Positions 1-64,000 of a stretch of DNA of 64,000 bases are shown piece after piece. The notes under the pieces are model-generated. The model worked only from the letters and a program-made list of their open reading frames with translations, was not told where the DNA came from and ran no database searches. How positions within the stretch are numbered: position 1 is the stretch's first letter; each line of letters opens with the position of its first letter. The DNA lies in assembly GCA_017409215.1 (NCBI GenBank), contig JAFQTD010000016.1:5128-69127 (forward strand). Reading direction: 5' to 3'. A program made the position numbers and the translations under genes. This DNA is from Alphaproteobacteria bacterium. GTDB taxonomy: Bacteria > Pseudomonadota > Alphaproteobacteria > Rs-D84.

Positions 1-1079
1 AATTTGTTAAGAACATTGGCGACCTGATTGCGTGCCGCACCCTTGGACGAAAATGCGCCAAATTGTACCCCTGCCCCGCCTTTGACCACTGCAGATTGTT
101 GTGGCGCGGTTTTTTGCGCAGAATATTTTGGTGCAGCCGCAGTGGTTGCAGCATTGTATGCAGACGCAAATGTGTTTGGCGCATCATAGCTGTCATTTGC
201 AACAGGCGCAACTGTCTTGGTAGGCTCTGTGGTTTGTACGGGCGGGACATAGGTGTTATTAACAATTCCCCCAGCCCCAGATTGCAACATAGAAAAACCC
301 TTGGTCAGCATTTGCGCAGCAATATTTGCGCGAACATCTTTGTTTTCAGCACCCAATACAACAGACATTAGACGATGACCATTGCGATGCGCAGTCGCAA
401 CCAGCGAATATTTCGATTTCTTGGTATAGCCGGTCTTCATACCATCGCAGCCGTTGTATGACGATAACAAACGGTTGCCATTTGTATAAGTCTTGCCATT
501 ATATGTCCATGATTTAATGCCAAAAAAATGCCAATACTGGGGAAAATGCTTGTACACAGCCATCGATAACAACGCGATATCACGTGCAGTTGACATATGG
601 TCATCATTCGGCAGACCAGATGAATTTTCAAAATTAGTCTTGTTTAGTCCGATTTCACGCGCGACACGTGTCATCAAGTCCGCAAATGATTCTTCTTGGC
701 CACCTTTTAGATTTTCCGCCAATACGCGCGCAACATCGTTTGCACTGTATACAGCAACCGCCTTTATCGCGTCTTCGACACGAATTTTAGAACCAGCAGA
801 TAATCCAAGCTTTACAGGTTCTGCATTCGCGGCGGATTTAGACACAATTAAATAATCATCCAATGACAGGCGACCATGTTCCAACGCATCAAAAGTTAAG
901 TACAGGGTCATAATCTTGGTAAGACTGGCCGGATAATTTAATTCGTTGGCGTTTTCTTGGTATAATACGCGCCCTGTATCCATATCCGCAACCAAGGCCG
1001 CACGATACTGCGCAGCGGTTGCACAGGCCATACTAAGGCACATGTATAATGTGCTAAAAAAGAAAAACATTCTTCTCAT
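1..1079 (-). CDS. D-alanyl-D-alanine carboxypeptidase (peptidase S11) with probable C-terminal SPOR domain; runs off the window edge
   Basis: Manual translation from ATG at 1079 gives a signal peptide, then YPASLTKIMT (SxxK) and a later KTG motif; GAFSSKGAA near the edge is SPOR-like. Not in the ORF track because it is truncated. Confidence 0.85.
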   Translation of the reverse strand, partial: MRRMFFFFSTLYMCLSMACATAAQYRAALVADMDTGRVLYQENANELNYPASLTKIMTLYLTFDALEHGRLSLDDYLIVSKSAANAEPVKLGLSAGSKIRVEDAIKAVAVYSANDVARVLAENLKGGQEESFADLMTRVAREIGLNKTNFENSSGLPNDDHMSTARDIALLSMAVYKHFPQYWHFFGIKSWTYNGKTYTNGNRLLSSYNGCDGMKTGYTKKSKYSLVATAHRNGHRLMSVVLGAENKDVRANIAAQMLTKGFSMLQSGAGGIVNNTYVPPVQTTEPTKTVAPVANDSYDAPNTFASAYNAATTAAAPKYSAQKTAPQQSAVVKGGAGVQFGAFSSKGAARNQVANVLNK

Positions 1080-1186
1080 AATCAGAATATTAGAAAAAAA
1101 TGCGCCACTTGGTCAACAGGTAAAATAAATATTGCAACTTGAAAAAAGAAAAAAATTTTTTAACAATCGTGAACAAAGGATGTGTT

Positions 1187-1753
1187 ATGAAACAAAAGCC
1201 TGTGATTTGCGCGATTGTCGCAGTTGGTCCAGAAAACGTTATTGGGCGCGATAAGGTTATGCCATGGCATTGCCCAGATGATTTAAAGCACTTTAGAAAA
1301 ATAACAATGGGATACCCCTGTTTATTTGGCAGAAAAACATTTGAAGGAATGGGCAAACAACCATTGGACGGCAGAATAAACCTGATATGCAGTTCAAAAA
1401 AACAAGAACCTGTAAATAATACAAATCTGCAATATGTTGACAGTATTGAATCTGCGATTGCCCAATCCCAGCACTGGGATAAGATATTTATTTGTGGCGG
1501 GGCACAGATTTATAAATACGCATTAGATATGGATTTAATCGATGTGTTCTATCTGACAAAAATTAAAAACGCAGAACTGCAACAACAAGTCCTGCAAAAT
1601 CCGAAAAAATATACGTACTTTCCTGTGAATGTCGATACTTTCTTTACACCTGAAAAATGGACAAAGCAAGAAATCATATATCAAGATTTAAAACAAAACA
1701 AAAAGTCCGCCTGTGACGCAACCTTTCTGATGTTCACCAGGCGAACCATATAA
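1187..1753 (+). CDS. folA: Dihydrofolate reductase
   Basis: AIVAV..VIG..MPWH.PDDLKHFR..T..GRKTFE..PL.GR; IFICGGAQIY. Confidence 0.93.
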   Translation: MKQKPVICAIVAVGPENVIGRDKVMPWHCPDDLKHFRKITMGYPCLFGRKTFEGMGKQPLDGRINLICSSKKQEPVNNTNLQYVDSIESAIAQSQHWDKIFICGGAQIYKYALDMDLIDVFYLTKIKNAELQQQVLQNPKKYTYFPVNVDTFFTPEKWTKQEIIYQDLKQNKKSACDATFLMFTRRTI

Positions 1754-1779
1754 TCTGGACTTTAACAGCCAATACGACA

Positions 1780-2973
1780 TCATAAAGGCTCGATGGTACC
1801 GATGGATTTGCCTTCTACTTTTATCATAGCGTTCATCATAATCTCTAACTCTTCAGGCGTCAGGTTTTTTAATAAAACAGTATCAAGGTCACTTCTGTTC
1901 ACACCTTTTTCCCGCATTTCGGCCTTAACATTTTTTGCATATCTCACAGGATCATTAGCACCGTCCCCCTTTGGTGCGTATGTTTTAATTGCATTATATA
2001 TATCTTGGTTAGCATATGTATCGGTTTTTAGCAGCCAACGCATTGCTTCCCAGCCCTCTTCCCTTGTTGCAAACACAGAGAACCCACCGCTTCCTGCAAC
2101 GCAAACACGACCACATTCGAATGGAGACTTCCGTAGGTTACCCGGATTATTATTACGCCAATTTGGATTTCCTTTGAAATGTATTTTTTTTGCATCCAAA
2201 TACTTAACCCTATAACCATCCCTGTTGTGTAGGTTACATTTCACGTATGTTCCGTTTTCTACAGCATCTATACCCCCCCAATTCTGACAGGATCTGGGCG
2301 GAGTTTCATTATTAGTTTCATACCATTGTGTAATCATTGATTTGGGCGTTCCATACCAGGTTTCCTCGCCCTGCGACGAAGGCACAGTCTGGTGGGGCTG
2401 CGAAGAGGAATTATTCGATGTATCAGCATTAGGCGTTTCAACGGGGGTGTTATCAGGCGTTTCAACGGGGGTGTTATCAGGCGTTTCAACCGGTGTGTTA
2501 TCAGGCGTTTCAACGGGGGCAACAACAACTTGGTCCACCTCTACATTTGGTGCAGGATGTTCAACCCCGTAATATGACTGCAATTCAGTTGCAAAAGCTT
2601 TGCAATAATTACGCGCTGTTTTTTCGTTAATCCTTTCTTTGTTCAAGCCTGCTTCAATTGCGACTGAAAAAACACCCTTGCAAAAATCGGCCACACATCC
2701 GGAATTAATAAGCAAATTAGGGTCATTTTCAATACAATCATTAAAATCTGAAATCGCCATAACAATTACCTGATTGAAAATATTTTCGATATAATCTGGC
2801 ATCGAACCAAATGTATCAACCCATAAACTGGGTGCAGAAATAGTAAAAAATTTATCGATTTTTTCCTGAACATATCGGGCCTCTAATAAAATACTGTCAG
2901 ACGAACCAGCGCATACAATATGCGTATCCAATACCGCAATACATCCAAATAAGAAACTGTATATTTTTTTCAT
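1780..2973 (-). CDS. Secreted protein with Pro/Thr-rich linker and C-terminal lysozyme-like (RNNNPGNLR) domain
   Basis: Signal peptide, PVETPDNT repeats, NWRNNNPGNLR...FAT.EEGW.AM..LL...YAP...NDP..Y. Confidence 0.6.
   Translation of the reverse strand: MKKIYSFLFGCIAVLDTHIVCAGSSDSILLEARYVQEKIDKFFTISAPSLWVDTFGSMPDYIENIFNQVIVMAISDFNDCIENDPNLLINSGCVADFCKGVFSVAIEAGLNKERINEKTARNYCKAFATELQSYYGVEHPAPNVEVDQVVVAPVETPDNTPVETPDNTPVETPDNTPVETPNADTSNNSSSQPHQTVPSSQGEETWYGTPKSMITQWYETNNETPPRSCQNWGGIDAVENGTYVKCNLHNRDGYRVKYLDAKKIHFKGNPNWRNNNPGNLRKSPFECGRVCVAGSGGFSVFATREEGWEAMRWLLKTDTYANQDIYNAIKTYAPKGDGANDPVRYAKNVKAEMREKGVNRSDLDTVLLKNLTPEELEIMMNAMIKVEGKSIGTIEPL
2431..2520. repeat. 24-bp coding tandem repeat, about 3.7 copies (PVETPDNT)
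   Basis: aggcgtttcaacgggggtgttatc repeated at 2431, 2455, 2479 and 2503. Confidence 0.95.
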
Positions 2974-3010
2974 TTTTTCAATCCTGTGTCGCCCAATATA
3001 AGGGCGTATA

Positions 3011-3994
3011 TTATTTTAAAAGCGCAGTGCACTTTTCTGACACCTGTGCCACCTTTTTTATCGCGGATATCTGGCGTGCGTTAAATACCGTTGCCGTCAC
3101 AGACGCAGCCGCCGCACCAGCCGACAATACGTTTGATGCAGTATTTAGATTTTTTTCCTTTTGCTTGCCAGATTCGGTATCATCTTCGCGAATCTTCTTG
3201 CTGTTGGCAGAAATGCTGGTCGCGGTTCCGACACCGCCCAACCCCGCGCCAACCGCCGAAGATACCATTGCCCCCCGACCACGTTTAGCAATCGCATCAA
3301 CATCAACAAATTCATACTCTGAACACGCATCGTATATCTGGTCAGCCTCTGTCACATCAAGACCATTTAATTTTGCAGACAAAATCGCATTACGCAAATC
3401 TTGAACCGCTGAAACACAGGTATTTATTTGTGTTGAAATATCGTTTTTATTTACAGTCTTGCTGGCAATAACAGCGCCCGCAATATTGGTTGCTGTATTT
3501 CCCGCCAGCAATCCAGTCCGCCAATTTCCCAGCTTTTTTGATTTTTTAACCATTTCGTTTTCTGGTGCGGTTTGTGTCTGTTGCGCTTGTTTAATTGCAT
3601 CAACAAATTTCTGATAATCTTTTGTCACAGCAAAATTTATATTATTTATTAGAGTATTCGCGTTAGCTGCAAACTCTGCTTTTGTTGACAAATCCTGACC
3701 ATCGCCTTGGTAAATATAATTAGTTGATGCCATATCGTCGTACAGACTTTCTATCCGTTTATCAAGTTCGGCCTTGGTCAATCCAACCGCCAATGCACCA
3801 ACCCCCAACGCAGACCCAACAGATGTGACAGCAGTATTTACACCAGCCAACACCTTTAAATCATGCAGATTATCATCAATATCAACGCACGCACGATACG
3901 TGTTTCGCAATGCAGCATCTAAATCCAGAAATTCCGCCCCATGGGCATTACATGAAATAGTGCCAAGTAATAAAAATGCAAATCTTCCTTTCAT
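3011..3994 (-). CDS. Hypothetical secreted/membrane protein with Gly/Ala-rich hydrophobic helices
   Basis: 327-aa ORF with signal peptide and glycine-zipper-like segments. Confidence 0.7.
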   Translation of the reverse strand: MKGRFAFLLLGTISCNAHGAEFLDLDAALRNTYRACVDIDDNLHDLKVLAGVNTAVTSVGSALGVGALAVGLTKAELDKRIESLYDDMASTNYIYQGDGQDLSTKAEFAANANTLINNINFAVTKDYQKFVDAIKQAQQTQTAPENEMVKKSKKLGNWRTGLLAGNTATNIAGAVIASKTVNKNDISTQINTCVSAVQDLRNAILSAKLNGLDVTEADQIYDACSEYEFVDVDAIAKRGRGAMVSSAVGAGLGGVGTATSISANSKKIREDDTESGKQKEKNLNTASNVLSAGAAAASVTATVFNARQISAIKKVAQVSEKCTALLK

Positions 3995-4121
3995 ATTTCT
4001 ATAATATCATATTTCATCATAATCGCACAACTAAAAAAAACATTTATACCAAAACTATACTGTTGACAATCGCGCTTTTTGTGTTATTATCGATTTGCAA
4101 TATCAACTAATGGTTTTGATT

Positions 4122-5996
4122 ATGAACGACTACTATGTGTCAGAAGCACAAATTAATAAAATAGCAACCCAAATTGAAAATTCTGATGAAAACCCATTGG
4201 AATTATTGTGGGATTTTTATGATACAATTAAATCCATTGACTTTTTTTTGGACTTGAATCCAACCGTTTCAAGATGTTATTTTCAATTATTAAACAAATT
4301 GAACGATGAAGCAATCAAAGATTCTATTCGTACTATTTCTAAAATCAAGCCATCCGTTTTATTGTTTGATGATAAAGGTATACGTGCGTTGGTAAAAAAG
4401 CACCCTGCCCTGACCAATTGGCTGTATAGGCATCTAAAAAAATTAATGACAGAATCAGAAAATTACGATTATATGTATATCAAACAACTATCTGGGATTA
4501 TCATAGCATCTATGGGCAATACGACACAGAAATTATTTAAAGACTTGGCCGGCGTGTCCGAGCATCTTAAAACCGTATTGATTTATGCGGGATTAAACTT
4601 TATTTACAAAAACAAGGCAAATCTTAGAAAAAATATCTTAGTGTTCTTGTGCTCTGCAACAAACAATGCTAATCAAGCGGTTGAAGCATATAAGCTGATG
4701 AATAAAATTATCGCGTACGATAAATCTGCAGCAAGTGCTTTCTTGGATACAATTGAAAAAACACTAAATACCGATATCACAAATAAATCGTTGTTGAAAT
4801 ATATCGTCTTATTACTGTCTGAAATTTATGAACTGCCTGAACACAGAATGCGCACTACAAAACTGTTATTACAGGCACAAAATATGGCCAAAGATGACTT
4901 GCAAACAGTTCGGGTCGCTGCGCGAAAATTGGGTCAGGAAGAATTGCTGTGCAGCAGAATGAAAATTGGACAACGTATAGAATCAGGTAAAGATAATAAC
5001 TGGAAATTCGTCGACTGTATTCCATTGGACACGCCTGCGGTCTTGATACTGGGGGGCGACGGGACAACCAATCCACGGGCTGCCAATGGATATGCAAAAA
5101 GAATATTAGAAAAATTGAAAAAAGAAAACATAACAAATACAAATGTATACAGCATCGTTTATGACTTTGGTGATACAATGATGGGATGCAAGCCACTAAA
5201 TGCAAGAAATATTCAGATGAAAAAATATGGACGAAAAATTATATTGGATGACATCTATACCAAAGAAAACATAAACCCAAATTATATAACAGAACTGTTC
5301 GAAATCGCAATACGACCAAGAATCGAAGAAAACGGAAAAAAATTACCAATTGATGTCGCAATGAAAAATATCAGAAAAATTAACTTTGTGACGCATTGTC
5401 ATGGCGCATATACATTCCAAAAACTGGAAGAAATGATGCAACAAAAAATGACTGATTTGGGCTATTCAAGCGCAGAAAAGAATCAAATCCAAAAACAAAT
5501 GGTATGTATCGCGCATGCACCACATTGCCCATTGGAAAAAGCAAAATCAACGGTAATAAATTTTGCATCTGCCAAGGACTTTGACACAAAACACTATAAT
5601 AAATTTCAAGAAATTCTGCAAAAACTGGATAAAAAACATCAATTGCATTTTTCGTTCTTTTCGGAAAAGTACGGAAATGTTTTTGTCGCACCACAGATAT
5701 ATGACATGTGGTTTCAACGCGATTTTGTCGGATTCGATGTAAACAGACTGGAACACGACTTTACGGATTATGACGACGATTATGAATTATTAACCACAGA
5801 AGGTGTGACAATCAAAAAATTATCTGGGAACGCACTGGTTAACGCAGTTAGAAGCTCTGAAAATAACACGCCTGTCACAAGTGTAAAAAGCCTGACATGT
5901 GAAAACGAAGATAAATTAGCAGAAATATTCGCAACACTGGAAAAAAACGGTGTTGAAATGTATCAACAAATCTTGGAAAAAGCACGCACAAGATAA
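4122..5996 (+). CDS. Hypothetical protein: helical N-terminus plus alpha/beta-hydrolase-like C-terminal domain (HCHGA)
   Basis: Long ORF with motifs LGGDG, THCHGAY, APHCPL and SAKD that are shared with 8980..10422. Confidence 0.7.
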   Translation: MNDYYVSEAQINKIATQIENSDENPLELLWDFYDTIKSIDFFLDLNPTVSRCYFQLLNKLNDEAIKDSIRTISKIKPSVLLFDDKGIRALVKKHPALTNWLYRHLKKLMTESENYDYMYIKQLSGIIIASMGNTTQKLFKDLAGVSEHLKTVLIYAGLNFIYKNKANLRKNILVFLCSATNNANQAVEAYKLMNKIIAYDKSAASAFLDTIEKTLNTDITNKSLLKYIVLLLSEIYELPEHRMRTTKLLLQAQNMAKDDLQTVRVAARKLGQEELLCSRMKIGQRIESGKDNNWKFVDCIPLDTPAVLILGGDGTTNPRAANGYAKRILEKLKKENITNTNVYSIVYDFGDTMMGCKPLNARNIQMKKYGRKIILDDIYTKENINPNYITELFEIAIRPRIEENGKKLPIDVAMKNIRKINFVTHCHGAYTFQKLEEMMQQKMTDLGYSSAEKNQIQKQMVCIAHAPHCPLEKAKSTVINFASAKDFDTKHYNKFQEILQKLDKKHQLHFSFFSEKYGNVFVAPQIYDMWFQRDFVGFDVNRLEHDFTDYDDDYELLTTEGVTIKKLSGNALVNAVRSSENNTPVTSVKSLTCENEDKLAEIFATLEKNGVEMYQQILEKARTR

Positions 5997-6114
5997 GATG
6001 TTTGACATCCATATTTTTTGTGATACAATTATATGCGAATTCGGATTATTCTGAAATTCAATGTGGATTTAACCTGACTTGTCCCACATTAACGGACTAA
6101 AAAAGGAATTTATT

Positions 6115-6603
6115 ATGAAAAAAATTATCGTAACGGCTGCAAAGCCAGAATTAGCTTCTATTTCTTTGTTGTTTGATAACATTGAAATTATATTGAAAAA
6201 CAAGCACCTTATATTAAACAATCCCGATTTTTATAACATACGTATTAATGGCATTGGCGCAGGCAGTGCATATACAGGCGAAATACTTATTCCGTTGGGG
6301 GTATTGTTGCGGCTGTGGGATGGTGACCTGTGGAAAAACAACAATCAATTTACATATCATATTGGTGGCAGTCCACTTAGCGGTCTGTGCTATGAGCACT
6401 GCTGGGATGCAAAAACAAAGTCTTTTGTCCAAAAAACCGGCAGAAACTTTGTTTCACTGGCACGTCCGGCATTCCGTATCATGAATAACGAAAGTGAATC
6501 TGCGACGGATTATCCGATACGTATCCCACACACAGAAAAAGCAATTAAAACAGTACAAATAAAAGATATACTGGATTACATTGCCGCATATAAATGCAAA
6601 TAA
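6115..6603 (+). CDS. Hypothetical protein
   Basis: ORF preceded by AAGGA RBS and a TTGACA promoter-like element near 6002. Confidence 0.6.
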   Translation: MKKIIVTAAKPELASISLLFDNIEIILKNKHLILNNPDFYNIRINGIGAGSAYTGEILIPLGVLLRLWDGDLWKNNNQFTYHIGGSPLSGLCYEHCWDAKTKSFVQKTGRNFVSLARPAFRIMNNESESATDYPIRIPHTEKAIKTVQIKDILDYIAAYKCK

Positions 6604-6668
6604 CATATCACTTTTCAAGACAAATCAGGCATTCACAATAATCAACACAGGCACAGCCTGTGTTTTTT

Positions 6669-6947
6669 TTATCTTTGGCGATTGTGTTTATTGATGTTTT
6701 TTAAGATTTCTTGGTGTTTTTCTTGGAACACACTGCCCAAATACAAGCAACACGCCCCCAACAAATACAAACACAACGCGTATTTTATATCATCTTTGAA
6801 ATGTCCAGAAACCGCAAGACCTGTTAGTGAAAGCAGACTAGCAATGCCGGCACCCTTTGATAATTGCCCCATTATTTTGGCGCGCTTTGCCTTTTTTAAT
6901 TGATTCTTATTACTTCGATCTGGGTCACTTGAATTATTTGATGCCAT
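6669..6947 (-). CDS. Small two-TM membrane protein
   Basis: Two hydrophobic segments. Confidence 0.55.
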   Translation of the reverse strand: MASNNSSDPDRSNKNQLKKAKRAKIMGQLSKGAGIASLLSLTGLAVSGHFKDDIKYALCLYLLGACCLYLGSVFQEKHQEILKNINKHNRQR

Positions 6948-7090
6948 ATTTTTTCCATTTATCTATATGTTTATCATACGCTTATTAGTTTTGCAATAAA
7001 AACAAATTTCTATTCTTTACTGCGAAAAAAATACCCTTTGACATAAAGATTAAAACTTTGCAATACTGTACTTGCACTGGCGGAGAGATT

Positions 7091-7456
7091 ATGAAACATC
7101 TGATTCAATTTGCAATTATTATGATTTTTGTGCTGTTGGGGGAAATTGTCGCGACGATTGTTCCATTGCCAATCGCAGGTAGTATTTATGGTTTGATTTT
7201 GCTGTTCTTGGCACTGTGCACAGGAATCGTGAAACTTAGGTGGGTTGATGATGTTGCAAACTGGTTGCATGGTATTATGGCACTGTTCTTTATCGGGCCA
7301 GCCGTCGCAATCATAGAAATTTGGCCACAAATCAAAGACACTTGGTGGAAGATAGTTATTCTGTTAATCGCTGTGTATGTGGTTTCTATGATAATGACCG
7401 CAGTCACAGCAGAATTCTTTTTGCGAAACAAAACAGAATCACAGGACAAAAAATGA
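7091..7456 (+). CDS. cidA: CidA/LrgA family holin-like protein
   Basis: QF.II..F.LLGE......PLPIAGSIYGLILLF..L; LFFIGPAV. Confidence 0.9.
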   Translation: MKHLIQFAIIMIFVLLGEIVATIVPLPIAGSIYGLILLFLALCTGIVKLRWVDDVANWLHGIMALFFIGPAVAIIEIWPQIKDTWWKIVILLIAVYVVSMIMTAVTAEFFLRNKTESQDKK

Positions 7457-8148
7457 TGGACCAAATAATATCAACACCTTATTTTGGAACGACGCTGACA
7501 CTGCTGGTTTTTATATTTGCTGTTTTTGTTAACAGGAAATGGCCCAATGCATTGACCACGCCTTTGTTGATATCGACAGCAATTATTGTTGTAATATTGA
7601 CCCTGATGAATGTGTCGTATACAGAATATAATAATGGTGCACAATACATAACATATTTTCTGACACCTGTGACGGTTTGCTTTGCGGTACCAATGTATAA
7701 AAATCTGGATGTGTTAAAGAAATATGCTGCGCCAATTATGCTGGCAATCCTTGTTGGGTCTTTGTCATCTGTGTTTTCAGTTGTTATCATAAGTATTGTT
7801 CTGGGGCTGGGGGATGTTATCGCAAAGTCACTGGCGGCAATTTCTACGACAACAGCGATTGCAATTGGTATTACACAAGAATTGGGTGGAAATACGGGGC
7901 TTACAACATCTGCAGTGATTATCACAGGTGTCCTGGGCGCATCTGTCAGTGATATTTTTTGCAGAAAGATGGGCTGGAAAAGCCCGATATCGTGTGGAAT
8001 CGCAATTGGCACATCGGCACATTCAGCCGGCACTATCAAGGCAATGGAAATGGGTAAATTAACCGGCGCAATGAGCAGTCTGGCAATCGTAATATCGGGT
8101 GTTATGACCGCTTTTATCGCACCAATTATTGTAAATATATTCTTTTAA
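7453..8148 (+). CDS. lrgB: LrgB/CidB family protein
   Basis: L.P.TV.FAVPMY; S.TTAIAI; G.AIGTSAH.AGT.KA.E; coupled to cidA by ATGA overlap. Confidence 0.9.
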   Translation: MMDQIISTPYFGTTLTLLVFIFAVFVNRKWPNALTTPLLISTAIIVVILTLMNVSYTEYNNGAQYITYFLTPVTVCFAVPMYKNLDVLKKYAAPIMLAILVGSLSSVFSVVIISIVLGLGDVIAKSLAAISTTTAIAIGITQELGGNTGLTTSAVIITGVLGASVSDIFCRKMGWKSPISCGIAIGTSAHSAGTIKAMEMGKLTGAMSSLAIVISGVMTAFIAPIIVNIFF

Positions 8149-8166
8149 AGTTGACACTTTGCTTTT

Positions 8167-8985
8167 TTGTGTTATTCTCACAAAAAAGAGGCTCTTTTGA
8201 CTATCGAATATAAAAATATTATCATTAACAAAAATAATATCGCTGAATATCAAAACCTTGATTATTTGACAGGTGGTGAATACGCGCCAAAATGGACTGC
8301 ATTGGGCGAGATTGCACCCGATGGCGATAAAGTCATTTTGTATAAATATAGCATCGATAGCGAATTAAATTTATCACCATATGATAAATTACGTGACCTT
8401 GTAAAAAGCTCTAACGAAGAAATGCCATATTCTTTAATACACGAATCCCATCACTCACATAATGCAAATACAGGGTTTTCTTTTAATCAAATCAATCGTA
8501 TTTGTTATACATATATCGCAGCATATTTATTAGATGAGATTTCTGCGCGTATGGCTGCAAATATGTATCGTGTACCAAACCCGAACACTCAATTCGATGG
8601 ATTGAATATAAAAGAACGCGCACTGCTGAGTGCAATACAATCATTTTCTGACAAGCAATTATGCATTGAATACTGCAATTTAGCGGCAACTACATATATG
8701 TGCTGTATTGTTGCAATGCTAAGAAACGGTCAAATCAATCACGCCCGCGATATTGTGTTGAAACAAATACCACTACATGCTGACTATAAAAAACATCGGC
8801 GATTCTATACAGACAATTTTTACAACACTGTAAATCAGTATTTTGTAATTGATAATATCGATGTTAAGCCAAGCATTGGTCAAGAAGCAAAGTTAAAATT
8901 TGAAAAAATATGGCAGACAATTACACCCATTATATTCAATATGTCGCAACAGTGTCTGATGTATATAAAGCAAAATTGTTTATAG
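8167..8985 (+). CDS. Hypothetical protein with HExxH (zincin-like) motif; start uncertain
   Basis: LIHESHH followed downstream by DEISA. Confidence 0.55.
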   Translation: MCYSHKKEALLTIEYKNIIINKNNIAEYQNLDYLTGGEYAPKWTALGEIAPDGDKVILYKYSIDSELNLSPYDKLRDLVKSSNEEMPYSLIHESHHSHNANTGFSFNQINRICYTYIAAYLLDEISARMAANMYRVPNPNTQFDGLNIKERALLSAIQSFSDKQLCIEYCNLAATTYMCCIVAMLRNGQINHARDIVLKQIPLHADYKKHRRFYTDNFYNTVNQYFVIDNIDVKPSIGQEAKLKFEKIWQTITPIIFNMSQQCLMYIKQNCL

Positions 8986-10422
8986 TCGCTCTGTTGTATC
9001 ACGATGCCTGACCACAGATGGTTCCGGCATCATGTTTTTTAATTTTTCCTGTGCATATTCACAAACCGTTTTCAGAAATTCACGTCCGTTCTGCTTTAAT
9101 TTTTTAAATACAGCAGATAGCTCTGAATCATTTTTGCCATCTAGTATTAATTCTTCAATTGGGGGCAAAGGAATAAAATCTGTTTCTTGGGCCAATGAAT
9201 TTTTTATGCCAGAAATAACTATATTGCGTGATATATCGGCCAATAACCTGCCGTCGGATGTGAATTTTTCAGATTCAAAGTGCGAACTGTTATGTTCATT
9301 CCAACTAATCTTTTTTGTACTGTCAACATCATCCAAGACAAAACGTTGCTTTACATAAAAAACATTACCATTCTTGCCGTCTAGAAAGCCTGTTTTTAAA
9401 TTCCATTCAGGGTCATTCTTTGACTGATTGATATTTTTTAATTCGCAAACGCGATTTTCTTGTACATATTGCGATACCCAATTGTTTGGACGTTCAACAA
9501 CAGAATCATACGCAGACATAAAACTGATAAATTGCGTTTTGGTTTTGCCCAGCGGGCATGATGGTGCCAATGCAACAACCAACAACTGGGATTGTATCAG
9601 GTCTATATCCTGTTTTGTATATCCCAATTCATACATCTTTTTTTGCATTTTTTCAGCCAGCATAGTCGCAACATACGCACCATGACAATGCGCCAAGATA
9701 TTAAGTTTTCTGATACGTTTTTGGGCGACATCTATCGGCAATTTGTTCCCGTTTTGGTCTGTAATTCTGGGCAATAAAATATTGTTGAATAAATTATCTA
9801 TATATTTTGGCTTAAAATGCGTGGAATATGCCACAGTGTTATTGTGCAGCGCATTTTTTATAGCATTGATATCAGAATCCGAAAAATCAAGTTCTGACTG
9901 TTTTTGCTTTAAATTATAATCCAGTGTATAAAGCACCTGTTCGCGATTGCCATCTGCAACAAGGTATAAATTATCGCCTATTAGTCGGCCATACTTTTTA
10001 ATCAAAGGGTATATTTTCTGTCTGAATACACTGTCGGCATTATCAGGTGTTATATAAATATTTTGCCTGCCTTCGGGATTTTTCAATATATTCTGCCCAT
10101 ATCTGTCAAACTGTATCTGACGTTCCATTGCAGTCTTGCTGACCACACCACTGCCACTGTTTATGATTTTTGCATCATATGCCAACACATAAATTGGGAC
10201 ATTCGCAACATCAGATAATATTTCGCGTGCAACAATACCCGCCAGTTTTGCAGCACGCCCCGTATCAACGATACCAGAACCACCCAGATACAAAACACAA
10301 GTTTCATCGGCAGCAATACCGTCAACCGCGCTTATACTACAATTATTGTCGTCTGTTTTGCTGTATAGATAAATTGTTGTATTATCAGATGGCATATATA
10401 TTTCCCTTGGCTTCACAGGCAT
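8980..10422 (-). CDS. Hypothetical alpha/beta-hydrolase-like protein (HCHGA), paralog of 4122..5996
   Basis: LGGSG, AHCHGAY, APSCPL, SAYD, NEH. Confidence 0.7.
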   Translation of the reverse strand: MPVKPREIYMPSDNTTIYLYSKTDDNNCSISAVDGIAADETCVLYLGGSGIVDTGRAAKLAGIVAREILSDVANVPIYVLAYDAKIINSGSGVVSKTAMERQIQFDRYGQNILKNPEGRQNIYITPDNADSVFRQKIYPLIKKYGRLIGDNLYLVADGNREQVLYTLDYNLKQKQSELDFSDSDINAIKNALHNNTVAYSTHFKPKYIDNLFNNILLPRITDQNGNKLPIDVAQKRIRKLNILAHCHGAYVATMLAEKMQKKMYELGYTKQDIDLIQSQLLVVALAPSCPLGKTKTQFISFMSAYDSVVERPNNWVSQYVQENRVCELKNINQSKNDPEWNLKTGFLDGKNGNVFYVKQRFVLDDVDSTKKISWNEHNSSHFESEKFTSDGRLLADISRNIVISGIKNSLAQETDFIPLPPIEELILDGKNDSELSAVFKKLKQNGREFLKTVCEYAQEKLKNMMPEPSVVRHRDTTERL

Positions 10423-10430
10423 TATAACAC

Positions 10431-10457
10431 AAAAAAGCCCTGAACGGGCTTTTTTTT
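10431..10457. terminator. Rho-independent terminator-like hairpin
   Basis: aaaaaagccc-tgaac-gggcttttttt. Confidence 0.7.
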
Positions 10458-10863
10458 ATATGCTAACTATTCTTGATCTTGATATTTCCTTGTTGGCAAT
10501 CATTTGTTTGCATTGTTTGAATAAATCTTCGGCATATTTTGCGCTAAAATTATTTTCCGTCACCTTGCAAGTTCCATTAACAGAATAACCACCGCTGTAG
10601 GTCTGAACACCCTTTTTATCTTTGTTCATTTGTACTTTTATTGTCGGCAATTTCATCGGTTTGTTTGGTTGCGCCTTTTCATATAACAGAATTGTTTCTG
10701 AATTTCTTACATTCGACAGAAAAACAGTATAATTCGCGTTTACAACCCCACACCTAATTGCCTTAATCAAATATGGCGAAACAGAATCCATATCTAAAAA
10801 GAACATAAAAGTGTAATAATTATCCTTCTTGGTTTCCTTTCTCGACTCTTTAAAATCTAGCAT
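10456..10863 (-). CDS. Hypothetical protein
   Basis: 135-aa ORF with AAAGGA RBS, downstream of rph. Confidence 0.6.
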   Translation of the reverse strand: MLDFKESRKETKKDNYYTFMFFLDMDSVSPYLIKAIRCGVVNANYTVFLSNVRNSETILLYEKAQPNKPMKLPTIKVQMNKDKKGVQTYSGGYSVNGTCKVTENNFSAKYAEDLFKQCKQMIANKEISRSRIVSI

Positions 10864-10877
10864 ATTTTTTCCTTTGT

Positions 10878-11594
10878 TTATTCTAAAATTTGATTTTGTA
10901 AATTTATTAATTTATTACACGCAGATGTTGCAATCTGCATCATTTCTGACATTTGTTCCGATGTAAACGGATGCGCTTCACCGGTGGCCTGAATCTCGAT
11001 AAAACGACCATCATCAGCCATCACAAAATTCGCATCAATTGCAGCTGCACAATCTTCTGCAAAATCCAAATCCAGAACCAGTTCATCTTGCCATACGCCA
11101 ACAGAAACCGCCGCAACATTAGACGATATAGGATTTTCATTAATTCGCCCCTGTGCAATCAACCACTTAACAGCCATTGCCATCGCAACAAAGCCACCTG
11201 TTATACTGGCGCAACGTGTGCCACCATCGCCTTGAATAACATCACAATCAATTGTTATTGTGTGCTTGCCCAGTTTTTCCATATCGACAACACTGCGCAA
11301 CGCACGACCAATCAGACGCGATATCTCAACCGAACGATTATCTTTTTGCATTGCTTCGTGACTTTTGCGCATACTGTTTGCACGTGGCAACATTGAATAC
11401 TCGGCCGTCACCCAGCCCCCCGTCTTGTTCTGCATACGTTTCCATGTGGGTTGCGAAAAATCAACCGTCGCAGTACATAATACTTGGGTTCCACCAACCT
11501 TGATAAGACATGAACCTTCGGCCCATTTGTTAACAGCAGTCTCCATCGATACTGGACGCATCTGATCAGGTTTTCTTAGTGATGGACGCAACAT
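10878..11594 (-). CDS. rph: Ribonuclease PH
   Basis: RPS.R..DQMRPV; GWVTAEYSMLP; EISRLIGRALR; DCDVIQGDGGTRCASITG. Confidence 0.97.
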   Translation of the reverse strand: MLRPSLRKPDQMRPVSMETAVNKWAEGSCLIKVGGTQVLCTATVDFSQPTWKRMQNKTGGWVTAEYSMLPRANSMRKSHEAMQKDNRSVEISRLIGRALRSVVDMEKLGKHTITIDCDVIQGDGGTRCASITGGFVAMAMAVKWLIAQGRINENPISSNVAAVSVGVWQDELVLDLDFAEDCAAAIDANFVMADDGRFIEIQATGEAHPFTSEQMSEMMQIATSACNKLINLQNQILE

Positions 11595-11717
11595 TTTTTA
11601 TCCTTTGTTTAAATACGAACAGCAATATAATAATCAAAGATACATAAAATGCAACTTTTTTGGGTTTGCTTTTTTTCATAATGTTGTTATGCTATCATAT
11701 CTGAACAAAGGATTTTT

Positions 11718-12740
11718 ATGTCGACACGTACAAAACGTTTGATAAAAAAAATTATTAGCTATTCCGGAATATTGTTTTTTGCACTGGCTGCTGGTATGCT
11801 GTGGTGGCAATTACGCACATATAGCCTGTCTGATATTGCACACGCAATACTGGATATACCGTTTACAAATTTAGTTTTAGCCGCAATGGCGTGTTTGGCG
11901 GGGTATTTGGTTTTGTCACTGTATGATTGTCTGGCACTGAAATATGTTGGTGGACGTGTTTCATGGTGGAAATGGATGCTGGCAGGAATGTTGGGGTTCG
12001 CAATCAGCAATAACGCAGGACACGCCGTTGTTAGTGGTGGCGCAATACGATACAGGTTGTATACACGTTGGCGTATCCGCGCAGGTGATATTGTAAAAAT
12101 GCTGACTTTTTCGGGCTTTACCTATTTCTTGGGTGCATCGGCAATTGTTGTTATTGGATACTTTTTAATTCCGCGCAGTATGTTTGATGGGTCGGTCGGG
12201 CTTAGTATTGGGCTGAATGCAATGTTTGCGTTTTGTTTGGCGGCCTTGTTGGCATATTTTGCAACAACAATTATCTTTGATGATAAAAGCATCAAGATTG
12301 GCAATTTGCGCTTTCAGGTACCCACGACCAGTACTGCATTTACACAAACTGTGCTGGGCATCGCAGACAGTGTGTTGGCGGGATTAGTACTGTATTTTTG
12401 TATGATTCCATTCGTTGAAATTCCGTTCACAACGTTTATCGGTCTGTTCGTTATCGCACAATCAACCGGTGTATTTAGTCAGGTACCCGGGGGAATCGGG
12501 GTTTTTGAAAGTGTTTTCTTGGTTGCCCTGCCCGATTCGGTTGACAAGGCAAACATATTCGGCGCATTGTTGGCGTATCGCATAATTTACTATGTGTTGC
12601 CACTGATTGGGTCGGGAATTTTATTCTTTGTTTATGAACGTTGGTTGCGTTCACGTGTAAAAAAATGGATTAATGATGCCAAAGAAAAAATCCCAACGAA
12701 AATCAAGCAGATAAAATCTTGGGAAAAAAATAAAAAATAA
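11718..12740 (+). CDS. Lysylphosphatidylglycerol synthase TM (MprF flippase-like) protein
   Basis: YD.LAL.Y; SGGAIRYRLY; SQVPGGIGVFE; LLAYRIIYY.LP. Confidence 0.85.
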   Translation: MSTRTKRLIKKIISYSGILFFALAAGMLWWQLRTYSLSDIAHAILDIPFTNLVLAAMACLAGYLVLSLYDCLALKYVGGRVSWWKWMLAGMLGFAISNNAGHAVVSGGAIRYRLYTRWRIRAGDIVKMLTFSGFTYFLGASAIVVIGYFLIPRSMFDGSVGLSIGLNAMFAFCLAALLAYFATTIIFDDKSIKIGNLRFQVPTTSTAFTQTVLGIADSVLAGLVLYFCMIPFVEIPFTTFIGLFVIAQSTGVFSQVPGGIGVFESVFLVALPDSVDKANIFGALLAYRIIYYVLPLIGSGILFFVYERWLRSRVKKWINDAKEKIPTKIKQIKSWEKNKK

Positions 12741-12949
12741 ATACCTTGATAATCTGTATATACACGTGTTAGAATAACCGTTGGTGTAATAAAATAAGGT
12801 TATAAATAACGTGTTTATGTTATCACTAATTTCGACAATTCGAATGGCACTGATGATTAACGTGGTGCATTCCCTTGGCATGGGCTGGGACGCCCCATGG
12901 GGACGGGTTGTTTGTCTGACCGACACCGTAAAAACAAAAGGATTACTAG

Positions 12950-14743
12950 ATGTCAAAAAAAATATACGTGGATGCAGTCCACCCAGAAGAAACACGCGTT
13001 GTTGTCGTTGATACAGCAACCAATCGTGTGTCTGATTTTGATGTTGAAACCACTACCAAGCCACAAATCAAAGGCAATATATATCTGGCCAAGGTGATAC
13101 GTGTTGAACCATCCTTGCAGGCGGCCTTTGTTGATTATGGAACTGGGAAAAATGGTTTCTTGCCATTTTCGGAAATTCATCCTGACTATTATCAGGTTTC
13201 TGCAGAACAGAAAAAAAAGTTGCTGGAATTGGCACACGCAAATATCGTTGACGATGACGATGACCCAAATGATGAAGAGGATGAAGTCGCAGAATACGAC
13301 GACCACAGCGCAGGTGAAGATAATAACGAATTCTTGAAACGCGCACGTGAATTTAAAATCCAAGATGTAATTAAACCTAAACAAATATTGCTGATACAAG
13401 GGGTCAAAGAAGAACGCGGCCAAAAAGGCGCATCGATGACAACATACTTGTCTTTGGCGGGTCGATTTGCTGTATTGATGCCAAATTCACGCAAGCGCAA
13501 CAGTTATGGTATTTCGAAAAAAATATCCGACAAGGCAGAACGTGCAAGACTGCGTGAAATATTACACAACCTTAAAATACCAAAGGGTATGACCGTCGTT
13601 CTGCGCACAGCCGCAATGGGCGCACAGGCATCTGATATCGCAGCAGATTATGATTATCTGGTAAATTTGTGGAACGATATCAGAAAGACAACATTGGAAT
13701 CAATCGCACCTGTCACAATTCATACCGAAGATTCATTGTTGCGTCGCGTTGTTCGCGATTTCTTGAGTGACAAGGAAGACGTTTTGGTAATCCAAGGCGA
13801 AGAAGCATACGATGCCGCAAAACAATATTTTCAGCAAATGTATGGGCGCGCACCACGCAAACAGTTGGTGAATTATAAAGATGTTGCTGTACCCTTGATG
13901 GTCAAGGCCGGTGTTGAAAAGCAACTGGAAGGTCTGCATGGGCCATACGTGACATTGCCATCGGGTGGTTCATTGGTGATTAATCAAACCGAAGCAATGG
14001 TGACAATTGATGTTAATTCTTCGCGTGCAATCAAGGAAAAAGATATTGAACAGACTGCACTGAACACTAATTTAGAAGCGGCCGAAGAAATCGCACTGCA
14101 ATTGCGCCTGCGTGATTTGGCGGGGATTGTTGCGATTGACTTTATCGATATGGAAGACGAAAAGAATAATCGCAAACTGGAACTGAAAATGCGCGAGGTT
14201 ATGAAACGCGACCGCGCCAGAACACAAGTTGCAAAGATTAATAACTTTGGTGTGTTGATGTTGTCGCGTCAAAGACTGCGCAGCAGTTTTATGGAATCTT
14301 CGTATGTGCCCTGCCCGCACTGTCTGGGCGCGGGGGTCGTGCCATCAATTCAAACAGCGGCGGTTATTATGTTCCGTCACCTGCAAGAAAAATTACTGGC
14401 CAAGGCAGCACAGAAAATCATTATGACGGTGCCAACAGATGTCGCGGTTTACCTGTTGAATCACAAACGCGCCGAATTGGCTGCGATGGAGGATGAGTTC
14501 GAAACAGAAATCGTAATCGTTGGTGACGACAGTATGATGAATATCGATCAATATTCAATTCAACGCGTCGCCCCAGAACAAATCAAGACAGATGAAATAC
14601 TGGGGGCGTACGTTCCATCGACTGATGCAAAAAAGAAAAATACACAGCATGTGGACGCAAAAAAAACAACTGTTAATGCACAACGCCGTAAGCGTAAAAA
14701 ACAACAGAAAAAGAAATCTTTCTGGCAAAAATGGTTGCGATAA
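12950..14743 (+). CDS. rne: Ribonuclease E/G family endoribonuclease
   Basis: IKGNIYLAKVIRVEPSLQAAFVDYG; IDVNS; QLRLRDLAGIVAIDFIDM; CPHC.G.G Zn link. Confidence 0.95.
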   Translation: MSKKIYVDAVHPEETRVVVVDTATNRVSDFDVETTTKPQIKGNIYLAKVIRVEPSLQAAFVDYGTGKNGFLPFSEIHPDYYQVSAEQKKKLLELAHANIVDDDDDPNDEEDEVAEYDDHSAGEDNNEFLKRAREFKIQDVIKPKQILLIQGVKEERGQKGASMTTYLSLAGRFAVLMPNSRKRNSYGISKKISDKAERARLREILHNLKIPKGMTVVLRTAAMGAQASDIAADYDYLVNLWNDIRKTTLESIAPVTIHTEDSLLRRVVRDFLSDKEDVLVIQGEEAYDAAKQYFQQMYGRAPRKQLVNYKDVAVPLMVKAGVEKQLEGLHGPYVTLPSGGSLVINQTEAMVTIDVNSSRAIKEKDIEQTALNTNLEAAEEIALQLRLRDLAGIVAIDFIDMEDEKNNRKLELKMREVMKRDRARTQVAKINNFGVLMLSRQRLRSSFMESSYVPCPHCLGAGVVPSIQTAAVIMFRHLQEKLLAKAAQKIIMTVPTDVAVYLLNHKRAELAAMEDEFETEIVIVGDDSMMNIDQYSIQRVAPEQIKTDEILGAYVPSTDAKKKNTQHVDAKKTTVNAQRRKRKKQQKKKSFWQKWLR

Positions 14744-14777
14744 AAAAATTCACCGCCCGTTTGGGCGGTGTTTTTTT
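14743..14777. terminator. Bidirectional terminator between convergent genes
   Basis: caccgccc-gttt-gggcggtg flanked by A and T runs. Confidence 0.8.
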
Positions 14778-17031
14778 AATCGTTAATTTTATGACTTTGC
14801 ATCCATTGTGCCATTATCGCTTCTTTGTTATTGACCAAGTTTTCTTGAGCCTTTTTTTTGTTAAGATAACGGAACCAATTATACATGGGGCCCGTTTTAG
14901 TGTTTCTGCCCGTTTCCAACCTGTTCCATAATGAAACAAGTTTTTCCATTTCGTCTACGTGGTTGGCATCCCAATTTTCAACCTGCTCTTTATTACGTTT
15001 ATATTGCTCGTTTAACTCTTTAAGAAGTTCGGCACCTTCTGTTAGGTCGTTATACTTTTTTTCTGTCTCTTTTTTTCTGCTATAAAAATCTTTTACAGCT
15101 TCTATTTCTTGCAATATATCGTTCTCAACTGACTCTTGTTCAGGTGTTTTTGTGCCGCCATTGTATGGTGACTGCACCGTTGCACTTTCGGGATCATCAA
15201 CAACATTTGATAAGAAATTTTCAACTATGTCTTCCCATTCTGGATGTTGATTATAAAGCGCTACTAGATTTGATAAATCGGGACCTTTCTTGTTTAATTC
15301 ACTAAATAGTTCTGCTTTCTTTTCATCAATTTTCTTCTTACTTATCGAACCGCCTGTTATTTTGCGTATATCCCGTCTTAAATCCTTTAGTTGATTTCTT
15401 TGGCTACCCACTGTTTCGGTTAACCTCTGTTTGTCATCTTCCATTTTTTTTGTATATTTGTCATGCTCTTTCTTGAAATAACCCTTCTTGTCAGTATATC
15501 TCTTTATTTTGCTGCCAGACAACCTAATTGCATTTCCAGCCATTGTAATACCATACCCAACCCCCATAAATGCAACCTTGACGGTTTTATCCAATGCCCT
15601 GGAAATTAATTGAACACTTTCGTTTTTATTCCATGATAGATTTGGGTCGGAAAAGAATGAAAAGTCCTTGAATTCAGTACCTAGTTTTTCCATTATATTG
15701 CTGGTAGTATAACCGTAGTGCAACACAGAAATTAATTCAAGCGCGGTTTCGGCCTCGGCCACTTTTCCTTCATTGACAGAACGTATGATGATTTCCTGCG
15801 CTAATGCACGCATTTTTCTGCCGTTTCTTAATGCACCCGACCATATTTTTTTACAATTTGGATCACTTTTGATATCTCCTAGAACTTTTTCAAACCATTC
15901 TAGGTGCTTGATGGATTTAAATTCACGTGCTTCCTTTAACTTTTCCTTTGTTGTTGATATATTTTTAAGCACTCCATCCAAGCCGTCCGTTTGTTTTAAA
16001 TCTTTTTTTAGATACTTGCAGATATTTTTAACCTCGTTAGAAAAATATAATTCATCGCCCCTTAATTTTGCATATTTTTCTATACAATCTGTATAGGTAT
16101 TACCCCACCATTCAGATATACGCTCTGTGACAGATAGTCTATCTTCGCGCTTTGGCTGAATGTAGTTATCACTTTTAGGGTCTCTATAGTTCATACTCTC
16201 AAGAGCCTTGTTCAAATGGCTGGTAATTGCCCCCCCATCATGAGCAGCAAAAACATTGCGAACTTTTGGTTTTTTGCGCAATTCGTTTAATAATTCAGGC
16301 AAAAATCCTTGAAACGCGCGCAATCTAGCGTCTGATAGATTCTGTTTAAACCATTTATCATAATCATATAAATCAGGCATATCAATGCCTGTTTCTTCAC
16401 GTATTGAGTATTTATAACTTTCAATAAAAGAAGCAACAGACAATAATTTGTTTCTAAACTTTGCGTTGGTGTTGTATTTTCTGTCTGTGTCTTCTAGCCC
16501 CTGTAAAAATTCTTCATACGTAAAATCCTTGTCAAAAACTCCATATCCCCGGGTAAAGCGATCTTCTAATTTATTTCTATTTCTTTTTAGAAATTCACGT
16601 AGGTCTCTAATTTTTAGTTCAGCTGTTGGTCTTGCTTTTGTATGTCCAAACAATTTTCCTTCACCAAAATACTTTTCAAAAAACTCCTTGGCGTCTGGAT
16701 TTTTTACACCATCGAATTCTGATGTGGAAGAAGCCATCGATTGAAATGCCTCTTGAAAGGCCTCGTATATTTTTGTTAATTCAACTTTGTTTAAATCCAC
16801 TGCGGCATCTGGTAAATTTTTTGGTGCATAAACCGTTCCTGACGGATCTTTTTCAAAAGCCCCTGTTGCATCCTTGGCCAGTAATTCATCAGCCCAAATT
16901 TTTTGTTCATCGGTCAATTTCTTTTTATCTATATACTCGCCAAACTGCAAAAGTTCTTCGTGTGACATCTCGCGAAATATCATACGTCTATAATATTCTG
17001 TCAAAAACTTCTTCATCTTCATATCTGCCAT
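14776..17031 (-). CDS. Large hypothetical helical/coiled-coil protein
   Basis: About 750-aa Lys/Glu-rich ORF with no recognised motif. Confidence 0.75.
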   Translation of the reverse strand: MADMKMKKFLTEYYRRMIFREMSHEELLQFGEYIDKKKLTDEQKIWADELLAKDATGAFEKDPSGTVYAPKNLPDAAVDLNKVELTKIYEAFQEAFQSMASSTSEFDGVKNPDAKEFFEKYFGEGKLFGHTKARPTAELKIRDLREFLKRNRNKLEDRFTRGYGVFDKDFTYEEFLQGLEDTDRKYNTNAKFRNKLLSVASFIESYKYSIREETGIDMPDLYDYDKWFKQNLSDARLRAFQGFLPELLNELRKKPKVRNVFAAHDGGAITSHLNKALESMNYRDPKSDNYIQPKREDRLSVTERISEWWGNTYTDCIEKYAKLRGDELYFSNEVKNICKYLKKDLKQTDGLDGVLKNISTTKEKLKEAREFKSIKHLEWFEKVLGDIKSDPNCKKIWSGALRNGRKMRALAQEIIIRSVNEGKVAEAETALELISVLHYGYTTSNIMEKLGTEFKDFSFFSDPNLSWNKNESVQLISRALDKTVKVAFMGVGYGITMAGNAIRLSGSKIKRYTDKKGYFKKEHDKYTKKMEDDKQRLTETVGSQRNQLKDLRRDIRKITGGSISKKKIDEKKAELFSELNKKGPDLSNLVALYNQHPEWEDIVENFLSNVVDDPESATVQSPYNGGTKTPEQESVENDILQEIEAVKDFYSRKKETEKKYNDLTEGAELLKELNEQYKRNKEQVENWDANHVDEMEKLVSLWNRLETGRNTKTGPMYNWFRYLNKKKAQENLVNNKEAIMAQWMQSHKIND

Positions 17032-17145
17032 CGTGTACCTCTTTTGTCTTATCAATTAATTATAGTGCAAAATTGTGTTTTTTTCAATATTTTCTGTACT
17101 TTTTTGCAGAAAGTTGCTTAGATATACCATCGAAAGGATGGTTTT

Positions 17146-18327
17146 ATGAAAAGATTGCTGTTTTCACTGTATGGTTTCGCGTTCTTTAATAAGTTCTTAT
17201 TGCTGACACCCGTATATGCAATATTTATGCAAGAAAATGGCCTAAACGATTTACAACTGTCGACTATGTTCATCGTGTCTGCAATCGGAACAATTGTCGC
17301 GCAGGCACCAATTACCATGCTGACAAATAAATTTGGACAACGTTGGTCTATGATTCTTGGTCAGATTTTAAAGGCTGTGGCAATATTGCTGTGGCTGGTA
17401 ATGCCGAATTATGTTGGGTTTGTCATCGGTATGTTTATGTGGGGCGCACAGGCCGGATTTCGCAGTGTCGCATTCGAAGGACTGGTGTACGATTCAGTCC
17501 ATGCATATGGCGCAAGACGCGAATACTCAAAAATCTTGGGACGCAAATCGACATACGAATCAATCGGAACTGCGTTGTCTGCGTTTGGGTCTTTACTGAT
17601 GTTTATGGGATATGATTGGGTGACATGGGCATCGGTTGGGGCGATACTTATTTCTATGGTTTGCTTGATGATGGTACCATACAGACCAAAACAAAATAAA
17701 AAAAGCATACGCGCAGGCAAGCAATATACTATGCGCGAAACTTTTAAGACAGGAATTAAAATCTGCAGAAAAACACCATGCCTGATGTCGATTATGGTGC
17801 TGACCCTGCTGGTGGTAAACGTTCCATTCTTGGATGATTTTTTAAGCCCAATCGCATTACAAATCGGAATCCAGACCGAATATGTTGGCGCTTTATCCTT
17901 TGTGTTGTTGGGGTGCGCAACACTGGGGCAAAGATTTGCCTATAAATTCAAGAAAATACCTGACTTGGTTTTATGTTGCCTGATTGGTGCCGTCGGTGTG
18001 GGATACTTGGTGTTTTCTGCGTTCTATTCTTTGTGGGGACTGGGGGCGCTGGGGGTGGCGTATATGCTGTTCTATGGGATTTATACGTTGCTGTATGCAC
18101 AATTTCAGCATATGATACCAACGCGCCATCGGTCGGTTGTATTATCCCTGTACACAACATTGACCTATGTCGTGTATATGATTGTGTGTGGTATTATCGG
18201 ATTGGGGGGCAGTCTGGGCAGCTGGCGATACAGTATTATGATTCAAGGCATCTTGATGATGGCGGTGTTTGCGTGGGCGATATTGGGGCTGTATAAAAAA
18301 TGCCCGCTGGCCGATGATACAGTCTGA
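17146..18327 (+). CDS. MFS transporter
   Basis: About 12 hydrophobic helices; F.S.A.EGLVYDS motif. Confidence 0.85.
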   Translation: MKRLLFSLYGFAFFNKFLLLTPVYAIFMQENGLNDLQLSTMFIVSAIGTIVAQAPITMLTNKFGQRWSMILGQILKAVAILLWLVMPNYVGFVIGMFMWGAQAGFRSVAFEGLVYDSVHAYGARREYSKILGRKSTYESIGTALSAFGSLLMFMGYDWVTWASVGAILISMVCLMMVPYRPKQNKKSIRAGKQYTMRETFKTGIKICRKTPCLMSIMVLTLLVVNVPFLDDFLSPIALQIGIQTEYVGALSFVLLGCATLGQRFAYKFKKIPDLVLCCLIGAVGVGYLVFSAFYSLWGLGALGVAYMLFYGIYTLLYAQFQHMIPTRHRSVVLSLYTTLTYVVYMIVCGIIGLGGSLGSWRYSIMIQGILMMAVFAWAILGLYKKCPLADDTV

Positions 18328-18389
18328 TCCCCCTGTATTAGGCATACGTTCTTGTTCGTATTTTGGGCCAGATTATCTACAATGAATGT

Positions 18390-19061
18390 ATGAAGTTTAA
18401 TTTTCGCACCTTTTTTTTAAAGTCTTTGCCATATTTGATGTCAATTACCGGCGGAATTATCCTGTACACTGGCGCAATCGATAATGCACCAAACGCAAAT
18501 CTGCGGGATTTGATTATAAATGTTTCTGCATCACTGCTGTCGATACCGCTGGTGTTCTTGCTGTACGATTATACAAATTCCAGGGTCGCACGACAAATGA
18601 AAAAAAATTTGGCCAATTCTATGTCGGATAGACTGAATATCTTGATGCTGAATATTATCTTGATGTTGCGCGAGATGATGGGGGTACGAACAAAACTTAA
18701 TACAGAAAACCTGAACAGAATGCTGATGTGGCGCGTACCAGAAATTAGTAGACGGTTGAAAATCACAACTAAAACAAACCAAGAACTGCGCGAATATCAC
18801 AATGAATTAGACACACTGCTGTATCGAAATGGGCAAAATGATGTGATTAATTCCGATGTGTTTCAGACTCTGTCCGCCCTGTCGCGCGAAATGACCCGAC
18901 TGATAAACGAAAGCAAGTTTCGTCGGAACAAACGACTGTCCGCTAAATACGTCGAAGGAATAATGGCACGTATTCTTGATTGGCTGGATTCCGACAGTGT
19001 TGCGGCACTAAACCTGCAAAAACATATATCCGCGCCATCAGAAAATCTGGAAAATAAATAA
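18390..19061 (+). CDS. Hypothetical membrane protein
   Basis: Two N-terminal TM segments. Confidence 0.65.
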   Translation: MKFNFRTFFLKSLPYLMSITGGIILYTGAIDNAPNANLRDLIINVSASLLSIPLVFLLYDYTNSRVARQMKKNLANSMSDRLNILMLNIILMLREMMGVRTKLNTENLNRMLMWRVPEISRRLKITTKTNQELREYHNELDTLLYRNGQNDVINSDVFQTLSALSREMTRLINESKFRRNKRLSAKYVEGIMARILDWLDSDSVAALNLQKHISAPSENLENK

Positions 19062-19172
19062 AAATTAGTATTTTTTATTATTTTTGCTTGATTTTTGTTT
19101 TTATATATGTCAAAATTGCCCCCGAACCACAGAAAAAGTGTTGCAAAACACTCCCTTTCTGGGTCCGGTTTT

Positions 19173-19248
19173 GGGGACATAGCTCAGTTGGTAGAGCAAA
19201 TGACTTTTAATCATTGGGTCCAGGGTTCGAGTCCCTGTGTCCCCACCA
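19173..19248 (+). tRNA. tRNA-Lys(TTT)
   Basis: GGGGACATAGCTCAGTTGGTAGAGC...CT TTT AA...GGTTCGAGTCC...CCCCACCA. Confidence 0.97.
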
Positions 19249-19419
19249 GAAATTCAACGACCGCTTGCCGGTCGTTTAATTTTTATGTGTATGAAAAAAA
19301 GAACAAATTAATCAACGAAACACAGCACCAACAAGAAACAAATTCTTAAAAAAATTACAGATTCAAATCCAAAGTGCTTGCAACAAAATTAATACCGCCA
19401 ATTCTGGCGGTTTGAATTT

Positions 19420-19496
19420 TGGCACGCCCTACAGGATTCGAACCTGTGACCTGCAGATTAGAAATCTGATGCTCTATCCAGCTGAGCTAAGGGCGC
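19420..19496 (-). tRNA. tRNA-Arg(TCT)
   Basis: Reverse complement GCGCCCTTAGCTCAGCTGGATAGAGC...TT TCT AA...GGTTCGAATCC...GCCA. Confidence 0.97.
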
Positions 19497-19598
19497 GTAC
19501 CAGTGTATTTTATACTATTTTTTTTAAATTTCAAGTCCGAAACAATCAACAAAAAATACTTTACATAAAACATACTTTTTTTACTAGGATTATATACA

Positions 19599-19675
19599 GA
19601 ATCATAGTTGTGTTGATTTTCGAACTCCCCGACCGTCGTTTTTCAGACGGTTTTATTAATTTTTAGAGGGAGTAT
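19599..19675 (+). promoter_or_regulatory. Truncated c4-like target/attenuator leader, similar to the 3' half of the 57.8-kb leader
   Basis: GAATCA-N9-TGATT..GAACTCCCCG-ACCGTC..GACGGT, followed by RBS GGGAG that is complementary to CTCCC. Confidence 0.55.
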
Positions 19676-19679
19676 ATTT

Positions 19680-20088
19680 ATGAAAAAGCTTCTTTTTATT
19701 ATATGCGTAACCTGCGTTCCGCATTTTACATTTGCGAACACAGACCCTATATACGACAGAATGGAACAACTTAAAGAAACAGGTATTGAAAACGCGAAAA
19801 TCTACAAACCGAAGTTCGTTATCACGTATCATTAAATGTTGAAGTTGATGATACTCTCATAAAAAAATTATTGGCAGAAAAATAGATAACGGAGTTGCAA
19901 TTGCATACGAAACATCTGCCGCAAGGATGGATATTGTGGACGATATTATAAACCAAGTAGCAAAAAAAGATGCTGGCGTGGCAGCGAAACTAAGAGCGGA
20001 TGGCAGATATTCTGTTGGCAATACAGAGGCACTACGCTTGTGGGCTAGTGATTTCTTGGGTTATACAATCGCCCCTGTAATACCATAA
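19680..20088 (+). pseudogene. Doubly frameshifted secreted-protein gene
   Basis: MKKLLFIICVTCVPHFTFA signal peptide; reading continues in two further frames (NLQTEVRYHV...; GRKIDNGVAIAYE...APVIP*) with breaks near A-runs. Confidence 0.55.
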
Positions 20089-20105
20089 AACAAAATTGAA
20101 GCCCC

Positions 20106-21374
20106 CTATTCCACCAACCCCAGATTTTCTGGGGTCAGTTTCCCCAGCGCAGATAAAACTGCAAAGAATGCCGATACTTGCGCATGCTGGGCGCGTGTGT
20201 GCGCAACGCGTGAATTTAATAATTCCTGCTCTGCATTCAATACATCCAACACTGTCCGCCGACCTTGTGCTTGCTCGTCCCGAATACCGTCCAATGCCAT
20301 TTTATTTGCATCCATACTGGCCTGCGCTGCACTGATTGCGACCTGTTGCGCCTGATACATATTCCATGCCTGATGTAAATTTTCTGTGATTACACGTCGC
20401 GCATTTATGATTTCCTGTTGTATTCCTGCGACATTTGCACGTACCTGTTCAACATTTGCAAAGGCATTTCCCTTATCATATAAAGGCATTTTCAAATACA
20501 CCCCTATTCTGCTATCCCGCACATCGTCCAGATATGGCAAATCATCTATCTTTTGAATTGTGCCACGCACATCAACCGACGGCAGCATCGAATTATATGC
20601 AACTGTGATATTTTGTTTTACTGCTTCTTCCTGTGCCGTCAGCGCCATTAAAATTGGATGCTTATTCAACACATCTTCCTGTGCGGAATCAATATCAATT
20701 GGAAAAAAATGTTCCACAGGTTCCAAATCAACATCCTTGCAATTTTTGTTTTCCGTACCAAAGATTCTTTTATATGTTTCCAGCGCATTATCATATTTTG
20801 CGTTTGCATCTGCGACACTATACTTTGCCATTTCTAGTCTTGCCGCCGCCTGTGCAACATCTGTCTTGGTTAATCTGCCGACGGCCTGAACGTCAGACAC
20901 ATATTTATAATATTCCCCCAGTACCCGCTGATTATTTTCATTAAGTTTCAAAACAGCCCCAGCATTAAGAACTTCTATATACGCATTTATCGCATCTAAA
21001 AAGACTTTTTGTTGGACCGCATATAGGTTTGCATTTGCAGCCGCCAATTCACTTTTAGCCCCCTTGATTTGTGCAAACACCGCACCGCCTTGGAACAAAT
21101 TCTGTTGAAATTCGATTCCATACTGCACAGGAGAATAATCAAAAGTATATTTGCCAATTTTTGTGCGCGCAGCCCCTGCATTTCCACTGATACCCAAATA
21201 TGGTTGCAATCCTGTTGCGGCAGATTTTACCCTGGCGCGTGCAGAATCAATAACTGTTCGCTGCTGTTCGATTATCGGATTTGTTTTATAAACTATATTT
21301 AGTGCCGAATACAAATCTGCACGCACCGGCTGAACCATACACATTACAAATAAACACAGAACTAGTTTTTTCAT
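20106..21374 (-). CDS. tolC: TolC family outer membrane efflux protein
   Basis: QNLFQGG; G.RTVLDVLNAEQEL. Confidence 0.9.
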   Translation of the reverse strand: MKKLVLCLFVMCMVQPVRADLYSALNIVYKTNPIIEQQRTVIDSARARVKSAATGLQPYLGISGNAGAARTKIGKYTFDYSPVQYGIEFQQNLFQGGAVFAQIKGAKSELAAANANLYAVQQKVFLDAINAYIEVLNAGAVLKLNENNQRVLGEYYKYVSDVQAVGRLTKTDVAQAAARLEMAKYSVADANAKYDNALETYKRIFGTENKNCKDVDLEPVEHFFPIDIDSAQEDVLNKHPILMALTAQEEAVKQNITVAYNSMLPSVDVRGTIQKIDDLPYLDDVRDSRIGVYLKMPLYDKGNAFANVEQVRANVAGIQQEIINARRVITENLHQAWNMYQAQQVAISAAQASMDANKMALDGIRDEQAQGRRTVLDVLNAEQELLNSRVAHTRAQHAQVSAFFAVLSALGKLTPENLGLVE

Positions 21375-21390
21375 ATATACCCCTTTGGTT

Positions 21391-22482
21391 TTATAAAGTT
21401 GTCTTAAAACGTCGTAGTGCCAGATACCATATCACAGCCCCAACCCCAATCATTGCGACCGCATTTTTCCAGAAATACAACCAATCAGCCCCCTTTAGCA
21501 TTATATTTCGAACCAGATATGAATAATGACTTAATGGATTTATATAACTTATCCAACGCAATACAAGGGGCATATTTTCCGTTGATATAATCGCACCCGA
21601 TAACATCAATGCCAAGAAAGCAACGATAATTAACCCTAGCAAAGCCTGTTGCTGGGTATGCGCATATGTTGCCAACCAAACCCCGATTCCAGATGCTGGC
21701 ACACAAAATATTAAAAACGACAACAGAAACATAAATTGAGAACCAACAAACGGCACACGAAACGCAATCACCCCAACGATAGCAATGCTGAGCATAACGA
21801 CAAAGGACACAACCACATACGGCAAAACTTTGCCCAAAACAATATCATACTTTGAAATTGGCGCAGATATTAGTGTCTCCATTGTTCCTGTTTCTTTTTC
21901 CTTGGCAATGGATACAGAAATCAAAATTAGCAATGCTAAAAAAACTAATACAGCAACCATTGATGGTACCATAAAAAATTTAGTATTCAATTGAGGGTTA
22001 AACAACACACGCACATTAAAATTTATCTGTGGCTTTACATTTTCCTGCTTATATTCTAACAAAGTCTGCATAATAATTCCGCGCAAATAAGACTCTATAC
22101 TATGTGCCTTTAAGATATTCATTGAATCAATCAGTATTTGTATTTCTGCACTTCCACGAACTAAATCTTTGGTCAGCCCCGACTGTGGCGCAATAATCGC
22201 AACGTCTGCCATCCCACTTTGCACTGCATCAATTGGCGAACGATTATCAATATTTACCGGCACAAAGAATCCAGTTCCAATTGCACGATTATAAATTTGT
22301 TCCATAACTGTATCATTTGGCGCATTTTGCATAACCAATCGTAAGTTAGTTGCCTGAAATGTTATCGCACCTGATAACAGAATCATCTGCACCACAGGCA
22401 TAATCAAAATTGCAACCATAAGTACAGGACTTCGCAACATTGCAATTATTTCTTTCTTAAAAAAACCTTTTATCACACTCAT
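21391..22482 (-). CDS. ABC-2 transporter permease (YbhR-like)
   Basis: FNP.LN...FMVP; EKETGTMETLI.API. Confidence 0.9.
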   Translation of the reverse strand: MSVIKGFFKKEIIAMLRSPVLMVAILIMPVVQMILLSGAITFQATNLRLVMQNAPNDTVMEQIYNRAIGTGFFVPVNIDNRSPIDAVQSGMADVAIIAPQSGLTKDLVRGSAEIQILIDSMNILKAHSIESYLRGIIMQTLLEYKQENVKPQINFNVRVLFNPQLNTKFFMVPSMVAVLVFLALLILISVSIAKEKETGTMETLISAPISKYDIVLGKVLPYVVVSFVVMLSIAIVGVIAFRVPFVGSQFMFLLSFLIFCVPASGIGVWLATYAHTQQQALLGLIIVAFLALMLSGAIISTENMPLVLRWISYINPLSHYSYLVRNIMLKGADWLYFWKNAVAMIGVGAVIWYLALRRFKTTL

Positions 22483-23603
22483 TCCAACGACCTTTTGAAC
22501 TTAACAATGCACATCAACAAAATCACAAGCGCCTGAAATGCTAAAATTGCATACAACCACCATATATCCACAAACAAACTACCTTTCAAGAACTGGTCGC
22601 GCGTTATATCCATATAAAATCTGGCTGGGAATATAGATGACACAAACCTGTATCCGCTGTTCATATATTCTATTGGGAAAACAAATCCAGATAAAATTAC
22701 TGTTGGCAACAAACCAATTATTGCAGCATATTGAATCGCGACTTCTTGCCTTTTTGTAGATACAGATATCAACAAGCCAATTGCCAAATATCCCAAAATG
22801 AATAACCAAGTTCCTAAGAACAATTGCCAATAACTGCCAACAAAAGGCACACCAAAAACTGTTCGGGCCACAAAAAAAACCAATATAAAGCCAACAAGAC
22901 TCAGAACTGCATATGGTCCAACCTTGCCAACTATTATATCCAATCGCGTTGCAGGTGTTGACAGCAGCATTTCCATAGACCCACGTTCCCATTCGCGACA
23001 AATCGTTAACGTGGTCAGCATTATTGCAACCAATGCAATAATAACTGCGCTTAGTCCTGGTACTGCAAACCACTTTGAATTTAATTCTGGATTAAATAAA
23101 TACCTAATTTTATATTTTGGATTTTCTATATAAGAATCCATTGGGATATCATGTATCTTAAAATAAGAACTTTTATTTACAGCCAGTAAATAATTTGCCA
23201 CAGATGCCATAGAAGAACTTTCCGTACCATCAACAATAATTTGCACATTTGCCCCATCATCACGATAGAATTCCTTGGTAAATTCTGGCGGTATAATCAG
23301 TGCAGCCCTTGCATGCCCCGCCACCAATTCATCAAATATCAAATTCGAATTTTGTATATCATAAGACCTAAAATAATTTGAACTATCAAATGCTTCGATT
23401 AATTTCCTAGATTCCATTGTTTGGTTATTATCTACGACCGCCAAATCAATTGATTTTATATTAAATTCGATTGAACTGCCCAAAATTAACACTATCAACA
23501 ATGGCAACAACAGTGCCATAATTAATGTAAAAGGATCACGTAAAATGTGCTTAAATTCCTTGGTAAAAATAGCCCCACTTCTGCGTGGTGAAAAGAATTT
23601 CAT
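22479..23603 (-). CDS. ABC-2 transporter permease (YbhS-like)
   Basis: KEF.HILRDP; FNPEL.S.WF.VPG; REWERGSME.LL.TP. Confidence 0.9.
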   Translation of the reverse strand: MKFFSPRRSGAIFTKEFKHILRDPFTLIMALLLPLLIVLILGSSIEFNIKSIDLAVVDNNQTMESRKLIEAFDSSNYFRSYDIQNSNLIFDELVAGHARAALIIPPEFTKEFYRDDGANVQIIVDGTESSSMASVANYLLAVNKSSYFKIHDIPMDSYIENPKYKIRYLFNPELNSKWFAVPGLSAVIIALVAIMLTTLTICREWERGSMEMLLSTPATRLDIIVGKVGPYAVLSLVGFILVFFVARTVFGVPFVGSYWQLFLGTWLFILGYLAIGLLISVSTKRQEVAIQYAAIIGLLPTVILSGFVFPIEYMNSGYRFVSSIFPARFYMDITRDQFLKGSLFVDIWWLYAILAFQALVILLMCIVKFKRSLE

Positions 23604-24511
23604 TTATTTTGTTCCTCGACTAACTTAATAAAAACATCTTCTAATGACGGACTAACTTGTGATATTTCCCAATCAGATTTCAAATCACGCAAATATTTTG
23701 CAACACGCACACTATCTTTAAAGTGCAAATGATAGCTTGCGCCGTATGGTTGCCACATATCCAGCAAATCTAAGTCCGGCATTTTAGGATTTTTTTTTCG
23801 CGGTCGTAATCTATACAAGGAATCACCAAAGACCTTTTGTTTTAAATTTTCTGGGCTATCAATTTCAATCAAACGCCCATCACGCATCAACGCAATACGA
23901 CCACAGTTTTCTGCTTCATCCATATAATGCGTTGTGACAAAAATTGTTTTACCGTCTTTTGCTAACTTTTTTATTAGTTTCCAAAAATTCAACCTAGCCC
24001 GCGGTGCGACACCTGCGGTTGGTTCGTCCAAGAATACAATTTTTGGATTATGCAATAACGCAACACACAGCGCAATTTGCTGTTTTAATCCTGCTGGCAG
24101 ATTTTTCACCACGACCCGCAAATTTCTGTCAAATCCGATAAATTCCAATAATTTTTTTCTTTGTTCCAGATATTGTTTTTTAGTCAGATTTCTTAATGCT
24201 GCTGCAAAATCAAAATTTTCCTTTACAGACAAATCATCATACAAGGTAAACCGTTGAGACATATAACCAACTTTTTTCTTAACCTCATTTTCGCGTCCTT
24301 GAAAAAATAAAACATCATCAACGATAACCACCCCACTACTGGCAGGCAACAGACCACACAACACCCGAATTGTCGTTGTTTTTCCTGCGCCATTTGCCCC
24401 CAAGAATCCAAATATTTCACCACGCGACACATCAAAAGACACATCACGCACCGCATAAAAATCGCCAAATTTTACGGACATATTTTTAACAACAACGGCT
24501 TTCTTAGTCAT
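23600..24511 (-). CDS. ABC transporter ATP-binding protein
   Basis: GANGAGKTT; LDEPTAGV; TTHYMDEAE. Confidence 0.93.
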   Translation of the reverse strand: MTKKAVVVKNMSVKFGDFYAVRDVSFDVSRGEIFGFLGANGAGKTTTIRVLCGLLPASSGVVIVDDVLFFQGRENEVKKKVGYMSQRFTLYDDLSVKENFDFAAALRNLTKKQYLEQRKKLLEFIGFDRNLRVVVKNLPAGLKQQIALCVALLHNPKIVFLDEPTAGVAPRARLNFWKLIKKLAKDGKTIFVTTHYMDEAENCGRIALMRDGRLIEIDSPENLKQKVFGDSLYRLRPRKKNPKMPDLDLLDMWQPYGASYHLHFKDSVRVAKYLRDLKSDWEISQVSPSLEDVFIKLVEEQNK

Positions 24512-25244
24512 CTACACTTCCCCTGCGACTTAAAAACAATTCATCAAAATTTCGACAATTGTATTGTTTTAATAAATCATCGGGGGCGCCCACCGCCAAC
24601 ACCCGTCCATTTTCCATCAAGACAACCGAAATACACCTTTCTGCTTCGTCCATATATGCTGTCGACATTAAAATCATAATTCCCTTATTTTTTGCATCAT
24701 GCAACAAGTTCCAAAATTCACGACGACTAATCGGATCAACACCATTTGTCGGCTCATCCAAGAACATAATTTGTGGTGACCGCAACAGCGCACATATCAA
24801 CCCTAATTTTTTATACATCCCCCCCGACAATTTTCCCGCTGGTCTGTCTAAGAAATCATTAAGTCGTGCCAACTGCACCAATTCGCGCTTTTTCTGTTCA
24901 TATTCATCATTATCCAGACCATATAATTTTCTAAAAAAATCAAGATGTTCATCCACTGATAAATCGGCATACAGACTTTGACTTTGTGGCATATATGCAA
25001 TATGTTCTTGAATTTCTTCAAACGGTATTTTGTTACCGTTTTTATTATAGAAAACCGCCCCTTGACTGGCATTCATCAGCCCCAGCATCACACGAAACAA
25101 TGTTGTTTTTCCCGCCCCTGCAGGTCCAATAATCCCATACAACTTTCCAGATTCAAATCGCATAGAAACATCATCCAAGGCCAAGATTTCCTTAAAGCGT
25201 TTTGATACATTTTCGATATGAATTTCTATATCTTTTTTATTCAT
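24504..25244 (-). CDS. ABC transporter ATP-binding protein
   Basis: GPAGAGKTT; LSGGM; LDEPTNGVDP. Confidence 0.93.
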   Translation of the reverse strand: MNKKDIEIHIENVSKRFKEILALDDVSMRFESGKLYGIIGPAGAGKTTLFRVMLGLMNASQGAVFYNKNGNKIPFEEIQEHIAYMPQSQSLYADLSVDEHLDFFRKLYGLDNDEYEQKKRELVQLARLNDFLDRPAGKLSGGMYKKLGLICALLRSPQIMFLDEPTNGVDPISRREFWNLLHDAKNKGIMILMSTAYMDEAERCISVVLMENGRVLAVGAPDDLLKQYNCRNFDELFLSRRGSVDD

Positions 25245-25992
25245 CTGGCAACAAACTACTTTCGATTGTCATACCTGCTTTTAGAATTAAATCAGGATTA
25301 TCAAATTTAACCTTTACCCCATAAACTAGACGTGTTCTTTCATCGCGTGTCTGAACATTTTTTGGTGTAAATTCTGCGATTTCATTAATTTTTATAATTT
25401 GCCCTTGAAATTTTATATTGTCTGCCTCTGGCAGGATACCAATAACTTCCTGCCCAACCTTTAACCTGTATAGCATCGAATAAGGCACATAAAAATAAGC
25501 CCATATATTATACGGATTTGCGATTGCCAACAAAGGCATCCCTGGTGCAACAACTTCGCCTGCTTCACGAAAAGCAGTTGTTATAATTCCATTTATTGGA
25601 CTTTTAACATTACACCAACTTAACTTCAAATCATTATCTTGTTTTGCGCGCACCAAAGAATCATATTCTGCATTTGAAATATGCCCACGCTCCATCAGTT
25701 TAATAACCCTGTCATAATCATTATCAATTTGCTTTGCTAATATCTTATATGCATCGCATGACAATACCATTAATGATTGCCCTGATTCTACTTCTGCGCC
25801 TTCTGCCACCAAGACATCTGCGATATCCGACGGAACACGTGCAGAAACAATTACTTTGGTTGTTTCCAAAGTTCCAGCATACAAAAACGGCTTTCTATTA
25901 AAAAAAATCAATACTATTACAAGCACAGCAATAACTGCACTTACAAAAATCAGCACACTTATCCAAAAGATTTTTGTATTCTTTAAATTCAT
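25237..25992 (-). CDS. HlyD family periplasmic adaptor (YbhG-like)
   Basis: AEFTPKNVQTRDERTRLVY.VKV. Confidence 0.9.
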   Translation of the reverse strand: MNLKNTKIFWISVLIFVSAVIAVLVIVLIFFNRKPFLYAGTLETTKVIVSARVPSDIADVLVAEGAEVESGQSLMVLSCDAYKILAKQIDNDYDRVIKLMERGHISNAEYDSLVRAKQDNDLKLSWCNVKSPINGIITTAFREAGEVVAPGMPLLAIANPYNIWAYFYVPYSMLYRLKVGQEVIGILPEADNIKFQGQIIKINEIAEFTPKNVQTRDERTRLVYGVKVKFDNPDLILKAGMTIESSLLPDE

Positions 25993-26096
25993 AACATTAC
26001 AATTATGTCAAAAAAGCAAATACAATTCGCCAGGTATGAAATCCCAGAAAAAAAATGGGACGCAGTTGCATCCCAAATTAAATACGAAAAACACAA

Positions 26097-27803
26097 CTAC
26101 ATTGAATCTGGCACACGCAATCCCATTAAATCAATCGCTGTATTTAATGTTTTTTGTGCCATATCAACAATATGCAAACGCATTTGTTTGATGTTTTCTG
26201 CAACATCATCACGTAATATCGGGCAATTATGATAGAATGTGTTTATATCCTGTGCCAAATCATAGGTATAGTTTGCCAATAAATCCGTTGCCCTGCGCGC
26301 AAACGCATTTTCCAGAACACGTCTAAAATCCAACAGGCGCAACAGCAAATTGCGTTCTTCTGGTTTTAATTGAATATCTGACACAGCTGCAGTCAGCCCC
26401 ATATCGGCTGCCTTTTTAACAACTGCATTCAATCTGACCGCAGTGTACAGGATGTATGGCCCTGTGCGTCCTTCAAACTGTGTCACAGAATCAACGTCAA
26501 AGACATAATCAGCCTTAACATCATGCATCAAATCGTTAAACTTTAATGCCGCCAATGCAATCATTTCGATTGTTTCATCTGGCAAATTTTTCCCAGATTC
26601 AACTGCACGTGCACGCACAGAATCACAAACCATATCCAACATTTCATCCATTTGTGGAACATTGCCATCACGTGTCTTGAATGGCTTGCCATCTGCACCT
26701 GTTATTGTACCGAATCCAACGTGTTGCAAACGCGCGGTGTCCAGACCCGCCTTGTTCGCGGCACGAAACACCTGTGTAAAGTGCAATTTCTGACGATTAT
26801 CTGTGAAATAGACAATATCATCAGGTTTATCTGTTGTTGTTCGGTAGTATATCGCCGCCAAGTCTGCAGCCGCATACGTTTGGGCGCCAGTACTGGACCG
26901 CCATAACACCGGTGGCATTGGTGCGGTATCAGAATCCAATTTCACAGGGATAATATCGGCACCATCATCACGCACCACCAAATTTTTTTCATCTAATATC
27001 TTCTGAACCTTTGGCACATATTCTGCAACCAGTCTTTCGCCCTTGTTTTCATCAAATGGTAAGATATTTAAGCGTTTCAAAATCTTTGAAATTTGGTCCA
27101 AAGACATTGGTGCGAAAGTATTATAAATCTGATTATATTCTGGATTTCCACTTTGCAATTCAACTGTCGCTTTTTGTGCAGTTTCCAGCCAACTTTTATC
27201 TTCCTTGGCGCGTGCAGTTGAAGCGGGGTACATTCTATTGATATCGTCCGCATTCTGTGGCATACCATTTTCCAGAATCCACGCAATAATCAATCCCATT
27301 GGTAGTCCCCAATCCCCCATGTGATTATACGATTTTGTTTTATGCCCCAGGAAACGCGCAATACGATTAAAAGTGTCACCCACAACTGTTGTACGTAAGT
27401 GTCCAATATGTAATTGCTTGCCAATATTATAACTGCCATAGTCCATATCAACCATCAGTTGTTTTTCAACCGTTTTATATCCTTGACAGAATTGTTCTGG
27501 CGCAATCAGGAAAGAATCTTTTAAGAATAAATTAATAAAACCAGGGCCTGCGATTTGTACATCTGCCACAAAGTCTAATTCTTTGATTTTTTCTGCGATT
27601 AATTGTGCGATATCACGTGGTGCTTTTTTCATCGGGCGTGCCAACAGCATCGCGACATTTGTTGAATAGTCCCCAAAATCACGAATTTTTGGTACTTCCA
27701 ACGCGATATTATTTTCGATATCTGCGGTCAAGACATCCTTGACATCGTCGATTTCTTGAATTTTAGATTTTATATTATCAGAAACAAATTTATATAGATT
27801 CAT
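26097..27803 (-). CDS. argS: Arginine--tRNA ligase
   Basis: FGDYSTN; LHIGHLR; HMGDWG; FKTR.G; FEGRTGPYILY. Confidence 0.97.
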   Translation of the reverse strand: MNLYKFVSDNIKSKIQEIDDVKDVLTADIENNIALEVPKIRDFGDYSTNVAMLLARPMKKAPRDIAQLIAEKIKELDFVADVQIAGPGFINLFLKDSFLIAPEQFCQGYKTVEKQLMVDMDYGSYNIGKQLHIGHLRTTVVGDTFNRIARFLGHKTKSYNHMGDWGLPMGLIIAWILENGMPQNADDINRMYPASTARAKEDKSWLETAQKATVELQSGNPEYNQIYNTFAPMSLDQISKILKRLNILPFDENKGERLVAEYVPKVQKILDEKNLVVRDDGADIIPVKLDSDTAPMPPVLWRSSTGAQTYAAADLAAIYYRTTTDKPDDIVYFTDNRQKLHFTQVFRAANKAGLDTARLQHVGFGTITGADGKPFKTRDGNVPQMDEMLDMVCDSVRARAVESGKNLPDETIEMIALAALKFNDLMHDVKADYVFDVDSVTQFEGRTGPYILYTAVRLNAVVKKAADMGLTAAVSDIQLKPEERNLLLRLLDFRRVLENAFARRATDLLANYTYDLAQDINTFYHNCPILRDDVAENIKQMRLHIVDMAQKTLNTAIDLMGLRVPDSM

Positions 27804-27890
27804 TTACAACGCCTTATGTTATTTCTATTTACAAATACTATGATAATCCATAAAAACGCAATATTCAATGAATTTTCTTGAAAAATTATG

Positions 27891-28082
27891 CTATCTAAAC
27901 CGTCTAAAACAAAAATCATTAATCAACGTATCTTGATATGGATTTGCAATCAAAGCCTCTTTTGCTTCGATTGGCACATCTGAACGTAAAATTAATTGTT
28001 TAACCCGATATGGCACCCACCCATCGCGCAATAACTGTTTTACACGCGGTTGCTGTAAAAAATCTTGGTGTTTTTGTTTCAT
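27891..28082 (-). CDS. Small hypothetical protein
   Basis: 63-aa ORF translationally coupled (ATGA) to the upstream remnant. Confidence 0.45.
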   Translation of the reverse strand: MKQKHQDFLQQPRVKQLLRDGWVPYRVKQLILRSDVPIEAKEALIANPYQDTLINDFCFRRFR

Positions 28083-28237
28083 TTTTTACCTTTTCTATGC
28101 GATATAAAATCAACATCTTTTGATTTTATCATGATATATTTTACACCAAACTTATCTGATTTTCTTTTTAAGTCAGGTAAATATTTTGCATATGTGGTTT
28201 TAACTGCGCCAGCCCCACCAGTAATATAAATCTTCAT
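28079..28237 (-). pseudogene. Remnant of a P-loop nucleotide kinase-like gene
   Basis: 52-aa ORF beginning MKIYITGGAGAVKTTYAK: a degenerate Walker A with the rest of the domain missing. Confidence 0.5.
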
Positions 28238-28259
28238 ACAAATTATTTTTTATTAAACC

Positions 28260-28303
28260 TATAAAATTATTAGAATATTTATATAAAATTATTAGAATAT
28301 TTA
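28260..28303. repeat. 22-bp tandem duplication
   Basis: tataaaattattagaatattta x2. Confidence 0.8.
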
Positions 28304-28448
28304 AAATATAATATTTCAACAAAAAACGTTCTTTTTAAGCAATTTTTGACTTCGTGTTTTTATTTATATATCAAATTTTAATTTATTGTTCGAATCCATA
28401 GTCCCACCAAACTAAATGAAAATACCGCATCAACTGCGGTATTTTTGT

Positions 28449-28656
28449 TTATCTCTGGTCGGGGCGACAATGAGTAAATTTGCCAAGTGCCAAACGCAGG
28501 CAAATTGTCAGGAATGCCACGCAGATTTATCACATTTTGTGATAAAGCGAGTGAAACGTTCGAACCTGACAAAAGAATTTTGTCGTTTGAATCCGTACGT
28601 TCCAAACAGAAAATTAAAACCGCCGCAAATGCGACGGTTTGAATTTTCTGGTCGGG
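28449..28656. repeat. tRNA-3'-end-linked multi-hairpin unit bounded by two copies of the tRNA-Pro 3' end
   Basis: Inverted repeats aatttgcc/ggcaaatt, tttatcaca/tgtgataaa, gacaaaa/ttttgtc and aaaccg/cggttt. Confidence 0.6.
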
Positions 28657-28916
28657 ATTGTTTTATCAACGGTATTCTACATCCATTACAAATCCCTGAT
28701 ACACACGAAATTTCAGGGAATTCATCTCAAAAACCGCCCTTTCCCGCCACAAAAACACCCTTTCCCATAAAATTAACAGGGAATAATTTGATAAAAACAA
28801 GGAACAACCCAACAACATCAAGGAAACACAACGATAAAATCTTGCAAAATCAATGCACTTTGCTAGAATTACCGACAAAAGAACCATACGTTTATGCATA
28901 ACACAAGGGGCACTCT

Positions 28917-29801
28917 ATGAAAATAGTAGAACGACTTGTTTCATCTGATGGCAGCATTAAATATATTTTTCAAAACCATAATGGCTATTATTGCGAGGCC
29001 ATTTATTACAGATTGCCGCCAAAGAATAACACACCATATGAAAGATACCATATATGTATATCTTCTCAGTTTGGTTGCAAAATGAAATGTTCTTTTTGTG
29101 ACACAGGAAACCTAGGATTTTGTCACAACCTTTCTTCTGAAGAAATGTTAGAAGAAATAAGTCTAGTTCGTCAAGACATCATAAAATCGGGAAAAGAAAA
29201 AGCATCTACAAAATATAGTGCTGTAATTATGGGAATGGGCGAACCGTTAAACAATCTTGAAAACACAGCCAAATTTTGCACAACACTAACAACAACAGAT
29301 CCAAAGTTAGAAACGATCCCAATTTCATCGGTCGGAATTGTTTCACAAATACCAAAATTAGCCCAAATGCAAAATCAATTAAAAAACATTAAATTTTTTG
29401 TATCTTTGCATTCCCCATATGATGAACAACGCAACCAAATTATGCCAATAAATAAAAGATATAACATTTCGTCTTTATTATCAGCATGCCAACAGTATCA
29501 TTTAGATACCAACAGTAAAGTCACCTTAAGTTATATGTTAATGGAAGGCGTAAATGATACTGACAAACATTTAAGCGATTTGACAAAACTGATTAGCCCA
29601 GAACATTTTAAGGTTCAATTATTATTGTATAACAACACAACCAATTCAAACTTTATACGTCCAGCAATTGAAACCGCCAACTTATTCAATGAACATCTGA
29701 ACAAAAATGGCATCTCTTCTATAATAAGAGTAAGCAAAGGTCAAGACATTAGCGGTGGCTGTGGTCAATTAATCGCACTTCAGAAAAACAAACAAAAATA
29801 A
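28917..29801 (+). CDS. RlmN/Cfr-family radical SAM RNA methyltransferase lacking the N-terminal domain
   Basis: CISSQFGCKMKCSFCDTG; MGMGEPL; SLH; GCGQL. Confidence 0.85.
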   Translation: MKIVERLVSSDGSIKYIFQNHNGYYCEAIYYRLPPKNNTPYERYHICISSQFGCKMKCSFCDTGNLGFCHNLSSEEMLEEISLVRQDIIKSGKEKASTKYSAVIMGMGEPLNNLENTAKFCTTLTTTDPKLETIPISSVGIVSQIPKLAQMQNQLKNIKFFVSLHSPYDEQRNQIMPINKRYNISSLLSACQQYHLDTNSKVTLSYMLMEGVNDTDKHLSDLTKLISPEHFKVQLLLYNNTTNSNFIRPAIETANLFNEHLNKNGISSIIRVSKGQDISGGCGQLIALQKNKQK

Positions 29802-29824
29802 ATCGCCTAAAAGGCGATTTATTT
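29796..29824. terminator. Bidirectional terminator
   Basis: aaataaatcgcct-aaa-aggcgatttattt. Confidence 0.8.
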
Positions 29825-30519
29825 TATAATTTATTCAAATCAATACAGCCATCTGAGACATTACATTGAATTTTTTCACCTTTTCTGAACATATAATAAT
29901 CACGATCACCAATAACCCTCACTCTGTCTCCATCTATAATAATACTATCCTCCTCTGGTAACGCAATTACAGGATAAGTTTTTGACAGTTCTGTTAAATG
30001 CTCCGTAGCTAATTTTGTTTTCTCTTCATTCTTATTCGTGTAATGAGCAGCAATAGAAAAGCCACCTACAAAGTTATAACCATCCAAATCCAACAATTCT
30101 ACATTATTCTTATCCGAACTTGTTTTAATTGTCTGGCCAAATATAATAGCACCGGCACTTGACCCATAAACCACACCCCCGTTCTTTAAATACTCATTAA
30201 TATTATGTAAAAACTGTGTACTTTTCAAATCTCGCAACAATTTATAAGTATTACCGCCACTAATGTATATCATGCCAAAATCTGACAAATTTAGTCCTGC
30301 CAAATGCTCAACTGAATCAGCCATGACCAATTCAGTATAATTTATATTTGCTATTTCCGCAGACAACCACTTTTTTGAGTTTTCATATCCCGATTCATCT
30401 TTTTCTCTGGCCAAAGGAATACATAATATTGGTTTTGTGTTATCTATCATGGAATTTAATACAGCATAAATATTTTGTGTTTTATCACTACAACCACCAC
30501 CATTCAAAATCAATTTCAT
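29824..30519 (-). CDS. Peptidase S51 (PepE/class I GATase-like) family protein
   Basis: L.GGG; IPLA; YISGGNT..L; GSSAGA; HY. Confidence 0.85.
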   Translation of the reverse strand: MKLILNGGGCSDKTQNIYAVLNSMIDNTKPILCIPLAREKDESGYENSKKWLSAEIANINYTELVMADSVEHLAGLNLSDFGMIYISGGNTYKLLRDLKSTQFLHNINEYLKNGGVVYGSSAGAIIFGQTIKTSSDKNNVELLDLDGYNFVGGFSIAAHYTNKNEEKTKLATEHLTELSKTYPVIALPEEDSIIIDGDRVRVIGDRDYYMFRKGEKIQCNVSDGCIDLNKL

Positions 30520-30566
30520 AGACGTCTCCTTTGTTGTGTAATTATAAACACTTTTTATTCACTAAC

Positions 30567-32699
30567 TCAACCCTTTTGACGAGTTTTTATCACTCTAAAT
30601 TTATTATTTTCAAACAAAATCTCACACATCTCGATATCTTCATACTTTTCTTTGGATATACAGGCCTTCAAATTACTCATTGCCGCACTATGCATAATAA
30701 TAGCAATATTTTTACAAGTACTTTCAAGCACAACTTTATTCAGGAAAGCCAACAAGCGTTTGTTTAACTGATTTATACTTTCTCCACCGGGGATTGGCAT
30801 ATTATGATATCTAAACGCGCGTTGCACAGGTTTTTCTTTCAGAAAATCCGAAAATTTCATCCCCTGATATACCCCCATATTTAATCCACGCAACTCCCTA
30901 TGAAAAGATAACGGCTTGCCTATCTGCTTATTGGCCAATACAGCCGTATTTTTTGCTCGTTCCAGATCAGAGGCATATATTTCTTCTATGTTATTTGCTA
31001 TAAAATATCTAGCAATTTCATTTATCTGTTCTAAACCTTTGGTTGTAAATTCTACGCCATAATCATCCATTTGACCTTTTACAAGTCCAGCAGCATTCCA
31101 TGTAGTTTCCCCGTGTCTATAAATATATATTTTCTTGGTGGCAGATTTTGTAGAACTTTCAGATAATTTCTTCATGGTCATAACCCTTTTAGTAAGCCGT
31201 CTCTCTACATCTAAGCCTGTTTCTTGAACAATCTCACTAATGCTATTAATATTATTGCCAGACAATCTGTTATAATGACTGATAGCTCTGTCTAATTCCT
31301 CTGTCGACAATCTATAATGTCCTAATTTTACCAACTCCAAAAAATCTCTAAATGTTGTAGCATCATGATCTTTTTTAAGCTCTTGATGTAAAATTGAATA
31401 CCCAGACTTTTTATAATTTCTTTTTAATTCATTTACACTTAAATCTAATGCTTTTTGCAATTCTAACGGCAATCTTGATAAAGCAAATTTGTTTACCCGA
31501 TTTTCTTTTATATAATCCTGCAATACTCTTATAGTATAATAAAGTCTAGTCTTTTCTTCTTCAAACAACAAGGTTCCAGCGTAATCGCGCACACTGACCG
31601 ATTTCATTAATGTCACACTATGTGGAGCAATCTCATTAATTATACCTTCTCTATATGCCGCACCCTTTTCGATAAACGACAGCGTCAAAGGATCGGCAAG
31701 AGTTTTCTTATAAACAGTATGATAATCATCTTCATATATATTTAAAAGATTATCTTGTACACGATTTTGCCAAGTACACACATTTCCATTATATTCAATA
31801 ATCCAGTCCAGCCCCCTCTTACCATTAGAATTAAAAGCTATAGACGGAAAATTTGACTGACTTTGCACAGTATCCTTATTATATACATCAATTGTTCGCG
31901 CAATAGAAGATTTATCATGCAAATTTGGGCGCAAATTAGAATCAAAAACCCTTGAACACCCAACTATAACCGAATAACCTGTATCAAAATTAATTTTGAA
32001 TTGTTTTGGCATTATCTTGACAACATTATTATCATCAGATTTATTTACCCCAACATAATCGATAGAAAATCCCGGCTTAAACTCTCTTAGATATTGCTCT
32101 AATGCCGTATCGCCGTCAAAAGTTTTCAATTGCAGCGTAAAATTTTTATTATCCTTGTATTTTGTTTCAAATATGTTCAACAAGTTAATCAAAGGATAAT
32201 GTTTTAGCTTTATACTGTGATCGTTACTAACACTTAATCGAATTGACAACCTGGTTGGCGTTTCCCTTTTGTTTAAAGCGTTTTCTAGATCTTGCAAATA
32301 ACTTAAAGCCTTCTTTCCATTATAAGCCCATATTCCACTAGTAACCAAAATAATTCTATCCGCTTTTATCTTTTCTATACTTTTTAGTATAGCCTCGCGC
32401 TCCAAAAACGGTTCTCCTCCACCAGATATTTGCAAATAACCAACATTTGCATTGTTTGCAAACTCTATAAATTTGTCAACCCCTTCCGATGAAAACTTAT
32501 CTTCTATCCCGCCAGATTTAGTAGGCGAAGGGCTTGAAAAGAAACAAAAAGGACACCCTACACCACAATAAGAAGTAAAGAACACACATATCAGAGATTT
32601 TCCCGCATACAAGGAATCATGAGTATTTATTAACGTCTTTTGTTCTAAAATACGTTCACGATAAAACTGTGGATTATCAAAAATATTTATCTCTGCCAT
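30567..32699 (-). CDS. Radical SAM domain fused to C-terminal histidine phosphatase
   Basis: CGVGCPFC (CxxxCxxC) and SGGGEPFL; C-terminal YIYRHGETTWN, SDLERA, PGGES, H. Confidence 0.85.
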   Translation of the reverse strand: MAEINIFDNPQFYRERILEQKTLINTHDSLYAGKSLICVFFTSYCGVGCPFCFFSSPSPTKSGGIEDKFSSEGVDKFIEFANNANVGYLQISGGGEPFLEREAILKSIEKIKADRIILVTSGIWAYNGKKALSYLQDLENALNKRETPTRLSIRLSVSNDHSIKLKHYPLINLLNIFETKYKDNKNFTLQLKTFDGDTALEQYLREFKPGFSIDYVGVNKSDDNNVVKIMPKQFKINFDTGYSVIVGCSRVFDSNLRPNLHDKSSIARTIDVYNKDTVQSQSNFPSIAFNSNGKRGLDWIIEYNGNVCTWQNRVQDNLLNIYEDDYHTVYKKTLADPLTLSFIEKGAAYREGIINEIAPHSVTLMKSVSVRDYAGTLLFEEEKTRLYYTIRVLQDYIKENRVNKFALSRLPLELQKALDLSVNELKRNYKKSGYSILHQELKKDHDATTFRDFLELVKLGHYRLSTEELDRAISHYNRLSGNNINSISEIVQETGLDVERRLTKRVMTMKKLSESSTKSATKKIYIYRHGETTWNAAGLVKGQMDDYGVEFTTKGLEQINEIARYFIANNIEEIYASDLERAKNTAVLANKQIGKPLSFHRELRGLNMGVYQGMKFSDFLKEKPVQRAFRYHNMPIPGGESINQLNKRLLAFLNKVVLESTCKNIAIIMHSAAMSNLKACISKEKYEDIEMCEILFENNKFRVIKTRQKG

Positions 32700-33649
32700 G
32701 TTATCCTACTTTGATAAGAATTATTTTTGAATTCTAAATCGATATAACGCTTCATGTACTCCAATATTTGCTCATCAGACAAGTGTAATTTTTCTTTCCA
32801 ATATGCTAGTGCTTTATTATATTGTCTAAAGTTCCACATAATAGCCTTACGATGAGAACGAACATTTTCAACGTTTTCATTTTGTAGGGTGGCAACAGCA
32901 ACCATTGTATCCGCCAATTTTATCTTTTCTATCGAATCTATTTCAAATACATCTGCCATACGACAACTTTGTAACGAATTATGATTCCCATATTTACACA
33001 TAGAAAAAACAATATTGCTCATTCCCATATCTACTGCAAGTTTGCGACCCTGTGTTTCCATCATTACAACCGCTGCAACAGCTAAAAATTCACTCGTTCC
33101 CGCTTTCCTTACAGCGATATTAAAATCCCTACCATATATCCCCTGTTCATCCAGACCGTACGAATGAACGTATCTAGAACTTTTTGAGTCCAGTTCTCTA
33201 TGAACTCGTTTATCTACATTTTTTATGGCCTCTAATAAATCTGTATCATTAGAACTGATTCTTATCGACAAATCTTCTGGCTTAATAGCTAAATAATTAG
33301 GATTCATCAAATAATCAAACGTATCATGTACAACTTCTTCCATACAAGGCAGACTCAAAGTTCCCATTCCTCTGAAACACGTTCCAAATTTGCTCCATTC
33401 TGTGTTTTGCAAATTCTTTCTGCCATGCAATCTAAAACAATCTTGAATCAAAACATGCCCCGATGGCGATATAGAATAATCGAGAACCTTATCTTTAAGA
33501 ACAGATATTTTAGAACCAATAAAATCAACGCTCTTATCAACTCTCGAGGTTATGTTTACTGGCTTTTCTTTAACATACCCCTTGGCACCAAAGCAATCAA
33601 GAAAACCTTCTTCCACAAAATCTAGAAAATCACTATATTTATTAGACAT
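32687..33649 (-). CDS. Alanyl-tRNA synthetase catalytic-domain paralog (no editing domain)
   Basis: FLDCFGAKGY, DKSVDF, QDCFR, TCFRGMGTLS, VDMGM and LADTM align by eye to AlaRS FLDFF.SKGH, DPTLLF, QRCVR, TFFEMLGNFS, VDTGMGLER and IADH. Confidence 0.7.
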   Translation of the reverse strand: MSNKYSDFLDFVEEGFLDCFGAKGYVKEKPVNITSRVDKSVDFIGSKISVLKDKVLDYSISPSGHVLIQDCFRLHGRKNLQNTEWSKFGTCFRGMGTLSLPCMEEVVHDTFDYLMNPNYLAIKPEDLSIRISSNDTDLLEAIKNVDKRVHRELDSKSSRYVHSYGLDEQGIYGRDFNIAVRKAGTSEFLAVAAVVMMETQGRKLAVDMGMSNIVFSMCKYGNHNSLQSCRMADVFEIDSIEKIKLADTMVAVATLQNENVENVRSHRKAIMWNFRQYNKALAYWKEKLHLSDEQILEYMKRYIDLEFKNNSYQSRITWQR

Positions 33650-33937
33650 GTCGCCCCCTGTTTAAATTTCAATTTGACGAACATATTATTAGACCACAAG
33701 GTACCAGCTATTTTGTTTTTGTCAATATATTTTTATAAAAACCCCACAAAAAACAGTAAATTATTTCGCACCAAGAGAAAAAACACTCGTTAAAACACCT
33801 ATTCAAATACAAAAAAACATATACTTCTCTTATTTTGTCTTATTTCCAACAAAAAACAAATTTATAAACGCATTTTACTTGCATCGTAGGTATATTTTGA
33901 CACAATTAGCATAACATAACTCATTTAGGATAAAAAC

Positions 33938-36900
33938 ATGCCAAAAAATAAAACAAACAGTATAAAAAAACCATATTTTATTACAGATAGCGAAAAATCT
34001 TTTAAACCAAATTCTAGAAGCATAATAGACCTAAACAAAGAAACAGAAGATCTATTAAATGCTTCTATATACTCTAATGCCATCAAAAAAGCCATTGAAA
34101 ACGCCCCTATCGACAACGGAACCTTTATCATAGGGATTTTCGGAGAATGGGGAATTGGCAAATCCACAATTATCAAAAATATTAAAGAAGAGCTAGAGTC
34201 GCAAGCTAAGCGAAAGAAATGCTATAAATTTATTATTTATGATGCATGGAAATTTGTAAAAGACAGTTTCAGAAGATCTTTTTTATTATACTTGGTTGAT
34301 GCTTTACTCTTGAACAAAACGCCTTATATGGAGAAAATCTACCAAAACAAAACCGAAGAAACTAATATAACTGTTAAATATAACTCAAAAAAATTCTGGT
34401 ATTTTACAGTTTTTCCTTGGATATTAAGTTTAGTTTCTATTGTTTGTATATGGGCATACGGGACGGGAAATGATACCTTAAAAATAATTTCAAGTATTAT
34501 ATTTCCTTTTATTTCATTGATTATAAATTCTCTCGGAAAAATTTTTGATGAATTAAAAACAACAAAACAAACGCCGGCAATATTCTCCGCTGAGCAGTTT
34601 ACAGAATGTTTTGCTGAAATATTGGCACAAAGCCTAAAAAAAACTAACTTTATAAAAAGAATTTGTAATTGGGTCAACGGCACTCCAACTTATGATAAAC
34701 TAATTATAGTAATAGACAATATTGACAGATGTAGTGCAGATACAACTTACGAACTCCTAAGTACCATCAAAACGTTTTTAATAAATCACGATAATCTAAT
34801 TTTAGTCATTCCGGTTGACGAAGTCGCCTTGTGCGAGCATTTACAATCCAGATTTGATAACAAACCAGATAGAGCAAAAGAATTTCTCCGCAAAATATTT
34901 AATTTAGAAGTTCGTATAAAGCCATTAGACAGCGTTGAATTATATGAATTTACTAACAAAATAAATCAAGACTATGATCTTGATTTCTCACCAGATGCCA
35001 TAGATATTATATCAAAAGAATATGCAACCAATCCAAGAAGGATCATTCAATTTTTTAATAACGCCCAAACCGAATGGGATATTGTCACACAAAGAATAAA
35101 AAACTTTTCCCCCAAAGACACAATATTAGCCAGAAATACGATGTGCAAATTACTGATTATTCGTGAAGAATGGCCATTTTACTATGAGCAAATAAGAAAA
35201 GATCCTAAAAAACTATTATCTGGTAAGTATACAAACAAACCAAATGAACAAAATAACCTTGCGCTAGATACATTTTTAAGGTCAACAGAATTCTATCCAA
35301 TACTAACAGATGAATTTAAATTGAACAGAATAATATCTAATAATAACATGTTTGATGCTTTGCCTATACAAACATTAGAAGACTTAAAGTCATTCGACAT
35401 TCCAAAACTTACCGCATTTATAAAAGCATCTAGTGAAAATGAAACAAAAACTTTCAAATATTTAGAAACGCAAATAAAAAATGCTATAAAACGTAATATT
35501 ACTGGTACCACAGCCACATTATTCAAATTTATATTGCAAATAAATAGAGCTATAGGCGGACTTTCAGAACAAAATAATATACGATTACAAACTATCCTAA
35601 ATGAACATGTTGGCCCCATCGTTTCTACCATACTAGAAAAAACACCAATAGAACACTTTGCTGACGAATTAATAGAATATATAAACGCACAAAATCAAAG
35701 TAAGCGCACATATTTATTCCACGAGATAATGAATAACTGTATTATTCCTACTATAAAAATCCCCCAAACATACGAAAAATACACCCCAACAAATACAGAT
35801 TTGCTATATGCAAAACTAATAACCAGTATCACAGACAAAAAATTATTCGATAAATATAAAAAACATTTCTGCCTATGGAAACAATATATATCAGACGACA
35901 TTGTCAATATTAACAACATAGCAGCAACAGACTTACAATACTTTATTACAAACGATTTTCAAGAAGAGCTCATAAACGGAATAAAATTGACCGAAAACGA
36001 CGAAACTACGCACTTAGATACTATAATACATTTACTAAACAACTATAGACAAAATAAATCATTGATACAAAACATCTTTAGCAAACTGAATACAATATAC
36101 CCAAACTATACTGTGGGTCAAAAAAGTAAAAGTATAAAGTTTCTTAAAAACGTATTAGAATTACTGAAAGTAATAAAACCGCAAAACATAGGTGACGAAC
36201 TTCATTCCTTAATAAAAAAACTCTTATATTCCAGAACATATGGACAAACCATCGTCACACACGAAACATATGCAGATAAAGACGAATATATAAAGATGAT
36301 AGACATTTTATGCAAACTACTTAATTTTTCATTGGACAATCGATCTTCATATAATGCACAAACCGAACTAAATACATTATTAATCTCCTATTTGGAGCGA
36401 CTTATAAATCGAAATATAGAATTGCAAACAGATTTACTTCACTCCATAAAAACAAATATTACAAACCCTCAAGCTTCTATATATAAGCTTGCTAATTTAA
36501 TATTTGGGAAAAAAATTTATAACAACGATTATTGCTCTATCATGAAAGACATTGTAGTATGGCACTATTCCAACCGAGACATAAACTCTCCAGAATATTG
36601 GTGTATTGCTGATAACGCATTAGCTACAGAAATACATAATTTGTTATCAGAACTAAAAACATCTAACACGACTCAAAAGACTTTGTTTCAAGATTTGATA
36701 GACTATTTAAGTAAAAAAAGAAAAAACTGCATCGATTCTGTACTACAAACAATAAACGACTGCGCTATTATTGCCAACTTACCATCCCAATCAAAGATAA
36801 TAGCAATGCAACACATATATACAAATTTGCACGAATACGAATCCAACACAATGATGTTAAAACTAGTGGCCCAAAACGCCGATGTTGAAACTATCAAAAA

Positions 36901-37030
36901 CTTAGTGGAAGGCATACTGTTAAAGAAAATGCTATCACCTGACACAAAAGAAATGGCATTAGAAATTTTTGATTCTATCCCAAAGAATAAGTCCACAAAA
37001 TATAGACGCAAAATAAATGCATTAAAATAA
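33938..37030 (+). CDS. KAP-family P-loop NTPase with two TM helices and a long C-terminal region
   Basis: GEWGIGKST; YDAWK; TM pair; IDNIDRC; FLRKIF; NPRRI. Confidence 0.88.
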   Translation: MPKNKTNSIKKPYFITDSEKSFKPNSRSIIDLNKETEDLLNASIYSNAIKKAIENAPIDNGTFIIGIFGEWGIGKSTIIKNIKEELESQAKRKKCYKFIIYDAWKFVKDSFRRSFLLYLVDALLLNKTPYMEKIYQNKTEETNITVKYNSKKFWYFTVFPWILSLVSIVCIWAYGTGNDTLKIISSIIFPFISLIINSLGKIFDELKTTKQTPAIFSAEQFTECFAEILAQSLKKTNFIKRICNWVNGTPTYDKLIIVIDNIDRCSADTTYELLSTIKTFLINHDNLILVIPVDEVALCEHLQSRFDNKPDRAKEFLRKIFNLEVRIKPLDSVELYEFTNKINQDYDLDFSPDAIDIISKEYATNPRRIIQFFNNAQTEWDIVTQRIKNFSPKDTILARNTMCKLLIIREEWPFYYEQIRKDPKKLLSGKYTNKPNEQNNLALDTFLRSTEFYPILTDEFKLNRIISNNNMFDALPIQTLEDLKSFDIPKLTAFIKASSENETKTFKYLETQIKNAIKRNITGTTATLFKFILQINRAIGGLSEQNNIRLQTILNEHVGPIVSTILEKTPIEHFADELIEYINAQNQSKRTYLFHEIMNNCIIPTIKIPQTYEKYTPTNTDLLYAKLITSITDKKLFDKYKKHFCLWKQYISDDIVNINNIAATDLQYFITNDFQEELINGIKLTENDETTHLDTIIHLLNNYRQNKSLIQNIFSKLNTIYPNYTVGQKSKSIKFLKNVLELLKVIKPQNIGDELHSLIKKLLYSRTYGQTIVTHETYADKDEYIKMIDILCKLLNFSLDNRSSYNAQTELNTLLISYLERLINRNIELQTDLLHSIKTNITNPQASIYKLANLIFGKKIYNNDYCSIMKDIVVWHYSNRDINSPEYWCIADNALATEIHNLLSELKTSNTTQKTLFQDLIDYLSKKRKNCIDSVLQTINDCAIIANLPSQSKIIAMQHIYTNLHEYESNTMMLKLVAQNADVETIKNLVEGILLKKMLSPDTKEMALEIFDSIPKNKSTKYRRKINALK

Positions 37031-37044
37031 AGAGTATAGCTGCA

Positions 37045-38025
37045 TTAATATTTACGGAATAAAAAGTTTTTATGTCCAGACAAGTACCATTGGAACAAAT
37101 GCTGGACATCTTCTGTGGTTAAGTCATACTTTGGTATCCAATTCGCAAACGGGAAATCCCGTGTCATAAAATCATCATACGCACGTCTGCGTGTCGACAA
37201 CAATGCCTGTAAATTTTTGAGTATACTTTTATCAATACCGCTGATATTTTCTGATTTAGACCGCCGTATATCACGCACCGTACTTTTAATCAATGGCATA
37301 TCGGCATAAATATCGCGATATGCCATATACCACATATCGCACTGATGTCGCATTCGGGCGCATAATTCCACAGATTTCTGCAACATCTCAACCGTTGGGC
37401 GTTCATACGCCCGAAGTTGTAAAGTCTGCTGATACACCATTTCACGCTGACCGTCCGATAAACCCATTGTATCCCAACCGGTCTCCACATCTACCCAGAA
37501 CTCAAATTCTGCAAAAACCGCACATCTAATACGTTCGGCCCACAACGACACTTCTTCCATGATATTAAAATACGCAATTGCTTCCAGCATGCCGACAGCA
37601 CCAATCGCACGAATACGACTAACCTGTTCCTGTTTCAAAACGCCCATATTTAATTTTAGTCTGTCACGTTTGTTCGCATAGTCGCGCGCAGCATCTGGTT
37701 CTATAAAGCCGTCCGCCAAGAACCTGTCCCAAAACATTTGAGCCAACTGCTTACCTTCAGCTTTATGCACCTCTTTTAATACAACCAATATATTTTTCAA
37801 ATCCCCCTTGGTTGCGCCATTTACCAGATTTTTAAACATAGCATCCATTTTGGTCATTTTTTGACCATCTTTGGTCTGAACAACTTCGTTCATCTCACGC
37901 AACAAAACATCACTATATCCCGTCTTAGGCTTTGGCGGTCGCCCCATCGGGTTTCCTGAACGTCCCTTTTGAAATTGTCCACTTTTTGGCGGTTTGCGGT
38001 ATCCAACTGTATAATCTTTATTCAT
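37045..38025 (-). CDS. DUF5681 (TerS-like) domain protein with C-terminal extension
   Basis: VGYRKPPKSGQFQKGRSGNPMGRP. Confidence 0.85.
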   Translation of the reverse strand: MNKDYTVGYRKPPKSGQFQKGRSGNPMGRPPKPKTGYSDVLLREMNEVVQTKDGQKMTKMDAMFKNLVNGATKGDLKNILVVLKEVHKAEGKQLAQMFWDRFLADGFIEPDAARDYANKRDRLKLNMGVLKQEQVSRIRAIGAVGMLEAIAYFNIMEEVSLWAERIRCAVFAEFEFWVDVETGWDTMGLSDGQREMVYQQTLQLRAYERPTVEMLQKSVELCARMRHQCDMWYMAYRDIYADMPLIKSTVRDIRRSKSENISGIDKSILKNLQALLSTRRRAYDDFMTRDFPFANWIPKYDLTTEDVQHLFQWYLSGHKNFLFRKY

Positions 38026-39322
38026 TTCTTGCCCCCATCAATAATTCATTATATGTACGTTCCAAACCCACATTCACCGCATTTTTACCCGTCAACTTTT
38101 GCCAGCGCAGTATTGCAACATCAACATACTTGGGTTCTATCTCAATCCCGCGACAAACGCGCCCAACCCGTTCACATGCCAATAAAGTGGTTCCTGAACC
38201 TAAGAATGAATCTAGCACCACATCACCACGGTTAGTCACATCCATAATCGCATCTGCAACCATCTGAACATTTTTCACCGTTGGATGCAGTTTCAAATCA
38301 TCACGATTTTCACCAAAACTGTTTACCCCCGGATAATCCCAAACATTTGTACGATAACGACCATTCGCCCCAAGTTCCACATTGTTGATATGTGGCGCAC
38401 GACCATTTTTATAAACAAATATCAGTTCATGCTTTGACCGATATAACGATCCCATACCCCCAGACGCCTTATTCCACACGCACAGATTCTTCATTTCTGT
38501 ATAAACATCATCACAGGCTGCTGTAATCTCTATAATATGTCGCCAATCCATGCACAAATAATGCAACGAACCATCAACAGACCAATCACGCAGATTTGTA
38601 AATGCCGTCCGCAGGAATTGTGTAAACTGCTCACGCGACATTTCGCCAGATGCCATCGCAAATTCATCATGATGTACACGTCCTGCACCACATACATGTC
38701 CATCAACAGGTACATTATATGGCGCATCTGCAAACACCATCTGGGCAAGAAGGCCATCAGACATCAGCTTTTCAAAACTTTCGCATTTTAATGCATCACC
38801 GCAATAAATCAAATGCTGGCCCAATCGCCACAAATCCCCAGGGCGCGAAACAATGTGTCCATTATCAACATCCGGCATATCATCGGCATGGTCATACTCC
38901 ATCAAGTCATCATTTTGTCCCTGAATCAAAACATCTAATTCGGCCGTTTCAAAACCAATAACATCCAGGTTAAAGTCCAAATCAGACAAATCTTTCAGTT
39001 CCAGCCCCAACAAATCCCTGTCCCAATCACCATTTATCGTCAGTTGATTGTCTGTTATACGATATGCGCGCTTTTGGGCATCTGTCAAATAATCAATCCG
39101 TACACATGGCACAGAATCCAAACCTAACTTTTTAGCCGCCAATAAACGCCCATGCCCCGTTAACAAGACATTATCTTCATCAACCAGCAACGGATTAGTA
39201 AAATCAAATTCAGTAATAGAATTTGCAATTTGACAAACGTGTTTATCGTTATGCAATCGCGCATTACGAGAATACGGTCTAATATCACATGGGTTTTGAT
39301 ATATAATTTTTAATTCTGTCAT
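38018..39322 (-). CDS. ParB-like domain plus N6/N4 DNA methyltransferase
   Basis: PY.RNAR.H; GHGRL.AA; DAPYN; HPTVKN; DSFLGSG. Confidence 0.9.
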   Translation of the reverse strand: MTELKIIYQNPCDIRPYSRNARLHNDKHVCQIANSITEFDFTNPLLVDEDNVLLTGHGRLLAAKKLGLDSVPCVRIDYLTDAQKRAYRITDNQLTINGDWDRDLLGLELKDLSDLDFNLDVIGFETAELDVLIQGQNDDLMEYDHADDMPDVDNGHIVSRPGDLWRLGQHLIYCGDALKCESFEKLMSDGLLAQMVFADAPYNVPVDGHVCGAGRVHHDEFAMASGEMSREQFTQFLRTAFTNLRDWSVDGSLHYLCMDWRHIIEITAACDDVYTEMKNLCVWNKASGGMGSLYRSKHELIFVYKNGRAPHINNVELGANGRYRTNVWDYPGVNSFGENRDDLKLHPTVKNVQMVADAIMDVTNRGDVVLDSFLGSGTTLLACERVGRVCRGIEIEPKYVDVAILRWQKLTGKNAVNVGLERTYNELLMGARNE

Positions 39323-39641
39323 ACATATTCCTTTCTTTATCAAACATATTCACCAGAAAGGAAGTACATAATATGTACGGAATAGCAAGGAAAGGCAAAA
39401 AATGCCTTGTACACATTATGACATCCTTTCCTTTACTTTCCGAAACCATCATACACAAAACACGCGAACAAAGCAAGAAAAACCGCAGTTTTCTGCGGCT
39501 TTGAAAAGAGAATCTCTTTTTTTATTTTTTATAGAAATATCACCCTGATAATTCCCTGTTTTTATAAAAGCGCCCCAAATAAAGCCGACATAAAAAATAT
39601 CTTCAACATAAATTTTTTTACTAATTTCTGCAGGGTAAAAC

Positions 39642-39670
39642 TTGAATAAGAACATATTCTATGATAGAAT
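39642..39670 (+). promoter_or_regulatory. Sigma70-type promoter of the structured leader
   Basis: TTGAAT-17bp-TAGAAT. Confidence 0.7.
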
Positions 39671-39850
39671 CGGTGCGATGCATGGGATCATCTTGCATTG
39701 GGGTGTAGTAACCCATTTACGAGCGTCTGCAGAGACGATAAAAACTCCAACCATATTTGGTTGGAGGGTTGTGAATATATTGAATAAGCAACACAATTCT
39801 CGTAAATTGTTACTAACCTCCAACCACCAATCCCATTTGGTGGTTTTTAA
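39671..39850 (+). ncRNA. Structured c4/CI-like antisense RNA plus attenuator leader (candidate)
   Basis: Multiple hairpins; TAGTAAC and ATTTACGAG are complementary to downstream CTCGTAAAT-T-GTTACTA; GGTTGGAGG/CCTCCAACC overlaps the terminator AACCACCAA..TTGGTGGTT-TTT. Confidence 0.65.
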
Positions 39851-39870
39851 CTGATACGGAGGATACGTAC

Positions 39871-40359
39871 ATGTCGCAATTTTTTATAAAAACATTCATT
39901 GCCTATGCGCTGGTTCTAATTCTTTCTGGATGCGGCATGGGGCCAGGATACGAATTAAAATATACTGATGGCGCATACAAATGCACCTATCAAGAAAACG
40001 TCAATTATTTGATAAATGATAAATACTTTGAAATATCTGACTATGAAAATGACAAAAATAAAGCACAATCTGCGTGCAAATCTATTCAGAAAAAATTAAA
40101 AAACAAGCATAGATGTCTGGATTATGTAGAAATTGATTCACTAAACAAACAGTCATACATCGGGATATTCTTTGCCAACCGCCTTTATCAACAATGTATC
40201 GCAAACGACAATGATGACTGCCTAAAATATTACCCTTTTGCAGACTGTATAGCTGCTAAATGCACATATAAATCACAAAAAATAAAATACCAAAAATACA
40301 AACAAGAAGATTGGATATCTGATGACGATTGGTCTGCTTGCACGCAACAACACCTATAA
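39871..40359 (+). CDS. Cys-rich lipoprotein
   Basis: Lipobox LSGC; GGAGG RBS. Confidence 0.75.
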   Translation: MSQFFIKTFIAYALVLILSGCGMGPGYELKYTDGAYKCTYQENVNYLINDKYFEISDYENDKNKAQSACKSIQKKLKNKHRCLDYVEIDSLNKQSYIGIFFANRLYQQCIANDNDDCLKYYPFADCIAAKCTYKSQKIKYQKYKQEDWISDDDWSACTQQHL

Positions 40360-40372
40360 CTAAAGGATTACT

Positions 40373-40973
40373 ATGACGCGTGGAATTATATATGTAATGT
40401 GGAATGAACTGTTCCCGGAACTTGTAAAAATAGGCATAACCAAAGGCAATTCATCAACAGATGTTGAAAAACGTCGCAGAGAATTATCTTGTGGTGAAAA
40501 CATGCCACAACCATTTGAAGCCAAGTTTGCAATTTGTGTTAACAATTACGAAAAAATAGAACGTATAATTCACAAGGGGTTAACGAAATTGCGTCACAAC
40601 CCACATCGGGAATTCTTTAAATTAAGTGTGGACGAAGCCATAAACCTGTTATCAGGCTATATAATCAGTGGCAGTGCCGTTGAAGTCCCAATCAAAAACT
40701 CTTTCAAATCCGATGAGAAAGCAGCAATCAAAAACATGCAAAAACAACGTGACAGCATATCGTTCCGTTCTTTAAATATACCAGTTGGCACAACATTAAC
40801 GTTTGCAAACGCAAAACACCTGACAGTTAAGACAGCCAATGACGGGCGTCGCATAATTTTACCAAATGGGAAAACCGCCACATTATCCATCGCCGCCAAA
40901 AGATTTCACATACCGTGGCAAAACCCTGTGGGAATTGTCGCTAGAAAAACAACGCACCAACATCGAAGCATAA
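40373..40973 (+). CDS. T5orf172/GIY-YIG domain protein, apparently frameshifted near 40900
   Basis: GIIYVM.N..FPELVKIGIT; E..IH..L...R.NP.REFF; an alternative frame gives FTYRGKTLWEL..* followed by a terminator. Confidence 0.7.
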
Positions 40974-41000
40974 TAAAACCGCCCAACTGGGCGGTTTGTT

Positions 41001-41273
41001 TTAAACGGCCTTACACAATGTACAATCCACATAAAACGGCGTCACGTTATTAGGATTGTTGCATTCTGCACACAAGGGAACAATATAAACAGTGTCATCA
41101 AAACTTTCATATTTACGCACATGCGCCCCATGCTCTGCACGTTTCGTGCAACCACAACACGCACAATAAACAGCATGGTTTCCTGTTTTCTTTTCCCAAT
41201 ATTCCAACCAAGATGAATACAAAAATGGCGGATTCATATTGGCCGTTCTTCTTGCATTTATTACTTTGAACAT
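41001..41273 (-). CDS. Small Cys-rich HNH-like protein
   Basis: CACCGC...GAHV...YIVPLCAECN. Confidence 0.6.
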   Translation of the reverse strand: MFKVINARRTANMNPPFLYSSWLEYWEKKTGNHAVYCACCGCTKRAEHGAHVRKYESFDDTVYIVPLCAECNNPNNVTPFYVDCTLCKAV

Positions 41274-41610
41274 AATTTTACCTCCTATTTCAAAGCATTT
41301 TCACAAAAATGGAAAATCCTTTTGCGAAATGTAAAATTATGATAAAATTACACCGTACTCGAATCGGATTTTCCGGTTTATTTTCGTCTTCGGGTTCAGC
41401 GCTAACAAAAACCCGAAGGCGGAAGTTTAAAAATCAACATATAGTTTTTATTTCCAAACTTCACATACAACATATTGAGAAAAAGTGCAAAAATCTAGGT
41501 ATTTTTTTGCATTTTTAACACATTTTTTCCTTTACTTTTAAAAAGCTATGTTTTCCGCCCATCACAGACCTTCAACCTACTGAAAAACCAACGTTTTTTA
41601 TTCGTTTTTC

Positions 41611-41646
41611 AACTTGACTTACCTGTGTTTGTAAGCAGTAATTGCG
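41611..41646 (+). promoter_or_regulatory. Island-conserved promoter motif, copy 1
   Basis: AACTTGACT-N14-AGCAGTAATTGC. Confidence 0.65.
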
Positions 41647-41672
41647 TAACCTTATAAACACAGGAGTAAAAC

Positions 41673-41867
41673 ATGCCAAAATATCCAGAAATAACGGTAC
41701 CATTAACCAACCGCGATGGCAACGCATTCGCCATCTTAGGACGTTGCCAAACCGCACTACGTTTGGCAAAAAAGTTAGATAAATGGCCCGAATTTTATAC
41801 CCAGGCCACCAGTGGTGACTATACCACCCTACTAATTACAGTTATGAAATGGTTTACGGTGGAATAA
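41673..41867 (+). CDS. Small phage-like hypothetical protein
   Basis: DGNAFAILGR...SGDY..LL; AGGAG RBS. Confidence 0.7.
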   Translation: MPKYPEITVPLTNRDGNAFAILGRCQTALRLAKKLDKWPEFYTQATSGDYTTLLITVMKWFTVE

Positions 41868-42353
41868 ATGTCATATTATCACACATCAAAACCAGAAACA
41901 TTAGCCGAACTGCGCCGACTGCCATTTGCACAGCGCGCCACCATGTGGGAAAAGTACACAGGATATACATTCCATCGTCAAAATACTGCATTGTGGTATT
42001 ACATCCAATGCGAACGCAAAAAACTTAAAATCGCAGCTAAACACATCAATAAAATTCAAACATATATCAACAATCCAGACAAATGCCTGACACAAATACC
42101 CAAGAACCGATACAACCTACACCCAGGCAAAACGATGACCAAAGAATTTCACGGGACAACCCATAATGTATTGGTCGCTGACGGATATTTCCTGTATCAC
42201 GACAAAATGTACAAAACATTATCCGCTGTTGCACGTGCAATCGCGGGCTTCAAGGTATCTGGGCCCGACTTTTTCGGCCTTGTAAAAAGGAAATCACAAT
42301 GCAAAAAATTAAATGCGCAATCTATACCAGAAAATCCACAGAACATGGACTAG
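41868..42353 (+). CDS. DUF2924 domain protein
   Basis: L.PG....KEFHG..H.V.V..G.F.Y....YKTLSAVARAIAG...SGPDFFGL. Confidence 0.85.
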   Translation: MSYYHTSKPETLAELRRLPFAQRATMWEKYTGYTFHRQNTALWYYIQCERKKLKIAAKHINKIQTYINNPDKCLTQIPKNRYNLHPGKTMTKEFHGTTHNVLVADGYFLYHDKMYKTLSAVARAIAGFKVSGPDFFGLVKRKSQCKKLNAQSIPENPQNMD

Positions 42354-43873
42354 AACTAGAATTTAATTCCCTGCAAAATCAAGAAGAATCCTGTAAAGCA
42401 TATATCGCATCACAGGCATTTAATGGTTGGGAATATGTCAAAACATATTCAGACGCTGCAATTTCTGGTGGCACAATGTACCGGCCTGCATTACAACAAA
42501 TGCTGACTGATATGGCACATGGATTGATAAATACAGTCGTTGTGTACAAGGTCGACCGCCTATCACGTTCCATACTAGATTTTCACAAAATGATGCAATA
42601 TTTTGAAAAACACAATGCAAATTTTGTATCAATAACCCAATCATTTGACACATCAAATTCCATGGGCAAATTAACACTGAACATGCTGTTGTCCTTTGCC
42701 CAATTTGAACGTGAAGTATCCAGTGAACGTGTTCGCGATAAATTATATGCCAGCAAAGCAAAAGGAATGTGGATTGGCGGATTACCAACATTGGGGTACA
42801 ATCTGGAAGACAAAAAACTGGTTATCAACCCGACCGAAGCAGAAACAGTAAAACATCTGTTTGAAAAATATCTAGAATTAGAATCTGTGGTTGAATTGGC
42901 ACAATATGCACGAAAAAACGGGATAAAAAATAAATACTGGATAACACAAAACGGCACACCGCACGGTGGTGGGGAATTATACCCCAGCATTTTACATCGT
43001 CTATTGCGGGACAAAGTATACATTGGTAAAATCACACATAAAAAAACAAGTGAAGTGTTTGACGGAATACACAAACCAATAATCACCCAAGAATTGTTCG
43101 ATCAAGTCCAAAAAGTACTGGAAAAGAACGCAAATCATCGCCATAAAAACACACGCAGTTCCGCAAACCTACTAAGCAGAAAATTATTTGATGTAAACGA
43201 TTGCCGTTTCATAAATCAAATGACACTTAATCGCGGCAAAGGCGATAAATACTATTATGCAATCCCAGGCTTTTATATATCCGCCCCAACTGTTGATGAA
43301 ATCATAAGTACTAAAATCACAGATTTTTTGAACAGCGATATGAACACGTTGCCTGAATCCGCCAAAACAATCCTGAAAAGCATCGATATAAATACAATGC
43401 TGTTTGAACGCAAACGAGAATTGTTCAGAACGCTTATTGAAAAAGTTATTTATACGGACAACTTGTTAACCATATACTTGAACACAACCAACGAAAATCT
43501 AACCCAATATTCAACCACAGGTTTTATAAATCAAAATTTTAACACTATGGATTATACGATCGTCAATAACACAATCATCATAAAGGCGGCAATTATCATA
43601 CGCAAAACCAATCACAACAACGCAATTACTGTAACCCACAATAACCACCTAATAATGCATGCGATTGCAACCGCATTCAAATATCGTAAAATTTATGAAC
43701 AAACCGGCTCTATAACCCAAATAATGAAATCCGACAAAATATCAAACCGCACCGCATACCGCTATCTAAGTATTGCGTACATGAATCCAAATGTATTGAA
43801 CGAGATTATGGATGGCAAACTGGGGTGCAATGTTGATGAGCTGTATGCGCTGGCGGCAAAAAATCAATTATAA
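42299..43873 (+). CDS. Large serine recombinase (island integrase)
   Basis: CAIYTRKST; VVYKVDRLSRS; LLSFAQFERE; G.W.GG.P.LGY. Confidence 0.95.
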   Translation: MQKIKCAIYTRKSTEHGLELEFNSLQNQEESCKAYIASQAFNGWEYVKTYSDAAISGGTMYRPALQQMLTDMAHGLINTVVVYKVDRLSRSILDFHKMMQYFEKHNANFVSITQSFDTSNSMGKLTLNMLLSFAQFEREVSSERVRDKLYASKAKGMWIGGLPTLGYNLEDKKLVINPTEAETVKHLFEKYLELESVVELAQYARKNGIKNKYWITQNGTPHGGGELYPSILHRLLRDKVYIGKITHKKTSEVFDGIHKPIITQELFDQVQKVLEKNANHRHKNTRSSANLLSRKLFDVNDCRFINQMTLNRGKGDKYYYAIPGFYISAPTVDEIISTKITDFLNSDMNTLPESAKTILKSIDINTMLFERKRELFRTLIEKVIYTDNLLTIYLNTTNENLTQYSTTGFINQNFNTMDYTIVNNTIIIKAAIIIRKTNHNNAITVTHNNHLIMHAIATAFKYRKIYEQTGSITQIMKSDKISNRTAYRYLSIAYMNPNVLNEIMDGKLGCNVDELYALAAKNQL

Positions 43874-44050
43874 TCCCCACGAACTGGCAGTGCGAAAAAG
43901 CCCATTGGATGTAAATGGGGCTTTTTTATGCATTTTTGCATCCGCAAAAACACATCCGTTTGCACACATCAAAAAACATCACCCGCAACCCCGCAGAACT
44001 CTGGGATATAAAAAATAAACGTGTGCCGAACACACGTCTATTATTATCTC

Positions 44051-44127
44051 TGGTCGGGGCGAAAGGATTCGAACCTTCGACACCTTGGTCCCAAACCAAG
44101 TACTCTACCAGACTGAGCTACACCCCG
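44051..44127 (-). tRNA. tRNA-Pro(TGG)
   Basis: Reverse complement CGGGGTGTAGCTCAGTCTGGTAGAG...TT TGG GA...GGTTCGAATCC...CGACCA. Confidence 0.97.
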
Positions 44128-44225
44128 AGAACGACAAGTATTATAACAACTTTTTTTTCAAATGCAACTATTATTGTAAATTTTTATGCTTGTCTGAATG
44201 CATTAAGTTTTCTATGATATAAATA

Positions 44226-45209
44226 ATGAGAAAAAGAACCGCGATTTTTATTATCATATCAATTATTACAACGGCTGCCTGGGGCGCAACACGCGATGCG
44301 CAACTGACTGATACAACGCCATATAATTACAACTATATGTATCCGTATATGAATAATCAAATGCGTACAAACCTGAACCCTGGCACCATAAATTCGCAAT
44401 CACAAAACCCAATAAATACCGTTGTTAAAACACAACAATTGTCCGGGCAACGCCGGGTTGTTGCGCGCCCACATCTGGTGCATGGGGCGACACAAAACGC
44501 CAATTATCGGGCTGCGAATCGCCCCCTGCAAACGACCACGCAAAAAAATTCGTCTGCACGTCGGGTTGTGCCACGCCCAAACATTGCACGCAGTTCAATG
44601 CAAGCGCCCACCGCCCGTTCCGGTGTACGTGTGTATCGTGGTCGGTCCGGTCGGGACGAAAATACACTGCAACAACCAACAAGCACACAAGCACGAATGA
44701 GTGAGCCTGTGACAAGCCGTCAATCAAGTGTGCGCTGTATGGCAGATTATGCAGAGTGTATGAACCAATACTGCGAACGCCCAAAAACAGCATACAATCG
44801 TTGCTATTGCAGTTCAAAACTGTCACAAATCGATTATAAATATCAAAATGAAATTGATGCTCTTATCAAAAAGATATTAACCATTCAGGGAACAAACAAG
44901 TGGACAGATGACGAAATGAACGAATACTGGATGGAAACAATGGGGAAATATAGCAACAGCAATTCATGGACGAACATTGAAAGTGCGCTGAATATCGACT
45001 GGTCCAGTATGGAGAGTCGCGTACGCGGACAAACAGCATTTACAACAGGTCACGATTATTGTGTTCAACACCTGCGCGGTTGTTCATATATGGCATCTAA
45101 TTTACGCGATGCATACAAATCCGAAATCGGTCGCGATTGCGCAGCATATGAAGAATCGCTAATCCGGTTAAAGAATGTTGCAGAAAGCCTTGTTTCATCA
45201 AATCAATAG
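44226..45209 (+). CDS. Hypothetical secreted protein with Arg-rich linker and Cys-rich domain
   Basis: Signal peptide; C..DY..CM..YC.......RCYCS. Confidence 0.75.
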   Translation: MRKRTAIFIIISIITTAAWGATRDAQLTDTTPYNYNYMYPYMNNQMRTNLNPGTINSQSQNPINTVVKTQQLSGQRRVVARPHLVHGATQNANYRAANRPLQTTTQKNSSARRVVPRPNIARSSMQAPTARSGVRVYRGRSGRDENTLQQPTSTQARMSEPVTSRQSSVRCMADYAECMNQYCERPKTAYNRCYCSSKLSQIDYKYQNEIDALIKKILTIQGTNKWTDDEMNEYWMETMGKYSNSNSWTNIESALNIDWSSMESRVRGQTAFTTGHDYCVQHLRGCSYMASNLRDAYKSEIGRDCAAYEESLIRLKNVAESLVSSNQ

Positions 45210-45213
45210 TTGT

Positions 45214-45411
45214 TTACTTGTTATAGGTTTCGCATAATTTATTGTGTCGATAAATATTTCGCGCCAAGTCATCACTGATAATGTTCCAATCGCTGGTTCT
45301 GCCATAGATAGGCTGGCATACCAAACGCGCACAATCATTATTCTGCGATGGTGTATTTTTTGCGCAGGCAGTCACGAATATAATTAGTACTGTGATTAAA
45401 AGTTTCTGCAT
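45214..45411 (-). CDS. Small lipoprotein (o-spanin-like)
   Basis: Lipobox VTAC; overlaps the 3' end of the upstream ORF in another frame. Confidence 0.6.
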   Translation of the reverse strand: MQKLLITVLIIFVTACAKNTPSQNNDCARLVCQPIYGRTSDWNIISDDLARNIYRHNKLCETYNK

Positions 45412-45565
45412 TTATTTTCTCTTGAATCTTGATTATTTTCAACTGATTTGCAGATTTATTTTCCTGCACTTCAACCATAATTTGATGTCGCCCAATACGA
45501 ATACCGGCAAAAAAGACAACCGATATCGCGACAATACAAAAAATAACAAAATATCGTAACTTCAT
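45338..45565 (-). CDS. Small N-terminally anchored protein (i-spanin-like)
   Basis: N-terminal TM followed by a helical region; GGGGA RBS. Confidence 0.6.
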   Translation of the reverse strand: MKLRYFVIFCIVAISVVFFAGIRIGRHQIMVEVQENKSANQLKIIKIQEKINAETFNHSTNYIRDCLRKKYTIAE

Positions 45566-45653
45566 TATTTTCCCCTTTTTTTATTCCTAAAAAATACCGA
45601 CAATAAATCTATGTCGGTATTTTTTTTTAATAATATTGAGATATACACTATAA

Positions 45654-46733
45654 CTATTTCCAGGTCGTTGGGATATCTTCATAATCAGTCAATCCCGTAC
45701 AGCCATAATACATACCATCAACAGTTGAAAAATTACCATTGGTCCAACGTGTATATAAAAACTGCATAAAGGACTTATCTGCACTAAGAATCTTGGCAGA
45801 TAATCCCGATAAATTCACACAACCTTTGAACATATTCGAGAATGTTTTCGATTGTAAATCACCACTAAGTTCGCCAAACAAATACGTCGGTATTGTTGAT
45901 AAACTTGAGCAATTCTGAAATGTCTTGTAAAACAAGCCTGCTGTAAGTGTTCCTTTTAAGCCAGCAAACAGATAGTCAGGAATCTGTTTTAGGCTGGAAC
46001 AGCCATCAAACGTTGCATAAAACATATTTGATTTTGGTTGCCCGTAAACACCATCAAATAAATTATCCGATATAGATGTTAGATTTTTACAATCTGCAAA
46101 TGTAGCATAAAAATTGGGCTGAGAACCATTGTCAAGTGTACCAAAAACAGCACCCACAGAGCCATCAATCATGGCAATATTATTATTGTATTCAAAACTT
46201 ACTGCAGCCGTATTTGCGGTTTTACTGTATGCACTTGCCCGACCCGTAATTTTAATTTTATATTCATCGGCAATCTGATAATTATGTTCATATGTTGTAT
46301 CTGTTGTGCCGGTTTTTGTTATGGTTTTTGTTTCTCCATCCCCCCAATCAATAACAAAATTACCCGCTGCGCTGATTTCAAAGCTAAAATATGTGGTATC
46401 GGGTGTTGTAGTTATGATAACCGCTTTCTTTACCAGTGTGTCAACAGCCTGAATAGCGACAGTGGTATCTGCCGCCTGGGTCGTGGCATATTCACCATTA
46501 CCATAATCGGTTGTCTTGTTGTTATTTAGAATTTCATTCGTTGCATCTACTGCTGTCAGCAAATACTTCATATTTGCAACAGCCTTTACATTTTGTAATT
46601 CAGGATTATAAGGCAGTTCAACCCCCCAATTGCTTTTAATTAGATTGTGAATATATTCCACATTCGCAACCTGGGCAGCATGCGCCCCAACAAAGACAAA
46701 AAATGTAAAAATCGCAATAAATATTCTTTTCAT
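45654..46733 (-). CDS. Secreted surface protein with PKD-like (IDWGDG) and BspA-like leucine-rich repeats
   Basis: TF..C..L..IP..LF repeats; signal peptide. Confidence 0.75.
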   Translation of the reverse strand: MKRIFIAIFTFFVFVGAHAAQVANVEYIHNLIKSNWGVELPYNPELQNVKAVANMKYLLTAVDATNEILNNNKTTDYGNGEYATTQAADTTVAIQAVDTLVKKAVIITTTPDTTYFSFEISAAGNFVIDWGDGETKTITKTGTTDTTYEHNYQIADEYKIKITGRASAYSKTANTAAVSFEYNNNIAMIDGSVGAVFGTLDNGSQPNFYATFADCKNLTSISDNLFDGVYGQPKSNMFYATFDGCSSLKQIPDYLFAGLKGTLTAGLFYKTFQNCSSLSTIPTYLFGELSGDLQSKTFSNMFKGCVNLSGLSAKILSADKSFMQFLYTRWTNGNFSTVDGMYYGCTGLTDYEDIPTTWK

Positions 46734-46761
46734 AAACGCACACTTTTTCAACCTGGTCCAA

Positions 46762-47703
46762 TTATGGCAATGCAGGCGTATCTACATACAATTTGCCACT
46801 AACCGAATATTGTCCTTGCAACGTCTGTACCGCATCCTGTGATGTACCAACAAACGCATCTGACAGATTATCAAGACGATTGTTAAGGCCGTCAAGACGA
46901 TTGTTAAGGTCGTCAACCTCTGCCTTGTCTGCCTTGTTTGCGAACTGAGAATCCAAACCCTTTAACAAATCATACGATTGTGGCGCAACACCAGGCTGAA
47001 TCAAAGTCAGGATACCATTTTCATAGGTTATCTGAATCTGTTCGCCTGCAATTTCAGACAATCTTTCTTGCAATTCCAGAATACCGGCAGAATTTTCACC
47101 AACAACCCTATCAATTTCATCAATACGTGTCACCTCTGCGGATAAATTCGTCACATTATCTGATACAGTGGACACTTTTTCATCTAGGCTGGTCACAGTC
47201 TCATTTAGGCCAGTCACAGTTTCATCTAGGCCGGTCACAGTTTCATCTAGGCCAGCCACAGTTTCATCTAGGCTGCTCACAGTTTCATCTAGGCCGGTCA
47301 CAGTTTTTGCGATAGTATCGCCTATTTCAGAGTATCCAACAAAATTTTCCAAGGCGGCAACACTGTCCCGAACGACCTTTAAATCATCATCGCTTGCAAC
47401 ACCTGACAAGTCTGGGGTCACAGACGGCTTGGACGCAGAACCACTGATTGTACTGGCCCCGCCCAAATATTTACCAATTGACAACCTTGAATTTGATGCA
47501 ATACGTCCCACATTTGTCGCGCCATCGGCACGCACTGATGACGAACGAATATTTTTTGTTGTGTTTGCTTTGGCCGCTTGCGCCTTGTTCGAACCATCAA
47601 ATGTCCCCGCCCCACCCAAAGTACGCACAGATGGTGCCGCACCCAAGGAAAATGGGATAATAGTACAAATAAGAGCAATTGCTAAATTTCTTGTGCGGTT
47701 CAT
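46762..47703 (-). CDS. Secreted coiled-coil protein with heptad repeats
   Basis: Signal peptide; TVTGLDE about x6; LNNRLD x2. Confidence 0.7.
   Translation of the reverse strand: MNRTRNLAIALICTIIPFSLGAAPSVRTLGGAGTFDGSNKAQAAKANTTKNIRSSSVRADGATNVGRIASNSRLSIGKYLGGASTISGSASKPSVTPDLSGVASDDDLKVVRDSVAALENFVGYSEIGDTIAKTVTGLDETVSSLDETVAGLDETVTGLDETVTGLNETVTSLDEKVSTVSDNVTNLSAEVTRIDEIDRVVGENSAGILELQERLSEIAGEQIQITYENGILTLIQPGVAPQSYDLLKGLDSQFANKADKAEVDDLNNRLDGLNNRLDNLSDAFVGTSQDAVQTLQGQYSVSGKLYVDTPALP
47181..47305. repeat. 21-bp coding tandem repeat, about 6 copies
   Basis: catctaggccggtcacagttt and variants. Confidence 0.9.
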
Positions 47704-47811
47704 ATTGTTTTCTCCCCCTGTATTTTGTTTAATAATATCAAAAAATCGCATTTAGTGCAACAAATAAATAGTTTAAGACAACATAAAACCCGCACTAAGG
47801 CGGGCCTGTTT

Positions 47812-49080
47812 TTACTGATTCATCGAACTAAAAAAGTCCGAATTGGTTTTAGTTAGACGCAATTTATCCAACAGGAATTCCATTGCCTCTAGCGTTCCCA
47901 TCGGGTTAATTATGCGACGCAGGACATACATCTTGGACAAGACGTCTTTGCCCACCAACAAATCCTCTTTACGAGTACCTGATTTTGTAATATCAATCGC
48001 AGGATATACACGTTTATCCGACAATTTTCTGTCCAAGATTATTTCGCTGTTTCCAGTTCCTTTGAATTCTTCAAAGATAACTTCGTCCATTTTGGACCCA
48101 GTATCAACCAATGCAGTTGCAATAATCGTCAGCGAACCACCACCTTCGATATTACGCGCGGCACCAAAGAAACGCTTTGGACGTTGTAATGCATATGCAT
48201 CAACACCACCGGTTAAAACCTTGCCACTGGATGGGACAACCGTATTATATGCACGACCCAAACGTGTGATAGAATCCAACAAAATCACAACATCTTGACC
48301 AGATTCAACCAAACGCTTTGCCTTTTCGATAACCATTTCGGCAACTTGGATATGACGTGTTGCAGGCTCATCAAACGTAGAGGAAATAACCTCTCCCTTG
48401 ACACTGCGTTGCATATCCGTCACTTCTTCTGGTCTTTCGTCAATCAACAATACAATCAACTTAACATCAGGGTAATTTGTTGCGATACTGTGTGCAATAT
48501 TCTGCAACATAACTGTTTTACCTGTACGTGGTGGCGCAACAATCAAAGAACGCTGCCCCTTGCCTGTTGGGGAAATCAAATCAATTACACGTGCAGACAA
48601 ATTTCGACCTTTGTCAGAATCTTCTGGAACCTCCATCTTTAACTGCTCATCCGGATACAATGGGGTCATATCATCAAAAGACACACGATGCTTTAATTTT
48701 TCTGGACTATCACCATTGACACGTTCAATTGTTTCCAGTGCAAAATACCTTTCTGTCTCGGCTGCAGGTGCCTGAATTTGTCCTTCTACATAGTCACCGG
48801 TCTTTAAACCATATTTTTTTATCAAATTTGGCGAAACATATAAATCATCTGGTCCCGCTAGATAATTAGACTCTGGCGCGCGCAAGAACCCAAAACCATC
48901 TTGCATACGTTCCAGAACACCATCGCCAATCAATGTCACCTTTTTATCCGCAGCAAAGACACGCATCACAGCGAAACGTAGCTGCTGCACATTTAACTGT
49001 GCAGGATTTTCGATTCCCATATCTTCTGCCATCTTCAGCAATTGCTGTGGCGACTTTGCCTTTAATTCATTAATATGCAT
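47812..49080 (-). CDS. rho: Transcription termination factor Rho
   Basis: DGFGFLR; [17 protein letters not shown]; [12 protein letters not shown]; DSITRL. Confidence 0.98.
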
Positions 49081-49249
49081 AAATTTTTCCTTTTGGAGAT
49101 TGTTTCAGCGCAGAACAGCGCCATTTGACACGACATATATTACACTAAACTAACAAAAAAGTCAAGTATATTTCTGGGGCACGTACCAATAAACAAATTG
49201 ACAACTATATGCTTTTTGTGTATAAACACACAAGAAAAGGTTTGTTGTC

Positions 49250-50062
49250 ATGGCAAAAAAATTGAATAACGGCAAAGTGTTTTCCTGGAATATAAACAAT
49301 GTGAATAATTTTATCAAAGAAACAGATAACGACAAAGCTGTGCAGATTTCTTTGCAAGAAATACAGAAACAAGAAAAATTATTGGGACATGCCCCAAAGG
49401 TTTTAGAGGCCGGTTGTGGCAACGGTCGTGTTGTCGTTTGGCTTGGGATGCATGGTGTAAAAAACATTTGCGGCATAGAGGCCAACAAAGAAATTACGCA
49501 GGATTTTAAAATCAAATTTCCACAATTTGATGTTCGTTATGGCGATATAATGTCTTTGCCAAAAGATTTAAAAAACCATGATGTGGTTTTAAGTTATGGT
49601 GTTATTGAACACTTTTTAGACGGCCCACACAGACCCCTAAATCAAATGTATAAAGATTTGGCTGATTCTGGTGTTGCAGTTGTAACCATACCATTTCTTT
49701 CTGTATTTCGTAAAATAAAATATTTAATATATGAAGGCAGAAAATGGGATAAAAATAAATATCTTTATTGTCCAGAGTTTTACGAAAATGGCGAATTTTA
49801 TATGTATTTGCTTACAAAAAAACAGTTCCAAAATGAATTAAAAAATGCTGGTTTCAAGATTGTAAAATTTGCTTATACCGCACCAGAATGTGGCGTATTA
49901 GAAGCATTAAACCACAAAAACATACCAGGAAAATTTATATGGCGTGACGATAAAAGACATTTTCATTTCACATTTGTCGGCAGAATTTTGTACTTTATAA
50001 TGAAAAATATGCCATGGTGTTTTTCACATATACAGCTGTGTGTTTGCAAAAAAGTAATATAA
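49250..50062 (+). CDS. Class I SAM-dependent methyltransferase
   Basis: VLEAGCGNG; SYGVIEHF. Confidence 0.85.
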   Translation: MAKKLNNGKVFSWNINNVNNFIKETDNDKAVQISLQEIQKQEKLLGHAPKVLEAGCGNGRVVVWLGMHGVKNICGIEANKEITQDFKIKFPQFDVRYGDIMSLPKDLKNHDVVLSYGVIEHFLDGPHRPLNQMYKDLADSGVAVVTIPFLSVFRKIKYLIYEGRKWDKNKYLYCPEFYENGEFYMYLLTKKQFQNELKNAGFKIVKFAYTAPECGVLEALNHKNIPGKFIWRDDKRHFHFTFVGRILYFIMKNMPWCFSHIQLCVCKKVI

Positions 50063-50520
50063 ATACAAATCATATCCTACAGGTAATTGGTGTAAAAAAC
50101 ACTCGTTCACATAAGTGTTTTTTATGTTTTTCTTCATTTTGTTATCCATTGGCTGTTTTAAAGACACACAATCTATGCGTGGCACTTATTTTTGGGTTGC
50201 TTCTGACAAAAATTGATGTTGTGCCTGCGCGGCAACCGTTACGATTTTTGCAGTAGAAACCGCAAAAATCTACTTGTTGTCGAACCCTTGGGGGTTCTCA
50301 TCCAACCATCGCAACATAAAAATTAAATGCCTCATCAGGGCATTTGATTTTTATGGCGGAGTTGTAAGATTTGACGGTATTGGATATCCAATTTACAGGG
50401 ATTTGCAGGGAATTTTTGATATAAATCCCGCGATTTTTATGAGAAATGTAAGGCCCTAAATCAAAAATTGCATAAAACAACAGGGAATTATGGGTATAAA
50501 AAACCAAAATAATCAGAATA

Positions 50521-52221
50521 TTATGAACTTAATGTTCCGTTTTTAGCTTTCTCTACCAAATTTTCTACAAATACTTTTATCTTGCTTTGATCGTGATACG
50601 TATAGTTGTCACTTATATCCCTTTTTAATTGTTCTATATCATCCTTGGACATATTTGCTGTATTTTCAGAAAAAGATTTTGTTGGGTCGTAATTTTCTTT
50701 GTGCGGCATTATATCATCTGGTTCTAAGATGTCTTCAAAAACACACCTTTGGGGTAAAATGTTCAATATATCTTTAACAGAAAACAAATTAGTGCATTCA
50801 ATTCCTAATTCTTTAGCAACTTCTTGAATTTGTTTTTTTATTTTATTTCCACCAGTATCTTCATCGTGTATAACCGTTAAATTAAGGTTGTCTATAGATG
50901 AATATCTGTACATTTTTGGCATTTCAGAACCGTTACAACTTTGAATGAAAATTTCCCTTATGTTCATGCTTTCTAGAACTTTATTTAATATAATTTTATC
51001 CGTGTTACCTTCAACTAATACTATGTATTGTGGCAAAAGTTCTTTCCAATAATTTAAGCCGAATCCGACTCTCATAACTTCATCACTCAATATATATGAG
51101 TCTGATTTTGCTCGTTCAATCGTTGTTTTGCCTTTCTTTTTAGAAACTACAATATGACTTTCAGGGGTTGTCTTATCGATCATAAAAGGCGAATGAGTAG
51201 CGCATATGATAACATTGTTTTTACTCATCCCAATAAGACGATCCCTTAAAAATTGGATTCCACTAGGATGTAAATGAACATCCGGTTCGTCTAATAAAAT
51301 AATACTGTTTTCAATATCTTTTGTAGCTTCTTCACAAGATACAGATAATATGAACGAAATGAATTGTCTAAAACCATCGCTTCTATCTTTTGTATCAAAT
51401 AATATACTTTCTCGGTCCTTGTCTTCGATTAAACATGTACAAATACCAGTTTGTTCTATATCTATATTTATTTTTACATTAGCCTCGAAAGATTTCCAAA
51501 CGGCTTTAAAATGTTTATTAATTGCCGACTCTAATTGTCTGCTTATAGTTTTTCGATTGCTAGCATCTTTTAAATCACCTAAGTTATAAATATCTAACTT
51601 TGCCAACTTAAAAATATTTTCTATTGGCTTGTTTTTTAATGTTTTATTTATTATTTGATTCAAATCAATTGATGATGGCAATAAAAATTCTTCACTATAA
51701 TCCCAATATATAATTTTGGGTTTATTTGGAGCTATTACCTCGTTCCATAAGAATTTATCATGTTCTTCTTTTATTTGTTCTAATGTTGAATCACCAGTAT
51801 ACCAAGCGTTGTTAAGATAATACCTATTATTTTTGATACCAGTTGACGACAACTCAAAATTATATATTATGTGCTTGATATCATCAAATTTTTTTATACT
51901 GAGCCCCTTTTGTTCGGCAAATATTTGAGATTTTTCTTGTAATAATTTATTAGTAGCTTTATCTATTTCAAAATATATTTTGACTTCTACAATATTATCT
52001 TCTGCATTATTAACATTCGGCTTATACATGGTTTTTGTATACTTAAGTTCTGATGAGTATACATTGTTGATAGCCTGTAAAATTGAACTTTTCCCAGATT
52101 CGTTCAAGCCGATAAGAAGATTAAACGCTCGTTCTGATTTATCTTTGTTTTGATAAAATCTATCAATAGTTAAATTTTCTATACTTCTAAAATTATGAAT
52201 AGTAATTTTTTCTAATTTCAT
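50521..52221 (-). CDS. OLD-family-like ABC ATPase plus TOPRIM nuclease
   Basis: I.NFRSI; GLNESGKSS; SDG; LLDEPDVHLHP; THSPF; LVEGNTD; DED. Confidence 0.85.
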   Translation of the reverse strand: MKLEKITIHNFRSIENLTIDRFYQNKDKSERAFNLLIGLNESGKSSILQAINNVYSSELKYTKTMYKPNVNNAEDNIVEVKIYFEIDKATNKLLQEKSQIFAEQKGLSIKKFDDIKHIIYNFELSSTGIKNNRYYLNNAWYTGDSTLEQIKEEHDKFLWNEVIAPNKPKIIYWDYSEEFLLPSSIDLNQIINKTLKNKPIENIFKLAKLDIYNLGDLKDASNRKTISRQLESAINKHFKAVWKSFEANVKINIDIEQTGICTCLIEDKDRESILFDTKDRSDGFRQFISFILSVSCEEATKDIENSIILLDEPDVHLHPSGIQFLRDRLIGMSKNNVIICATHSPFMIDKTTPESHIVVSKKKGKTTIERAKSDSYILSDEVMRVGFGLNYWKELLPQYIVLVEGNTDKIILNKVLESMNIREIFIQSCNGSEMPKMYRYSSIDNLNLTVIHDEDTGGNKIKKQIQEVAKELGIECTNLFSVKDILNILPQRCVFEDILEPDDIMPHKENYDPTKSFSENTANMSKDDIEQLKRDISDNYTYHDQSKIKVFVENLVEKAKNGTLSS

Positions 52222-52407
52222 TTGTGACCTCTTATTATCATGTAACATAATATTTTTTGCCTAAAAAATCCAGTTTTTTATTGGTAAATTGAAATAGTTA
52301 TATATTTTTTCACAAAATCAAAAAAATTTTTCAAGGCAGCTGGTCGCAACAATGTATATTATTAAGAATAAGGGTATTCCTTATTCGTTAAACATAAGGA
52401 GTATACT

Positions 52408-53673
52408 ATGCTTTTAACAATTGTTGATAAAAACATTAATCAAATTAAACCATATAAAAACAACCCAAAACTTCACAGTAAACATCAGATTAAACAGATT
52501 GCGGATTCTATTAAAGAATTTGGATTTGTGAACCCTGTGTTGTTGGATGAAAATGGGGAAATCATAGCTGGACATGGACGATATTTGGCTGCAAAACAGT
52601 TAAATATGGAAAATATCCCCACAATAACACTGTCTCATTTAAATGATGAGCAGAAACGTCTGTATCGCATTGCCGATAACAAACTGACCGAATTAGGCAA
52701 ATGGGATGTGTCTTTGTTGCAAATGGAATTTAAAGAACTGGAAAATTTAAATCTGGATCTAGAAATTACAGGGTTTGAAACCGAAGAAATAGATAACTTT
52801 ATTATAAATAAGTCTGGTCCTACAAATCTGAAAGAAGAACATATCCCAGAATTATCAACTAACGATTACCAATGCAAATTTGGTGATATATGGCAATTGG
52901 GTCGACATTTCCTTATTTGTGGTGATGCATTAAAAGCGAAAACGTATGCAAATTTAATAGGAAACAATCGTGCCCAAATGATTTTAACAGATCCACCATA
53001 TAATGTCCGTGTAAAAGATATTGGTTCAAGCGGTAAAATTAAGCATGATGAATTTGCGATGGCATCTGGCGAGATGTCATCTGATGAATTCATCACGTTT
53101 TTAAATACATTTATGAAACATGCAAAAGAATATTCCATCGATGGTTCTTTGCATTACTTGTTTATGGATTGGCGACACGGAATAGAAATTGGTCTGGCCG
53201 CATCAATCGTTTATGAAGAATTAAAAAACATCTGCGTTTGGGTCAAAAACAATGGTGGTATGGGCAGCCTGTATCGTTCACAGCATGAATTGTGCTTTAT
53301 ATACAAAAACGGCAAAGGCCCACATACGAATAATATAAATCTGGGGGCGCATGGGCGATATCGCACAAATGTTTGGGAATACGCAGGTGCCAATGGTTCC
53401 GCAGATGGTAAAGAAAATTTAAAATTACACCCAACGGTTAAGCCCGTTGCAATGTTAAAAGATGCAATTCTGGATGTCACAAAACGTGGCAATATTGTAT
53501 TGGATTGCTTCTTGTGGTCTGGTTCAACCTTAATCGCATGCGAACAAACAGGTCGTACATGTTATGGCATCGAAATAGAACCAAAATATTGTGATGTGAC
53601 AATTAAACGTTATGAAGAACTAACCGGTGAAAAAGCCATAAAAATAGGAGATGCAGATGACAGGATATGCTAA
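52408..53673 (+). CDS. ParB-like domain plus N6/N4 DNA methyltransferase
   Basis: AGHGRY.AA; DPPYN; HPTVKP; the SAM motif reads FLWSG. Confidence 0.9.
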   Translation: MLLTIVDKNINQIKPYKNNPKLHSKHQIKQIADSIKEFGFVNPVLLDENGEIIAGHGRYLAAKQLNMENIPTITLSHLNDEQKRLYRIADNKLTELGKWDVSLLQMEFKELENLNLDLEITGFETEEIDNFIINKSGPTNLKEEHIPELSTNDYQCKFGDIWQLGRHFLICGDALKAKTYANLIGNNRAQMILTDPPYNVRVKDIGSSGKIKHDEFAMASGEMSSDEFITFLNTFMKHAKEYSIDGSLHYLFMDWRHGIEIGLAASIVYEELKNICVWVKNNGGMGSLYRSQHELCFIYKNGKGPHTNNINLGAHGRYRTNVWEYAGANGSADGKENLKLHPTVKPVAMLKDAILDVTKRGNIVLDCFLWSGSTLIACEQTGRTCYGIEIEPKYCDVTIKRYEELTGEKAIKIGDADDRIC

Positions 53674-54031
53674 CCCACCAAAAGAAACACAATTCAAAAA
53701 AGGACAATCTGGTAATCCCAAAGGACGTCCCAAGGGCGATAAAAATTATTTGGCTCTTGCAAACAGAGAGTTATCACAAAAGGTTTCAATTATGGAAAAT
53801 GGTCGACGTAAAACACTTAGCAAAAAGGAGGTGTTTGTCAAAACGACGATAAACAAGGGTATTGCTGGCGATAAAAAATTTACAAATATTGCATATACAA
53901 TGATGCAGGATGCCGAAAGATATAATGAACGCAAAAAACACGATGAAAAAGAACAGTCTAAAATAAATCAGAAAATTATTGAAAATTTCCGAAAACGGGT
54001 TTTAGAAGAGAATAAAGAGGTGGAAGAATGA
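53657..54031 (+). CDS. DUF5681 (TerS-like) protein
   Basis: GY.NPPKETQFKKGQSGNPKGRPKG; directly upstream of TerL. Confidence 0.85.
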   Translation: MTGYANPPKETQFKKGQSGNPKGRPKGDKNYLALANRELSQKVSIMENGRRKTLSKKEVFVKTTINKGIAGDKKFTNIAYTMMQDAERYNERKKHDEKEQSKINQKIIENFRKRVLEENKEVEE

Positions 54032-55473
54032 CACAAAATCTGGCTAATGCTTTAATAAAGGAAGATTTTTACAGTTTTGTGCAACGGGCTTATTTTGAAA
54101 CAAGCGGTGGGCAAATACTGATTCCAAATTGGCACATTGAAATATTGTGTGATCGGCTGGAAAAAGCACGCAAAGGCGAAATAAAACGTCTTATTATAAA
54201 TGTTCCGCCACGCAGTTTAAAATCACAAATTGTAAATGTTGCATTTACCGCTTGGGTATTAGGTCATAATCCAACAGAAAAAATTGTTAGCGCATCGTAT
54301 TCTGCAGAATTAGCGGAAACTTTTGCACGCGATTGCAAACGTGTTATGCAATCTGAGTGGTATAAACAACTATTTCCGAAAAGTGAGATTTCAAATGACC
54401 AATCGTCAGCCTATGATTTTAAAACAATTTCACGCGGTGGACGCTTTGCCGCATCTGTCGAAGGATCTTTAACGGGTCGCGGCGGCAATATAATAATCAT
54501 CGACGACCCGATAAAAACAACAGATATGGCAAATGAGAATGCCCTAAATAAAGTACAAGAATGGTATACGGGTACACTGTTAAGCCGTTTAGATAATCAA
54601 GAATACGGGGTGATTATTTTGATAATGCAACGTGTTCACGAAAACGATTTAACAGGTTATCTGTTAGATAAAGAGTCTGATAAATGGGAGCATATAGTTA
54701 TGCCTATGATTGCAACCGAAGAAGAACAATGGGAAGTTGAGAATAAAACTTTTATAAGGCATAAAGGCGATGTATTAAACAAGCAATATATCAGTTTTGA
54801 AAAGTGTAATGAATTAAAAACAGAATTAGGGGAATATGTATGGAATGCCCAATATCAACAAGAACCATGTCCTGTTGGGGGTGGTATCGTAAAAGAAGAA
54901 TGGATGCAATATTATCCAAACCAACGTTTGAATCCTGATGAAGTTTATAAAATATTATTAAGTTGGGATACAGCTAATAAAACAGGAGAAAACAATGCAT
55001 ATTCTGCTTGTTCTGTCGTAGCAGTAATGAGAAACAGGACATTTTATTTGTTACAAGTTGCGCGTGCCCGACTGGATATGACCAAACTCTTAGAATCTGT
55101 TTTGCAAGCATACAATTCTGTAGTTCAAGAGTCTGGATTTTTCAGAATCAAACCAGTATTACTAATAGAAGATGCTGCGAGCGGAACTCCGCTTATAAAT
55201 TTGTTAAGAAATTTAAAAGATATATATGGCCGCGTATTAAATATCGAGGCAATAAAGCCTAAAGGGAATAAAATTGACCGACTTTATGGTATAACACCAT
55301 ATATTGAAAATGGACAATTGTTGTTTCCGCCAGATGGTGTGGAAGGGAAAGAACGATGGTGGCCAGATTTTAAAAAAGAATTGTTAAGCTTTCCAAATTC
55401 AAAATATAAAGATCAAGTTGATTCTTTGACACAGGCTATTTCATATGCTCAAGAATTATTGGCATACCAATAA
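54028..55473 (+). CDS. Phage terminase large subunit
   Basis: RLIINVPPRSLKS; TGRGG.IIIIDDP; MQRVHE.DL.G; AQYQQ.P; SWDTA; EL..FP..KY.DQVD. Confidence 0.92.
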   Translation: MTQNLANALIKEDFYSFVQRAYFETSGGQILIPNWHIEILCDRLEKARKGEIKRLIINVPPRSLKSQIVNVAFTAWVLGHNPTEKIVSASYSAELAETFARDCKRVMQSEWYKQLFPKSEISNDQSSAYDFKTISRGGRFAASVEGSLTGRGGNIIIIDDPIKTTDMANENALNKVQEWYTGTLLSRLDNQEYGVIILIMQRVHENDLTGYLLDKESDKWEHIVMPMIATEEEQWEVENKTFIRHKGDVLNKQYISFEKCNELKTELGEYVWNAQYQQEPCPVGGGIVKEEWMQYYPNQRLNPDEVYKILLSWDTANKTGENNAYSACSVVAVMRNRTFYLLQVARARLDMTKLLESVLQAYNSVVQESGFFRIKPVLLIEDAASGTPLINLLRNLKDIYGRVLNIEAIKPKGNKIDRLYGITPYIENGQLLFPPDGVEGKERWWPDFKKELLSFPNSKYKDQVDSLTQAISYAQELLAYQ

Positions 55474-55500
55474 AATAAATACTGGGTAAAATCTCGGTAT

Positions 55501-56139
55501 TTATTTTGGCATATGTTTATGTATACATGCGTTATGCAAATCACTAATCAAATTCTTGCCAGTATAAGATTTTATAAACCGTTTAAATTGGTCTATTTGT
55601 TTAATAAAATCATCACATGATATAAAATATGAATAATCATGTTTAGAAAAAGCATCAAATACAATCATATCTATTTCTTTGTTGTGCTTTTTTATCCACT
55701 GATATACTGTTTCAAAATCTATATATAAAAACATATGATTTGTGGCCGCGCCGTGTATTTCGCGCATTGATAGAAAACCACTAAAAATCCTGGTTTTATC
55801 TGCTAGTTTTATTTGTGGAGCAATATTTACATTTTTCATATATAAAAAACTGTCATTTTTACAATCTGGCAATTTCATAATACTCGTATCGTTTTTACCC
55901 GGCGGACAAATATAAATAGGTATCAGTATTTTTGATCGCAACAACGTCGCTATGAAATACGCCAAACTTTCATCATCTTTGAACACGTTATATTCTGCTA
56001 ATGCACTGGCCAATGTCCCATTAAAATAATCGGTATTATTTTCTTGGTGAATAATACAGTAATCAAATTCATATTCGAAATCTTTAAAATGGCTCTCGTC
56101 CAATACATATTCTGTTAAAGTTTTTCGTATGTTTGTCAT
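55501..56139 (-). CDS. Hypothetical protein, possibly SseB-like
   Basis: ILIP...F.S..EI pattern; weak similarity only. Confidence 0.55.
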   Translation of the reverse strand: MTNIRKTLTEYVLDESHFKDFEYEFDYCIIHQENNTDYFNGTLASALAEYNVFKDDESLAYFIATLLRSKILIPIYICPPGKNDTSIMKLPDCKNDSFLYMKNVNIAPQIKLADKTRIFSGFLSMREIHGAATNHMFLYIDFETVYQWIKKHNKEIDMIVFDAFSKHDYSYFISCDDFIKQIDQFKRFIKSYTGKNLISDLHNACIHKHMPK

Positions 56140-56140
56140 A

Positions 56141-56638
56141 TTATTTTTCCAAATTTATGCCACATTCTGTATAGCACTTTTTCCAATCAAATCGCGATGA
56201 TTTATATTTTTTGTTTAATTTTGCATTTTCTTCTTTGGTAATCCATACGGTTTTCAAATTATTCAAAACATATTTAACACTTTTATCATCATCCATAAAA
56301 GCATGAAATAATTCAGATAACGGCACACAGTGTTCCAATATTAAATCTTTCAATTTCGGGAAATCTTTTTGATTTGTGCGTTTTTTGCCGACCAATAAAT
56401 TATGCAAATCCCCATTTATACCAGATTTGCACCAAATATTTTGCGCCGATACCGATATAAAATCTGCCGGTCTTGATTCAGAAATCACATACAATATATT
56501 GCGAAATGATAATTTTACAATTTTCTTTGCGTTATCACTTGCTTTACGATATGTATCACGCAGATTATTCAATAGTAAATCTACATCTTTATCAGTAAAT
56601 TTATTCGCCGGTTTGCTTATTGTTATTTGTGGTTTCAT
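56141..56638 (-). CDS. Hypothetical protein with HNH-like motif
   Basis: LEHCVP...WITKEEN..LN. Confidence 0.6.
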   Translation of the reverse strand: MKPQITISKPANKFTDKDVDLLLNNLRDTYRKASDNAKKIVKLSFRNILYVISESRPADFISVSAQNIWCKSGINGDLHNLLVGKKRTNQKDFPKLKDLILEHCVPLSELFHAFMDDDKSVKYVLNNLKTVWITKEENAKLNKKYKSSRFDWKKCYTECGINLEK

Positions 56639-57113
56639 GGTTCTCTGCCGCTTGTTTTTCTTGCCATTTTTTATATTCTGGATTTGGAATCTGGGATTCT
56701 ATCATCTTTAACTTTCGAATAGTTTTCTTTGTGCCTATCGTATTGTAATAAGTATAAGTTCCATCTAATACCATACAATATGCCCCAAATGTAACCGTAT
56801 ATCCATCATACAATTTTTTTGATTCTGTTTTCCAGTCTTTTTCGCCTATAACCTGTCGCATATCGGTTGCAAAAACTTCGCCACCAAACATCTGTTGCCG
56901 TCGTGCCTTGCATGAACGTGCCACATCTGTGTCGCCATCTGCCGGATGACAATAATATAATTGAATCAAAGAATACTTGTCATTCACTTGAAATACTTTT
57001 AATTCATGACTTGGAAAGCAATCTGGATTGCGTATGGTTTTTGGAGGAACCGGTTGTGTTGTTAAACCAACACAAGAACACAATAACAAACCTAATAAAA
57101 TTACTTTCTTCAT
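56601..57113 (-). CDS. Lipoprotein
   Basis: Lipobox LCSC. Confidence 0.7.
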   Translation of the reverse strand: MKKVILLGLLLCSCVGLTTQPVPPKTIRNPDCFPSHELKVFQVNDKYSLIQLYYCHPADGDTDVARSCKARRQQMFGGEVFATDMRQVIGEKDWKTESKKLYDGYTVTFGAYCMVLDGTYTYYNTIGTKKTIRKLKMIESQIPNPEYKKWQEKQAAENHETTNNNKQTGE

Positions 57114-57115
57114 AT

Positions 57116-57793
57116 TTAATCCTTTTTGTTTTTGGGTGGAATTTCTATAAACAATGATTTGAATTGTCCGTATTTATCGCCAGTATCGCAAAAATCTTGC
57201 CATTGAAAATTATAGGCATTTTGCATAAACAAATCTGGTTTATCTTTAAGATGTTTGGAATTGGTGTCATTTTTTACATTCCACTTATGCCATCCAGACA
57301 TTTTTTCGCCTTCAGTTGTCCTGAATGCATATGCCATAGAATTTGGGTTGCTTTTTGCACACCAAAACGACTTGTTGTTCGAGATAAAAATGCATACGCC
57401 TGATTTTGCGTATCCTTTATCAATTAACCATTCAATGCGATTTATATCTGCCCATACATGGTAACAATTATCATCGTTTCCCTTGTGATCTGCCAACAGG
57501 TCTGATACAGGTATTTTTGTATTTTCATAAAGTTTTTCTGATTTTATCGGTCTGGTTTTATATTTCAATTCTATGGGGTAAAAATCGCCGTCTTTGATGA
57601 CCATTATATCTATGTGAATAATGCGTTGTTCGCCTGGCTTTTTAATTGGAAATTCCAAAATTATTTGTGCAGCATTATTGAATATCTTGTGTAATTCAAT
57701 TGCTAATGAATGTTGAAAATCTGCTTCCGAGACAAAGAACCTTTGTCTACTTATGCTAGAAAATGCTTCTTTAATTCCGCTGATTACATCCAT
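57116..57793 (-). CDS. PD-(D/E)XK-like nuclease-fold protein
   Basis: SEADFQ..LA; E.P; IDI; IELKY. Confidence 0.65.
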   Translation of the reverse strand: MDVISGIKEAFSSISRQRFFVSEADFQHSLAIELHKIFNNAAQIILEFPIKKPGEQRIIHIDIMVIKDGDFYPIELKYKTRPIKSEKLYENTKIPVSDLLADHKGNDDNCYHVWADINRIEWLIDKGYAKSGVCIFISNNKSFWCAKSNPNSMAYAFRTTEGEKMSGWHKWNVKNDTNSKHLKDKPDLFMQNAYNFQWQDFCDTGDKYGQFKSLFIEIPPKNKKD

Positions 57794-58033
57794 CTTTATC
57801 CCCGCATAAAATGTTGACCGCCAACTAAGAATCGGCGGCCGGGGAGTTCCTAATCAGTTTATCATTGATTCCGTGGCTTTCGGGTTGCCCCTATTGTATG
57901 GCGCACGACTCCCCGACCATAACGTCAGGGACATTACGGTGCAAAAAGCACCGAAACATCAGTAATAACGATGCTTTCGCACCGGATAAACGGGCTAGGA
58001 CAGCCCCGAACCCAACTCTCATTGGATTCACCG
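57794..58033 (-). ncRNA. Structured c4/CI-like antisense RNA plus attenuator leader (candidate)
   Basis: GC-rich hairpins including GAAA and GCAA tetraloops; loop TCCTA and GTTTATC are complementary to downstream GATAAAC-TGAT-TAGGA; GGTCGGGGAGT/ACTCCCCGGCC stem. Confidence 0.7.
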
Positions 58034-58035
58034 AA

Positions 58036-58064
58036 AACATACCTTAAAACAATATAAAAATCAA
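58036..58064 (-). promoter_or_regulatory. Sigma70-type promoter of the structured leader
   Basis: TTGATT-17bp-TATGTT on the minus strand. Confidence 0.55.
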
Positions 58065-58082
58065 GTTATTATAACAACGAAT

Positions 58083-59525
58083 CTAGCATTTTGCATATTT
58101 AATGTATTTATAAGAAGAATGTGTTTGAATAAACGCGTTGATGTGTTTATTAATTATTTCCTTAGGTATAGAATATATATCGTTCATTACGCCATTTATA
58201 AATGCACCGGCTAATATACCATAAACATTTTGCAATGCTAATTCATCATTTGCGATTGCATAATATTTACCGTTATTTTTCTTATGCGATTTTGGGTGAA
58301 CTATTACGTTGCGTATTTCGCACAAAGCGTTACCCAGATTTTTATCTTGTTTTTGGGAATATTTTAGTATGCGTTTTATTTTTGTTTTCCATGATGTTGA
58401 TAAATTTTCTGAAACAAAACCATCTATATCATTGTTTTTAGGTTTCCCTCGTAAGTTTTGTAAAGTTTCTATATAAGAAATCAACATTACATAATCTTTT
58501 TGACCAATTATCGACTGATGCTCGTTCAACATATCTTCAATTCCTGTAATCAAATTATGCCAACCAGGTTCGTCATAGACACTTAACCACCTGTTAATTG
58601 ATGTATTTAACAAATTATTATCTTTATTTATTACAAAATCCCTTATGGTTATTGGCATAAAAACATGTGATAATTTTTTATGATTATGCACAGAAGAATA
58701 AGCAAAATCCCTGCAAAGCATAGGATATGCTTTGTGATATATTTTGTCATTTCTATCGTGTTTCACAACATCAATCCAGCTAAAATTTATACCTATCTTA
58801 CAATCTACTAAAAATTCTAAAAACAACCGCAACTTATGTTCAAGCATTCTATAAATAGAGAATTTGTTATAACCTGACTTTATATGAATAGCAATATTCG
58901 TGTGGAGACGTTTTAATAAATTATATTTGTTTTCATCTAAGAATGGTTGAATATGCTTTTTAAATGAATTTATAATATTATTAGATTCTGCAGAAAAAGA
59001 ACAAATGATATCATCAAAATCATCAGCGGAATAAATGGTATGAGCTGTTGCATTCACTATTTTAAGCGAAATTTGTGTTTTACCTATTACAACTGGTATT
59101 TGTGCAAATTTCACCATAGAACTAACGTTTTTATTTGTAGACAAAAATTGATAGAAATTGTCATCATAGTCTATATATAAGCCACTTATTATAAAATTTT
59201 TTAGTAAATCACCAAAAACAATTGCTCTAGCAGATCCTGTAACAAATTCTGAAAAGACGAGATGCATACTCATTCCAGAACGTTGTAAAAACACTTCAAA
59301 TAATGTAATCGGTACGGTTTCTTCTCCATGACGAATTATACCATGCATTATACGTAAAGATTTATTAACAAGTGGTTTTGCATCTGTATTAAACACCGAG
59401 ATTTGAATCCCTGTTTCTGGAGAATAACTCAATTTGCCAGAAAATTCCTTACCCGGTTTATTTGGCATCCAAAAAGTGCCTATCCATTCATAATTTTTAT
59501 GATGATCTAAATCCAAAGTCGACAT
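58083..59525 (-). CDS. ApeA-like HEPN domain protein
   Basis: N-terminal G.FW.P......SG.LSY.P..GI resembles the ApeA NTD; HEPN RNVIVH (Rx4H). Confidence 0.75.
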   Translation of the reverse strand: MSTLDLDHHKNYEWIGTFWMPNKPGKEFSGKLSYSPETGIQISVFNTDAKPLVNKSLRIMHGIIRHGEETVPITLFEVFLQRSGMSMHLVFSEFVTGSARAIVFGDLLKNFIISGLYIDYDDNFYQFLSTNKNVSSMVKFAQIPVVIGKTQISLKIVNATAHTIYSADDFDDIICSFSAESNNIINSFKKHIQPFLDENKYNLLKRLHTNIAIHIKSGYNKFSIYRMLEHKLRLFLEFLVDCKIGINFSWIDVVKHDRNDKIYHKAYPMLCRDFAYSSVHNHKKLSHVFMPITIRDFVINKDNNLLNTSINRWLSVYDEPGWHNLITGIEDMLNEHQSIIGQKDYVMLISYIETLQNLRGKPKNNDIDGFVSENLSTSWKTKIKRILKYSQKQDKNLGNALCEIRNVIVHPKSHKKNNGKYYAIANDELALQNVYGILAGAFINGVMNDIYSIPKEIINKHINAFIQTHSSYKYIKYAKC

Positions 59526-59536
59526 ATTTTTAATGA

Positions 59537-60079
59537 TTATTTATCAGTTGGAACCGGTAACCCAAATTTTTGTAATGGAATATATTCAAAATAATACGAA
59601 CAACCGACAGATACGATGTAATCTAATACATCTTGATAGCATGGCTGTTTGAACCAGTCACTTAACAGGTAGATATATTCGACTTCCATGTTCAGTTGTG
59701 CCAACAATTTTTTATATTGCTTTTTCTTAAAATCGCATGTTTGTAATTTTTCGTCTACAGAACCGGCAACACGTTGAAACTTACATTCAATAACAAAAAA
59801 CGTATTGTTTATAACAACATAGATAGAATCATCTGGCAAAAGTTTTTTAGATAATATGGATTTCCAATCGATACCACGATATTCTAAGAATTTATATAAT
59901 GCCGTTTTCTTAAAGATAGATGCTACTTCTTCGCCTTTGTATAAAACAGAAACCCAGCCACGTTTATCATCAATGCAACTGTATCCTGGTTGGGAACACA
60001 AAAAAGTGCGTAAATCGGTTTTCCCTTCAAAAACTAAACCCGTTTTGGTATTTGCACCACCAATTCCATTCGCTTTCAT
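59537..60079 (-). CDS. Putative type II restriction endonuclease (PD-(D/E)XK)
   Basis: LLPDD...IECKFQ..AGSVDEKLQT; coupled to two MTase genes. Confidence 0.7.
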   Translation of the reverse strand: MKANGIGGANTKTGLVFEGKTDLRTFLCSQPGYSCIDDKRGWVSVLYKGEEVASIFKKTALYKFLEYRGIDWKSILSKKLLPDDSIYVVINNTFFVIECKFQRVAGSVDEKLQTCDFKKKQYKKLLAQLNMEVEYIYLLSDWFKQPCYQDVLDYIVSVGCSYYFEYIPLQKFGLPVPTDK

Positions 60080-60861
60080 TTTTTATCCTTTTTTTCAGAT
60101 ACATCATAGAGTCTTTTTTCCGCCAGGTCAACAAATTGTGGCTCTTGGTCTATACCCACAAATAGACGACCATGCTTTAATGCTGCAACGCCTGTGGTAC
60201 CGCTGCCCATAAACGGATCCAAAATTAAGTCACCAGGGTTTGTTGATGCCAAAATAATGCGTTCCAATAAATCAACCGGTTTTTGCGTTGGATGTTTGCC
60301 GAACTTCTTTTCTTCCTTGGTGGGTGTGCCAATAGCCCAAACACTTCGCATTTGGCAACCCGGCTTTTTAATGAAGTCCTTTGGAAAAACACCGTTTTTC
60401 ATCGCTTCATAATTAAAAGTGTGTTTAGCCTTTTTGTTTTTGCGCGCCCATAGCAAAGTTTCGTGACTGGCGGTAAAATACCGGCAGGACATATTAGGAC
60501 TGGCGTTTGGCTTAAACCAAGTAATGTCGTTCAAAATATGAAAACCGAGTAATTGCATGGCAAAACCGCACGAATATATACTGTGATATGTACCACTAAC
60601 CCACAATGTGCCGTTTGGTTTCAAGATACGATGACAGGCACAGAGCCATTTTTTATGAAATTCAAAATCATCACTCAGACCATGTGATTTATCCCAATCA
60701 CCTTTGTTCACGGATACAACACAGCCATTTTGGCATGTGATGCCACCATTGGAAAGCAGGTACGGCGGATCCGCAAAAATCATATCAAATGTATTTTCTG
60801 GAAGTTCGAGCAACTTTTCAAGGCAATCTGCACAATAAAGACGATACTGCTTCTTAGTCAT
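60076..60861 (-). CDS. Beta-class N6/N4 DNA methyltransferase (DpnA-like)
   Basis: FADPPY.LSNGG; HPTQKP; DPFMGSGTT. Confidence 0.9.
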   Translation of the reverse strand: MTKKQYRLYCADCLEKLLELPENTFDMIFADPPYLLSNGGITCQNGCVVSVNKGDWDKSHGLSDDFEFHKKWLCACHRILKPNGTLWVSGTYHSIYSCGFAMQLLGFHILNDITWFKPNASPNMSCRYFTASHETLLWARKNKKAKHTFNYEAMKNGVFPKDFIKKPGCQMRSVWAIGTPTKEEKKFGKHPTQKPVDLLERIILASTNPGDLILDPFMGSGTTGVAALKHGRLFVGIDQEPQFVDLAEKRLYDVSEKKDKK

Positions 60862-61786
60862 AATTTGTAATCAATAATTCACGAATTGCATCACGACCAT
60901 CAGCCTTGGAATTTATAAGACGTTTAGCCAAAATACGGTTAATTTTATAATCTTTGTACAAATCATCAAAGAACGGGTCTTCAATATAATTTGTTGGATC
61001 TGAATTGCTTAACATCTGTAAAGCTCCTGTTTGATGACATTTATCAAAGACCTGTTTCAAACGTTCTTGTTCTGCGTCATCAAAATCACCGACAGCATAA
61101 GAATTAAAAGATGATGTTTCACGAATTGGACGATATGGAGGGTCGTAATAAATGAATGTATCAGCTTTTACATAATCTGGTGTAGCACCAAAGTCTGCCT
61201 GCATAATAGTAGCAATTTGCAAAGCTTCAGACACGTTGCGCAAGTTTTCTTCATCCAAAATACGCGGGTTTGTATATTTGCCCATCGGAACATTGAATTT
61301 GTTTTTACTGTTTACGCGGAACAATCCATTAAAGCATGTCCGATTCAAGAATATCGTTAGGGCAGCGCGGCGAACAAAACTTGTACGGTATACATTGGCA
61401 TCTATGTTCTTATCAAGGTCATTATATTCGTCGCGCCTTGCATAATAATATGCCTTTGTGTCATCTGTATGTCTGTATTCAGTTTGAATCTTGGTCAGCT
61501 CAACAATCAAACTTTCAACATCGCATTTTATAACGTTGTAAAGAATCACCAGTTCCGGATTGATATCAAACAAGAAGGCTTCTTGGATATTATACCGATT
61601 ATATATATCAAAGAATACAGCACCGCCACCAACAAATGGTTCAATATAGCGTTTAATGCCGTTCATTTTTAATTTTAATGGGAGTTTTTGTTCGATTTGT
61701 TCCAACAATTGCCCTTTGCCGCCGGCCCACTTCAAAACAGGGCGGCATTCTGTATAATCTGGCAATCTGACTGGTATTGCTATCAA
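60854..61786 (-). CDS. Dam/DpnM-like adenine DNA methyltransferase
   Basis: LKWAGGK; EPFVGGG; LNRTCFNGL.RVN; DPPY. Confidence 0.92.
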   Translation of the reverse strand: MIAIPVRLPDYTECRPVLKWAGGKGQLLEQIEQKLPLKLKMNGIKRYIEPFVGGGAVFFDIYNRYNIQEAFLFDINPELVILYNVIKCDVESLIVELTKIQTEYRHTDDTKAYYYARRDEYNDLDKNIDANVYRTSFVRRAALTIFLNRTCFNGLFRVNSKNKFNVPMGKYTNPRILDEENLRNVSEALQIATIMQADFGATPDYVKADTFIYYDPPYRPIRETSSFNSYAVGDFDDAEQERLKQVFDKCHQTGALQMLSNSDPTNYIEDPFFDDLYKDYKINRILAKRLINSKADGRDAIRELLITNYD

Positions 61787-61848
61787 AATTCATCCTTTCT
61801 TTACCGTTATATTAGAAGAAAATAATAGATAAAATCAAGGTCTTTATT

Positions 61849-61884
61849 AACTTGACTTTCGGCGACTTTAGAGCGGTAATTGCG
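61849..61884 (+). promoter_or_regulatory. Island-conserved promoter motif, copy 2
   Basis: AACTTGACT-N14-AGCGGTAATTGC. Confidence 0.65.
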
Positions 61885-61904
61885 TGACGCTAAAAGGAGT
61901 TGAT

Positions 61905-62330
61905 ATGTCATATAAAGACAAACTACCAAAGACGATGGAAGTGCTAAAAGCTTTGCCGTTTGATGAACGGGCACGATTATGGGATAAATACTCACAACAC
62001 CCGTTCAAACGGCAAATGCGGTCACTTTGGTATTATATTCAATGCGACAGGTTAAATCTTCAAATTGAACATAAATATTTGGTAAAAATTCGTAAATATA
62101 AGGATAATCCAGAACAATGTTTAGACCATGCATGTCCAAATAAGTATAACTTTGTTCCTGGCACAATTTTAACCAGATATTTCAAGGGCATAAAACACAC
62201 TATCTTAGTCAATGATGACGGCAGTTTTTCTTATAACGGTGATAAATATTCAACATTATCGGCCGTTGCAACAAAGATAGCAGGCATGAAACTATCTGGG
62301 CCAAAATTTTTTAATCTAACCATAAAATGA
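61905..62330 (+). CDS. DUF2924 domain protein
   Basis: Homologous to 41868..42353 (LWYYIQC; PGT.L.R; TLSAVA..I.G...SGP.FF). Confidence 0.85.
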   Translation: MSYKDKLPKTMEVLKALPFDERARLWDKYSQHPFKRQMRSLWYYIQCDRLNLQIEHKYLVKIRKYKDNPEQCLDHACPNKYNFVPGTILTRYFKGIKHTILVNDDGSFSYNGDKYSTLSAVATKIAGMKLSGPKFFNLTIK

Positions 62331-63015
62331 CATTTTTGATGTATGGTATTAATTCTTCCATAAGACTTGATTGTTTGAATTCTACACCCGTATGGCTTTC
62401 CGCATTATTACCGCTACCGTCATCATAAATTTCTACAGTTGTAGAGGTATGAACTTTTATAAAGTAAAGCCCAGTGCGTAGTAATGCGTATCGTATAGTA
62501 TTTATATCTGCAGGAATTTTTAGTTGTTTTATAAAATTTTCTCTGTCTTCTCGCCATAATTTGTGATTTTCACACTCGTATATCTCTGTAACGCCATTTT
62601 TAACAACCACTGATGTTTCATCAGAATGTTTAGGTTGAGGGTTTAAAATGGGCCAGAGATCATAAGCGATAACTTTTATTTCTTCTTCTGTTAATCCTTC
62701 TAAAATTTGAGCAAATTTTAAAAAGTTTTGAGCAGTTAATTTATTATTGTTATGCAAACCTGCGATCATGGCACATAGTAGGCGTAAATTATTTTTAGCA
62801 ATTCCTTCCATAGCATCTTTCTGCAATCTGTAACTTATCCCCACTAAATCATCACTATCAACATTAGAAAAATCTCCTTGTCTTATTTCTGATAAAATAA
62901 CCTCCCTTAACATTGTTATTTTCTTCTTTTTATACTTATTCCAAAAAAATTCAACCCCCCTTGCTAAAGGATTATTTGTAAGTTTATCTATTGTGCTTAG
63001 AAAGTTCATAATCAC
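62311..63015 (-). CDS. Hypothetical protein inserted between DUF2924 and the recombinase
   Basis: 234-aa ORF with AGGAG RBS. Confidence 0.65.
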   Translation of the reverse strand: MIMNFLSTIDKLTNNPLARGVEFFWNKYKKKKITMLREVILSEIRQGDFSNVDSDDLVGISYRLQKDAMEGIAKNNLRLLCAMIAGLHNNNKLTAQNFLKFAQILEGLTEEEIKVIAYDLWPILNPQPKHSDETSVVVKNGVTEIYECENHKLWREDRENFIKQLKIPADINTIRYALLRTGLYFIKVHTSTTVEIYDDGSGNNAESHTGVEFKQSSLMEELIPYIKNVILWLD

Positions 63016-63063
63016 TCCTTTTGTATCAAATATACGTTTTTTTACGCTTTTTTCAATCTAATT

Positions 63064-63099
63064 AACTTGACTAATCACTTACTACAAGCACTAATTGCA
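63064..63099 (+). promoter_or_regulatory. Island-conserved promoter motif, copy 3
   Basis: AACTTGACT-N14-AGCACTAATTGC. Confidence 0.65.
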
Positions 63100-63118
63100 A
63101 GCAATATAGGAGTTAAAT

Positions 63119-64000
63119 ATGACGATTAAATGTGCGGTTTATACGCGTAAGTCAACTGAACACGGACTTGAACAAGAGTTTAATTCTCTGCAAAACCAAG
63201 AAGAGTCGTGCAAGGCCTATATTGCATCACAATCGTTTAATGGTTGGCAATATTATAAAACTTACAGTGATGCGGCGATATCTGGCGGAACCATGGAACG
63301 CCCCGCTTTAAAACAAATGCTAGATGATATGGCACATGGGTTAGTAAATACTGTGGTAGTGTATAAGGTTGATCGCTTATCACGTTCAATCTTGGATTTC
63401 CACAATATGATGAAATATTTTGAAAAATACGGTGCAAACTTCGTATCTATTACCCAGTCATTTGACACCAGCACATCTATGGGAAAACTAACACTTAATA
63501 TGCTGTTATCATTCGCCCAATTTGAACGTGAAGTATCAAGTGAACGCGTTCGGGATAAAATCCGTGCATCAAAAGCCAAAGGTCTATGGATGGGTGGTGC
63601 GCCACGGCTGGGTTATGACCTGATAAACAAAAAATTGGTAGTAAACCCAACCGAAGCAGAACAAGTACGACATTTGTTTGAAAAATATCTGGAACTGCAA
63701 TCTGTGAATGATTTAACTGAATATGCAAAACAAAATGGTATATTTGGTAAACAATGGGAGACAGCAAAACGACAAATACGTGGTGGTAATCCGATTAGTA
63801 AAATGAGTATGCATCGTATATTGCGGGATAAAGTTTACATCGGTCAAATCGAAAACAAAAAAGAAGGTACTTTTGCCAAAGGTGAACACGAACTGATTAT
63901 ATCAAACGATTTGTTTAATCGTGTCCAAGTTGCGTTGGCTAATAACACAAACAACAAATCCCAAAGCACACATGCGCCGAATATATTGACCGGAAAATTA
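63119..64000 (+). CDS. Large serine recombinase, truncated by the window end
   Basis: MTIKCAVYTRKSTEHGLEQEFNSL...; close paralog of 42299..43873. Confidence 0.93.
   Translation, partial: MTIKCAVYTRKSTEHGLEQEFNSLQNQEESCKAYIASQSFNGWQYYKTYSDAAISGGTMERPALKQMLDDMAHGLVNTVVVYKVDRLSRSILDFHNMMKYFEKYGANFVSITQSFDTSTSMGKLTLNMLLSFAQFEREVSSERVRDKIRASKAKGLWMGGAPRLGYDLINKKLVVNPTEAEQVRHLFEKYLELQSVNDLTEYAKQNGIFGKQWETAKRQIRGGNPISKMSMHRILRDKVYIGQIENKKEGTFAKGEHELIISNDLFNRVQVALANNTNNKSQSTHAPNILTGKL

Follow-up and report, generated by a model that had tools for sequence, protein, structure and literature searches.

A probable c4/a1b1-type leader RNA module, each copy with its own pairing sequences, in about 28 copies in a gut alphaproteobacterial genome

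Introduction

Within the window analysed here, the whole 64,000-nt stretch of contig JAFQTD010000016.1 from an uncultured gut alphaproteobacterium, an intergenic gap of 289 nt (57794-58082) lies on the minus strand between an ApeA-like HEPN gene and four co-directional ORFs, and forms a structured leader. What kind of RNA is this, and which gene does it serve? The original prediction had proposed an antisense switch resembling c4/CI RNA immunity. A second leader at 39.7 kb was said to have the same order of elements with other recognition sequences, and both were assigned to orthogonal immunity groups of a satellite-like island family. An RNA antitoxin of the HEPN gene was offered as the alternative.

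RNase P cleaves a longer precursor to form the mature 5′ end of c4 RNA. In phage P1 the upstream site is covered by the Rfam family c4-a1b1 (RF03163; Weinberg et al. 2010, PMC2864571). IsrK of Salmonella Gifsy-1 acts on its own read-through mRNA via alternative folds (PMC4825925). In Xanthomonas campestris, Northern blot and end mapping showed sRNA-Xcc1 to be a distinct RNA of 88 nt (PMC2996969), and target predictions have been published for its homologues (PMC12189769).

Results

Anatomy of the leader

All of the predicted hairpins and complementarities were found on the minus strand (Table 1). The promoter is present in the sequence but weak (score 8/12) and was not called in the promoter scan. 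The call is supported by its position, which is that of better boxes (TTGCAA-17-TATAAT) in aligned paralogues, and the transcript is predicted to start at about 58029. The first hairpin, HP1, carries GAGA in its loop here and GGGA in most paralogues. The a1 segment is the exact complement of a′, and b1 of b′. HP3 contains CGGTGCGAAAGCATCG, flagged as terminator-like by the scan, and occupies the position where phage P1 and IsrK carry a terminator-like hairpin after a1b1. Helix X is an alternative partner for the 5′ strand of helix P1 and therefore excludes that helix. For the hairpin that follows the junction the terminator scan gave 11 pairs, 6 of them G-C, and the tail AACATTTTAT. Its base overlaps the 3′ strand of helix P1, confirming the predicted overlap of GUCGGGGAG/CUCCCCGGC with a GCCGCC/GGCGGT hairpin that the scan calls terminator-like, and U6-8 tracts follow it in paralogues.

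Table 1. Coordinates of the leader, its neighbouring genes and the other modules in the window.
Feature	Position	Strand	Details
Putative sigma-70 promoter	58036-58064	-	TTGATT-17-TATGTT; -35 58064-58059, -10 58041-58036
HP1	58008-58029	-	GAAUCCAAU/AUUGGGUUC, 9 bp, GAGA loop
HP2	57992-58006	-	GGGCU-GUCCU-AGCCC, 5 bp; a1 UCCUA (58000-57996) in loop
b1	57985-57991	-	single-stranded tail GUUUAUC, immediately 3′ of HP2
HP3	57937-57984	-	alternative pairings GGUGC/GCAUC and CGGUGC/GCACCG; length differs among paralogues
Helix X	57910-57931	-	UCCCUGAC (57931-57924) with GUCGGGGA (57917-57910), the latter being the helix P1 5′ strand
c4-like three-way junction, sRNA-Xcc1-like	57830-57917	-	helices P1, P2 and P3, and J3/1
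Helix P1	57917-57909 with 57846-57838	-	GUCGGGGAG with CUCCCCGGC
Helix P2 of junction		-	internal loop AUACAAUA/GAA
P2b	about 57891-57882	-	GGG-GCAA-CCC
P3	57870-57852	-	b′ GAUAAAC (57863-57857) in loop; a′ UAGGA (57852-57848) in J3/1
Terminator-like hairpin	57806-57840	-	GGCCGCC...GGCGGUC (57840-57816), weak U tract
Shine-Dalgarno and start codon	57791-57803	-	GGGGA 57803-57799; ATG 57793-57791 of first cargo gene
Cargo	55501-57793	-	4 co-directional ORFs of 225, 170, 165 and 212 aa
ApeA-like HEPN gene	58083-59525	-	ApeA_NTD1 domain, E 2.4e-8; RNVIVH motif
Second module, class II	39642-39873	+	promoter TTGAAT-17-TAGAAT (called by scan); a1 39706-39711, b1 39715-39723; P1 GGUUGGAGG 39759-39768; b′ 39799-39807, a′ 39810-39815; terminator 39824-39848; ATG 39871
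Class I remnant	19596-19656	+	3′ half only (P3, J3/1, P1 3′ strand) and terminator

The whole gap, folded with the promoter included, reached -106.7 kcal/mol (z = -5.1), and 0/200 shuffles were as good. The minimum-energy folds used are nested, without pseudoknots. In these folds, a1:a′ and b1:b′ pair as intramolecular helices. Across the 19 class I copies described below, helix X is present in 16/19 folds and helix P1 in 0/19, the cost of enforcing P1 being 1.6-20.5 kcal/mol. Helix X had 97.7% of its cells paired, against 33-62% when slid, and its covariation was not significant (52/500 shuffles equally high). A 49-aa ORF in the leader (57891-58040) was rejected, as its start falls inside the -10 box and the length of HP3 varies among paralogues. 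As a lead only, the 3′ strand of helix P1 (CUCCCC) might pair with a GGGAG ribosome-binding site in the manner of an anti-Shine-Dalgarno sequence; at least 4 such pairs form in only 6/19 minimum-energy folds.

Copies of the module in the genome

A search of the 1.13-Mb genome with a profile of the leader (nhmmer) returned 19 full-length class I paralogues. Eight class II copies, the 39.7-kb leader among them, were found by a pattern for the P1 stem, and one more divergent copy lies at C18:19226. There are about 28 copies of the module in the genome, counts from nhmmer and patterns being lower bounds. The 39.7-kb leader does repeat the order of elements, and its recognition sequences are different, as predicted. 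It is a plus-strand member of the divergent subclass, and its two-segment score is 16 on that strand and 0 on the other.

Incomplete and unusual copies were also found. The remnant at 19596-19656, which corresponds to the partial nhmmer match C10:24723-24783, precedes a 51-aa ORF with a signal-like start, and no cognate a1b1 was found for it elsewhere in the genome. At G000:C6:34270-34700 a complete module stands in tandem ahead of another, with no intervening ORF.

Modules precede about 22 unrelated cargo genes across the whole genome, whose N-termini are mostly signal-like, and a cargo ORF follows the module in 21/22 cases examined. The order and spacing of promoter, module, terminator, Shine-Dalgarno sequence and ATG are constant in the copies aligned or read. 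Among the cargo genes examined, no antirepressor or replication gene follows a module. This distribution lends no support to a satellite-like island family with immunity groups. A blastn search of phage and plasmid records with the leader gave zero matches. The four cargo ORFs at this locus matched zero Pfam, NCBIfam or PADLOC families above cut-off; a D...ELK motif was seen by eye in the 225-aa protein.

Covariation and a private pairing code

In each copy, a1 (5-7 nt, in the HP2 loop) pairs with J3/1 and b1 (7-9 nt, in the tail) pairs with the P3 loop, and the recognition sequences differ from copy to copy. In the alignment of the 19 class I paralogues, the structure with both long-range helices had 93.1% of cells paired vs 79.7% when shuffled, and 0/500 shuffles matched the observed value on any of five measures. 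Sliding the 3′ partners by 1-3 columns reduced pairing to 34-51%. The a1:a′ helix (helix 4) is 96.8% paired with two-sided changes in 3/5 pairs, and two-sided changes affect 7/7 pairs of b1:b′ (helices 5-6), with up to 5 pair types for each a- and b-pair. For the local hairpins the values are 88.6% and 88.9% in HP1 (helices 1-2; two-sided changes in 4/9 pairs), 90.3% in the HP2 stem (helix 3) and 96.8% in the terminator hairpin (helix 10; 4/5 pairs). The junction stems P1, P2a and P3 are 99.4%, 88.5% and 100% paired, respectively, with two-sided changes in 6/7 pairs of P2a. Since P2a also varies freely, the variability of a and b alone is no proof of selection for new specificities. Complementarity of both segments and covariation extend to all complete copies.

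An unanchored complementarity score (110 nt vs 34 nt, G-U allowed) failed to separate true partners from others (diagonal 13.6, off-diagonal 10.8), and an anchored analysis was adopted in its place. For the 19 class I copies, anchored a+b complementarity averaged 13.97 between cognate segments (minimum 12.5) and 6.93 between non-cognate ones (maximum 12.0), and the own partner was the unique best in 19/19, in both directions. Mean duplex energy was -15.5 kcal/mol for cognate vs -4.5 kcal/mol for non-cognate pairs, the own partner being the most stable in 18/19 rows and 19/19 columns. Class II copies were cognate in 8/8 cases. The natural covariation with different specificities that had been predicted from two leaders is supported. 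None of the 19 class I copies shares both segments with another, nor does any of the 27 pattern matches in the relative G019 (by eye). By eye, segments were also cognate at 10/12 loci of other genomes and at 2/2 viral-contig loci. For the one clearly mismatched leader, L038 in the relative G020, a search for a trans partner gave only its own reverse complements and one likely chance match.

A related locus with the same cargo was found on a contig from an RNA library; the four RNA-library runs are assembled contigs, possibly holding DNA, and cover the leader in parts. This contig spans 57549-58077 and differs by 43 mismatched bases and 4 gaps. Its recognition pairs read UGGUA/UACCA and ACUUCAUU/AAUGAAGU where the present leader has UCCUA/UAGGA and GUUUAUC/GAUAAAC, such that at least 11 of the 47 differences fall within the 25 recognition bases (Fisher p = 1.5e-6). 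This concentration may reflect a leader swap rather than fast substitution. Another locus, L045, has the same code as the contig and other cargo. It was rejected as an orthologue of the present locus, as the leader alone is in common (77% identity).

Comparison with phage P1, P4 and IsrK

The phage P1 record annotates a1 (7 nt), b1 (8 nt), c4 (77 nt), a2 and b2. From the sequence and the Rfam alignments, the second P1 hairpin has a1 in its loop and b1 as its tail, and b′ (CACUAAC) lies in the P3 loop and a′ (CUGUCAA) in J3/1. The leader is topologically identical: the P1 immI leader likewise runs from a promoter through two hairpins bearing a1 and b1 and a further hairpin to a three-way-junction RNA, with segments close in size, and in both c4 systems and these modules specificity varies among relatives. 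The c4/CI-like reading thus holds with the roles reversed from those first assigned. The downstream three-way junction corresponds to a c4-like antisense RNA, and the upstream hairpin loop and tail to an a1b1/seqA-type site. The module is very probably of c4/a1b1 type.

The covariance models of C4 and c4-a1b1 gave no matches here. C4 (RF01695), which scores 68.8 bits on phage P1, had none at E up to 10 on 57600-58300; twelve paralogue loci, searched to E 1, had none either. Segment placement is nonetheless that of C4, the P3 loop bearing GAUAAAC and J3/1 bearing UAGGA. The c4-a1b1 model (RF03163; 51 bits on phage P1, gathering score 46.7) returned nothing on the leader with E values allowed up to 10. 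The arrangement of that family was found there: HP1 and HP2, a1 in the HP2 loop and b1 just 3′, both complementary to the junction.

Several features differ from phage P1. In P1, c4 acts through a2/b2, which overlaps the ribosome-binding site of the next gene; a search for such a site here detected none (score of at least 12 in 3/19 cognate vs 15/342 mismatched comparisons), the downstream hits being A/T-rich. Without a detectable a2/b2 site the P1 mechanism is not simply transferable. An intrinsic terminator follows the junction here, unlike in P1; the P1 cargo is icd/ant, whereas here it is other genes; and c4 is present as one copy per phage vs about 28 in this genome.

The immunity system of satellite phage P4 (CI RNA with seqA and seqC), taken here at the level of a published summary (PMC4825925), offers a further parallel. 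There too an antisense RNA is embedded in the leader, and its complementary site lies upstream on one and the same RNA. In P4 transcription ends prematurely, and the terminated or processed leader itself yields the antisense RNA; both would apply to the present leader as well. Unlike P4, there is no seqC-like downstream site and no link to a satellite or to satellite replication genes. The isrK model (RF01394) aligns to the P1 a1b1 region and the next terminator-like hairpin (35.1 bits), which makes IsrK an a1b1-type RNA. It gave no match on the leader or its paralogues, and the translation of orf45-anrP with which IsrK works (PMC4825925) has no counterpart at the leader.

Relation to sRNA-Xcc1

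Described Rfam relatives, which the original prediction had foreseen as a limit on novelty, do exist: c4-a1b1 for the phage P1 site and sRNA-Xcc1 (RF02221) for the junction. On the leader itself, however, every Rfam family stays below its cut-off. The junction scores 36.7 bits against RF02221 (gathering score 53), with E 1e-4 in 701 nt and 0.0093 over the whole window, and aligns over model positions 1-87, including the conserved internal loop AUACAAUA...GAA. Paralogues score 24.5-40.4 bits and canonical sRNA-Xcc1 loci on viral contigs 65-78 bits. Common to both are the three-way junction, P1, P2 with an AUACAAYA/GAA internal loop and a tetraloop hairpin, P3 and J3/1; P3 carries a variable loop in sRNA-Xcc1, a description that the leader junction fits.

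The canonical loci were scored for matching sites. A cognate upstream site was found in 70/91 vs 55/728 mismatched controls, and a cognate downstream site in 47/91 vs 16/728. This second site often adjoins the ribosome-binding site (47/91), whereas the present leader has no such site, and in the members inspected by eye a strong terminator of its own closes the upstream site, again unlike the leader. Of eight downstream proteins tested, five were AntA, P22-antirepressor or KilA-N, while the leader precedes other cargo. Given the matching sites and the antirepressor genes, sRNA-Xcc1 reads, on comparative grounds, as an antisense RNA of the c4 class that belongs to antirepressor modules of prophages. 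In the titles and passages of the sRNA-Xcc1 literature covered, no link to C4 antisense RNA was found; supplements, including Additional File 1 of PMC2864571, lay outside this scope.

Discussion

We favour, with moderate confidence, the view that the leader is an immI-like c4/a1b1 module of the four-gene operon and acts by autogenous attenuation via pairing. The regulatory steps are tentative, at best an even call, and are modelled on c4, P4 CI/seqA and IsrK (PMC4825925). The a1b1 site is promoter-proximal, and the junction lies about 70 nt further downstream. By analogy, the junction would accumulate as a separate RNA some 90-120 nt long, produced by cleavage at the base of P1, by termination at the terminator or by both. 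Pairing of this RNA with a1b1 over 13 bp, either in cis or on a sister transcript of the same promoter, would then select between two exclusive folds. In the modular fold helix P1 would be closed. In the extended fold helix X would hold the P1 5′ strand, and a1b1 with the GGGG of HP2 would pair with b′a′ and the CCCC of the P1 3′ strand. The choice of fold would set both terminator read-through and the translation start, and hence attenuate the cargo autogenously, while a private a/b code would prevent cross-talk among some 28 loops in one cell.

The same pairs could instead belong to a leader that works in cis only, as a compact pseudoknot that might sense a protein, a ligand or temperature. 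The a/b contacts would then be tertiary staples of one fold from which no RNA is released, and the differences between copies neutral compensatory drift. The partners always occur on the same transcript (19/19 class I, 8/8 class II and, by eye, C18:19226), as such a leader would have it. The orphan halves are partnerless elsewhere, the second target at the ribosome-binding site was not found, unconstrained stems such as P2a covary freely too, and the minimum-energy folds use a1:a′ and b1:b′ intramolecularly. However, a relative of the junction exists in Xanthomonas as a free RNA of 88 nt (PMC2996969), and the junction matches the topology of c4, which is processed and acts in trans. The tandem module at G000:C6:34270-34700, with no ORF of its own, resembles an RNA gene more than a leader, and both segments recur together neither between class I copies nor among the matches in G019. 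We consider a purely cis-acting leader unlikely, though well short of negligible.

It is highly unlikely that the copies are independent trans-acting sRNA genes with distant mRNA targets, the view taken of sRNA-Xcc1 in the literature. The downstream genes would then have no connection with the RNA, and the upstream complement would serve as a decoy or assist maturation. A terminator directly 3′ of the junction, the ORF-less tandem copy and the targets predicted for sRNA-Xcc1 homologues (PMC12189769) are consistent with such genes. Against them stand the retained order and distance from promoter to ATG and the near-constant presence of a cargo ORF, and two orphan halves tested genome-wide had no partner or second complementary site elsewhere. 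The role of RNA antitoxin or regulator of the HEPN gene, suggested by adjacency only to an ORF with an ApeA_NTD1 domain and an RNVIVH motif, is almost certainly wrong, given that the module lies downstream of that gene, is oriented towards the next operon and has a promoter of its own, other copies adjoin unrelated genes, and 57600-58300 contains no tandem repeats. A type III toxin-antitoxin RNA is marked by tandem direct repeats that adjoin the toxin gene and are transcribed together with it.

On the c4/a1b1 reading, modules without a2/b2 isolate the a1/b1-c4 interaction, which is still annotated 'putative' in phage P1, and its role becomes testable. sRNA-Xcc1 likewise gains a concrete reading; discussion so far has linked it to virulence and to targets predicted elsewhere in the genome. 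For the organism, a distinctly improbable but far-reaching extension is that a c4/CI immunity RNA has been domesticated by a reduced-genome gut alphaproteobacterium into some 20-30 orthogonal, self-sustaining switches, so that every gene for a secreted or surface protein would have an ON/OFF state that is private to it and heritable. The terminated leader RNA would keep the transcripts of its own promoter terminated, in the style of P4 immunity; if true, this would be RNA-based phase variation without DNA change. Apart from this extension, the c4/a1b1 reading itself means that a phage immunity device known as a single copy per phage stands here in about 28 copies before host genes for secreted and surface proteins. 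With a 13-nt address for each copy, the modules are a naturally occurring collection of orthogonal RNA-RNA pairs, and they may add a new level of gene regulation in this uncultured lineage from the gut.

Anatomy of the leader

The leader fills the gap (57794-58082, minus strand) between an ApeA-like HEPN gene and a 225-aa ORF, the first of four co-directional ORFs to which family searches assigned no family. Every hairpin and complementarity listed in the original prediction is present in the minus-strand sequence. The promoter it proposed, TTGATT-17-TATGTT, is present too, but falls under the threshold of a consensus scan; the one line of evidence for it is its position, which fits the better boxes of the aligned paralogues. 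The suggested Rfam scan returned a single match, to the relative sRNA-Xcc1 (RF02221), which covers the full 87-position model but, at 36.7 bits, stays below the cut-off of 53. The C4 and c4-a1b1 models gave no match on the leader at E up to 10.

Features of the leader and its surroundings in the window
Feature	Position	Strand	Remarks
ApeA-like HEPN gene	58083-59525	-	Pfam ApeA_NTD1, E 2.4e-8; RNVIVH motif; borders gap
PD-(D/E)XK_11 protein	within 58083-63015	-
N6/N4 DNA methylase	within 58083-63015	-
D12-class adenine methylase	within 58083-63015	-
Weak promoter TTGATT-17-TATGTT	58064-58036	-	read in sequence
HP1 (first hairpin)	58029-58008	-	read in sequence
HP2 (second hairpin), UCCUA in loop	58006-57992	-	read in sequence
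Tail GUUUAUC	57991-57985	-	read in sequence
Hairpin region with alternative pairings	57984-57937	-	read in sequence
C-rich strand UCCCUGAC	3' of hairpin region, 5' of junction	-	pairable with following element (helix X)
Three-way junction (stems P1, P2, P3)	57917-57830	-	read in sequence
Terminator-like hairpin	57840-57816	-	scan
GGGGA, then ATG	end of gap	-	read in sequence
225-aa ORF	57116-57793	-	other border of gap
Further type II methylase	52408-53673	+
Class II module (39.7-kb leader)	39642-39873	+	stem P1 GGUUGGAGG/CCUCCAACC; a/b code UAGUAA / AUUUACGAG

Upstream of the leader lies a defence-like gene run (58083-63015, minus strand). Another leader (39340-39470, minus strand) precedes a ParB-like/methylase ORF (38018-39343); its complementarities AAAGGAAAGG/CCUUUCCUU and CUUCCUUUCU/AGAAAGGAA could mask the ribosome-binding site, and by nhmmer it lies outside the c4-like family.

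Copies in the genome and covariation

A whole-leader profile found 19 full-length copies (class I), plus fragments, in the window's own genome (1.13 Mb, 37 contigs), which also holds 13 sub-threshold sRNA-Xcc1 matches. A second, more divergent class with the stem P1 GGUUGGAGG/CCUCCAACC has eight copies, namely the module at 39.7 kb, which shares the architecture under another code as had been predicted and precedes a 162-aa lipoprotein-like ORF (39871-40359), and seven elsewhere. Together with an extra divergent copy at C18:19226, the genome contains about 28 complete modules (19 + 8 + 1).

Two class II modules stand in tandem on contig C6 (34270-34700). Promoter, code and terminator are separate for each; no ORF lies between them and a gene, for a small HTH-like protein, follows the second only. 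This pair resembles the tandem sRNA-Xcc1 copies that PMC12189769 describes for Xylella. Of a class I module, a remnant at 19596-19656 (plus strand of the window) keeps only the junction's 3' half and the terminator. It adjoins two tRNA genes (19173-19245, 19423-19496), and the 51-aa ORF behind it has a signal-like start; a genome-wide search gave it no cognate upstream site.

In each copy, a1 in the HP2 loop complements a', the strand linking P3 to P1, and b1, the tail 3' of HP2, complements b' in the P3 loop; the letters of both contacts vary from copy to copy. The natural covariation originally proposed is borne out by all 19 class I copies (alignment A1). Standard pairs occupy 93.1% of cells versus 79.7% in shuffles, and none of 500 shuffles reached the observed value on any of five measures, a control that overstates covariation because the paralogues are related. 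Kinship leaves the slide control and the pair-type count unaffected: partners slid by 1-3 columns paired in only 34-51% of cells, and both-sided changes were found in 3/5 a-pairs and 7/7 b-pairs.

Moreover, pairing is specific. Anchored a+b complementarity averaged 13.97 (minimum 12.5) for the 19 cognate combinations versus 6.93 (maximum 12.0) for 342 non-cognate ones, and each copy's own partner was the unique best in both directions (19/19). Mean duplex energies were -15.5 and -4.5 kcal/mol, respectively. In class II, all eight copies match their own partner on the correct strand. The a-segments are common to groups of copies (48/342 non-cognate pairs score at least 5) and the b-segments nearly unique (12/342 score at least 6); the combination is unique to each copy.

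Comparison with c4 systems

The phage P1 record annotates a1 (7 nt), b1 (8 nt), a 77-nt c4 RNA, a2 and b2, followed by icd and ant; Rfam gave 68.8 bits for C4, 51 bits for c4-a1b1 and 35.1 bits, below cut-off, for isrK. By alignments and sequence, the P3 loop contains b' and the strand that joins P3 to stem P1 contains a'; in the a1b1 motif, the second hairpin carries a1 in its loop and b1 in its tail. The window's module has exactly this topology; on these grounds its three-way junction corresponds to c4 and its upstream hairpin to a1b1, the latter being the same element as seqA in P4 and IsrK in Gifsy-1 (discussed in PMC4825925). The c4/CI-like RNA of the original prediction was thus right in kind, with the two roles exchanged. 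Its immunity groups and satellite-like island left no sign at the copies examined.

The modules also differ from phage P1. A search from the junction through the first 150 nt downstream detected no a2/b2-like site (3/19 cognate versus 15/342 mismatched, the hits being A/T-rich). All class I copies have a hairpin 3' of the junction, which sets them apart from phage P1; in most paralogues 6-8 U residues trail this hairpin, and in the window's copy the U tract is weak. Nor is the cargo phage-like: by a simple hydropathy measure, about 18 of 22 first cargo genes open with a signal-like hydrophobic segment, and nine scanned proteins included one YadA-anchor adhesin and one PLD-like nuclease, the other seven having no Pfam family. 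By eye, ACGCCC just 5' of c4 in phage P1 (L228, 3325-3352) can pair with GGGCGU, part of the 5' strand of the c4 outer stem, comparable to helix X of the window's modules.

Published accounts put sRNA-Xcc1 in front of symE in Xanthomonas integron cassettes and, in APSE phages, in front of an ORF6N gene; in Xylella it adjoins annotations of isrK and C4. At least 106 viral contigs matched a motif derived from the Rfam consensus, and sRNA-Xcc1 scored 65-78 bits in 7/9 loci scanned. These loci (L120-L225; for example L121, L126 and L128) share the layout of the phage P1 immI operon. By eye, a small hairpin 5' of the junction has its loop and tail complementary to the P3-P1 strand and the P3 loop, and a second complementary pair often adjoins the ribosome-binding site. 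Among 91 distinct loci, an upstream two-segment site (score at least 12) was found in 70 versus 55/728 mismatched controls, and a downstream one near the ribosome-binding site in 47 versus 16/728. Downstream proteins were AntA, P22-antirepressor or KilA-N in 5/8 tested. Because cognate sites flank the RNA on both sides and antirepressor genes follow, sRNA-Xcc1 looks like a c4-class antisense RNA, though outside the C4 clan.

Distribution among relatives

The junction pattern has 16 matches in the window's own genome and occurs in 20/36 other genomes of the genus (all 0.6-1.1 Mb) and in 1/24 from other genera of the order. In one relative the pattern matches 27 times, and by eye no two of these places share both segments. 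A narrower pattern matched 72 stretches of public contigs, labelled Candidatus Enterousia (32), Alphaproteobacteria (28), proteobacteria (6) and other (6). We infer that the window's organism belongs to Ca. Enterousia (order Rs-D84), which PMC12306168 describes as a gut lineage that is uncultured and has reduced genomes.

By eye, 10 of 12 loci from relatives are cognate; L037 matches in a only and L038 is clearly mismatched. The latter (genome G020, C14:126338-126560) is a complete leader with a1/b1 CGCUA / ACUUUGUC and a junction reading UGAGA / AAGAUACU; a search of the rest of G020 found no partner, and it may be a recombinant or decaying copy.

An RNA-library contig, informative for sequence alone, spans 57549-58077, which takes in the leader and the beginning of the cargo gene, and differs there by 43 letters and 4 gaps. 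It has a1/a' UGGUA/UACCA where the window has UCCUA/UAGGA, and b1/b' ACUUCAUU/AAUGAAGU where the window has GUUUAUC/GAUAAAC, both fully compensated. The 25 recognition bases hold at least 11 of the 47 differences (p = 1.5e-6), and P2 is also considerably different. Whole-leader swapping is as likely a source of the new code as fast substitution, because the same code sits on a relative's leader (L045) with another cargo.

Folding and proposed mechanism

Two conserved regions pair over about 13 base pairs. The 5' strand of stem P1 can alternatively pair with the upstream C-rich strand (helix X; 97.7% pairable, covariation not significant), and the terminator base overlaps its 3' strand. Nested folding predicts an extended state: a1 and b1 bind a' and b', the GGGG of HP2 binds CCCC in the 3' strand of stem P1, and helix X forms in 16/19 copies. 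Stem P1 is missing from the nested folds of all 19 copies and forcing it costs 1.6-20.5 kcal/mol, values that cover nested states only, as such programs cannot score the pseudoknotted modular state.

For the tested modules, searches outside their own transcript found no partner, which fits a device working solely in cis as well, a reading we consider rather unlikely. That the RNA serves as an antitoxin to the neighbouring HEPN gene, the suggested alternative, is very unlikely: the module points away from the gene, has copies next to unrelated genes and lacks repeats. By analogy with c4, CI and IsrK, we infer that the junction:a1b1 pairing acts as an autogenous switch of the cargo. The junction RNA would be a stable product whose pairing with a1b1 picks between the extended and modular states; this choice would govern how often transcription terminates and the cargo is translated, closing the loop as repression or activation. 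The private a/b code would keep the many loops apart.

The passages on sRNA-Xcc1 and C4 antisense RNAs that the search for precedents covered contained no statement that sRNA-Xcc1 is a c4-class RNA; a fuller treatment of a1b1 may stand in Additional File 1 of PMC2864571. The kind is already known, from c4 with a1b1 and from sRNA-Xcc1. New is a divergent clade with about 28 copies in a reduced genome, host secreted-protein cargo and loss of a2/b2.
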